Shown: positions 1 to 38,123 of the stretch, in pieces
Position numbering within the stretch: the stretch's first letter is position 1
How the letters are laid out: each line of letters starts with the position of its first letter
Virus record (IMG/VR): IMGVR_UViG_3300010214_000033
Location: 1-38,123 of that record
Strand: one strand, 5' to 3'
DNA: 38,123 nucleotides
Origin: a virus
Taxonomy: Duplodnaviria > Caudoviricetes
Position numbers and translations under genes: made by a program
Notes under the pieces: model-generated
The model's database searches: none
What the model saw: the letters and a program-made list of their open reading frames with translations, nothing else
Told to the model about the DNA's origin: nothing

Positions 1-315
1 CTATCGAGGCCGTTTTCCCTCAAGCAAAGCCACTACGCTGTCCGCCGACATAGACGTTTTAATTACTCGCACTTGGCCGGTTGAGCGCTCAACGACGGTA
101 ATGATCGTCCCCTCGTCAGGATGCGCCGTCAAAGCATCTCGAGCCCGTAGGTCGACCACATATCTATATAGAGACGAGCGAGCAATGGTCAGCCCCATCG
201 CCGTCAGTGCTTCGAGCATCCTGTCTAAATTAACATAGCCGTGGGATCGGATCGTTCGATCCACCTCCAACTGCACCTGCTGGTCGAGTTGCTTGATAGA
301 AAAAATACGTCCCAT
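1..315 (-). CDS. Small HTH protein resembling the N-terminus of DUF3486/Mu gp27 (small terminase-like)
   Basis: MGRIFSIKQLD...LDRMLEAL...IARSSLYRY aligns by eye with MGRKSSVSRLD...LDELLDAM...ISRSGIHRY of 14564..15109. Confidence 0.65.
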   Translation of the reverse strand: MGRIFSIKQLDQQVQLEVDRTIRSHGYVNLDRMLEALTAMGLTIARSSLYRYVVDLRARDALTAHPDEGTIITVVERSTGQVRVIKTSMSADSVVALLEGKRPR

Positions 316-410
316 GGATTTGATCGTTGAAATGAGAATAGGGTCAAATTTCCTGGTTCGAGCAGCTCGCTGAGTGGCAGGGAAAGGCTCAAAGTAGACA
401 GAGCGAGTTG

Positions 411-1010
411 CTACGCACTTGGCATGACCTCTATGTGGTATGGGAAGTCTCTCGGTGGATTAGGGTAAAGACAAAGCACTAGCTCCTCCGTTAAGGCGCG
501 TTCCTCTTCATCAGCCTGGTACCTAGCCAACAATTGCTCTTTGATCTCATCGGATGGTACGAGGAAGATGGTCTGCTCAGGTGGAAGATAAAGACGGTCT
601 GACTGGATACGCCACTCTCTTTGCCAAGACCAATCTATCCCGCCCTCTTCAAGAGGCTTGCTCGGATCAAAAGAGACCAACTTCCAATGAAGAGCTTGCT
701 CAATGTATTGATGCTCATCTTTTGGCTGATAAATGACTGGTCGGCCACCAGCTGAGAAGAACCAAGACTTATCAATCGATACGCCAAATGGACTGAAGTG
801 TCTGCGCTCTTTCGTGAATTCGCTTTCCGGAGCTTCTGAAAAGCAAACGACGTTGGTTTGGCCAATGATTGCTCTCGATGAGCCGTTCAGGTGCGCATCA
901 CAGGCTATCTTGTAGAGAGTATCGACGGCGTCAGCATCGCTGCCAGAACGCAGCAAATGAGTCACTCTTTTACTTAGATCAGTTCTCTTATCTCTCATAC
1001 TTATCGACAT
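411..1010 (-). CDS. AbiGi/DUF2971-like protein (possible ADP-ribosyltransferase-like fold), accessory gene
   Basis: Motifs VTH, VCFSEAP, FSPFGVSI, GGRPVIY, WQREWR; lower GC than the core phage; lies beyond the mor terminator. Confidence 0.55.
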   Translation of the reverse strand: MSISMRDKRTDLSKRVTHLLRSGSDADAVDTLYKIACDAHLNGSSRAIIGQTNVVCFSEAPESEFTKERRHFSPFGVSIDKSWFFSAGGRPVIYQPKDEHQYIEQALHWKLVSFDPSKPLEEGGIDWSWQREWRIQSDRLYLPPEQTIFLVPSDEIKEQLLARYQADEEERALTEELVLCLYPNPPRDFPYHIEVMPSA

Positions 1011-1111
1011 CGTTGGATAAAAAATTTCGACTATTGATAGAAAAAATCATACCTAGCTAGATCAGCAAGTGTCCTCGCAGAACTTCGGCTTCCGGAGGGA
1101 AGGCATTAATC

Positions 1112-1136
1112 AAAAAAGGCCCTAAATTGGGGCCTT
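1112..1136 (-). terminator. Rho-independent terminator after mor
   Basis: Minus strand GGCCCCAATTTAGGGCC followed by TTTTTT immediately after the mor stop. Confidence 0.8.
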
Positions 1137-1509
1137 AGTCGTTGAAGAGGTCTCTGTTCCGGCGGTCAGTTGCCACCGCCATGCGCTTTCTGACCCGGTC
1201 TAGCAGCTTGCGCATGCTGCGTTCGTGCATGTCGTACTTTCGGGCCAGGTCCGCGATGTTGTAGCCGTTGAACTCGGCGTAGATCTCAGCTTCGCGCTGG
1301 CTGAGCTTCCATCGGTAGTCCTTGGGGATGTTGATCAGCTGGCCGCCCCAATAATCAGCCAGGTGATCTGTCAGCGACCCCGCAACCAGGTCGGCGGCTG
1401 GGCCTGAGACATGCTCCTGCAGGTGCTTCTTGGCCACGTCCATCAGGTCCGCTAGGAACTGGTTCCTGCGGATCGCCATGTTGGAGTCACGGTCGACGTG
1501 AGTGGCCAT
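1135..1509 (-). CDS. mor: Mor/C-family transcription activator
   Basis: WGGQLINIPK...REAEIYAEFNGYNIADLARKYDM signature; start moved to ATG 1509 (MATHVD) to avoid overlap with gemA. Confidence 0.9.
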   Translation of the reverse strand: MATHVDRDSNMAIRRNQFLADLMDVAKKHLQEHVSGPAADLVAGSLTDHLADYWGGQLINIPKDYRWKLSQREAEIYAEFNGYNIADLARKYDMHERSMRKLLDRVRKRMAVATDRRNRDLFND

Positions 1510-1522
1510 TGAAATCGGGTCT

Positions 1523-2134
1523 TCAGGTGGAGAATGGACGCCCTGCGGCAGTGCGTAGATTCTCCCATGCTTCCCACTGCACATCAAACCCTTCGCCCTG
1601 GGTTGAGCGCTCAAAACCGCGAGCAGCGCAGCCAGTCTGTTCCTCGCTCAGCAGCCCCTTGTGATACCTCTCACGCACTTCCTCCTTGAGTGTGGCCACG
1701 GCCGCAGGCAAGTAGCGCATGGCCCACTTTTTTTGGGACTCAATCACCGCTTCAACGCGGCGTCCGCTGCGCATCCACTGCACGTCATCCACCTTGACAA
1801 TGCGCTTCACATACGCCGTCAACGCCGCTTCTGATGGATCACGCACTGCGCCCAGCTCGTGCAGGAACAGCCACAGGGCACGCACCTTGCTGGCGTCCTT
1901 TCCTGTGGCCTGTTTGCGATCGGTTTTTGTCGATCGCACCTTGAAGCCTCGCTTCTTGAGATAGTCCAGCACTTTCTGCATGCCGTCGATGGGCATGGAG
2001 GCGAGGGACTCATTGCCGCCCTGTGCGAACAAGATGGCCCGATAGTTGGGCTCGTCCAGGTTCAGATCACGGCGGGCCACCTGAATCAGCTTTATCAGTC
2101 GGGCTCGGTACTCTTTCTGGGTCTTTGTAGTCAT
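1523..2134 (-). CDS. gemA: GemA (DUF1018, Mu gp16) regulatory protein
   Basis: LIKLIQVARRDLNLDEPNYRAIL...KVRALW..L...G.VRDPSEAALTAYVKR; adjacent to mor as in Mu-like phages. Confidence 0.9.
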   Translation of the reverse strand: MTTKTQKEYRARLIKLIQVARRDLNLDEPNYRAILFAQGGNESLASMPIDGMQKVLDYLKKRGFKVRSTKTDRKQATGKDASKVRALWLFLHELGAVRDPSEAALTAYVKRIVKVDDVQWMRSGRRVEAVIESQKKWAMRYLPAAVATLKEEVRERYHKGLLSEEQTGCAARGFERSTQGEGFDVQWEAWENLRTAAGRPFST

Positions 2135-2151
2135 ATTTGCGGCCTTTGGGC

Positions 2152-2193
2152 AAAGAAAAGGCCCCCAGCTGGCTGCTCGCCTGCGTGGGGGCC
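2152..2193 (-). terminator. Intrinsic terminator upstream of gemA-mor
   Basis: 8-bp GC stem GGCCCCCA (2160-2167) / TGGGGGCC (2186-2193); minus strand is followed by TTTTCTTT. Confidence 0.65.
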
Positions 2194-2207
2194 ATCATTT
2201 CTGTGGG

Positions 2208-2375
2208 TCAGTGAACTTGCTGGATCTCTTCGGCCATCTTGCGAGCCGCTACGCTCCAGGCCTCCCTGACCGTTTCAGGGAGCTTTTCCCAGGGGAGAGT
2301 CCAACCCGAGTTTTGAGGGATGCTCGCTTGGAATGCGGCGTAGGCCTCGCGGGCTATGCTTTCAAAGCTCTTCAT
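2208..2375 (-). CDS. Small hypothetical early protein (55 aa, MKSFESIAREAYAAF...PWEKLPETVREAW), absent from the ORF track
   Basis: ATGA overlap with the DUF2528 stop; open frame to TGA at 2208; fills the gap before the terminator. Confidence 0.75.
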   Translation of the reverse strand: MKSFESIAREAYAAFQASIPQNSGWTLPWEKLPETVREAWSVAARKMAEEIQQVH

Positions 2376-2764
2376 GCAGTAGCCTCCAGTTCAACATCAT
2401 CAAAGCCGACGCTGTCGGCGGCCATGTGGATGACCGCGATGCCCAGTTCTTCAGCATTCGGCCAACCTTCTCCATAGCTACTAATTACTTCTTGAGCGGT
2501 GCGCAGGCCAGCAGCACGGGATTGATTGGAAAAGTCCCAGCCACCTTGCTCCATCGCCAGGGCAATAGCCCGTGCTCCAAACATGCGAATGACGGCACGT
2601 ACCACGTTCTCATCTTCTGCGGCTAAGCGGCTGTCTGCGTTGGACCAGAAAGTGTTGATCTCAGTGGCCAGGTCTGGAGTCAGAAGGTCGTGATCCACTT
2701 CGAGAGTCACCTCGGCATCGTTAAACCAGGATGCCTTCGCTGTGTACGTTTTGATATTGCTCAT
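2372..2764 (-). CDS. DUF2528-like phage protein
   Basis: EVTLEVDHD...EINTFWSNADSRL...EGWP motif; coupled to neighbours. Confidence 0.7.
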   Translation of the reverse strand: MSNIKTYTAKASWFNDAEVTLEVDHDLLTPDLATEINTFWSNADSRLAAEDENVVRAVIRMFGARAIALAMEQGGWDFSNQSRAAGLRTAQEVISSYGEGWPNAEELGIAVIHMAADSVGFDDVELEATA

Positions 2765-3390
2765 ACAGCCGCCAGGTCCAGAGGGATGGCCTTGTACTGG
2801 TCAGAGTCGCCAATACGCTCATATACGCGCACATAGGTTGCGGTGCCAGTGGACTGGATGCTGTCGCGGATGGCCTCCATGGCGCGCTTCCACTCGGCAT
2901 CGTCAATGTCCAGGCGCATCAGATCCAGCACGGCAGCAGTCTTGATCTGGCCTTTTGTGTCCTTGTTGAAGGCTCGGTCCACGATGGCGCGGATTTTGTC
3001 GTTGGCACCTTCGCTCCAGCGGGCGATGCACTGGTTGATCAGAGATTTGGCGGCTTCGATCTCTTCGGTGAACTGAATGCGGTCTGCCACCGAGCGCTGA
3101 ACCTTGTACTTTCCGTCATAGCTGCTGATGGACACATTGCCCTTCTTGCCGCCCAGAGTCACGTCATAGCGCTCGCCTGCGATCTTGACCAGGTCGGCTA
3201 CTTCGCCCAGCGTCTCCTTCTTGAACTGGGTCAGCTCCTGGTGCAGACGAATGGCACGGGTGGCGACCTTCTTGGCGATTTCATCGCGCAGCAGGTCTTG
3301 CTCACGGACATTGGCACGGGGCACCAGATGGCCCAGGGCGTTCTTCATGTAGCCCTCAGGAATGGTTTCGGGAATATTTTGTTCAGTCAT
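2761..3390 (-). CDS. DUF3164 family protein (Mu-like phage early gene)
   Basis: GYMKNALGHLVP, GGKKGNVSISSYDG, W.RAMEAIRDS...YVRVYER; start taken at MTEQN after a GGAG RBS. Confidence 0.85.
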   Translation of the reverse strand: MTEQNIPETIPEGYMKNALGHLVPRANVREQDLLRDEIAKKVATRAIRLHQELTQFKKETLGEVADLVKIAGERYDVTLGGKKGNVSISSYDGKYKVQRSVADRIQFTEEIEAAKSLINQCIARWSEGANDKIRAIVDRAFNKDTKGQIKTAAVLDLMRLDIDDAEWKRAMEAIRDSIQSTGTATYVRVYERIGDSDQYKAIPLDLAAV

Positions 3391-3421
3391 TTGTCGTTGC
3401 TCCTTCAATGCACATTGCTCA

Positions 3422-3829
3422 TCAGCAGCGCACGCCGCGGCTGGCGATTGCGCTGAAATCCAGTGATCCCTGGCGGGGTGGTGTGAATGGCGTGGGCTTG
3501 TAGTCGTCGCTCTTCATCACGTTGATCTGCCGCCGCTCAGGCATTTCGCCCATGGGCTTGGGCGTTCCCTTGCCAGTCCGTCCTGGTGTCAGGCCCAGGT
3601 CAAACAGTGGCGCGGCCACGCTGCAGATGTTCCAGCGCAGCTCTGGTGCGCCCTCCACAATCTCCAGCCAGCCGCCTGTGCGCAGGTTGCGCAGGCGCTT
3701 GACCAGGTCGCTTTCCAGCTCGCCCGTCACCTTGCGCAGCTGCGCAAGGTTCTGCGGGCCATGAGCCTTGATGTGGTCCAGCAGGCGCTTGCTGTCCTCG
3801 CTCAGGCGGTTTTTCTTCAGTGCCATCAC
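3422..3829 (-). CDS. Winged-HTH-like hypothetical protein
   Basis: RLLDHIKAHGPQNLAQLRKVTG...KRLRNLRTGGWLE; C-terminal RQGSLDF..IASRG motif common in phage early proteins. Confidence 0.65.
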   Translation of the reverse strand: MMALKKNRLSEDSKRLLDHIKAHGPQNLAQLRKVTGELESDLVKRLRNLRTGGWLEIVEGAPELRWNICSVAAPLFDLGLTPGRTGKGTPKPMGEMPERRQINVMKSDDYKPTPFTPPRQGSLDFSAIASRGVRC

Positions 3830-4065
3830 ATCACCCCCATTCCCAGTTCAAACTGCACATAGCCCGCCAGCGAACCCAGGCAAGCTGCGGCGGCCGCGAC
3901 CATCGCTCCCAGCAGCAAAAATTGGCCGATGGAGTCAGAGGGATGCCTGCCAAGCGCCGCCTGGAGCAGGCCCTTGAATGCCTGCAGACCGCGCTCCAGG
4001 CGGGCGCGCAGGCCGCGCTTGCGGTAGCACTGGACTGCACCAGGCCCAAAGAAATAGCGCTTCAT
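3826..4065 (-). CDS. Hypothetical membrane protein
   Basis: Coupled by stop/start overlaps; C-terminal hydrophobic stretch. Confidence 0.6.
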   Translation of the reverse strand: MKRYFFGPGAVQCYRKRGLRARLERGLQAFKGLLQAALGRHPSDSIGQFLLLGAMVAAAAACLGSLAGYVQFELGMGVM

Positions 4066-4265
4066 GCAGACACCTCCTCTTGAACACGACGGATTGCGCG
4101 GTTGGGTAAGGACTTGCCGTTGAAGCGGTACCAGTCCTGGGTGGCCTCAAGAACGGCCGTGGCCCGGTCTGCGCTGAACGCGCGCTGCAGCACGCGGGCG
4201 CGGCGCTTGATCCATACAAGGCGCAAGGCCTTGTAAGCAGCCATGGATGCCACTTTTTTATGCAT
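4062..4265 (-). CDS. Small basic hypothetical protein
   Basis: Overlaps the ATPase stop and the next start; GGAGG RBS at its 3' end serves the next gene. Confidence 0.6.
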   Translation of the reverse strand: MHKKVASMAAYKALRLVWIKRRARVLQRAFSADRATAVLEATQDWYRFNGKSLPNRAIRRVQEEVSA

Positions 4266-5517
4266 CGCCAGCCCCCTGGAACGCCGCCTGGATCAGGGCG
4301 GCATCCACCTTTTCGGCACCAATCAGCACTGCCTGGTTCATGGCGCGGGTAACCAGGTTGTTGACAGCCAGGGGGTGGCACTTGGACACGTCCTGGGCGG
4401 TGCGCTTGCCGCCGAAAGTGCGGTTTTCGGTGCGACGCAGCGCAGTGCGGATGGCGTCGATGGCGTCAGTCTCCAGCACCCGCGACATGTCATGGCCAGC
4501 GCACTTGAACTTGTGCTGCAGGTACGCGCCCAGGTTCTGGTCCAGGGGCGGCAGCGTCACCAGCTCGCAGCGCTGGACCACCTCGCGCACCTCTGCAGAC
4601 TTCTCGCTGAGCTTCTCGGCCAGCTCGCTCTGGCCTACCAGGATGATGGACAGCAGCTTGCTGAACCCGTCTTCCAGCTCATAAAAGCGCTTCATGGCCT
4701 TCAGCGTGGGGGTAGCCAGGTCGTGGGCCTCCTCAATGATCACCACATGCTTGCGGCCAGCGCGGGCGCTTTCCTTGAGCAACTGGTGCATCTGCTCGGT
4801 GCGGGCTTCCACCGAAACGCGTGCGCTCTTGCCGGGTGCAATGTTGCGGATGATGGCCCCGGTGATATCGGCGGCCACCAAGGGGCGTCCCGACTTAGAA
4901 GCGCTGCTGGTATTGACCACATAGGGCTCAATCACCGTAATGGGTGCGCCGCTGGTGTTGATCCATTCCTGCAAGTCCTTGCGAATGGTGCTCTTGCCCG
5001 CGCCGGAGTCACCCACCACACCCAGCATGCCGCCATGGCTGGCGGTCTGGCGAACGGCTGCCCGGACATAGCGGATGTCTTCGCTCTCAAAGACGTCAGC
5101 GCTGGAGCGCAGCTCGTCAATAAAGGGGTCCTTTAGAATCTTGAAGTGTTGGCGGGCCTCTTGGGTCAGGCGTTGGTGGCGAACATACATCTCTTGGTCC
5201 TCTTGTGTTGTGGCCTGCTGGCCGTGGGAATGAAGGGCACCTGGTGCGCTGCAACGCATCGGGTGTTCTCCCTCGAATAACTCGTCAAAGGCGTGAAGCA
5301 CCTGTTCTTCAGTGGCACCGTGGCACCGCAAGAACTCTTCAATCAGCGACCGTAAATTCGTCTCGTTGGTCCTGACGGTTCTGGGCCACTTGCCGAACTT
5401 GCAAATCAAGTTGATCGTGGCCGGGGACACGCGGCAGTGCCGGGCCAGGTGGGCTTGGGACTGCTTCAGCTGTACCAACGTGGGGTACAGGTTCAGCTTC
5501 ACGTACTCACTGCTCAT
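4258..5517 (-). CDS. MuB-like transposition ATPase (ExeA/AAA family) with N-terminal HTH
   Basis: Walker A GDSGAGKS, Walker B VVIIEEAH, ILVGQSEL; directly downstream of the transposase; AGGAGGAG RBS. Confidence 0.9.
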   Translation of the reverse strand: MSSEYVKLNLYPTLVQLKQSQAHLARHCRVSPATINLICKFGKWPRTVRTNETNLRSLIEEFLRCHGATEEQVLHAFDELFEGEHPMRCSAPGALHSHGQQATTQEDQEMYVRHQRLTQEARQHFKILKDPFIDELRSSADVFESEDIRYVRAAVRQTASHGGMLGVVGDSGAGKSTIRKDLQEWINTSGAPITVIEPYVVNTSSASKSGRPLVAADITGAIIRNIAPGKSARVSVEARTEQMHQLLKESARAGRKHVVIIEEAHDLATPTLKAMKRFYELEDGFSKLLSIILVGQSELAEKLSEKSAEVREVVQRCELVTLPPLDQNLGAYLQHKFKCAGHDMSRVLETDAIDAIRTALRRTENRTFGGKRTAQDVSKCHPLAVNNLVTRAMNQAVLIGAEKVDAALIQAAFQGAGDA

Positions 5518-5534
5518 AGGGTTGGGCTCCTCCT

Positions 5535-7340
5535 TCAGACGGCGCGCAGGCCACCAGCAGCGCGAATCGGCTGATCCTGGTCGGCATGGGCCGGGTTCTT
5601 GAACTGCTCAATGAGAGCCTGCAGTTGGTCCTCAGGCACGCCATCCTTGAAGCGGCTGCGCATGAACTGGTTTTCTGCAGTGGTCAGGTTGCGGCCCAGC
5701 TCGGTGCGAATGCGCAGCATCACGGTCACCGCACTCAGCAGCGCAGGCGCTGCAGGCTGGGCGTGGGCCGGGGTGGCGATATCCACACCAGGGCGCTGCA
5801 GATAGCTGGGCTGTTGCACTTCCTGCAGGTAGCTGTGCGACTTGATCTCGCCGCCGAAGGGCACCACCTTTTTCTGGCGTGCCTGGTCGGCGTCCTGGCC
5901 AGGGAAAGCCAGCTCGTCCATGGCCTTGCCAGACTTCTCGGCGGGCGTGTCGGCGTGGGACTTCATTTCCTCGCCAAACACTGCGGCAGATAGCGAGCGG
6001 CCAAAGGCGTCGTACTCCAGCTCAGGCTCTACGCGGTACACCAGAGGCTCGCCGTCATAGCGCGGCAGCTCAATCTGGATGGCCAGCTGGCCGTACACCA
6101 GGGGGCGCACCGCCACCATGTCGCCCACGTTCACGCCATCCATGCCCTTGAGGCTGTATGTCATGGAGCGGTCGGCCTTGGGATGCTTGAAGCTGATGCA
6201 CTGGTGGCCATCCACCTTGCGCTCGGCTTCCTTGCCCGTCATCAGGGCCTGGCACACATCCACCGGAGGCAGCAGGCGCAGCTGGTCAGACTTGATCAGC
6301 TGCCACAGGTCATAGCGCGCCATGGGCACCGTCAGGCCAGTGCGGCGCAGACGGGTGTCCTGGCCGGGAATCAGGTTGGCGTTGTAGGACTCGCTCCAGG
6401 CTTGCGCGGCGCGGTTCAGGCCAGCCACATCGTCCACTGGCTCAAAGCGCAGGCGGCATTCAAACTGGGTCTCAACGATGTTGTTCCCGCCTTCCACGCC
6501 GCCCTTGGCGCGGGCGTTGCCCGCCTCGTGGGTGCGGCTCTCGCACTCCAGGCTGCGCAGCAGGCACTGGATTGCCGTCGCCATGTTCGCGCTGCCCTTA
6601 TCCCAGTACAGGTACTTGGGCACGCCATGAAACAGACGGCCTTCCTGTTGGCCCCAGGCATGCATCAGGAAGCTGAACATATTGGCTTGGCTCTCGCCTG
6701 CAGCCTCGCAGTACCAGACCTGAATCGCGCCGCTGGCCATGTCCCAAAGCACATAGCGCCAGACCTTGAACTTCACCTTGGCAAAGTTCTCCAGCTTGTT
6801 CTTATAGAACTCGCGGTCCTCCATGATCTGCTGGCGGCCGTTCAGGTAGTACACCAGGCACAGGCTGGGGTCCACCTGGTGCACATGGTTCGGGTGCAGC
6901 GCACGCATTTGCTGCGCAGGAGCTGCCTGCTGTTGGGCTTCCACATTCAGGGCGCGGTCGCGCATCAGGCGGTTCAGGTGGGCGTTGCTCACACCAACCT
7001 CCAGGCCGTTGGCCTCCAGCACGCTGCGCGCCACAGGCGTCTTCATGGTCTGCTTGCCGTTGTCGCGCACGCTCTCGCGCTGCATCGTGGCCAGGGTCAG
7101 CAGCGCATCGCTGTCCACGCTGGTGCTGCCCTTGTCGGCGCGTGCCTTGCGGCCGCTTTCCCAGCCCGCCACTGCCTTCAGATGGCGATAGATGGTCTGC
7201 TTGCTCATGCCCAGAAACTGGCCAGCGTCGTCCAGCAACTGGCCTGCGCCGCCATGGGGGGCGGCATCCAATTTGCGCGCCAGCTCCCGCAGGTAGTCAC
7301 AAATCGCTGGTGTGAGTGCCATGGAATCGTCCTCCGCCAT
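5535..7340 (-). CDS. MuA-like DDE transposase
   Basis: N-terminal HTH (MSKQTIYRHL, RKARADKG); catalytic triad HQVDPS / YWDKGS / KGGVE. Confidence 0.9.
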   Translation of the reverse strand: MAEDDSMALTPAICDYLRELARKLDAAPHGGAGQLLDDAGQFLGMSKQTIYRHLKAVAGWESGRKARADKGSTSVDSDALLTLATMQRESVRDNGKQTMKTPVARSVLEANGLEVGVSNAHLNRLMRDRALNVEAQQQAAPAQQMRALHPNHVHQVDPSLCLVYYLNGRQQIMEDREFYKNKLENFAKVKFKVWRYVLWDMASGAIQVWYCEAAGESQANMFSFLMHAWGQQEGRLFHGVPKYLYWDKGSANMATAIQCLLRSLECESRTHEAGNARAKGGVEGGNNIVETQFECRLRFEPVDDVAGLNRAAQAWSESYNANLIPGQDTRLRRTGLTVPMARYDLWQLIKSDQLRLLPPVDVCQALMTGKEAERKVDGHQCISFKHPKADRSMTYSLKGMDGVNVGDMVAVRPLVYGQLAIQIELPRYDGEPLVYRVEPELEYDAFGRSLSAAVFGEEMKSHADTPAEKSGKAMDELAFPGQDADQARQKKVVPFGGEIKSHSYLQEVQQPSYLQRPGVDIATPAHAQPAAPALLSAVTVMLRIRTELGRNLTTAENQFMRSRFKDGVPEDQLQALIEQFKNPAHADQDQPIRAAGGLRAV

Positions 7341-7343
7341 GAC

Positions 7344-8348
7344 TTACTCAACTTCTGCCTGGCCAGCTTGGCCGGGGATCACACCGGGCTGCATCACATA
7401 GGTGTGAGCGGCTTGGATTTCGTGGCCGAAGCGGTCAAAGACCAGGTGCTGCAGGCTGCCAACTGCTGCTGCAATGCGCTCGGCGTTGTCGTGCAGCTTC
7501 TGCGCCAGGGCCACCAGTTCGGCAGGCATGGGAACCGCGTCACCGGGCTCATAGCCCGGTTGCTTGACCATCTCGTCCATCCACCATTGGTCGATGGCTT
7601 TAATCTGGCCGCTGATCTGCAACAAGGCTTCGGATGCCGCCTTTTGCACTTTGTCGACGTCTTCGCTGATCTCTTCCAGCCGCTCCGACAGCGGTGGCGG
7701 GGCCTTGGGGCCGCCAGCCTTGAGGGCTTTCTCGGCCTTTTCGGCGCGCTCGCGCTCCTTGGTTTGCTGCTCGCTGGCGTACTTGTGGTCCTGCTTGGAC
7801 TGGCGCAGGGCCAAGCGCAGCTCCTTGACGGACATGGTGGCAATGTCGTCCAACTTCAGCTCACCGCTTTCGCCAGTGAGTGCCAGCTCATCAATCTGCT
7901 CATCCTCCAGGACCAGCATTTCAAACAGCTTGGTTTGGTTGCCGATGGCCTTGGTCAAATGTTGATTTGACGAAACATTTGAGAACTTGGCCGCTGACTG
8001 CATGAACTTCCACGCAACGGTGCGGTCCAGGCCCAAGACTTCAAGGCGGACAGTGAAGTTGCCATGCTGGCAAGCCGCCTTCAATGCCGACAGACCACGG
8101 CCGACTTCAAGGACAGCTTCCACGCTGCGCCGCATATTGGCAGCGATATCGCGCTGGATCAGGTCGGGGTCAATGCAGTCACCGGGGAGCTGGTAGCCAA
8201 CCTGCAGGGCCACAGCCCGCACGCGGGCCTGCATCTGCATTTCATCGATTGCCAAGGAGTCCTGAGCACCTTCGATTTGAGCGACAGCCTTGGGGCTCAG
8301 CACGATATCGGTCACGGGCTCTTGTGTTTTTGTTGCTGCACGGGGCAT
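7344..8348 (-). CDS. DUF3102-like protein
   Basis: EVGRGL..LK....HGNF...L..LG.....A.KFM motif, LDDIATMSVKELR; position upstream of the transposase as in B3-like phages. Confidence 0.75.
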   Translation of the reverse strand: MPRAATKTQEPVTDIVLSPKAVAQIEGAQDSLAIDEMQMQARVRAVALQVGYQLPGDCIDPDLIQRDIAANMRRSVEAVLEVGRGLSALKAACQHGNFTVRLEVLGLDRTVAWKFMQSAAKFSNVSSNQHLTKAIGNQTKLFEMLVLEDEQIDELALTGESGELKLDDIATMSVKELRLALRQSKQDHKYASEQQTKERERAEKAEKALKAGGPKAPPPLSERLEEISEDVDKVQKAASEALLQISGQIKAIDQWWMDEMVKQPGYEPGDAVPMPAELVALAQKLHDNAERIAAAVGSLQHLVFDRFGHEIQAAHTYVMQPGVIPGQAGQAEVE

Positions 8349-8365
8349 GGGTTATTTCTCCTGAA

Positions 8366-8671
8366 TTAGTGGGAAGTCATGGACTGGCGGCGCTCGTCAA
8401 AGCGGCGCTGCGCCCGGTCAAATGAGTCAGCGACCTTGAAGGTCAGGCGAGTGAACTTCGATGTGGGGTAGAACCGCTCTGTCTCCTCACATTTGCGGCA
8501 CCAGCCGAAGGCGATCAGGGTCTTGGTAGCGCGGGTGATCACTACGGCCGTGGTCTTGCAGGCCTCAGCCAGGTCCTTGTTGGTGACGCCTTGCTCTGCG
8601 AAATCGCACAAGACCTCCATCACAAGCAAGACAGGCTGGGCGCTTTTGGTAGTGGCGGGGGACGTGCTCAT
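8366..8671 (-). CDS. IclR-type HTH DNA-binding protein
   Basis: GVTNKDLAEAC......ITRATKTLIAFGW winged HTH. Confidence 0.75.
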   Translation of the reverse strand: MSTSPATTKSAQPVLLVMEVLCDFAEQGVTNKDLAEACKTTAVVITRATKTLIAFGWCRKCEETERFYPTSKFTRLTFKVADSFDRAQRRFDERRQSMTSH

Positions 8672-9147
8672 GACCCAAACTCCAGTTCTGGCGCGATGAA
8701 CTGACCCACGTTGTGGTGCTGAAAGGCCACCTGCTCCAGGTGACGCTGCAGCAGCTCTATCAGCGCGGCGGTGTCCACCTTGGTAGGGTCGGCGTAGAAC
8801 GCAGCCAGTTGGGTCATGGCGTTGGAGCAGTCCGTGGTGATCTGCATCAGTTCAGCCTGGCTGGCCTTGTGGCCCTTGGGCATGGCGATGACCATCCGGC
8901 CCGATGAGGCAGCGAGCCACTCGCTCACAAAGTAGGCCCCGCACACCATCTCAAAGGTAGGGATCAGCACCGCAGGCATGCGGCCCTTGCTCAGCCAGCC
9001 GTACAGCGTTTCCTCAGTCACATCGCCCATCAGCTCGGCAATACGGGGCACAGACAGCTGGCGCTTTTCCAGCGCAAAGTCCTTGCAAGCACGCATGGCA
9101 TCACGCAAGTTGTTGGCACGAAAGCGTTTCCAGTTACGCGCAGCCAT
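8668..9147 (-). CDS. Phage regulatory protein (CII-like HTH)
   Basis: LSVPRIAELMGDVTEETLYGWLSKGRMP HTH; GGAGG RBS. Confidence 0.7.
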   Translation of the reverse strand: MAARNWKRFRANNLRDAMRACKDFALEKRQLSVPRIAELMGDVTEETLYGWLSKGRMPAVLIPTFEMVCGAYFVSEWLAASSGRMVIAMPKGHKASQAELMQITTDCSNAMTQLAAFYADPTKVDTAALIELLQRHLEQVAFQHHNVGQFIAPELEFGS

Positions 9148-9631
9148 TGGAAGTACCTCCCAGAGCCTGGTTCAAAACAAAAATCTGCATAGAAGTCAGC
9201 GGCACGCTGACACTGGCCACCAGCAACAACCTGGAGCGAACCAATGGCCGAAAACGTCGAGACTTCCCTGCTTGAAAAACTGGTAGAGCGCGCTGTGCAA
9301 AAGCAACTGCAGCCGCTTCAGGACCAGCTTTGGGCGCACCACTGGGTGCTGACTGAGATGACGAGACAACTGCCGCGAGCAACGCTGCTTGCAACTGCCC
9401 AGCGACTGGAGCAGATGTGGCAACTGGAGCCACCCGAACAAAAGGAACGCCTTGAGGCAGTGCAGCTACAGTGGCACCAGTACCTGTGCCAGCAAGGCGC
9501 TCTGATAGACGGAGATACGCCTCCACCACTGAGCCCTGGGCAGCCAGTTCCTGCACGTCAGCGACCGGTACTGTGAGGGCTTGGCAGTAGGCAAGCCATG
9601 AATCGCTCAGGCGATAGAGCGGGCGCTTCAT
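9134..9631 (-). CDS. Hypothetical protein (MKRPLYRLSDSW..., 165 aa), antisense to 9244..9576
   Basis: ATGA overlap with the upstream gene stop, GGAG RBS, stop overlaps the next gene; protein composition is unconvincing. Confidence 0.4.
   Translation of the reverse strand: MKRPLYRLSDSWLAYCQALTVPVADVQELAAQGSVVEAYLRLSERLAGTGTGATVAALPQGVPFVRVAPVATSAPVAGQLQAALLAAVVSSSQSAPSGAPKAGPEAAAVAFAQRALPVFQAGKSRRFRPLVRSRLLLVASVSVPLTSMQIFVLNQALGGTSNGCA
9244..9576 (+). CDS. Hypothetical helical protein transcribed against the early operon
   Basis: GGAG RBS upstream of ATG; amphipathic, protein-like sequence (LLEKLVERAVQKQLQPLQDQLWAHHWVL). Confidence 0.6.
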   Translation: MAENVETSLLEKLVERAVQKQLQPLQDQLWAHHWVLTEMTRQLPRATLLATAQRLEQMWQLEPPEQKERLEAVQLQWHQYLCQQGALIDGDTPPPLSPGQPVPARQRPVL

Positions 9632-9873
9632 GCTGCAACGCCCTGCAGAGCCAACGGCGAGACACGCGCCGGGCGGGTGGTCACAATGCCTTCCTTCATG
9701 CCGAGTAAGACGGCAATGTTGTGGCTTTCGCCACGCAGGCACTTCTTATTGCCCGCCAGGACCTCTCGGACCAGGCTGTCACTCTTCTTGTTCTCACGAG
9801 CCCACTGGGCAATCGTGATGCCTTGGTACTCAAGCCATGCGCGGGCTTCAGCGGGGGTGCGTAGCTTCTTCAT
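9628..9873 (-). CDS. Ner/Cro-like DNA-binding protein (BcepMu gp16-type)
   Basis: RTPAEARAWL...GITIAQWARE...VL.G.KKCLRGESHNIAVLLGMK; first gene divergent from the repressor. Confidence 0.85.
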   Translation of the reverse strand: MKKLRTPAEARAWLEYQGITIAQWARENKKSDSLVREVLAGNKKCLRGESHNIAVLLGMKEGIVTTRPARVSPLALQGVAA

Positions 9874-9985
9874 GTCAAAATGTGTCTGTTGATGTGAATA
9901 GGTGCAGTTGCTCTGTGGAAGGGGCTGCTGCTTTTTTTGCCCCTAGTGCGGTGTAGTTAGGTCGCGCTAGGTTGGCGTTAGTGCG

Positions 9986-10014
9986 ATTATGGTGTCCAAA
10001 TGGACACTTTTGAA
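9986..10014 (-). promoter_or_regulatory. Early promoter (Pe-like) with a palindromic operator in the spacer
   Basis: Minus strand TTCAAA-17 bp-CATAAT; spacer holds GTGTCCA-AA-TGGACAC (9992-10007). Confidence 0.7.
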
Positions 10015-10026
10015 TCAATAGTTGAG

Positions 10027-10042
10027 GTGTCTGAATGGACAT
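10027..10042. promoter_or_regulatory. Second operator copy overlapping the repressor start codon
   Basis: GTGTCTGAATGGACAT matches the 9992-10007 palindrome at 13/16 positions. Confidence 0.65.
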
Positions 10043-10403
10043 TGGCGCGCGCTTGCGTGAAGAACGTGAGCGGCTAGAAATGACTCAGGAAGCGTTTGGC
10101 TTGGCGGGAGGGGTGCTCAAACGGGCACTTATTCGCTATGAAAAGGGTGAGCGAATGCCTGATGCTGTATTCCTTGCGGCTATTGCGGCTGCAGGAGCAG
10201 ACGTGCTCTACATCCTCACTGGCCAGCGCTCATCTGTCGCAGCGACGGCTACTACGCCCACCATTCCACCCTTGGCACACGACGAAGAGATCCTGCTGGA
10301 TAACTACCGCAACAGCCCACCCGATGCCCGTGCCGCAATCAAGGCGGCAAGCGATGCGTTTGCGCGCCCTGCGCGCGGCGCGAAAAGAGACAAGGCCGCC
10401 TAA
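10035..10403 (+). CDS. Phage repressor (XRE-family HTH)
   Basis: IGARLREERERLEMTQEAFG...YEKGERMPD...GADVLYILTG; GAGG RBS; divergent from the early operon. Confidence 0.9.
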   Translation: MDIGARLREERERLEMTQEAFGLAGGVLKRALIRYEKGERMPDAVFLAAIAAAGADVLYILTGQRSSVAATATTPTIPPLAHDEEILLDNYRNSPPDARAAIKAASDAFARPARGAKRDKAA

Positions 10404-10463
10404 GGTGGCAGACGGTTCACAGTGAATCCAGAAAATTAACGATCCTGAAGGGAGGGGGTAGTC

Positions 10464-11501
10464 TTGACGAATGAAAATGGAACTGAGGAAACAAGTCCCA
10501 CGCCCGAGGACCCTGCCGTTACGACGTTAACGGTTCGCTCCGAAGATGAGGCGTTTGCACTACTGAAAAAGGCGTTGGCTAACGAGCTAGCCGACCAGCC
10601 TTATGCACTTGAGTTTGACAACTGGCCAGTACTGACACTGCGGTTCGTTGGAGAGGGGTATAACAGTACTATCACACCTCACATTGCAGAAGCACTGATC
10701 GAGCTTCAGCATGCAATGAATCGTAGCTATGCAAGGCTGGTTCGCCATTCTGGCAACGCCAACGTGCTGACGAAAGAGGAACGCAGGGACCTTGAGTTCA
10801 AGGCAAAGGTGGATGAAGGTAGCTCCATCATTTCGGTGGACTTGGGCGACTACGCAGAGAAACTAACTACTGCGCTGGTAGGAAAAATGACTGGAACCGA
10901 GCTTGTCATCACGATATTGGGAGTCGCCATTTCCGGCGGAGCCTTGCTCGCCTATAAAGCATTCCTGGCGGCCCGCTCTGAGGATAAAAAAGTCGATTTA
11001 GCGACAAAACAGACGGTTCAGCTTTCTGAGCAAGAAACCAAACGTTTGCAGATCTTCGCAAACGCTATGGCGCATAGGCCCGAGCTGAAGGCATTGCATG
11101 AAGATTTCGACAATGTTCGCCACGATATTTTGAAAAGCGTGGGTGATGCCAACCAGCTTGATGTTCAAGGTCTTCCACTTAGTCAAGAACAGGCCCGTGT
11201 GATTGCTACGACACCTCGTACCAGAGCTGAGGATGTGCAACTCAATGGCAATTACCGAATCGTCAAGCTTGACTGGTCGAAAGATGATGAAGTTCGCATC
11301 TCCCTGTTTGGGGTCGATACTATTCAACGCGAATTCGTCGCCACCATGCGAGCTCACAACTTGACTCCGCAAAATATAGAAAAGCTCAAGGCATGCGAAT
11401 GGGAAAGAAAGCCTGTCTATCTCTCCATCAATGCCACAGTTTTACGAGGTGAGGTCACGACCGCCGTTATCTCTGGCGTGGAATGGCCGAAAGACCTGTA
11501 A
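10464..11501 (+). CDS. Accessory hypothetical protein with a central hydrophobic segment
   Basis: 345-aa ORF, lower GC, GGAGG upstream of TTG; TM-like LVITILGVAISGGALLAY. Confidence 0.8.
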   Translation: MTNENGTEETSPTPEDPAVTTLTVRSEDEAFALLKKALANELADQPYALEFDNWPVLTLRFVGEGYNSTITPHIAEALIELQHAMNRSYARLVRHSGNANVLTKEERRDLEFKAKVDEGSSIISVDLGDYAEKLTTALVGKMTGTELVITILGVAISGGALLAYKAFLAARSEDKKVDLATKQTVQLSEQETKRLQIFANAMAHRPELKALHEDFDNVRHDILKSVGDANQLDVQGLPLSQEQARVIATTPRTRAEDVQLNGNYRIVKLDWSKDDEVRISLFGVDTIQREFVATMRAHNLTPQNIEKLKACEWERKPVYLSINATVLRGEVTTAVISGVEWPKDL

Positions 11502-11584
11502 AAGGTACGGCTCGCAAGTAGCCCGGCTAAGCGCTGCACATATCGGGTTCTCTTGGTCTGTAGCCCAAAAAGAGCGGAGGTGTT

Positions 11585-12058
11585 ATGAGTCACTGGAGTA
11601 TTCGTGCAGGGTGCTATGTGGCCCTCGCTGCGCTGTTGGTAGCACCTTTTCTGGCACATGCAGAAGATGCGCAGGCGCGTCTGATGCGGACAATACACAG
11701 AAACCTCTATCAGCAGCACGAGCTTTGCGTAGTCCATGCCCGTGTGGCGCTCGTCCTTCCACAGGAGCGAGAACAGGAAAGGGAACAAGCACAATCTGAG
11801 CTGGCGGCCTGTACAGCTGAGGGGAAAAGCGATGTGGAAGAAGCAAGTGCCATGATCGCCCAATGGTTCAGAACCAAGCCAGCTCCCGCAGCAATGGCCA
11901 CATGGCGCACCACCTGGCTGGCCGCATACGACGCTGCTGATTTGCGGTTTGACGATACCGAAGCCATCTACTTGCGCCGCGCGATCGACACACTCAAACG
12001 CACGGAAAGGGCCTCGACCAAGTTTCAAACCGCTGTGCTGGGTGCGCCTTTGAAGTGA
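11585..12058 (+). CDS. Predicted secreted/periplasmic protein
   Basis: GGAGG RBS; Sec signal peptide ending AHA|EDA; two Cys in the mature part. Confidence 0.75.
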   Translation: MSHWSIRAGCYVALAALLVAPFLAHAEDAQARLMRTIHRNLYQQHELCVVHARVALVLPQEREQEREQAQSELAACTAEGKSDVEEASAMIAQWFRTKPAPAAMATWRTTWLAAYDAADLRFDDTEAIYLRRAIDTLKRTERASTKFQTAVLGAPLK

Positions 12059-12095
12059 TTAATGACGGTCCAATTGCGCCGTCCGTCAGTGCATA

Positions 12096-12115
12096 GTGCC
12101 CTCGGCCAAAAGACC
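12096..12115 (+). promoter_or_regulatory. Late promoter element copy 1 (lysis operon)
   Basis: GTGCCCTCGGCCAAAAGACC, identical to 20487-20506; CAGAGT lies 17 bp downstream. Confidence 0.7.
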
Positions 12116-12177
12116 AATCCCGCTCTGACGTCCAGAGTGTGGGCTTTCAAACCCGAAAGTTCACACCGAGGACGTTC

Positions 12178-12585
12178 ATGTCATCCACTTCCGCCCAAAG
12201 CCCCCGCCAATCGAAGCTGCCGCGCCTGACCATCTGGTGGCTGATTGCGACCGTTCTCTCGCTGGCTGTCTTTTGGATAGCCCCTCAGCAACTGCCGGTC
12301 AGCCTTTACAAGCTCAATCTGATCTCACTGGCTGCCCTGGCTGGTTACTGGATTGACCGCGCGGTCTTTCCGTATGCCCGCCCCAATCTGGACGCTCTAC
12401 GCCTACTGAGCCATCCCGGCACCGCTGGGCCTGCCGAATACAGCCCTGATCCAGCCTCTCCTGGTGAGTCATGCATGCTTGTGTCCTGGCCGGATGCTGC
12501 CCCTCTGTACTTCATGCTGGGCTGCATGCTGCGCCGCGCGCTCATCATGGCTTCCGCCATTCTCGCCATCAGCCTGGGCGGTTAA
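12178..12585 (+). CDS. Putative holin
   Basis: Hydrophobic segments, PQQLPVSLYKL..LAALAGYWIDRAVFPYARP...MLRRALI; GAGGA RBS; precedes the endolysin. Confidence 0.85.
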   Translation: MSSTSAQSPRQSKLPRLTIWWLIATVLSLAVFWIAPQQLPVSLYKLNLISLAALAGYWIDRAVFPYARPNLDALRLLSHPGTAGPAEYSPDPASPGESCMLVSWPDAAPLYFMLGCMLRRALIMASAILAISLGG

Positions 12586-12588
12586 TCC

Positions 12589-13212
12589 ATGCGCAGCCGT
12601 CATATCCGTGCCGCCATTCTGGTGGGCGTGGCCGTAGTCTCAGCAGCGCTGAGTTACTGCCGCAGCGCCCAAGCCCAGGTGCCAGCTGCCGCCCAGCCGC
12701 ATAGGGCCTTGTTGGCGCGCACCGCCAATGCCACCTGGGGCCTGGGCGCTCCGGTGGCCGTCTTTGCCGCGCAGGTGCACCAGGAGTCTGCCTGGAAGCC
12801 CGAGGCTGTCAGCCGCGTCGGTGCCCGAGGTCTCGCCCAGTTCATGCCAACCACTGCCTCCTGGTGGTGCGACCTGAACAAGCTGGCCCCGGCAGATTGC
12901 CAGCCTCACAACACCACCTGGGCCTTGCGCGCCCTGGTCGGCTACGACAAATACCTTTACGACCGCACACCGACTCACTACAGCGCCTACGACCGCATGT
13001 GGGTGGCCCTGCGCGGGTACAACGGCGGGCTCGGCCACTGGCAACGTGAAGCAGCGGTTTCCGGGGCCGCCCAGCCCACACGGCAGCAAGTGGATGCGGC
13101 CTGCGGCAAAGCCCGCCGCGCGGCCGTCCATTGCCGTGAAAACCTCGGCTACCCCCAGCGCATCCTGGTCGACCTGCAGCCGCGCTATCTGAGCTGGGGG
13201 CCTGGCCTATGA
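12589..13212 (+). CDS. Endolysin, SLT-type lytic transglycosylase with N-terminal signal/SAR segment
   Basis: HQESAW (catalytic Glu), ARGLAQFMPTTA, YNGGLG. Confidence 0.9.
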   Translation: MRSRHIRAAILVGVAVVSAALSYCRSAQAQVPAAAQPHRALLARTANATWGLGAPVAVFAAQVHQESAWKPEAVSRVGARGLAQFMPTTASWWCDLNKLAPADCQPHNTTWALRALVGYDKYLYDRTPTHYSAYDRMWVALRGYNGGLGHWQREAAVSGAAQPTRQQVDAACGKARRAAVHCRENLGYPQRILVDLQPRYLSWGPGL

Positions 13213-13736
13213 AGCCCACAGCGCGCTATCTGCTGGTGGGCCTCTTGGTGGCCGCAGCCTACTGGGGCTTCGGCCTATACCAGGACCATTTGATCTCTCA
13301 AGGTGATGCCCAGGGCGCAGACCGCGTGCAAAAAGCCTGGAATGACCAGGAACGTCTGCGCAGCCAGGTCACCGCTGCAGGCAACACCCTGCGCCAACGC
13401 AATGCCGAGAAAGTCGCCCATGACCACACCCAACGCGCAGCGGCCAGCCAGGCTGCTGCTGACTCTGCTGCCGCTTCTTTGCGCAGCCTGCGCGCAGAGC
13501 TTGCCCGCCTCAAATCTCGCACCAATCCCTACCCAGCTGGAGATGCCGGCCTTGCCGCCTGCGCTGGCGAAGCCGCCACCGCCCGAGAGCTATTCGGAGA
13601 AAGCGCAGAAGCGTATGTCGACCTGGCTGCAGAGGCTGATCAGCTCCGAGACCAGGTCGCAGGACTGCAGCAGTTCGCTGCCAGTGTCTGCCACGCAGGC
13701 CGTGCCCTGCAGCCCGCCGTAGGAGCTGCAGATTGA
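13209..13736 (+). CDS. Rz: Rz-like inner-membrane spanin
   Basis: N-terminal TM, Ala-rich coiled coil; follows the endolysin. Confidence 0.8.
   Translation: MKPTARYLLVGLLVAAAYWGFGLYQDHLISQGDAQGADRVQKAWNDQERLRSQVTAAGNTLRQRNAEKVAHDHTQRAAASQAAADSAAASLRSLRAELARLKSRTNPYPAGDAGLAACAGEAATARELFGESAEAYVDLAAEADQLRDQVAGLQQFAASVCHAGRALQPAVGAAD
13420..13722 (+). CDS. Rz1: Rz1-like outer-membrane lipoprotein spanin embedded in Rz (+1 frame)
   Basis: MTTPNAQRPARLLLTLLPLLCAAC signal plus lipobox; Pro-rich mature part (PALPPALAKPPPP). Confidence 0.8.
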   Translation: MTTPNAQRPARLLLTLLPLLCAACAQSLPASNLAPIPTQLEMPALPPALAKPPPPESYSEKAQKRMSTWLQRLISSETRSQDCSSSLPVSATQAVPCSPP

Positions 13737-13957
13737 CCGACTTCTTTGACCGTGCCCAGGCCCGTGAGCTGCAGTTGCGAGAGGACGCGCTGCGAGACCA
13801 GACGCGCCGCGCAGGTCTTGTGGGCAAGACCATGACCGACTCGGCCACCGAGTGCATCGACTGCGATGCCCAGATCCCCGAAACCCGCCGCTGGGCAATG
13901 CCAGGTTGCCAGCGGTGTGTGAAGTGCCAGTCCACCTTTGAGCAGCAAAAACCATGA
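13733..13957 (+). CDS. TraR/DksA C4 zinc-finger protein
   Basis: MTDFFDRAQ...CIDC...IPETRR...PGCQRCVKCQ; AGGAG RBS with TTG start overlapping the Rz stop. Confidence 0.9.
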   Translation: MTDFFDRAQARELQLREDALRDQTRRAGLVGKTMTDSATECIDCDAQIPETRRWAMPGCQRCVKCQSTFEQQKP

Positions 13958-14259
13958 ATTTTTCCGATATGACATTCAGCTCCGAGGCCGTGCGTTGGCT
14001 GGTCATGGCCGCGCTGGGCGTCTATTCCTGGTTCGTGGGCCGCCAAGCTGCCAGTGCGGCCGAGCTGCTGGACCTGCGCACCCGCATCACCACGCTGGAA
14101 GCCCAGATGAAACAGGTTCCCAGCCAGCAGCAACTGCACGAGCTGGGCACCAATCTGGCAAGGCTGGCGGGCTCTGTTGAAGCCGTCAGCCAGCGCATGG
14201 ACCCCATGGCACGCGGGCTGGAGCGTGTCGAGAGCTATCTACTCCACAACTCGAAATAG
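13954..14259 (+). CDS. DUF2730 / Mu gp25-like membrane protein
   Basis: N-terminal TM then coiled coil RITTLEAQMKQVP; synteny. Confidence 0.75.
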   Translation: MNFSDMTFSSEAVRWLVMAALGVYSWFVGRQAASAAELLDLRTRITTLEAQMKQVPSQQQLHELGTNLARLAGSVEAVSQRMDPMARGLERVESYLLHNSK

Positions 14260-14268
14260 AGCCAAGAC

Positions 14269-14562
14269 ATGAGCAACTACGCCCAAGTCCTTACCGAAGA
14301 CCGCCGCCTGGTCATCCTGCGGGCGCTGGCCGAGCTGCCCTCGTACAAGAGCAATAGCTCCATCATCTGCACGCTGCTGGAGCGCTGGGGCCACTCGCCC
14401 AGCCGTGACCAGGTCAAGACCGATCTGCGCTGGCTAGAAGAGCAAGGCCTGCTCAAGGTTGAAGAAGTCGAGTCGGTGCTCCTGGCCACGCTGAGCGAGC
14501 GCGGCATGGATGTGGCCAAGGGCCGCGTCGTCCAGCCTGGCGTCAAGCGCCCCGGAGCCTGA
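14269..14562 (+). CDS. Mu gp26-like winged-HTH protein
   Basis: EDRRLVILRAL...SRDQVKTDLRWLEEQGL...RGMDVAKG...PGVKRP. Confidence 0.85.
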   Translation: MSNYAQVLTEDRRLVILRALAELPSYKSNSSIICTLLERWGHSPSRDQVKTDLRWLEEQGLLKVEEVESVLLATLSERGMDVAKGRVVQPGVKRPGA

Positions 14563-14563
14563 T

Positions 14564-15109
14564 ATGGGCCGCAAGTCTTCTGTATCGCGCCTGGACCCCG
14601 AGGCCCGCAAGTTCCTCGAAAAGCTCATCCGCGATGACCGCCACACGCTGGACGAGCTGCTGGACGCAATGCGCGCAAAGTACCCCGCAGCCGACATCAG
14701 CCGCAGCGGTATCCACCGCTACCGCGTCGGCTTTGACGAAATGATGGGCCGCATGCGTGAGATTGAGACGGCCTCGGCCGCGCTGGTGGACGAGCTGGGC
14801 GAAGGCGTGGGCGACAAGGCCGGGGCACTGCTGGCCCAGGCCGTGACCACACTGGCCACCAATGCGGCGTTGAACGCGCATGGCAATGAAAAGGTCAGCA
14901 TCAAGGAAGTGTCCGAGCTGGCCCGCGCCGCCCGTGCCGCCATGCAGGCCCGCACTATGAGCCTGAAGGAGCGCGAGGCCATTGAAGAGCATGCCCGCCG
15001 CAGGCTCCTCGAGGAGCAGCAAGGCAACCTGGAAAAGATCGCCAAGACCCAAGGCATGAGCCAGGAGCAGGTGGACTTCTGGGTCAAGGAATTCCTGGGG
15101 GTGCGCTGA
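14564..15109 (+). CDS. Terminase small subunit (DUF3486, Mu gp27)
   Basis: MGRKSSVSRL...ISRSGIHRY; directly precedes the large terminase. Confidence 0.85.
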   Translation: MGRKSSVSRLDPEARKFLEKLIRDDRHTLDELLDAMRAKYPAADISRSGIHRYRVGFDEMMGRMREIETASAALVDELGEGVGDKAGALLAQAVTTLATNAALNAHGNEKVSIKEVSELARAARAAMQARTMSLKEREAIEEHARRRLLEEQQGNLEKIAKTQGMSQEQVDFWVKEFLGVR

Positions 15110-16773
15110 TGGCCTCTATCGTCCAGCCCTTGAGCAGCACCGTCCGCATTGTCGAGTGGGACGATTTGCCCGCCCGTGTGCGCGAGATTCCGGCCGGTTT
15201 CAACCCGCTGGACGAAGGCGTGCTGATGGCCCACCAGCGCGAGGTGGTCAAGCTGCAGCGCTCCATTGTGGCCGTCCCCAAGGGCCGCCGCACAGGCATC
15301 ACTTTCGCGGTCATGCTGCGCAAGACCCTGGTGGCCGCTGCCAGCAAGGTGGCGGGCGGCGACAACGTCTACTACATCGGTGATACCCGCGAAAAGGGCC
15401 TGGAGGCCATTGGTTACGTGGCCAAGTTCGCACAGATCATTGCCCGCGCCCAGGGCTCGGTGTCGGACATTGAAGAGTTCCTGTTTGAGGACCAGGACCC
15501 AGAGACCGGCAAGACCAAGCACATCACGGCCTACCGCATCCGCTTTGCCAGCGGGTTTCAGGTCTGTGCGCTGTCCAGCCGTCCAGCCAACATCCGGGGC
15601 CTGCAGGGCCATGTAGTCATTGACGAAGCCGCATTCCACCCGGACGTCCAGGGCGTGCTGGATGCCGCGACCGCTCTGCTGATCTGGGGCGGCCAGATCA
15701 CGGTCATCAGCTCGCACAACGGCAAGAACAACCCGTTTGCCCAGTTCTGCCGCGACATCGAGGCCGGACGCTATGGCGAAGACGCCGCAGTATTCACAGT
15801 CACGTTCGACGATGCCGTGGCCAATGGCCTGTACGAGCGCGTGTGCTGGATGAAGGGCGAGGAAGCCACGGCCGAGGGCAAGAAGAAGTGGTACGCCAAG
15901 ATCCGCAACGGCTATGGCGTGCGCAAGGCGGCCATGCGCGAGGAGCTGGACGCCATCCCGCGCGACGGCAGCGGCGTGTGCCTGCCTGGCGTGTGGATTG
16001 ACCGCGCCCAGGTGTTGCCCGAGGCCACAGTGGTGCGCCTGGCGCTTGATGATGACTTTGTGACTAAGCCTCCTGCTGAGCGTGAAGCCTGGGTGGCTGA
16101 CTGGATTGCCCGCGTACTGGACCCCGTGCTGGGCGAGCTGGACCCCAGCGTGCGTCATGTCTTCTCGCAAGACTATGCGCGCCACCGCGATTTCTCGGTC
16201 TGGGGCGGCCATGCGCTCACGCTGGGCCTACGCCGACAAACACGCCTGGGCATTGAGATGCACAAGGTGCCCTATGCCCAGCAAAAGCAGATCATCTTTC
16301 ACGCTATCCGCCGCCTGCCCAACCGCTGCGGCGGGGCTATGGACGCTACAGGCCCTGGCCAGGCGCTGGCCGAAGAAGCCGCCGACGAGTTTGGCCACAG
16401 CCATGTGCATCAGGTCATCCTCAACCGCGCCTGGTACAGCATGTGGATGCCCAAGTTCATCCAGGGCTTTGAAGACGGCCTGACCGATCTGCCAATGGAC
16501 GCCAACTGGGCCATGGACTTGCGCGCCATTGAAGAGGTCGACGGCGTGCCCATGGTGACCAAGCTGCGCCGCAAGGACTTGAAAGACCCGGAGCTGCAGC
16601 GCCACGGGGACAGCGCAGTGATGCTGGCCCTCGGCTGGTATGCCTCGGTCAACCTGAACGCGCCCATCGACTACATCGCCGTACCAACGCACCCCAGAGG
16701 CTTCGACAACCTGCAGGCCGGTGGCATGCGAGAAGACCTGGACTTCCCGCTCATCGAACACGAGGGCTGGTGA
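15109..16773 (+). CDS. Terminase large subunit (Mu gp28-like)
   Basis: KGRRTGIT Walker A, VVIDEAAF Walker B, nuclease motifs QDYAR..D and HGDSAV. Confidence 0.92.
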   Translation: MASIVQPLSSTVRIVEWDDLPARVREIPAGFNPLDEGVLMAHQREVVKLQRSIVAVPKGRRTGITFAVMLRKTLVAAASKVAGGDNVYYIGDTREKGLEAIGYVAKFAQIIARAQGSVSDIEEFLFEDQDPETGKTKHITAYRIRFASGFQVCALSSRPANIRGLQGHVVIDEAAFHPDVQGVLDAATALLIWGGQITVISSHNGKNNPFAQFCRDIEAGRYGEDAAVFTVTFDDAVANGLYERVCWMKGEEATAEGKKKWYAKIRNGYGVRKAAMREELDAIPRDGSGVCLPGVWIDRAQVLPEATVVRLALDDDFVTKPPAEREAWVADWIARVLDPVLGELDPSVRHVFSQDYARHRDFSVWGGHALTLGLRRQTRLGIEMHKVPYAQQKQIIFHAIRRLPNRCGGAMDATGPGQALAEEAADEFGHSHVHQVILNRAWYSMWMPKFIQGFEDGLTDLPMDANWAMDLRAIEEVDGVPMVTKLRRKDLKDPELQRHGDSAVMLALGWYASVNLNAPIDYIAVPTHPRGFDNLQAGGMREDLDFPLIEHEGW

Positions 16774-16939
16774 TGCAAAACCGCCAAGCCCGAAAACGGC
16801 GATTTAAGCGATTTTTAGCCGATGCCCTTCCGCTGGCATCGGCTTGCTGCATCACGGGCCTTGTCGGCGTTTATAAACGCCTCCCCGCCTCGTGCTGCTG
16901 CAGCTCACCCAATGCAAAAACACAAAGCGAGGTGCCGCC

Positions 16940-18526
16940 ATGGCAAAAAGCATGATTCTGGGCGCTGACGGCCAGCCCATCGACCTGGCCAGCGTGAACA
17001 CACCGCAGACCTCTCAGCTGGGCCATCTACAGCGCGAGCTGCAGAGCCACCCGACCCGAGGCCTCACGCCTTCCAAGCTGGCCACCATCCTGGACGCGGC
17101 CGAGCAAGGCGACCTCACGGCCCAGTTCGACCTGTTTGAGGACATGGAAGAAAAGGACGGCCACATTGCCAGCGAGATGGGCAAGCGCCGCCGAGCGCTG
17201 ATTCTGGACTGGGAGATCACCGCCCCAGACAACGCCAACGCCCAGGAAAAGCGCAACGCTGAGCAACTGGGCGAGCTGGTGCAGTCCATCCCCGACTTTG
17301 AAGACGTGATCTTTGACGCGACCGACGCTATCGGTAAAGGCTTTGCATGCCTTGAAATGGAATGGCACCGGGCCGAGGGCTTCTGGTTGCCGAAGACCCT
17401 CACGCACCGCCCCCAGTCCTGGTTCCAGCTGCACCGTGGTTACCGACAGGAGCTGCGGCTGCGCACCAACACCACGGACGAGCAAGGCATTCAGGGCGCT
17501 CCGCTCACCCCCTTTGGTTGGGTGACCCACATCCACAAGGCTAAAAGCGGCTACATGGAGCGCACAGCGCTGTTCCGCCAGTTGGTCTGGACCTACCTTT
17601 TCAAGAACTACAGCGTGGGCGACCTGGCTGAGTTTCTTGAGATCTACGGCATCCCCGTGCGTCTGGGCAAGTACCCGCCCAATGCCAGTGAGCGCGAGAA
17701 GGCCACGCTGCTGCGTGCCCTGGTGGGCATTGGCCACAACGCGGCCGGCATCATCCCCGAGGGCATGCTCATCGACTTCAAGGACGCCGCCACCGGCGAC
17801 CCCAAGGCGTTTGAGCTGATGATCAGCTGGTGCGAGCGCAACCAGTCCAAGGTCATTCTGGGCGGCACGCTGACCAGTGGCGCAGATGGCGCGGCCAGCA
17901 CCAATGCACTGGGCAATGTTCACAACGAAGTGCGAAAGGACCTGCGCGACGGCGATATCCGCCAGCTCAATGCCACCATCACCCGCGACCTGGTCTATGC
18001 CATCGCCGCCATGAATGGCCTGGCACCCGATGGCATCAAGCGCTGCCCGCGCTTTGGGTTGATCACCGGCGAGACCGAGGACATCCAGGTGCTGTCCGAA
18101 GCCTTGCCCAAGCTGGTGGGCATCGGCGTGCAGGTTCCGCAGGACTGGGCCAACCAGAAGCTGGGCATCCCCATGCCCCAGCCTGGGCAGGTGGTGCTGG
18201 GCGTGACGCCCGTGGTTCAAACTGTGCCTACGGGTACGGCCGCGCTGACGGCAGTTCTGCCTGGCGCTGCAGCTCAGCCGTTGACGGTGGGCCAGACCAT
18301 GCAGCCGCAGCTGGCCAACAACGTGCAGCAAGCCACAAGCCCCTGGTTTGCGCAAATTCGCAAACTTGTCGAGACGGCTACTAGCCTGGAGCAGATCCGC
18401 GACGGGCTAGAGCAGCTCATCCCCAACATGACGCTAGAGCAGTTTGCCCTGGCCATGGGCGAGGCGATGGCTGCCGCTCATCTGGCCGGGCGCTATGAGG
18501 TGCTGCAGGAAGCAGGAGCCCTCTGA
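16940..18526 (+). CDS. Portal protein (DUF935, Mu gp29)
   Basis: GLTPSKLATIL..AEQGD...DMEEKDGH, FLEIYGIPVRLGKY, ALGNVHNEVR; GAGG RBS before ATG 16940. Confidence 0.92.
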   Translation: MAKSMILGADGQPIDLASVNTPQTSQLGHLQRELQSHPTRGLTPSKLATILDAAEQGDLTAQFDLFEDMEEKDGHIASEMGKRRRALILDWEITAPDNANAQEKRNAEQLGELVQSIPDFEDVIFDATDAIGKGFACLEMEWHRAEGFWLPKTLTHRPQSWFQLHRGYRQELRLRTNTTDEQGIQGAPLTPFGWVTHIHKAKSGYMERTALFRQLVWTYLFKNYSVGDLAEFLEIYGIPVRLGKYPPNASEREKATLLRALVGIGHNAAGIIPEGMLIDFKDAATGDPKAFELMISWCERNQSKVILGGTLTSGADGAASTNALGNVHNEVRKDLRDGDIRQLNATITRDLVYAIAAMNGLAPDGIKRCPRFGLITGETEDIQVLSEALPKLVGIGVQVPQDWANQKLGIPMPQPGQVVLGVTPVVQTVPTGTAALTAVLPGAAAQPLTVGQTMQPQLANNVQQATSPWFAQIRKLVETATSLEQIRDGLEQLIPNMTLEQFALAMGEAMAAAHLAGRYEVLQEAGAL

Positions 18527-19773
18527 TGGCCAGCGCCGCGTTTGGGGCCTTGCCCTTCAGAGAGCAGATCGGCTTTTTTCAGCGCAAGCTGAACCTGCCC
18601 ACCACGGCCTGGACGGACATCTACACCCAGGAGCATGACTATGCGTTTGTGGTGGCGGGTGCCAACCGTGACGCCATCGTCTCCGACTTCCGCGCGGCCG
18701 TGGAAAAGGCCATCGTGGACGGCACCACGCTGGAGGAGTTCCGCCGCGACTTTGACCGCATCGTGGCCAAGCACGGCTGGGACTACAACGGCGGCCGCAA
18801 CTGGCGCAGCCGCGTCATCTACGACACCAACCTTGCCACCAGCTATGCGGCGGGCCGCTGGGAGCAATTGCAGCACGCCCCGTACTGGCAGTATCAGCAC
18901 GCGGACTGGGTGGAGCATCCGCGCCCATTGCACCTCTCCTGGAATGGCATGGTCCTGGCCAAGGACGACCCGTTCTGGCAAACCCATTTCCCGCCCAACG
19001 GCTGGGGTTGCCAGTGCAGCGTCAAAGGCTTGTGGAGTCGCGACCTGGAAAAGCTGGGTAAAACCGGGCCTGACCAGGCTCCCGAGGTCAAGTATGCGGA
19101 GCACATCATTGGCGTGCGCAGCCCCAATGGCCCGCGCACGGTCAAGGTGCCAGAGGGCATCGATCCCGGCTTTGAGTACGCGCCAGGCAGCGCCCGCCTG
19201 CGCAGTGCCATCCCGCCAGAGAGGCCAGATCCCCCCGTGCCTGGCAGTGCTGGCGGCCCCGGCCTGCCCAATCAGCGCCCGACCTGGCCTCTGCCACCGC
19301 CGCGTCCCTTTCCCGCTTCAGACCTGCTGCCAGCGGGCCTGCCTGCCGAAGACTACGCCAGCGCCTACCTGGCCAAGTTTGGGGCCACGCTCACTCAGCC
19401 TGCCGTCTACCAGGACGTGATCGGTGAGCGCCTGGTGGTGGGCGCTGACCTGTTTACCGATGCCAAGGGCAACATCAAGGCCACGAAGCGCGACCGCGAG
19501 GTCTTCATGCCCTTGCTGGCCCAGGCCCTGCAGGAACCTGACGAAATCTGGGTACGCCTTGAGTGGATGCACGCCCAGCAAAAGGCAGTGGTGCGCCGCC
19601 GCTATATCGCAAGGTTTCGGGTGGAGGGCGAAGAAACGCCTGCATTGGCCGTGTTTGAGGTCGGCGGCGATGGCTGGGCTGGCGTGACCACATTCCCCGG
19701 AACTGGGCAAAGCGAAGCCGACTGGCGTGTGGGAGTGAATCTGTATCGCCGTCTGCAGGACGACCAGGAATAA
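18526..19773 (+). CDS. MuF (gp30) head morphogenesis protein with a C-terminal PBECR2-like nuclease domain
   Basis: MuF motifs IYDTN..TSY.AGRW, HPRPLH, PPNGWGCQC; extension LLAQALQEPDEIW...RRRYIARF...GW.GVTTF. Confidence 0.85.
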   Translation: MASAAFGALPFREQIGFFQRKLNLPTTAWTDIYTQEHDYAFVVAGANRDAIVSDFRAAVEKAIVDGTTLEEFRRDFDRIVAKHGWDYNGGRNWRSRVIYDTNLATSYAAGRWEQLQHAPYWQYQHADWVEHPRPLHLSWNGMVLAKDDPFWQTHFPPNGWGCQCSVKGLWSRDLEKLGKTGPDQAPEVKYAEHIIGVRSPNGPRTVKVPEGIDPGFEYAPGSARLRSAIPPERPDPPVPGSAGGPGLPNQRPTWPLPPPRPFPASDLLPAGLPAEDYASAYLAKFGATLTQPAVYQDVIGERLVVGADLFTDAKGNIKATKRDREVFMPLLAQALQEPDEIWVRLEWMHAQQKAVVRRRYIARFRVEGEETPALAVFEVGGDGWAGVTTFPGTGQSEADWRVGVNLYRRLQDDQE

Positions 19774-19850
19774 AAAAGGCCAGCGGAGCGCTCCCCGGCT
19801 GGCCGTGTCACGCAGGGTCGGTGGACAGAGGCGCTGCCTTCTACGTGACA
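19772..19850 (-). ncRNA. Candidate small structured RNA convergent with the MuF-nuclease gene
   Basis: Minus strand TAGAAT (19856-19861), a 10-bp stem with a G-U pair, then a GGCCAGC/GCTGGCC stem plus T6. Confidence 0.5.
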
Positions 19851-19882
19851 AGCCCATTCTACGATGACAGCCAGGAAACACC

Positions 19883-20464
19883 ATGGCCACCCTTACCGGC
19901 GCAAGCATTTCCATCACCGCCAGCGACGACCTCCTGCTGCGTAACCTGCAGGAGCTGGCTGAAGCCCCGGACACCACGCCGCTGATGTACCGCATGGGGG
20001 AGTACTTCGAGGACTCCACCAAACAGCGCTTCAAAACCCAGGTAGGTCCAGATGGGAGCCCCTGGAAGCCCCTCTCTCCCGGCTACATCAAGCGCAAAAA
20101 ACAAAATCAGACGCTGATCCTCACATTGAACGGCTATCTGCGCGGCTACATTGCGCACCAGGTGCTGTCTTCCAGCGAGGTGGCCTGGGGCTCCAATCGC
20201 ATTTATGCCGCCATCCAGCAATGGGGCGGCACCATTGATCAGGCAGCGCAATCGCGTCGGCAACGCTTTCATCTCGTTGATGGAAAGACTCGGTTTGCAG
20301 GTAGGCAGCATGAGAATGCGGCCGAGCGTTGGGTTGAGCGTGGTGCCTATCAAATCGAGATACCGGCCCGACCATATCTCGGTGTTTCAGCGGCTGACAA
20401 CGCCGAAGTCTTGGCCATCGTCCAGGACTGGCTGCATCGCAAGATGAACGGACTGCCCGACTGA
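19883..20464 (+). CDS. Phage virion morphogenesis protein (Mu gpG/gp31)
   Basis: RFKTQVGPDGSPWKPLS, GSNRIYAAIQQWGG, IPARPYLGVS. Confidence 0.9.
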   Translation: MATLTGASISITASDDLLLRNLQELAEAPDTTPLMYRMGEYFEDSTKQRFKTQVGPDGSPWKPLSPGYIKRKKQNQTLILTLNGYLRGYIAHQVLSSSEVAWGSNRIYAAIQQWGGTIDQAAQSRRQRFHLVDGKTRFAGRQHENAAERWVERGAYQIEIPARPYLGVSAADNAEVLAIVQDWLHRKMNGLPD

Positions 20465-20486
20465 CTCCCCGGCCAGGGCGCATCTT

Positions 20487-20506
20487 GTGCCCTCGGCCAA
20501 AAGACC
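20487..20506 (+). promoter_or_regulatory. Late promoter element copy 2 (protease/capsid operon)
   Basis: Exact 20-bp repeat of 12096-12115; GACCAT lies 17 bp downstream. Confidence 0.7.
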
Positions 20507-20527
20507 GCGCAGCCCCGCCCGCAGACC

Positions 20528-21673
20528 ATGGCGGGCATGCCTTCCAAAACTGCTCGCCTCGCTGTCCTGACCGCCGCTGCACTGAGTGCCGCTGTGGCTG
20601 CTTGCAGCTTCACGCTGGGTGACATCAGCACACAGCAGGCCAACGCCAATGGCCGCTACTGGATACAGCTGACACCAGGCCAGGACTTCACACCCAGCGA
20701 CGGCCGCGCCATGGATGTCCCGGCTTGGCGCATCAATGCAGCCATCGCTACTCAAGTCATTAACCGATTCGACGCGGCTCAGCCTCCCGTCATCGACTAC
20801 GAGCACCAGACCCTGCACAAGGAAGCAAACGGTCAGCCCGCGCCTGCTGCTGGCTGGATTCACGGGCTGCGCTGGGCCGAGGGCTCTGGCCTGTTTGCCG
20901 AAGTTGAGTTCACCGCCCGCGCCCTGCAAGCCATTGCCTCTGGTGAGTACCGCTACTTCAGCCCCGTGTTCCTGTATGCGGAAGGCACGGGCGAGGTGCT
21001 CAAAGTGACCATGGGCGCGCTCACGAACCACCCAGCCATCCACGGAATGCAGGCGCTGAACGCCATGCAAGCCGCCGCATCGGCGCAGTTTTCCACCACC
21101 ACCGCACCTACCGAGGAACCCATGCTCCTACTCAAAGCCCTCCTGGCCGTTCTCGGCCTGCCCGACAGCACCACCGAACAGGCCGCTCTGACGGCCGTGC
21201 AAACCCACAAGGACGTGGCCGAGGCCGCCCGCACGGCCCTGGTTCTGAAGGCCGAAGACGGCGCCACCGCCGTCGCGGCAGCCTGCAGCGCCCTGACCAC
21301 CAAGGTGCCCGACCCCGCCAAGTTCGTGCCCGTGGAAACCGTCACTGCCATGCAGGGCCAGCTGGCCGCGTTGACTGCCCAAGCCCAGGCCGCAGAGGTC
21401 GACAAGCTGATCCAGCCCGCGCTGGCCGATGGCCGTCTGCTGCCCGCCATGGAGCCTTGGGCACGCGATCTGGGCAAAAGCAATATGGCCGCACTGACTG
21501 CCTACCTGCAGACAGTCCAGCCCGTCGCAGCGCTGGCCAGCACCCAGACCGGGGGCAAGGCTCCTGCAGCGCTGGCCACCGGCGCACATGGCCTCAGCCA
21601 GGACGAGCTGGCAGCTTGCAGCGCTATGGGCGTTGATCCCGAAGCCTTTGCCAAGACCAAGGCCGCGTCCTGA
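20528..21673 (+). CDS. Prohead protease/scaffold (Mu gpI, gp32); true start may be ATG 20537
   Basis: VIDYEHQTL, PAPAAGWI, EYRYFSPVF, ALTNHPAI. Confidence 0.92.
   Translation: MAGMPSKTARLAVLTAAALSAAVAACSFTLGDISTQQANANGRYWIQLTPGQDFTPSDGRAMDVPAWRINAAIATQVINRFDAAQPPVIDYEHQTLHKEANGQPAPAAGWIHGLRWAEGSGLFAEVEFTARALQAIASGEYRYFSPVFLYAEGTGEVLKVTMGALTNHPAIHGMQALNAMQAAASAQFSTTTAPTEEPMLLLKALLAVLGLPDSTTEQAALTAVQTHKDVAEAARTALVLKAEDGATAVAAACSALTTKVPDPAKFVPVETVTAMQGQLAALTAQAQAAEVDKLIQPALADGRLLPAMEPWARDLGKSNMAALTAYLQTVQPVAALASTQTGGKAPAALATGAHGLSQDELAACSAMGVDPEAFAKTKAAS
21122..21673 (+). CDS. Internal in-frame scaffold protein (Mu gpZ-like)
   Basis: GAGGA RBS before the internal ATG (MLLLKALLAVLGLP), as for Mu I/Z. 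Confidence 0.6.
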   Translation: MLLLKALLAVLGLPDSTTEQAALTAVQTHKDVAEAARTALVLKAEDGATAVAAACSALTTKVPDPAKFVPVETVTAMQGQLAALTAQAQAAEVDKLIQPALADGRLLPAMEPWARDLGKSNMAALTAYLQTVQPVAALASTQTGGKAPAALATGAHGLSQDELAACSAMGVDPEAFAKTKAAS

Positions 21674-21711
21674 ACTCGCGCCATCCCTGACCACCAACGC
21701 TGAGGACCAAC

Positions 21712-22116
21712 ATGCCTAGCCTGACCCAAGACCGAAACACGCCACTCCGTGGCACCCCCTTCATGGTGGCCGACACCGTCGCCGCCGCAATCATGGCTGG
21801 TGCCATGTACACGTTGGACGCCGCAGGCGCAGCCAAGCCCGCCGTGGCGGCCGACAAGAAGCCGGTGCGCGCCGTCTGTGTGGAGCGTGTCGAAGCCGGT
21901 GCCGACCTGGTCAAGGGCGAACGGGCCGTCTTCTGCTTTGAAAACAGCGCGGGGGCGGGTGAGATCAAGCGCCCCGACATTGGGAGCAATGCCTTTGTGG
22001 CCGACGACCACACCGTATCCAAGACCGGCAGCTGCATTGCAGGCGAGATCGTCGATATCGACGACTTTGGCGTGTGGGTGGCCATCGGCACCGCAGCCGT
22101 ACCCACCACGGCCTAA
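21712..22116 (+). CDS. Capsid decoration/cement-like protein
   Basis: Lies between protease and major capsid; LTQDRNTP, DIG...FVADDHTV, GVWV; GAGGA RBS. Confidence 0.75.
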   Translation: MPSLTQDRNTPLRGTPFMVADTVAAAIMAGAMYTLDAAGAAKPAVAADKKPVRAVCVERVEAGADLVKGERAVFCFENSAGAGEIKRPDIGSNAFVADDHTVSKTGSCIAGEIVDIDDFGVWVAIGTAAVPTTA

Positions 22117-22159
22117 GCCCACCCGCAGGCCATTCCCCAATCAACATAGAGGCACAGCA

Positions 22160-23068
22160 ATGCTGATCACTCCTGCAAATCTGAAAACCCTTTTCATTGG
22201 CTACAAGACCGCTTTCGTCGGCACTCTGGGCCAGGCAGCCAGCCAGTACCAACAACTGGCCACTGTTGTTCCCAGTACCACCGGCACCGAAGAGTACGGC
22301 TGGCTCGGCCAGATGCCTGGCATGCGCGAATGGATCGCGGAACGTGTCGTTCACGGCCTGGAAAACCACGGCTACAGCATCAAGAACAAGCCCTTTGAGC
22401 TGACTGTGGCAGTTCCTAAGACTGCCATCGAAGACGACACCCACGGCACCTACACGCCGTTGATGCAAGAACTCGGCCGGTCCGCAGCCGCGCACCCTGA
22501 CGAACTGACTTTCGGTCTCCTCAAGGACGGCGTGTCAGTGAAGTGCTATGACGGCAAGCCCTTCTTTGCGGCCAATCACCCGGTCAAGAATGCGCTGGGC
22601 AAACCGGAATCTGTGGCCAATGCCGACCTGGGTGGCAACGGCCCTCTGTGGTTTGTGCTGGACACATCCCGCGCTATCAAGCCTTTGATCTTCCAGGACC
22701 GCAAGAAGCCCAACTTTGTGGCAATGACCGCTGAGACCGACCCCAACGTCTACAGCAAGGCTCAGTTCGAGTACGGCGTGGACAGCCGCTGCAACGTGGG
22801 CTTTGGCTTCTGGCAGATGGCCTTCGCCAGCAACCAGCCTCTGAACGCTGACAACGTCTGGGCGGCCATCAATGCCATTGAGCAGTGCAAGGGTGACGGC
22901 GGTCGTCCGCTGGGCCTGCGGGCTACGACCTTGGTGGTGCCTACCTCGCTGCAGCGAGTTGCGAACAAGCTGCTGACAGCTGAGCTGGTGCCCAACGCGG
23001 ACGGCACGGCCACCGAGTCCAACGACCTGAAGGACCGCCTGAAGTCTCTGGTTTCGCCCTGGCTGTAA
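22160..23068 (+). CDS. Major capsid protein (Mu gpT)
   Basis: YGWLGQMPGMREW, CYDGKPFFAANHP, KPLIFQDRK, GFGFWQMA; start at ATG 22160 after GAGG. Confidence 0.95.
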   Translation: MLITPANLKTLFIGYKTAFVGTLGQAASQYQQLATVVPSTTGTEEYGWLGQMPGMREWIAERVVHGLENHGYSIKNKPFELTVAVPKTAIEDDTHGTYTPLMQELGRSAAAHPDELTFGLLKDGVSVKCYDGKPFFAANHPVKNALGKPESVANADLGGNGPLWFVLDTSRAIKPLIFQDRKKPNFVAMTAETDPNVYSKAQFEYGVDSRCNVGFGFWQMAFASNQPLNADNVWAAINAIEQCKGDGGRPLGLRATTLVVPTSLQRVANKLLTAELVPNADGTATESNDLKDRLKSLVSPWL

Positions 23069-23082
23069 AGGTCGCTCCCACC

Positions 23083-23619
23083 ATGCCCTACATCTCCCAT
23101 GCAGAGCTGGCCGAGCGCCCAGGCGCTCGTGAGCTGGCCCAGGTGGCCACACCGGACGGTAAGACCGTGATTGCGGACGATCTGATGGACGCCACGCTGC
23201 GCGGGCTTGACCGTGGGGCATGGAGTGCCGAAGACATTGCGGATGCCGATGCAGCCCTGCGCCGCATTGATGACGCCGTGTCTGAGGCCGATGCCGTGAT
23301 TGACGGCTACCTGGCCAAGCGTGGCTATGCCGTGCCCATGGACCTGACAGCCGCATCCACTCGAAAGCTGATTGCAGGCTGGTCCCGCGCCATTGCCCGC
23401 TATCTGCTGCAGAAGGACGGCATCAGCGACGAGAAGACCTCGCCCATTGCCCGCGACTACCGCGACGCTCAGCGCCTGCTGCAGGCCACGGCCGAGGGCA
23501 AGTTCAGCCTGGGCGCGGACGATCCGCAGGCCGGTGGCAGCACAGGTGCCAATACGGACGTGCGCTTCAGCTTCCCTGACCCCGTGTTCAGCCGCCGCCA
23601 GTTGGGGGCCTTCCGATGA
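23083..23619 (+). CDS. Head-tail connector (DUF1320, Mu gp36)
   Basis: ADAVIDGYLAKRGY, IARY.L, RDYRDA.R.L....GK.SLG. Confidence 0.85.
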   Translation: MPYISHAELAERPGARELAQVATPDGKTVIADDLMDATLRGLDRGAWSAEDIADADAALRRIDDAVSEADAVIDGYLAKRGYAVPMDLTAASTRKLIAGWSRAIARYLLQKDGISDEKTSPIARDYRDAQRLLQATAEGKFSLGADDPQAGGSTGANTDVRFSFPDPVFSRRQLGAFR

Positions 23620-24041
23620 GCCTGGTGAATGCCGTCAAACAGCGCCTGAAAGCCGAAACCAGCCTGCGCATGGTGGATGGGGCTCTGGAGCTGGCGGCCG
23701 CGCTAAAAGCCCCGTCTGTGGCAACGCCAGCCGCCTTTGTGGTGCCAATGGCTGACCGACCTGGTGCTGACGCAGCCTTCAGTGGCAGCGTTCTGCAGGC
23801 CGTCGAAACCACGCTTTCCGTCGTGCTGGTCCTGGACAACAAGCGCGACAGCACAGGCAGCGCTGCCAACGACGAGCTGGAGCGGCTGCGAGGCGAGATC
23901 CGTAAAGCCTTGCTTGGCTGGGCACCTGACGGTGTTGACAGCCCACTGACCGCAGGCAGGGGGCAGCTCATCGACTTGGACAACGGCCGGGTCTGGTGGG
24001 GCGACGAATTCCGCATTGAGCACTACTGGAGCAGCAAATGA
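23616..24041 (+). CDS. Tail terminator/completion protein (Mu gp37-like)
   Basis: TPAAFVVP, ALLGWAP, G.VWWGDEF; synteny. Confidence 0.75.
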   Translation: MSLVNAVKQRLKAETSLRMVDGALELAAALKAPSVATPAAFVVPMADRPGADAAFSGSVLQAVETTLSVVLVLDNKRDSTGSAANDELERLRGEIRKALLGWAPDGVDSPLTAGRGQLIDLDNGRVWWGDEFRIEHYWSSK

Positions 24042-24241
24042 GTACCGCCAATGGCAAAGCCAAAGAAGGGCAAACGCCCAGCACTGCCGCAAGAGCCGAT
24101 GCCTCCCTGGCCTTGGTTCAGTCCACGCAGACCGCCACGAATGACGCCACGGACGAGTTCCATGGCCAGGGCGGCCTCTACCAAATCATTGACGGCAAAC
24201 GCCAGCTCGTTGCCGACAAGCCCGTAACTTCCGAGGAGTAA
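24038..24241 (+). CDS. Small hypothetical virion-region protein
   Basis: ATGA coupling, GQGGLY...DGKRQLV; GAGGAG RBS at its end serves the tube gene. Confidence 0.7.
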   Translation: MSTANGKAKEGQTPSTAARADASLALVQSTQTATNDATDEFHGQGGLYQIIDGKRQLVADKPVTSEE

Positions 24242-24243
24242 AC

Positions 24244-25182
24244 ATGGCGAAGTACATCAATAAGCTGGCCATCCTGGCCATGATCGAAGCCGTTTCCGGC
24301 ACCCTGGCCGCTCCCACCGCTGCCCACGCCATTGAAGTCAGCGATGTGACGCTGACGCCACTGGAAGGCGACGAGGCCAGCCAGGGCGTGATCCGCCCTT
24401 ACTTTGGTGCCTCTGAGAAAGTTCTGGTCACCATCTACCGCAAGGTGGCATTCAGCGTGGGCCTGGCCGGTGTGGGCGTGGCAGGCGATCTGCCTGGCTA
24501 CGAAGCGCTGATTCGCGCCTGCGCAGCCAGTGCCACCAATACGCCTGCGCCCAGCCCTACGGCAGGCACTGTGTTCGCCCCGGTCACGGACAACCTGCAG
24601 AGCCTGACCATCATCGCCACGCTCGACAAGCTGGTCTACAAGATGAGCGGCGCACGCGGCAACTGCAAGGCCGTGATTGATGCCAAAGGCATCCCGAAAT
24701 GGCAGTTTGAGTTCACAGGCGCATTCATCCCGGTGGAAGACGCAGCAAGCATGCCTGCCGTGAACTACGCCAAGTTCCAGCGCCCTCTGGGTGTCAATAA
24801 GCTCAACAGCACATTGAGTCTGGACGGCTACCAGGCAGAGGCCAGCAGCTTCAATCTGGACTTCGGCAACAAGGTGGTCAAGCAAGACTTGATGAAGGTG
24901 GACGACACCGACATCACCGGCCGAGAGTCCACTGCCAGCGTGACATTCCGCAATACGACGGTTGCCACCAAAAACTGGATCGAAATGGCCCGCGCAGGCG
25001 TCAAGGTGCCCCTGGCCCTCAAGCACGGCCAGGTCGCGACCAATACGGTGGCCATTGCTGCGCCGCTGGCCCAGGTTGGCAAGCCCAGCTTCAGCGACCA
25101 GGACGGCATCCAGATGATCACCATCCCGCTGACGCTGATCCCCAGCAGTGCAGGCAATGACGAATGGGCCATCACGGTCTGA
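24244..25182 (+). CDS. Major tail tube protein (non-contractile tail)
   Basis: IRPYFGA, GARG, ITGR, C-terminal GNDE; precedes the chaperone and tape measure; no sheath gene. Confidence 0.85.
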   Translation: MAKYINKLAILAMIEAVSGTLAAPTAAHAIEVSDVTLTPLEGDEASQGVIRPYFGASEKVLVTIYRKVAFSVGLAGVGVAGDLPGYEALIRACAASATNTPAPSPTAGTVFAPVTDNLQSLTIIATLDKLVYKMSGARGNCKAVIDAKGIPKWQFEFTGAFIPVEDAASMPAVNYAKFQRPLGVNKLNSTLSLDGYQAEASSFNLDFGNKVVKQDLMKVDDTDITGRESTASVTFRNTTVATKNWIEMARAGVKVPLALKHGQVATNTVAIAAPLAQVGKPSFSDQDGIQMITIPLTLIPSSAGNDEWAITV

Positions 25183-25236
25183 CCGCCACGCCTTGAGCCC
25201 CCAGTTCCCTGAAAAACCGTTTCAAAGAGAGTAGTT

Positions 25237-25722
25237 ATGGCCGTCATCCTTCCGTCCGTCGCCTTCTGGACTTCTGTCACCTTCGCCCGCGTGGGCGACG
25301 ATGGCAAGCCCGAGGTGCTCAAGTTCCGCGCGCGCTTCAAGCGCCTGAAGAAGTCCGAGCGTCTTGCGCTGGACCATCGGATTGCGGTTTCTGGCCTTCT
25401 GCCTGACGTCCGAAAGATGCTGCAGGAAAAGATCGACAACCCCGAAACCGAGGCCGGTACGCGTGATTTCCTGCGAGCACGCCTGGCGGCTCAGCCCACC
25501 AATGACGCCGAGGTCCTCAATGAAGTCTTGGCGGATTGGGACCTGAAGGACCACGAAGGCGGGTTTGTAGCCTATACGCCCGCCACGCGCGCAGAGCTGG
25601 AAGAGGACCTGGATGGCCTGGAAGGCTGCCTAGTCAAAGCCTACCTGGAAGCCACGGGCAAGCCCGTGTCTGTCGAGGACGTGGAAAAAAACTCCGAAGC
25701 GCAGTCCGCCACCACCTCCTGA
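25237..25722 (+). CDS. Tail assembly chaperone (gpG-like)
   Basis: FRARFKRL, VLADWD; ends at slippery site VEKN. Confidence 0.8.
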   Translation: MAVILPSVAFWTSVTFARVGDDGKPEVLKFRARFKRLKKSERLALDHRIAVSGLLPDVRKMLQEKIDNPETEAGTRDFLRARLAAQPTNDAEVLNEVLADWDLKDHEGGFVAYTPATRAELEEDLDGLEGCLVKAYLEATGKPVSVEDVEKNSEAQSATTS

Positions 25723-26075
25723 CCGGGCCGCGCAGCACTGAAGAGGAAGACGCCGAGCTGCGGGAGCAGTGGAAAAAGCTCGGCGTGGACCCCGACCTGG
25801 TCAAGCAAGCCCAGCCACAGGAGATTGAGGAGGACCAGGACGAAGACCTGGAGCTGTCCGTAGATCTCTGGCCCGCATGGGAATGCTTCCTGGCTACCTG
25901 GACCCAGTGGCGCGTGATCGCTGGATTCACCCAGGTGTTCTACGAGGGTATTGATTACGCCTCCCTTCTGGCCGTGATGGACATGCACGGCATCAAGCCC
26001 AAAAAGCGGCGCGCTGTACTCATGCAGGTGCGCATCCTGGAAGACGAAGCGCGCAAGTTGCGCAACAAGCAATAG
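25686..26075 (+). CDS. -1 frameshift extension of the tail chaperone (gpGT-like, DUF1799)
   Basis: A AAA AAC at 25686-25692; -1 frame encodes WPAWECFLATWTQWR...GIDYA...VRILE. Confidence 0.8.
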   Translation, partial: KKLRSAVRHHLLTGPRSTEEEDAELREQWKKLGVDPDLVKQAQPQEIEEDQDEDLELSVDLWPAWECFLATWTQWRVIAGFTQVFYEGIDYASLLAVMDMHGIKPKKRRAVLMQVRILEDEARKLRNKQ

Positions 26076-26079
26076 CACT

Positions 26080-29000
26080 ATGTCTGGCAGCAATAACACC
26101 GTCGAATACCGCGCAAAACTTGACGTTAGCGGCGTCAAAACTGGAGCGGCCGAGGCCTCCAAGGCCATTGCGGGAATCGACGGCGGGCCAGCCGAGAAGA
26201 GCTTGCAAGGAGTGGGCGCGGAAGCAGCTCGCATGGGCAGCCAGGTCGTAGCAGGCGCGAACGAGGCCAGCAAGGGCCTGAATCAGGTCACCAAGGGTAG
26301 CCAAGAGGTCACCGGCAGCCAGATCCAGGCCAGCCAGGCCGCACAGCAGTTCCTGGCCTCCCTGCGCGAGCAAATTGCTGTCTCAGGGAAATCGGCTGAT
26401 GAGCTGCTGCGCTACAGGGCCGCTCAGCTCGGTGTTGCCTCTGAAGCCGCAAGCCTCATCCTGCAGTTCCAAAACCAGAAAGCCTCCCAACTGGCGGCAG
26501 CTGAAGCAGCGCGTCAGGAAGATGCTGCCCAGCGTGAGGCCACAGCAGCCAAGATGCGTGCAACGGCCGCGCAGGACAGCTTCATGGCCAGCCTGCGCGA
26601 GCAGGTCGCCTTGCAAGGTAAATCCTCCACCGAGGTCCTGCAGTACCGTGCGGCACAACTAGGCCTTTCTGATTCTGCGGCGCAATACATCCAGGCTCTG
26701 GATGGAGCCAACAACGCGAACAAGCGCGGCACCATCAGTGCTGGCCAGCATGCCCAGGCCATGCGCATGCTCCCCATGCAGATGACGGACGTGGTCACCA
26801 GCATTGCTTCGGGCATGCCCGTCTGGATGGTGGCCATCCAGCAAGGTGGTCAGATCAAGGACAGCTTCGGTGGGGTGAGCAACGCTGCTCGCGCCATGCT
26901 GGGTGCTATTACCCCGGTGACAGCCGCCATTGGTGCGCTGGTGGGTGTTGGCGGTCTGATGGCTGCGGCCTATTACCAGGGCTCAGCAGAGGCCAGCGGC
27001 TATACGCGCGCCCTGGTGATGAGCGGCAATGCAGCGGGCACTACGGTCAACCAGATGACCGATATGGCCCGCGCAGCAGGCGATGTGATCGGCTCTCAGC
27101 ATGAGGCATCCAAAGCCTTGACTGCGATGGCTGCCAGTGGCGTGGTGGCCAGGGACAATCTGCAGCAGTTCAGCATCGTCGCAGCGGATCTGGAGCGCTA
27201 TGCCGGCCAGCCCATCAAAACGACGGTCGAGCAGATGTCCAAACTGGGCGAGGCTCCTGCTCAGGCCAGCGCAAAGCTCAATGAGCAGTACCACTACCTG
27301 ACAGAGACGGTCTACCGGCAGATCAAGGCCCTGGAGGAAAAGGGCCAGAAGGAAGAAGCCGCTGCGCTGGCGCAAAAGACCTATGCCAGTGCCATGGCAG
27401 CGCGATCCGCGGAAATCAAGGGCAGCCTGGGCACGCTAGAGCGCGCTTGGGAAACCCTTGGGTCAGTCGCGCGCAAGACATGGGATTCCATGCTCAATGT
27501 GGGGCGCGCTGCGACCCTTAGCGACATTCGCGCCAAAGTGGATGAAACGACCCGCGAGCTCAATGGACTGCTCACCACTACAGGCACAACCACAGAGGGT
27601 GGCGCATACGTCGACCTCGGCGCTCGCCAAAGGGCACGCAAGATCGCCGCACTGAAAAAGGAGCTAGGAGATCTGCATGCCCAGGCAGCGCCCCTGGAGG
27701 CTGCAGAGGCTCAGGCGCAGATCAAAGCAGAGCAGCAGGCCACCGAGGACGCCAAGGTGCAAGCTCGCCAGCGCACCGATGCCCTCAAAAAAGAGGTGCG
27801 CTCACGCTCTGAGATCCGGCAGCAAGAGATTGAACAGCTCAACCGAGACCGCGCGACGCTGGCGCTTAGCCAGCAGGAGTACGACAAGCTTCTGTCGGGC
27901 ATCAATGACAAATACAAAGACCCGAAGCAACCCAAGGGCGCAGCGGGTGTTTCTATCTCTGACACCCAACTGGCCACATTGCGCAGCCAGCTGCAGGCAG
28001 CCCAGCAATACCATCAGCAACTGGTGGCCACCGGCATCGGCGCTTCCGATCTCAACACAGCCGAGCGCGAGAGCCTCAAGATTGCCGAACAGCTGAAACT
28101 GGCCACTGACGGTAAAACCGTTGCCAAACTGCAAGAGGCTAAGGCCACTGCTGATGCATTGGCAGCCCAACTGCGCAGCAATGACGGTCTGGAGCAGTCA
28201 TATAAGGCGCACCAGCAGGCCATCGATGCCAACTACAAGGACGCCGAGGCGATTGGCCAGCGAGCCCGCGATCAGTCGGCAGCCAATGAGGTTTTCGGCA
28301 AGGGTCGTACTGCCATCGAGCAGATGACCCTGGCCACGCTGCAGCACCGGCTGGCCGAGGCTGAAGGTAGCGATCGCTTCGACCCAAAATACATTGCCTC
28401 CCTGCGCGAAAAAATCGCCGCACAGAAGGACTTTGTCGCTGCCCTTCGCCAGGCCGACTACAAGGCCGTCAAGCAGCAGGCTGATGAACTGCTGCGCAAC
28501 GCTCAGGAAATGGGCAAGTCGTACCAGCTGGAGTTTGAGCTGTCCGGTGCCAGCGCACAGCAGCGCCAAATCATTGCCGCCCAGCGCCAGGTAGAGCTGC
28601 GCTATGCCAAGGAAATCGCGGCCGTAGACAAGCTCAACCTGGATGACGCCGGGAAGAAGGCAGCCCTGGCCACGCTGGAGCAGGCCCGCCTGCAGGAGCT
28701 GGCGAACGCTGGCGCAAAGGTCAACCTGCAGGTCTGGAGCGAGTCCGTCCAGCAATATGACGATGTGTTTCGCAAAGGCTTTGCGGACATGCTCAACAGC
28801 GGCAAGAGCGGCTGGAAGTCGTTCAACACCAGCCTGGTCACGACCTTCAAGACCACGGTTGCCGATCAGCTCTACAAGGCCTTTGCGCAGCCCTTTGTGG
28901 TCCGCATCGTGGGCCAGATGCTGGGCATCACGGGCGGTGGGGCGGCCGGTGCCACTGGTACGGCCGCCAGCCTGGCAGGCAGCTCGGGCATTCTGAGCAG

Positions 29001-32000
29001 CGGCAGCAACCTGCTCAATGGCGGTTTTGCCGATTGGTCGACCTGGGGCACCAAGGGCAGCACCTGGATGATGGACCAGGGCATGAGCCTGGTTACCAAG
29101 GGCTGGGAATCTGCTGGCTCGTCCCTCATGTCGCTGGGCCAGACCGTGCAGTCTGCCGACGCGTATCTGAAGACACTGCCTGGCTTTGACGGCGGTCTGG
29201 GGTCGGCCGCTGGCTACCTGGGCAGCATCTACAGCCTCACTCAAGGCCAGTACGGTTCTGCCATCGGCTCGGCCATCGGCACTTACATCATGCCGGGCAT
29301 CGGCACCATGGTGGGCTCTGTGCTGGGCGGCCTGGTCGATGGCCTGGGCATTTTTGGCGGCAGTGTGGAGCTGACGGGCAATGGCATTGCAGGCCGCCTG
29401 GGCGGGACACTGCGCTCATATGCAGACTATGAGAAAGATGGCGGCTGGTTCGGTAGCGACCGCAGCTGGACCGAGTACGCTGCATTGGCCGCCAATGGCC
29501 AGCTGCAGGCTACCTTTGAAGTGTTACGTGCGGGCATTGGTGACCAGGCCAAAGCCCTCGGCCTTTCCTCTGATGCTGTTAAAAAATACACGCGGGACAT
29601 TCGTTTCAGCACTGAAGGCCTGACGGGCGACCAGATCACCGCCCGCCTGCAGGAGGAAATGACGGCCGCAGGCAACACCATGGCCGCCCTGGTGCTTGGC
29701 ACCGACAAATACACCAAGGCCGGTGAAACCCAGGCCGCCACCTTGACGCGCCTGACCACCAGCCTGGCTGCGACCAATGCCACGTTTGAGGTGCTGGGCA
29801 ACAAGCTCTACAGCGTGGGCCTGACGGGCGCGGACATGGCCAGCAAGCTGGTGGCCAACTTTGGCAGCGTGGATGCCTATATCTCGGCGTCCGAGGCCTA
29901 TTACAAGACCTATTACAGCCAAGCAGAGCGTGCCAACAACAGCACGGCTGCCATGACCAAGCAGCTTTCCGAGCTGGGCCTGGCGCTGCCTGGCACACAG
30001 TCCGAGTTCCGCGCGCTGGTCTCCAGCCTGGACCTGACCACCGAGCACGGCCGCAAGGCATACGCCATGCTGCTGCAAATGGCCCCGCAGTTTGACGAGA
30101 CTGCCAAGCAGCTCGATGAGCTGGCCAAGGCGGCCGCTGCAGACCTGATTTCGACCTATACCCGCGCGGCCGCAGTGGCTCCAGGCATGCAGATCGCCCG
30201 CGAGGCCATGAGTGGCACGACCAGCCAGGCGCAGACGCTGGGCGGCAGCATGTCCAGCATCAACAAGATTCTGGGCGACAGCTCCAGCGGCGTGCTGACC
30301 TGGTCCAACCAGGTGCAGTCCAGCACGGCCGCGCTCAACCCCGCCCAGGCGGCAGTTGGCGTGCTGCGCAGCGAGATTTACGCCCTGCAGGCCTCGGCCA
30401 GCGGCACCATGATCAACATTGACGGCCTGTCCAAGGCCCTCGCGGCCGTCGACACCAAGACCTTCACGGCCACGATCACCAGCGCCTTTGAGCTGATCGC
30501 CCAGCGCATCAAGGACGATCTCAGCAGCATTGCCAGCGAGCGCCAGGCGGTGCGCGAGGCCGCCATAAGCATTCTTGGCCCCACAGTCATGACGCCCGCG
30601 CAGATCCGCGCCCAGATCCAGCAGCAGACCGTCTCCCTGCCTGGCCAGAGCGGCATCGCCAATGCCCAGACCGCCCTGGCGAAGGCCGACGCCCTGGTGA
30701 CTCAGCGACAGAACGAGTACGCCACGGCCTATGCCAACAACGCCAACAAGGCCCCCGGCCTGTACAGCAGCGCCGATGCACTGGATGCCAAGAGTGGCGA
30801 TGCAGCCCGTGCACTGGTGGCCACTTACCTGCGCTTTGGCAAGGTTCAGGACGGCATCCGGGGCGAGACCATCCCCGGAAGCCTGGCAGGGCTTGCGGTC
30901 TACAACGACACCCAGGCCAATATGGAGGCCAAGCTCAAGAACTATTCGATGGCTGACATCAAGGCCTTTGCCGCGCAGCTCAACGGGCTGGGCACGGGCG
31001 GGCTGGATGGCGGCTTGGTCTCCACGGATCGCTATGTGGAGCAACTGCAGAAGTACCAGGCCGCCATGGCAGCCGATGCCGCCAACCAGGCCAAAGCCGC
31101 CTCCCTGCGCGAGCAGGCCGCAGCCCTGGCCAACAAGGTCACCAGTGCAGAGCAGGCCCTGGCCGCTGCCCGCGCAGCGCAGACCAATGCGTCCACCAAT
31201 GCCCAGAAGGCCCAGCTTGACTACGTCGCAGCGCTCCAGAAGTACAGCCTGGACAGCGGCAAGGCCGTGTCGAACCTGAGCAAACTGCGGGAAGAGACCG
31301 TCGCCTACTACCAGTCGCAGGCCCAGCTGGCCCAGGCCATGGCCGCATCGGCCAGCGGCCTGCGCTCTACGGTGGCAGACATTCGCTTCAGCCAGATGAG
31401 CACGGCCGGTCAGTTCGCCAACCTGCAGGAGCGCTACAACGTGGCGTACTCCATGGCCATGTCCACGACCGGCGAAACCCTGGCGGGCTATGGCTCTGAA
31501 ATGAACTCGCTGCTGCAACCCCTGCTGCAAAAGGCCCAGGAAGCGGGCCTGGGCGGTGCCGAGTACGCCAGCCTGGTCAACACTCTGTTGGCCAGGGCCG
31601 AGGCCATTGCTGGGCGCATTGAAAAGGACGCGCCCAAGAACTACCAGGAAGAGTCCCTGGGCCTGCTCGGCCAGATCGACAGCACCCTGGCCGCCCTGGA
31701 AGCCGGAGCCAAGAGCAGTGACCAGGTCATGACCGAGGCCATCAAGGCCGGTACCGACACAACCCGCGACGGTCTGCGGGCTGTAATTGCCGCTCTGCAG
31801 GGGCGGCCTGTACCGGCCTTTGCGGCGGGTGGCCTGCACTCCGGTGGCCTGCGCCTGGTCGGTGAACGTGGCCCAGAGCTGGAAGTCACTGGCCCGGCGC
31901 GGTATTTCAGCGCCGACATGACCAGCCGGATGCTGGCCGCGCCCAGCCAAGGCCTTGACCTGGCACCGCTGCTGGCCGAGCTGGTGCGCCTGCGCCATGA

Positions 32001-32157
32001 ACTGTCCGACCTGCGCGCTGAGCGCCGCGCTGACGCCGGTGCCATTGCGACCAATACGGGCAAGACACATCGAGTTCTGGACCGCCTGTCGGTTGAAGGT
32101 TTCCCCGTGCGCAATGCCGATGGGCAGCGCTTTGTCATGTATCTGGAGGCCGTCTAA
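26080..32157 (+). CDS. Tail tape measure protein (2025 aa)
   Basis: Lambda-type N-region LPMQMTDVVTSIASG...QQGGQIKDSFGG, LNEQYHYLT; Ala/Gln-rich; C-terminal FAAGG.H.GGLRLVGERGPEL. Confidence 0.92.
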   Translation: MSGSNNTVEYRAKLDVSGVKTGAAEASKAIAGIDGGPAEKSLQGVGAEAARMGSQVVAGANEASKGLNQVTKGSQEVTGSQIQASQAAQQFLASLREQIAVSGKSADELLRYRAAQLGVASEAASLILQFQNQKASQLAAAEAARQEDAAQREATAAKMRATAAQDSFMASLREQVALQGKSSTEVLQYRAAQLGLSDSAAQYIQALDGANNANKRGTISAGQHAQAMRMLPMQMTDVVTSIASGMPVWMVAIQQGGQIKDSFGGVSNAARAMLGAITPVTAAIGALVGVGGLMAAAYYQGSAEASGYTRALVMSGNAAGTTVNQMTDMARAAGDVIGSQHEASKALTAMAASGVVARDNLQQFSIVAADLERYAGQPIKTTVEQMSKLGEAPAQASAKLNEQYHYLTETVYRQIKALEEKGQKEEAAALAQKTYASAMAARSAEIKGSLGTLERAWETLGSVARKTWDSMLNVGRAATLSDIRAKVDETTRELNGLLTTTGTTTEGGAYVDLGARQRARKIAALKKELGDLHAQAAPLEAAEAQAQIKAEQQATEDAKVQARQRTDALKKEVRSRSEIRQQEIEQLNRDRATLALSQQEYDKLLSGINDKYKDPKQPKGAAGVSISDTQLATLRSQLQAAQQYHQQLVATGIGASDLNTAERESLKIAEQLKLATDGKTVAKLQEAKATADALAAQLRSNDGLEQSYKAHQQAIDANYKDAEAIGQRARDQSAANEVFGKGRTAIEQMTLATLQHRLAEAEGSDRFDPKYIASLREKIAAQKDFVAALRQADYKAVKQQADELLRNAQEMGKSYQLEFELSGASAQQRQIIAAQRQVELRYAKEIAAVDKLNLDDAGKKAALATLEQARLQELANAGAKVNLQVWSESVQQYDDVFRKGFADMLNSGKSGWKSFNTSLVTTFKTTVADQLYKAFAQPFVVRIVGQMLGITGGGAAGATGTAASLAGSSGILSSGSNLLNGGFADWSTWGTKGSTWMMDQGMSLVTKGWESAGSSLMSLGQTVQSADAYLKTLPGFDGGLGSAAGYLGSIYSLTQGQYGSAIGSAIGTYIMPGIGTMVGSVLGGLVDGLGIFGGSVELTGNGIAGRLGGTLRSYADYEKDGGWFGSDRSWTEYAALAANGQLQATFEVLRAGIGDQAKALGLSSDAVKKYTRDIRFSTEGLTGDQITARLQEEMTAAGNTMAALVLGTDKYTKAGETQAATLTRLTTSLAATNATFEVLGNKLYSVGLTGADMASKLVANFGSVDAYISASEAYYKTYYSQAERANNSTAAMTKQLSELGLALPGTQSEFRALVSSLDLTTEHGRKAYAMLLQMAPQFDETAKQLDELAKAAAADLISTYTRAAAVAPGMQIAREAMSGTTSQAQTLGGSMSSINKILGDSSSGVLTWSNQVQSSTAALNPAQAAVGVLRSEIYALQASASGTMINIDGLSKALAAVDTKTFTATITSAFELIAQRIKDDLSSIASERQAVREAAISILGPTVMTPAQIRAQIQQQTVSLPGQSGIANAQTALAKADALVTQRQNEYATAYANNANKAPGLYSSADALDAKSGDAARALVATYLRFGKVQDGIRGETIPGSLAGLAVYNDTQANMEAKLKNYSMADIKAFAAQLNGLGTGGLDGGLVSTDRYVEQLQKYQAAMAADAANQAKAASLREQAAALANKVTSAEQALAAARAAQTNASTNAQKAQLDYVAALQKYSLDSGKAVSNLSKLREETVAYYQSQAQLAQAMAASASGLRSTVADIRFSQMSTAGQFANLQERYNVAYSMAMSTTGETLAGYGSEMNSLLQPLLQKAQEAGLGGAEYASLVNTLLARAEAIAGRIEKDAPKNYQEESLGLLGQIDSTLAALEAGAKSSDQVMTEAIKAGTDTTRDGLRAVIAALQGRPVPAFAAGGLHSGGLRLVGERGPELEVTGPARYFSADMTSRMLAAPSQGLDLAPLLAELVRLRHELSDLRAERRADAGAIATNTGKTHRVLDRLSVEGFPVRNADGQRFVMYLEAV

Positions 32158-33042
32158 ATGCTGTTGATACGGCCCATAAAGATCACGCCCATGATGGTCA
32201 CCGCCAGCAATGCTGGCGCGGCCGATGCTGAGTGGATGGCCAGCACGAGCTATGCACTGGGCGACCGAGTGTTTCTGTCCGCCACGGGCAAGACCTATGA
32301 GTGCATTCAAGGGCCTGCTGAAGGCAAGAACCCAGTGTCCGAGCCGCTTTACTGGCTCTTGGCCGCGCCATCGAACCGCTGGTCCATGTTTGACAGCGAG
32401 ATCAGCACGGCCACGACGACTGCCGGTAACTTGACCACCACGGTCACGGTGGCAGGGCGTATCAATGCCGTTGCGCTGTTCGGCCTGGTCGGCTCCCAGG
32501 TGACCGTGATTCAGCGCAGCGCTACCAATGTGGTGCTGTGCCAGCTCAGCAAGACCCTGCGCACCCAGCCTGCAGACTGGTACGAGTACTTCTTTGTCGA
32601 ACCAGAGCAGATTGCCGAGGCAGTCTTTACAGGCCTGGTCCCCTCCAGCGGCAGCCGTCTGGAAATCACCATCACCGGCCCAGCTCGCTGTGCAGCCGTG
32701 GTGGTGGGCAACACGAACGACCTCGGTGAAGCCCAGTGGGGCGCAACCACTTCAATCATTGACTACAGCCGCAAGAACACCACGGCCGAAGGCGCGCAGT
32801 CTTTCGAGCCTGGCCGCTTCTCTCGTCGCATGTCCGTGCGTCTGGAGCAGCCCCGCGAACGCTATCCCGCCGTGCAGCGGGTGCTGGAAGCCGTCCGGGC
32901 CACGCCCTGCGTTTGGCTGGGCGTGCCGGGCAGCGAAGCCTATAGCCCGATGACCATCTATGGCTACTACAAGGATTTTTCTCTCGAAGTGGCGTACCCA
33001 ACCAAGCACCTTTGTTCTCTGGAGATTGAGAGCCTGACATGA
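32158..33042 (+). CDS. Tail tip/distal tail protein with a small Trp-rich module
   Basis: Follows the tape measure; W..STSY..GDRV module; NRWSMFD, IIDYSRK, YGYYKDF. Confidence 0.7.
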   Translation: MLLIRPIKITPMMVTASNAGAADAEWMASTSYALGDRVFLSATGKTYECIQGPAEGKNPVSEPLYWLLAAPSNRWSMFDSEISTATTTAGNLTTTVTVAGRINAVALFGLVGSQVTVIQRSATNVVLCQLSKTLRTQPADWYEYFFVEPEQIAEAVFTGLVPSSGSRLEITITGPARCAAVVVGNTNDLGEAQWGATTSIIDYSRKNTTAEGAQSFEPGRFSRRMSVRLEQPRERYPAVQRVLEAVRATPCVWLGVPGSEAYSPMTIYGYYKDFSLEVAYPTKHLCSLEIESLT

Positions 33043-33638
33043 CCACACTAATCCCGGAACTGCCGACGCCGGTGCCCCAAAGCACCGACCCGGTGAACTT
33101 TGCGCCAAGAGCCGATGCGTTTCTTGGCGCGCTGCCAGGCTTTGCTACAGCAGCAAATCAACAGGCTGCAGAGAACAACCAGGCGGCAGCCGCTGCGGCT
33201 GCTTCTGCCGCCGCTGGCTCCGCCTCAGCGGCCAGCGCCAAGGCCTCATCGGACCTGGCTGTGGCCAGCGCCTCAGCTACTCGCTGGGATGCTGCGACCA
33301 CTTACGCCCAAGGCAATCTGGCCTGGAGCCCAGTTACCGGCCTGATTTATCGCCGCTTGGTTGCGGGCAAGACCACCGCGGACCCAAGTGCAGACCTGGC
33401 GAACTGGACGGAGGTCATGAACCTGCCCGTGGGCACCGGCCCAGACCAAGTCCATGCAGGCCAGCATCTGGGCCAGCTCGCCTACCTGGATGCACTTTCA
33501 ATCTTGATGGTGAGCCGCCACGCACGAGACAGCCGCCCTGGTGAGGTCTGGCGCGAGTACGTCAGCGACACCACGACCACCATCAAATTTCACGGCTTTG
33601 ACGGAATCATCCGCAGCCGCTCGGAGAGCTGGACATGA
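33039..33638 (+). CDS. Tail fibre-associated protein
   Basis: LPTPVP.STDP.NFAPRADAF N-terminus, Ala-rich linker, WDAATTYAQG module. Confidence 0.65.
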   Translation: MTTLIPELPTPVPQSTDPVNFAPRADAFLGALPGFATAANQQAAENNQAAAAAAASAAAGSASAASAKASSDLAVASASATRWDAATTYAQGNLAWSPVTGLIYRRLVAGKTTADPSADLANWTEVMNLPVGTGPDQVHAGQHLGQLAYLDALSILMVSRHARDSRPGEVWREYVSDTTTTIKFHGFDGIIRSRSESWT

Positions 33639-34861
33639 CCGTTATCGAAAACTACCCGGCAATGCGGCCCAGCCTCATGCTGGACTTTGCCAACAGCCGC
33701 CGCGTGCATCCGCTCATCCAATGCTTACGTGCGAGTACGGCGACTTGCTTCGGCCCTGACGGCAAGCTACGCACGGTGGAAAGCAACGTTCCGCGTATTG
33801 ACCACGACCCACTGACTGGCAAATGCCTGGGCATGTTGATTGAAGAGTCGCGAACAAATCTCATCCTGCAGAGCAACAGCTTCAGCAATGCGCTCTGGAA
33901 CAAGTCCGCCCCTATCACGGTCACTCCCGAAGCGGACGATTGGTGGGACATCTCGCACAACGGAACCGGGCACTATGCCGGTATCTATCAAGCAGGCAGG
34001 CCCAACGCCAGTAAGGTCGCCACATTTTCCTTTGACATCAAGCCCGGAAGTTTGACCTCTGCCAGCATGTTCCTGGGCTTCAACGGCACTGCAGATGCAG
34101 CTCGCGTCTTCTTTGATTTTTCGGCAGGGACATCAGCTATCGGATCGCTGGTCGGGGTGATCACGACTGCGATGGTTACGCACAGTCTCAGAAACATGGG
34201 GGACTACTGGCGGTGCACATTGAGCGTTGACGTGTCGTCCACGGCGATAGTGCCTACCTCAAACGTTTGCTACCTATACACCGGGGGCGTGGTCAGCATG
34301 CAGGTGGCGGGCAACATCAAGGCGCGGCGCGGCCAGCTTGAAAGCGCGACCTTTGCCACCTCCTATATTGAAACGGCAGCCGCGACAGTTACCAGGGCGG
34401 CTGACGTTATCACTCTTCCCGGTGTGATGAACACGCCCTCATGGACGGTTGTCGCAGAGCAGACCATGGCGGGCCTCCCCGGCTTTGCGACGCTCTGGTC
34501 CCTGGACTCTCCCTCAGCAGGCGTGCAGTCCAATGTCCGGCTTCTCTCGACGAGTGCAGGCAACAACCGACCCGAGTATTCGGAAAACGGGTCGTCAAAC
34601 AATATCACCTGGCTCAATATCGCGACTGGTACGGAGCGCGCACGCAGAAACGCTCTCGCCTCGAACGGCAACACATTGCGTATGGCTATCAATGGGGTGG
34701 TGACCGGCGATGGTGCGGCCGCCACCAAGGTGCAGGCGGCCCCCAATCTCAGGTTTGGCCTGCCAGCCAATTCATCGTTTGGTTTCACTGGCTGGATGGC
34801 CAGGCTAGCCATTTATCCCGCAATGCTCTCGGCTGCCCAGATTCGGAGGTTGACCGCATGA
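33635..34861 (+). CDS. Tail fibre/receptor-binding protein (LamG/ConA-like beta-rich)
   Basis: PSLMLDFA, RASTAT, PRIDHDP.TG...G.LIEESRTNL, ATSYI.T.....TRAAD; lower-GC variable interior. Confidence 0.75.
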   Translation: MTVIENYPAMRPSLMLDFANSRRVHPLIQCLRASTATCFGPDGKLRTVESNVPRIDHDPLTGKCLGMLIEESRTNLILQSNSFSNALWNKSAPITVTPEADDWWDISHNGTGHYAGIYQAGRPNASKVATFSFDIKPGSLTSASMFLGFNGTADAARVFFDFSAGTSAIGSLVGVITTAMVTHSLRNMGDYWRCTLSVDVSSTAIVPTSNVCYLYTGGVVSMQVAGNIKARRGQLESATFATSYIETAAATVTRAADVITLPGVMNTPSWTVVAEQTMAGLPGFATLWSLDSPSAGVQSNVRLLSTSAGNNRPEYSENGSSNNITWLNIATGTERARRNALASNGNTLRMAINGVVTGDGAAATKVQAAPNLRFGLPANSSFGFTGWMARLAIYPAMLSAAQIRRLTA

Positions 34862-35400
34862 TGTATCTGCAATTCCCAGATGAGGCGGCTGCACGCGTTG
34901 CACTGGAGCCTTGGACCGTGGGCAGTGCTCTTCCAGCTTATATCGACACTGCGGCCGTCGATGTTCTTGGCCAGGTTCTGCGGCCGACAGGCGGCATCAT
35001 CCACGGCCCCGACGGAGATGTGCCCGAACTGGCCCCTGTACCTGGCTGGCATATCAATTTGTCCGAGCGTGTTTCTGAGCTGGAGCCTTACGAAATGGCT
35101 GCCCCGGCGACTCCAGACCGCGTGTTTGCGGGTAGCGATGCCGTCCAGACCCCGCGTGTGCCTGCCAAGGTGACCCGCCGCCAAGCGCGCCAGGCGCTGG
35201 CCATGGAGGGGCTTCTGGGCAGCGTGCAGCCTGCGATTGACGCCATTTCTGACCCCTTGCAGCGTCAGCTGGCGCAGATCGAATGGGACGACAGCCAGGA
35301 CTTTGAGCGCGACCGGCCCTTGCTGATTCAACTGGGGCACGCCATCGGTCTGACCGATGCGGGCATTGACGCTTTGTTCATTCGAGCAGGAGGCCTGTGA
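34858..35400 (+). CDS. Tail fibre accessory protein
   Basis: ATGA overlap, GGAGG RBS; GWHINL...P.TP.RVFAG then VPAKVTRRQARQAL...IEW...IDALF. Confidence 0.7.
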   Translation: MMYLQFPDEAAARVALEPWTVGSALPAYIDTAAVDVLGQVLRPTGGIIHGPDGDVPELAPVPGWHINLSERVSELEPYEMAAPATPDRVFAGSDAVQTPRVPAKVTRRQARQALAMEGLLGSVQPAIDAISDPLQRQLAQIEWDDSQDFERDRPLLIQLGHAIGLTDAGIDALFIRAGGL

Positions 35401-35927
35401 TGCTCTTGGCCAGCTACAAATCCACCCGCCCAGGGCTGCAAGGCCTGTTCAATCGCATCATCCGGCTGCGCCTGCGCGGCCAATACAGCCACTCGGAGGT
35501 GGTGTTTGAGCCTGGTGACGGTGTTGACCACCTCATGCCAGATGGCTCTGCAGCCCCTGGCCTGGATGGCTCCTTGTGGTGCGCATCCAGCGTTGCGGCC
35601 GAGGCTTTGCCCGAGTTTTCTCAACGCAGGGCAGGCAAAACAGGCGGCGTGCGCTTCAAGCGTGTGGTGCTCGACCCCAGCCGCTGGGATGTGGTCAAGG
35701 TCAACCTGGGCCCCGTGGCCACGGCCCAATGGTTCAAGGCACATGAGGGAGAGTTGTACGACTGGCAGCTGATTCTGGGCTTCATCAGTTGGGCTATTCC
35801 CCAGAAAGACCAGCGCTGGACCTGCAGTGAGGCCTGCGCAGCAGCTCTGGGTATCCCAGAGACAGAGGCATGGCGTTTAGACCCATGCGACATCCTGGCC
35901 ACGACTAGCGCCTGGGCAACCAGGTAG
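35397..35927 (+). CDS. Permuted papain-like (NlpC/P60-related) protein
   Basis: YSHSE (His), G.LYDW, RWTCSE (Cys), in His-before-Cys order. Confidence 0.65.
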   Translation: MMLLASYKSTRPGLQGLFNRIIRLRLRGQYSHSEVVFEPGDGVDHLMPDGSAAPGLDGSLWCASSVAAEALPEFSQRRAGKTGGVRFKRVVLDPSRWDVVKVNLGPVATAQWFKAHEGELYDWQLILGFISWAIPQKDQRWTCSEACAAALGIPETEAWRLDPCDILATTSAWATR

Positions 35928-35928
35928 C

Positions 35929-36032
35929 AAAAAAGACGGGCGACCTGGTCAAGTGCGCTAACACCTGGCCAAGCCCCCGACCCGCAGATTGGGCCTGCAA
36001 GTCAGGCGAAGACCCGCCGCTCTCGAGAGCCC
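35929..36032 (-). ncRNA. Candidate antisense RNA / structured leader upstream of com
   Basis: Minus strand TAGACT (36038-36043), long hairpin topped by GTGTTAGCGCAC, followed by T6. Confidence 0.4.
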
Positions 36033-36072
36033 GGCAAGTCTATCGTCTTTCAACAGTTGAAACTGGCTTGCA

Positions 36073-36246
36073 ATGAATGAAATTAGGTGCGGCAGCTGCC
36101 GCCGCAAACTGGCCGAGGGCGAATACATCCGCCTCACCATCAAATGCCCCCGCTGTGGAGCATTCAATCAGCTGAGCGCCCAGAGCGCCTTTCCCGAACG
36201 CCCTAGAGCGTCTACCGAAGGGAAAGAACGTGGCAAAAACCACTGA
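36073..36246 (+). CDS. com: Com-family zinc-finger translational activator (57 aa, absent from the ORF track)
   Basis: MNEIRCGSCRRKLAEGEYIRLTIKCPRCGAFN: CxxC...CPRC; at the right end as in Mu. Confidence 0.9.
   Translation: MNEIRCGSCRRKLAEGEYIRLTIKCPRCGAFNQLSAQSAFPERPRASTEGKERGKNH
36174..36232 (+). promoter_or_regulatory. Putative Com target and RBS-sequestering hairpin
   Basis: Four GARCGYC heptamers; CTTTCCC (36189-36195) complementary to GGGAAAG (36220-36226) just before GTG 36230. Confidence 0.65.
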
Positions 36247-36400
36247 GACAGGAAAAACGGGCCAGCGCCCAGGAGAAAACGGGTTCAAGTACCGGCCCCA
36301 GTTCGGGCTGGTAATCAACTGCAAAGACGAATCTGAGCAGCAAAAAATCTATGCCAGGCTGACGAAGCAAGGCCTCAAGCTGAAGGTGGTGTGCGTATGA
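36230..36400 (+). CDS. Small hypothetical protein (56 aa, absent from the ORF track)
   Basis: GTG start overlapping com; ...FKYRPQFGLVINCKDESEQQKIYARLTKQGLKLKVVCV; ATGA-coupled to the next gene. Confidence 0.75.
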   Translation: MAKTTETGKTGQRPGENGFKYRPQFGLVINCKDESEQQKIYARLTKQGLKLKVVCV

Positions 36401-37530
36401 AGCTCAGCATTCAACACAGCTGCACGGACTTCGACAGCTACCGTGCAGCCCGCGTGAAATCGCTGTTCAACGTCGAGTCTGGCGCGAATTTCTCCCTTGA
36501 AGCGGAGCTGGACGTAGAGTGCGCGCCCTGGCAAATCGGCGTGATCGTTGGTCCCAGTGGCTCCGGCAAAACCAGCATGGGCCGTCAATTCTGGGGCGCA
36601 GAGGCCATCTACAACCCCCAGTGGCCTTCTGACCAGCCCGTGATTGATGCCATCGACCCCCATGGCAGCTTTGATGCGGCCACCGCCGCTCTCTCTAGTG
36701 TGGGCTTGGGTAGCGTGCCGACCTGGCTGCGCCCATTTACCGTCCTGTCCAATGGAGAGCAGTTCCGCGCCAACCTGGCCAGGCTGATCGCGGAGGCACC
36801 AGCCCAAGCGGTGCTGGATGAGTTTTCCAGCGTGGTGGACCGCCAGATTGCCCAAATTGGCGCGGGCGCGTTTGCCAAGGCCTGGCGGCGTACAGGCGGG
36901 CAGGCAGTCCTCTTGAGCTGCCATTACGACATCCTTGACTGGGTGCAGCCAGACTGGGTCTTTGATACAGCCACAGGGCAGTTCACACGGGGGTGGCTTC
37001 GGCAGCGGCCACGCATTGACATGGAAATCCACCAATGCGGCTGGGAACACTGGCCGGTATTTGAGCCGCATCACTATCTGAAGCTGCCCAGGATGATCGC
37101 CGCAACCAACTATGTGGCCACGGTGAACGGCCAGCTCGTGGCCCACCTGGCCGTGAGCACGCGCAGCCGCACCGAAGCCAGGGCTTGCCGCCTGGTGGTC
37201 ATGCCTGAATGGCAGGGAGCTGGCGTGGGCCTGCGCTTCCTGGACGCTGTCTGCGAAATGTGGCGCACGGGGAATAACCGGTACGAGAGGCCCATGCTGA
37301 CCCTGTTCCATACCAGTCATCCGGGGCTGGCCAGCGCGTTACGGCGCTCCGGCCGATGGACGCAGGTATCTGCCGCCCTGGTCGGGGAAAGCAAAGCCAG
37401 GTGCATGGAAAGCATTAAGCGGTCTCACCAACGCGCCGGTGACGGCGGCTTTAGGGGCGGCACTGGCTACGGCGGCCACTTTCGGGCAGTTCAAGGGTTT
37501 CGCTACTTGGGGGAGGCACCATGCGCGTGA
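36397..37530 (+). CDS. ABC-type ATPase fused to a GNAT acyltransferase domain (mom-position gene)
   Basis: GPSGSGKT, LSNGEQFR, VLDEF, LSCH; GNAT motif A RLVVMPEWQGAGVG. Confidence 0.88.
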   Translation: MKLSIQHSCTDFDSYRAARVKSLFNVESGANFSLEAELDVECAPWQIGVIVGPSGSGKTSMGRQFWGAEAIYNPQWPSDQPVIDAIDPHGSFDAATAALSSVGLGSVPTWLRPFTVLSNGEQFRANLARLIAEAPAQAVLDEFSSVVDRQIAQIGAGAFAKAWRRTGGQAVLLSCHYDILDWVQPDWVFDTATGQFTRGWLRQRPRIDMEIHQCGWEHWPVFEPHHYLKLPRMIAATNYVATVNGQLVAHLAVSTRSRTEARACRLVVMPEWQGAGVGLRFLDAVCEMWRTGNNRYERPMLTLFHTSHPGLASALRRSGRWTQVSAALVGESKARCMESIKRSHQRAGDGGFRGGTGYGGHFRAVQGFRYLGEAPCA

Positions 37531-38123
37531 TGATCATTGGCCAGCGCTGGCTGGCGGCCGAATTGTTCAAGCTGTGCCAGGCGCGTGGCGACGATATCGC
37601 GGCGGTTTCCTCGCCCCGCATGGATGACCGGCTTGCCATTGAAGCCGCAAGGGCGGGCGTCCCTGTGTGCCAGGTCACCGGCCGCCTGAGCGCCGACTGG
37701 GTGCCTGACGGTGTTGACCTGCTGCTCTGCGCGCATGCCCATATATATATAGAGGCTGGTGCCAGGGCCAAGGCTCGGCTGGGGGCGCTGGGCTATCACC
37801 CCAGCCTATTGCCACGGCATAGAGGCCGCGACGCGGTGCGCTGGGCCATTCATATGGGCGACAAGGTGACTGGCGGCTCTGCTTACTGGATGGATGATGG
37901 CGCGGACACAGGCCCCATCGCTGCTCAGGAGTGGTGCTGGGTTCAGCCTGGCGATACGCCAGCAGAGCTTTGGCGTAGGGATCTGGCCCCCATGGGCCTG
38001 CGCCTGTTTGAGACGGCCCTCTCTAATATAGATTGGGGCGCTTCCAAATCGGTCCCCCAGTTGGAAGCCATGGCCACCTGGGAGCCTGCATTCATTTCAA
38101 AGAGCTTGAGCGCTCAGAAGTGA
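37521..38123 (+). CDS. Stand-alone formyltransferase (Fmt/PurN N-terminal domain)
   Basis: YHPSLLPRHRG, TGGSAYWMDDGADTGPI; GGAGG RBS; 10-nt overlap with the previous gene; no Fmt C-terminal domain. Confidence 0.9.
   Translation: MRVMIIGQRWLAAELFKLCQARGDDIAAVSSPRMDDRLAIEAARAGVPVCQVTGRLSADWVPDGVDLLLCAHAHIYIEAGARAKARLGALGYHPSLLPRHRGRDAVRWAIHMGDKVTGGSAYWMDDGADTGPIAAQEWCWVQPGDTPAELWRRDLAPMGLRLFETALSNIDWGASKSVPQLEAMATWEPAFISKSLSAQK

Follow-up and report, generated by a model that had tools for sequence, protein, structure and literature searches.

Background

Thus far, protection of the DNA of Mu-like phages has been attributed to Mom and to DNA methylases. Mom of phage Mu depends on the essential residues H58, Y59 and R111, and the RNA motif selected by Com in SELEX experiments is reported to be bipartite, GAG-N2-CC-N2-GAG-N2-CC (PMC6483171). 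In other Mu-like phages mom is replaced by methylases, according to PMC3299994. A different kind of phage system, a "GNAT coupled with an ABC ATPase", was predicted by Iyer, Zhang, Burroughs and Aravind in 2013 to acylate a DNA base; we know this prediction through a citing paper of 2021 (PMC7824862), which gives Tenacibaculum phage pT24 (QAX98348.1) as the example. The same three genes that are analyzed below were recorded in phage phiE255 in 2010, with no function given (PMC2920897). The literature searched, in which the 2013 study is represented by its 2021 citation, yielded no biochemical or experimental study of the ABC-GNAT family. An initial sequence-only reading had called the present locus a candidate novel system; this holds as far as characterization is concerned, but not for the ABC-GNAT core, already predicted according to the citing paper, nor for the trio, already seen in phiE255.

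Enzymes with comparable chemistry are known elsewhere. TmcA is described as acetylating tRNA through an ATPase and a GNAT domain (PMC13219725). Among the 10-formyl-THF enzymes, Fmt, ArnA and GART rely critically on an active-site Asn, while FDH has an Ile at this position and requires a thiol; the N-terminal domain of FDH on its own is a thiol-dependent hydrolase, and formation of formyl-CoA has been proposed for HypX.

Organization and control of the locus

The window (the whole stretch of 38,123 nucleotides, viral record IMGVR_UViG_3300010214_000033) belongs to a Mu-like element, with profile matches to the transposase, AAA_22 ATPase, Mu portal, Mu F and Mu protease. It is covered in 29-30 of 30 bins by contigs from four sequencing runs of four studies, and there is no RNA run among the runs listed as carrying it. 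The com gene, downstream of the tail genes, is followed by three ORFs on the same strand, each overlapping the next, and the formyltransferase stop is the final codon of the record. ORF positions, Pfam matches and motif reading confirmed the initial description of the segment 36073-38123, which comprises the following features:

35928..36072, + strand: leader upstream of com, conserved and non-coding in a 30-locus alignment
36073..36246, + strand: com, 57-aa zinc-ribbon protein, putative translational activator (PF10122, E 2e-15; phrog_6417, E 3e-23)
36174..36189, + strand: Com-operator hairpin 1, exact copy of the bipartite SELEX motif, with covariation
36196..36212, + strand: Com-operator hairpin 2, 4-bp stem and 6-nt loop, with covariation
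36230..36400, + strand: small ORF, 56 aa, GTG start within com
36397..37530, + strand: ABC-GNAT, 377 aa when started at the ATG overlapping the stop of the small ORF; matches the ABC_tran and GNAT models
residues ~1-202 of ABC-GNAT, + strand: ABC-ATPase domain (Pfam, ABC_tran)
residues ~204-377 of ABC-GNAT, from nt 37006, + strand: GNAT domain (Pfam, alignment of 98), basic, CoA-binding motif A intact
37521..38123, + strand: formyltransferase, 200 aa (PF00551, E 8e-19), overlapping the ABC-GNAT stop codon

The leader is common to methylase-type and ABC-GNAT-type com loci, and its predicted fold includes 18 pairs, 9 of them with two-sided change (RNAalifold). It is likely to comprise a late promoter and a structured 5' region; a search for sigma-70 promoters at 35800-36300 was negative, and Rfam gave no match in 35880-36280 at E<=1.

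The tandem Com pattern has a single match in the whole window, with both strands scanned; it is present in 22/41 com loci, compared to 1/22 other loci and 1/2663 background windows. Across 21 loci the two hairpins are 98.8% paired and exhibit 14 two-sided changes, exceeding every slid control, which supports the earlier proposal of Com control. Hairpin 2, whose stem and loop resemble the native Mu site, is nested inside a larger stem (fold z of -2.07 for this region), and the 3' arm of the resulting inverted repeat (36220-36226) supplies the small ORF with its purine-rich ribosome site. A GAG-N2-CC hairpin thus stands just ahead of the next gene start and adjoins a structure that hides translation signals, which is the arrangement of a Com-type operon. 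By analogy with Mu, Com would activate translation of the small ORF, and the cassette as a whole is likely to be a late, Com-gated module.

Exchange with DNA methyltransferases

A survey of com-adjacent neighborhoods, proposed with the initial reading, places the cassette in the mom/methylase slot: a DNA methyltransferase homolog follows com in 63 of the 66 unique nearest loci found with the Com of the window (40 Dam-like, 21 N6/N4 and 2 C5 enzymes; representatives confirmed by Pfam). The similarity of five methylase-carrying loci to the window ends at 36187-36189, which is the 3' edge of hairpin 1. Contigs of three runs diverge from the window at 36189, and the single viral contig with the motif of that loose end carries a near-identical com with a Dam-like gene behind it. 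The prevalence of methylases in this slot, together with the five breakpoints at the operator, makes DNA modification the likely job of the cassette; we regard this as its most likely function, and acylation of DNA in one form or another as equally probable.

The ABC-GNAT protein and the 56-aa protein

The ABC-GNAT protein (AlphaFold2 model, pLDDT 90.9) contains the segments GPSGSGKT (52-59), LSNGE (117-121), AVLDE (138-142) and SCH (174-176), which we take to be Walker A, the signature, Walker B and the H-loop, and QGAGVG (273-278), presumably the GNAT motif A. Q273-G274 is invariant in 98/98 aligned sequences, and the pattern QGxGx(G/A) is kept in 94/98. According to VIA-align, the best fold matches of the GNAT domain (Z 13-15) are N-acetyltransferases, several of them solved with acetyl-CoA or CoA; some, including RimI and Ard1, act on proteins. 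Foldseek matches of the two-domain model were taken up by ABC domains, the ESM Atlas returned nothing beyond generic or unnamed clusters of viral GNATs, and PADLOC gave weak ABC-motif matches only. The predicted complex of ABC-GNAT, CoA and the formyltransferase scored 0.00 and was counted neither for nor against any reading.

The net charge of the GNAT domain is positive in 98/98 sequences (median +12), similar to the +9 to +16 of seven Mom-type proteins, while the 54 formyltransferases are near neutral (-4 to +4), in a comparison that comprised these three sets and no protein-targeting GNAT control. Membership of the GNAT domain in the Mom family was rejected for want of a significant profile match to Mu Mom. 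A profile of 34 GNATs fails to retrieve Mom (8bv8) at E<=10, whereas a Mom-like profile finds it at 2e-4; hhalign gives a non-significant probability of 1.4%; and no ABC-GNAT member matches the Mom PHROG at E<=0.05. In structure the GNAT domain may still be close to Mom, although Mom is not among the 50 matches listed in the wide VIA search with the two-domain model as the query. H226 (conserved in at least 90%), the invariant Y227 and R265, and the basic segment 326-363 are positioned similarly to H58, Y59, R111 and the insertion of Mom, a resemblance read from the alignment. The intact CoA motif would argue against a Gly-tRNA donor and a 6-NcmdA product.

The profile of the 56-aa protein matches, among 19 proteins, the C-terminus of Gordonia phage Axumite gp1 (E 6e-19) and P335 Orf23 (E 2e-5). 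In non-Mu phages the corresponding domain is the C-terminal domain of a ParB-like protein that heads the cassette, and fusions of the ParB-adaptor-ABC-GNAT type occur in other phages (P0263 and P0316). The 56-aa protein is thus likely to be an adaptor of the ATPase. Porphyromonas phage records annotate the small gene as "acr candidate".

The formyltransferase

The HPSLLP motif of the formyltransferase begins at H93. Six FDH/ALDH1L1 entries head the PDB matches (phmmer; E 5e-26 to 6e-24, residues 1-189), followed by weaker matches to WbkC (2e-15) and Fmt (3e-13). H93, S95 and D129, invariant in 54 formyltransferases, correspond to the FDH-type triad His106/Ser108/Asp142, and, as at FDH position 104, a residue other than Asn (G91) takes the place of the catalytic Asn. 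This Asn is missing in 120/120 close homologs and in 148/148 scorable copies from the loci, but present in 6/6 host controls. The structure comparison with Fmt and Mom proposed earlier was less decisive: besides the absence of Mom from the listed matches of ABC-GNAT, the fold of the formyltransferase (model pLDDT 94.6) matches FDH with Z of 28.8 and Fmt with Z of 27.8, a tie at the resolution of the aligner, so that sequence alone separates them.

A true Fmt or PurN was rejected, the former on account of G91, the missing C-terminal domain (the alignment of the 200 aa spans residues 4-219 in Fmt-type chains of 303-314 residues) and an NCBIfam score of 54.5 bits against a cut-off of 201.5. The enzyme is a single domain, with no carrier or aldehyde dehydrogenase domain, and its 120 best longer relatives carry extra ACT, ABC or GNAT domains, or none. 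The nearest cellular relatives are formyltransferase-ACT-ACT proteins, whose genes reveal no conserved neighbors or common pathway across 7 loci; an ACT-bearing architecture recalls the hydrolase PurU. We predict that the viral protein works on 10-formyl-THF in the manner of FDH/ALDH1L1, though outside that family, and generates formyl-CoA.

Conservation and spread

The trio co-occurs in other phages, as the initial reading required: the gene order recurs, and the formyltransferase directly follows ABC-GNAT in 145/160 close loci with room for it. Against six homologs each, dN/dS is 0.09-0.13 for ABC-GNAT, 0.14-0.23 for the formyltransferase and 0.19-0.36 for the small ORF; synonymous sites are close to saturated. 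The recurrence of the gene order in many loci, the low dN/dS and the coverage in four runs indicate that the cassette is not a chance assembly.

ABC-GNAT was found in 63/50,697 phage records, and the 14 strongest formyltransferase matches in this set all come from records that also carry ABC-GNAT. The family comprises 532 clusters at 50% identity (E<=1e-30) and is highly conserved across phages of Proteobacteria, Actinobacteria and Bacteroidetes. Phage pT24 carries a homolog with 31.8% identity over residues 5-318 (E 9e-44; tblastn on the phage records). Cultured carriers include the Gordonia cluster DR phages, in the paper on which the cassette genes go unmentioned. Copies of the cassette outside Mu-like phages adjoin the terminase.

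The formyltransferase is missing in 12/141 non-redundant close homologs, at several separate places of the tree, which covers the close clade alone because only two PX29-type proteins were retained after the length filter. The PX29-type clade lacks the formyltransferase (0/77 loci) and likewise the adaptor and Com control (0 of 77-78 loci); it has no dominant partner, for among 80 partly redundant loci 10 hold Mom-like genes and 7 hold methylases. The repeated loss of the formyltransferase and its absence from this clade indicate that the GNAT can work without it. Two triple fusions of ABC, GNAT and formyltransferase would favor a joint role of these proteins but, each being a single sequence, may be frameshift artifacts.

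A putative formyl relay and its alternatives

We favor, tentatively, a relay in which the FDH-type enzyme would take the formyl group of 10-formyl-THF and load it onto CoA; from formyl-CoA, the basic GNAT domain would pass it to an exocyclic amine of a DNA base, perhaps A-N6 or C-N4. The predicted role of the ABC domain would be to drive DNA engagement, as an ATP-driven clamp or by exposing the base, with the assistance of the 56-aa adaptor, and the cassette would shield the progeny phage DNA. In loci without the formyltransferase the GNAT may use acetyl-CoA or another host acyl-CoA. A link to DNA is suggested by the adaptor-ParB fusions, the terminase neighbors and the positive charge shared with Mom-type proteins. 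Several observations argue against the relay: the formyltransferase is dispensable, the FDH and Fmt folds are tied, the GNAT fold matches include the RimI/Ard1 type, Mom is not matched by profile, and the nearest cellular relatives of the formyltransferase have a PurU-like architecture. Moreover, formyl-CoA and N-formyl nucleobases hydrolyze readily, which on general grounds is awkward for a lasting mark on the virion. The relay predicts formyl-CoA and a hydrolysis-prone nucleoside of +28 Da, and standard digests might lose the latter. Somewhat more speculative is the extension to a widespread phage pathway, in which ALDH1L1-like synthesis of formyl-CoA and an ATP-powered ABC-GNAT would write N-formyl bases in dsDNA, and an acetyl counterpart would operate in clades devoid of the formyltransferase.

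It is rather unlikely that DNA is modified by a GNAT using acetyl-CoA or an aminoacyl donor, with the formyltransferase acting in a separate or later step. This scenario, which includes two-step N-formylation, would accommodate the slot and the operator equally well, and it gains from the ability of the GNAT to function without the formyltransferase and from the Mom-like placement of the HY pair, the beta-4 Arg and the basic late insertion. However, the formyltransferase lacks the amine-type Asn, has a net charge close to zero and ends without a C-terminal nucleic-acid domain, the resemblance to Mom is not significant, and an acetylated base would leave no free amine for formylation. The order suggested initially, aminoacyl transfer by the GNAT followed by N-formylation, is disfavored by the Gly in place of the catalytic Asn, by the closest similarity being to a thiol-formylating FDH domain, and by a canonical CoA motif that Mom does not have.

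Similarly unlikely is a late role of the GNAT on a target other than DNA, i.e. the acylation of a host protein, a tRNA or another RNA, which might disable a defense enzyme or translation, with the ATPase recognizing or remodeling the target. The protein N-acetyltransferases among the top fold matches, the precedent of TmcA, a basic surface that suits RNA as much as DNA and the "acr" label of the small gene would be consistent with it. Nevertheless, the near-exclusive alternation of the cassette and DNA methyltransferases at a shared operator, the ParB fusions and the terminase adjacency point to DNA, conservation across phages of three phyla favors a universal target, and late Com-type timing would fit the marking of progeny DNA better than early counter-defense.

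We consider it improbable that the formyltransferase is a 10-formyl-THF hydrolase only loosely tied to ABC-GNAT, which would shift the one-carbon pools of the host (THF and formate up, fMet-tRNA down). The activity of the lone FDH domain and the ACT domains of the nearest cellular relatives agree with this possibility, but the gene lies directly behind ABC-GNAT in nearly all close loci with room, here overlapping its stop, and its 14 strongest phage matches all share records with ABC-GNAT. Finally, the ABC protein could be a moron that encodes part of a transporter, the proposal made for phiE255 gp29 (PMC2920897). Such a subunit would match the ABC fold and motifs, but this reading is very improbable and was rejected: all NCBIfam transporter scores are far under the cut-off, inspection by eye of the top 40 neighbor clusters of 186 loci revealed no recurring permease or other membrane partner, and the protein is fused to a GNAT domain behind a Com operator.

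Comparison with known systems

The system predicted in 2013 shares with the cassette the junction of an ABC ATPase and a GNAT in phages, as well as the predicted function; as summarized in the citing paper of 2021, the prediction is silent on a formyltransferase, an adaptor and Com control, although the text of 2013 may mention them. TmcA/NAT10 would resemble the cassette in coupling an ATPase to an acyl-CoA GNAT that acts on a nucleobase amine, but they use a helicase-type ATPase and an RNA substrate, and their matches to the cassette GNAT are limited to non-significant ones in motif A (E 0.44 and 1.2).

The N-terminal domains of FDH/ALDH1L1 and HypX share with the formyltransferase the fold and the His/Ser/Asp triad, FDH also the absence of the catalytic Asn, and W187 provides the aromatic residue at the position of Tyr200, as in FDH/HypX-type domains. 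FDH passes the formyl group to a pantetheine thiol, and its similarity suggests the same type of acceptor for the cassette enzyme. The viral protein differs in lacking the ACP, ALDH and crotonase domains and the C-terminal subdomain, at 34-35% identity; HypX is farther (Z about 21-22, 21% identity).

With the com-mom operon of Mu the cassette shares Com, the operator hairpins, the overlap with the next start, the right-end position and the GNAT fold, and its GNAT resembles Mom in the placement of the HY pair and the beta-4 Arg and in the basic late insertion. On the other hand, Mom is one enzyme using Gly-tRNA(Gly), whereas the cassette comprises three genes with an ATPase and a CoA motif. The com-linked methyltransferases (FluMu Hin1523, Pnm1, B3 ORF48) occupy the same slot under the same control and are interchangeable with the cassette among close relatives, yet each is a single unrelated enzyme of SAM-dependent methylation. 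If the cassette acylates DNA, it would constitute a third protection of Mu-like phage DNA beside Mom and the methylases, probably with a new base; if the relay is correct, that base would be an N-formyl one, and it would come with a GNAT that has formyl-CoA as its donor and an ABC ATPase that powers a DNA-modifying enzyme.

The cassette and its genomic setting

The four open reading frames that a sequence-only reading had pointed out, namely com (36073-36246) followed by genes for a 56-aa protein, an ABC ATPase fused to a GNAT acyltransferase (ABC-GNAT) and a formyltransferase, are real and joined in a chain by overlaps, and Pfam profile matches uphold the Com, ABC, GNAT and formyltransferase assignments. 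The record is a single 38,123-base virus contig, whose last position is the formyltransferase stop; according to the neighbour-cluster survey, the terminase subunits are the sole recurring genes downstream of the cassette in related loci. The element is Mu-like, and Comamonas is suggested as the host genus because, among named homologues, the one nearest to the formyltransferase comes from Comamonas testosteroni (96%). The cassette stretch is covered by contigs of four studies, and dN/dS is far under 1 for the small ORF, ABC-GNAT and the formyltransferase.

Elsewhere in the window, a Mu F-like head protein (18526-19773) carries a fused PBECR2 nuclease domain (PF18810, E 1e-28), and a 199-aa ORF near the left end (411-1010, minus strand) gives a weak AbiGi match below the cut-off (E 0.008). 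A 176-aa gene (phrog_1128, 35397-35927) lies directly before the leader, and 13 loci have related genes ahead of the cassette; judged by eye, the His and Cys motifs of the 176-aa product look like those of a permuted papain-type enzyme.

Conservation and spread

The proposed co-occurrence of the three genes was borne out by a gene-neighbourhood survey of viral and bacterial-genome loci. The small gene lies upstream of ABC-GNAT in 98 of 106 close viral loci (com in 77/106) and in 73 of the 79 bacterial-genome loci with upstream room (com in 53/79). Where 300 or more downstream bases are available, the formyltransferase follows ABC-GNAT in 74/80 viral and 71/80 genome loci. It is absent from 12 of 141 non-redundant close homologue loci, at several separate places in the tree, which over its whole extent requires 10 label changes for presence or absence of this gene. 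In a distant clade retrieved by searching with the PX29 protein, the formyltransferase occurs in 0/77 loci, and the small gene and com in 0/78. Cultured carriers with the formyltransferase include phiE255, Komp_PAO1_1, ten Gordonia phages and five Porphyromonas prophages; P335, phiNIH1.1, PX29 and pT24 carry ABC-GNAT with no formyltransferase match.

Several loci show further peculiarities. One ABC-GNAT homologue (P0379) is split by a LAGLIDADG-containing intein; a locus devoid of the formyltransferase (L061) has a convergent frame after ABC-GNAT (3472-4029, minus strand) that is ASCH-like by eye; and Mom-like genes adjoin or neighbour ABC-GNAT in 10 of 80 partly redundant PX29-type loci (including L100, L101, L102, L112 and L116).

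Probable Com control and exchange of cargo

Com recognizes the motif GAG-N2-CC-N2-3-GAG-N2-CC in a short hairpin beside a translation-inhibiting structure (PMC6483171). The corresponding elements of the window are:

35928-36072, before com: leader, conserved and partly structured in an alignment of 30 loci that covers both kinds of cargo
36174-36189, + strand: Com-type hairpin 1, fits the published Com motif
36196-36212, + strand: Com-type hairpin 2, fits the published Com motif, with the relaxed pattern match at 36196

The relaxed three-spacer pattern has its single match in the whole window, both strands scanned, at 36196. It is found in 22/41 com loci, compared to 1/22 other loci and 1/2663 background windows, and the lone exception among the other loci also gave a com match in a separate search. 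Hairpin 2 is nested in a stem in which the small ORF's ribosome site is base-paired (fold z -2.07, a modest value). Across 21 loci selected for having com, the two hairpin stems show 98.8% pairing and 14 two-sided changes, exceeding every slid control. By analogy to phage Mu, we infer that translation of the small ORF depends on Com. The leader, which has two-sided changes in 9 of 18 predicted pairs and no Rfam match, may be the site of the late promoter and of further RNA control. In phiE255, an unannotated com-like frame similar to B3 com precedes gp28 (L081, about 2640-2860).

A search with the window's Com retrieved 72 loci (66 unique), in which the gene after com is a DNA methyltransferase homologue in 63 cases (one apparently broken; four representatives upheld by Pfam), the present cassette in one, and other genes in two. 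Methylases at the mom position have been documented (PMC3299994). In five methylase loci the match to the window ends at 36187-36189, with divergence beyond; in three sequencing runs (X1, X3, X4) contigs depart from the window at 36189, the com region being deeper than the cassette, and the sole viral contig with the loose-end motif of 36189 continues from a near-identical com into a Dam-like gene. The cassette and the methylases are therefore alternative cargo of a single operator. This exchange provides the strongest, albeit indirect, argument for DNA as the target of the cassette. The switch point coincides with the end of operator hairpin 1 (36189), and the same samples seem to contain phages with near-identical com and another cargo gene (L291/L361).

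The formyltransferase

The best six PDB matches of the formyltransferase are all FDH/ALDH1L1, at full length, and lead WbkC and Fmt by at least about 9 orders of magnitude. In fold comparison of the predicted model FDH and Fmt are tied, with identities of 34-35% and 24-28%, respectively; both possess a C-terminal subdomain, which the present protein lacks. The His, Ser, Asp and Arg residues are kept, together with an aromatic residue at the position of FDH's Tyr200. The Asn two residues before the His, present in 6/6 host controls, occurs in 0/120 close homologues and 0/148 scorable locus copies (three more were unscorable). This Asn is crucial in Fmt, ArnA and GART, and thiol attack is described for FDH (PMC4388273). 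Formyl transfer to phosphopantetheine has been described (PMC8748788), and formyl-CoA formation was proposed for HypX, although without direct proof (PMC6802093). As a neutral, thiol-type formyl enzyme located behind a CoA-dependent GNAT, the formyltransferase is best read as a putative donor supplier.

Its closest cellular relatives are formyltransferase-ACT-ACT proteins (42-51% identity), which share the Gly and whose gene neighbours gave no pathway clue. This family (P0394-P0510; L282-L288), whose members are about 380 aa long, likewise have Gly in place of the Asn and have unconserved gene neighbours, is present in 7 of 121 sampled genomes.

The small protein

A profile of the small protein hits the C-terminal end of the ParB-like proteins that stand at the head of the cassette in P335 and in Gordonia phage Axumite. 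In P0263 and P0316, ParB, the small-protein domain, ABC and GNAT form one chain (Pfam names ParB in P0316 only, the remaining domains being assigned by eye), and the ParB-linked cassettes adjoin terminase. The small protein is likely to serve for docking within a subunit that targets DNA. In a Porphyromonas phage, this small adaptor domain is encoded by a gene labelled 'acr candidate' (L085, 2376-2504; E 2e-15).

Proposed function

According to PMC7824862, its authors predicted in 2013 the acylation of a base in DNA by a GNAT that is coupled to an ABC ATPase, citing pT24 as an example; pT24 does carry an ABC-GNAT homologue. The formyltransferase may already be named in the 2013 paper, in the 2020 ABC classification, or in supplements, including that of PMC7824862. 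In PMC2920897 the three phiE255 genes are listed, with no link drawn among them, and a literature search, largely of open-access papers, found no experimental characterization of the cassette or its family. The cassette is a real, probably Com-gated variant of this family predicted to acylate DNA.

We consider a DNA-acylation system the most likely function. In the specific and testable scheme that we propose, late transcription and Com would open the small ORF for translation and the ORF overlaps would couple translation of the two genes that follow; formyl-CoA would then come from the formyltransferase, and ABC-GNAT, likely as a dimer bridged by ATP and accompanied by the adaptor, would engage the DNA and place the formyl group on an exocyclic amine. 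We hold this formyl-CoA route tentatively, at somewhat below an even chance: the formyltransferase is dispensable, which counts against it, as does the lability of N-formylated bases and of formyl thioesters. A different route to DNA acylation is a minority option that we nevertheless take seriously. Acylation of protein or RNA, against which the slot exchange speaks, is to our mind only slightly less likely. That the formyltransferase acts as a hydrolase rather than as the donor supplier is improbable, and a role of the ABC protein in transport is hardly credible.

Comparison with Mom

The predicted structure of ABC-GNAT, a confident model (pLDDT 90.9), comprises an ABC domain (1-202), slightly acidic, and a GNAT domain (206-373), basic in 98/98 sequences, whose best fold matches are ordinary N-acetyltransferases (Z 13-15). 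Every ATPase motif and the CoA motif A are conserved in the alignment. Profile tests revealed no relation of this GNAT to Mom, yet its HY pair, its beta-4 Arg and a basic insertion late in the fold resemble those of Mom in position (for Mom: PMC13219725). Mom takes Gly-tRNA as its donor (PMC13219725) and has no QGxGxG at the place that we infer to be equivalent to motif A of ABC-GNAT; because the CoA motif A is conserved here, we read the donor of the present GNAT as a putative acyl-CoA.
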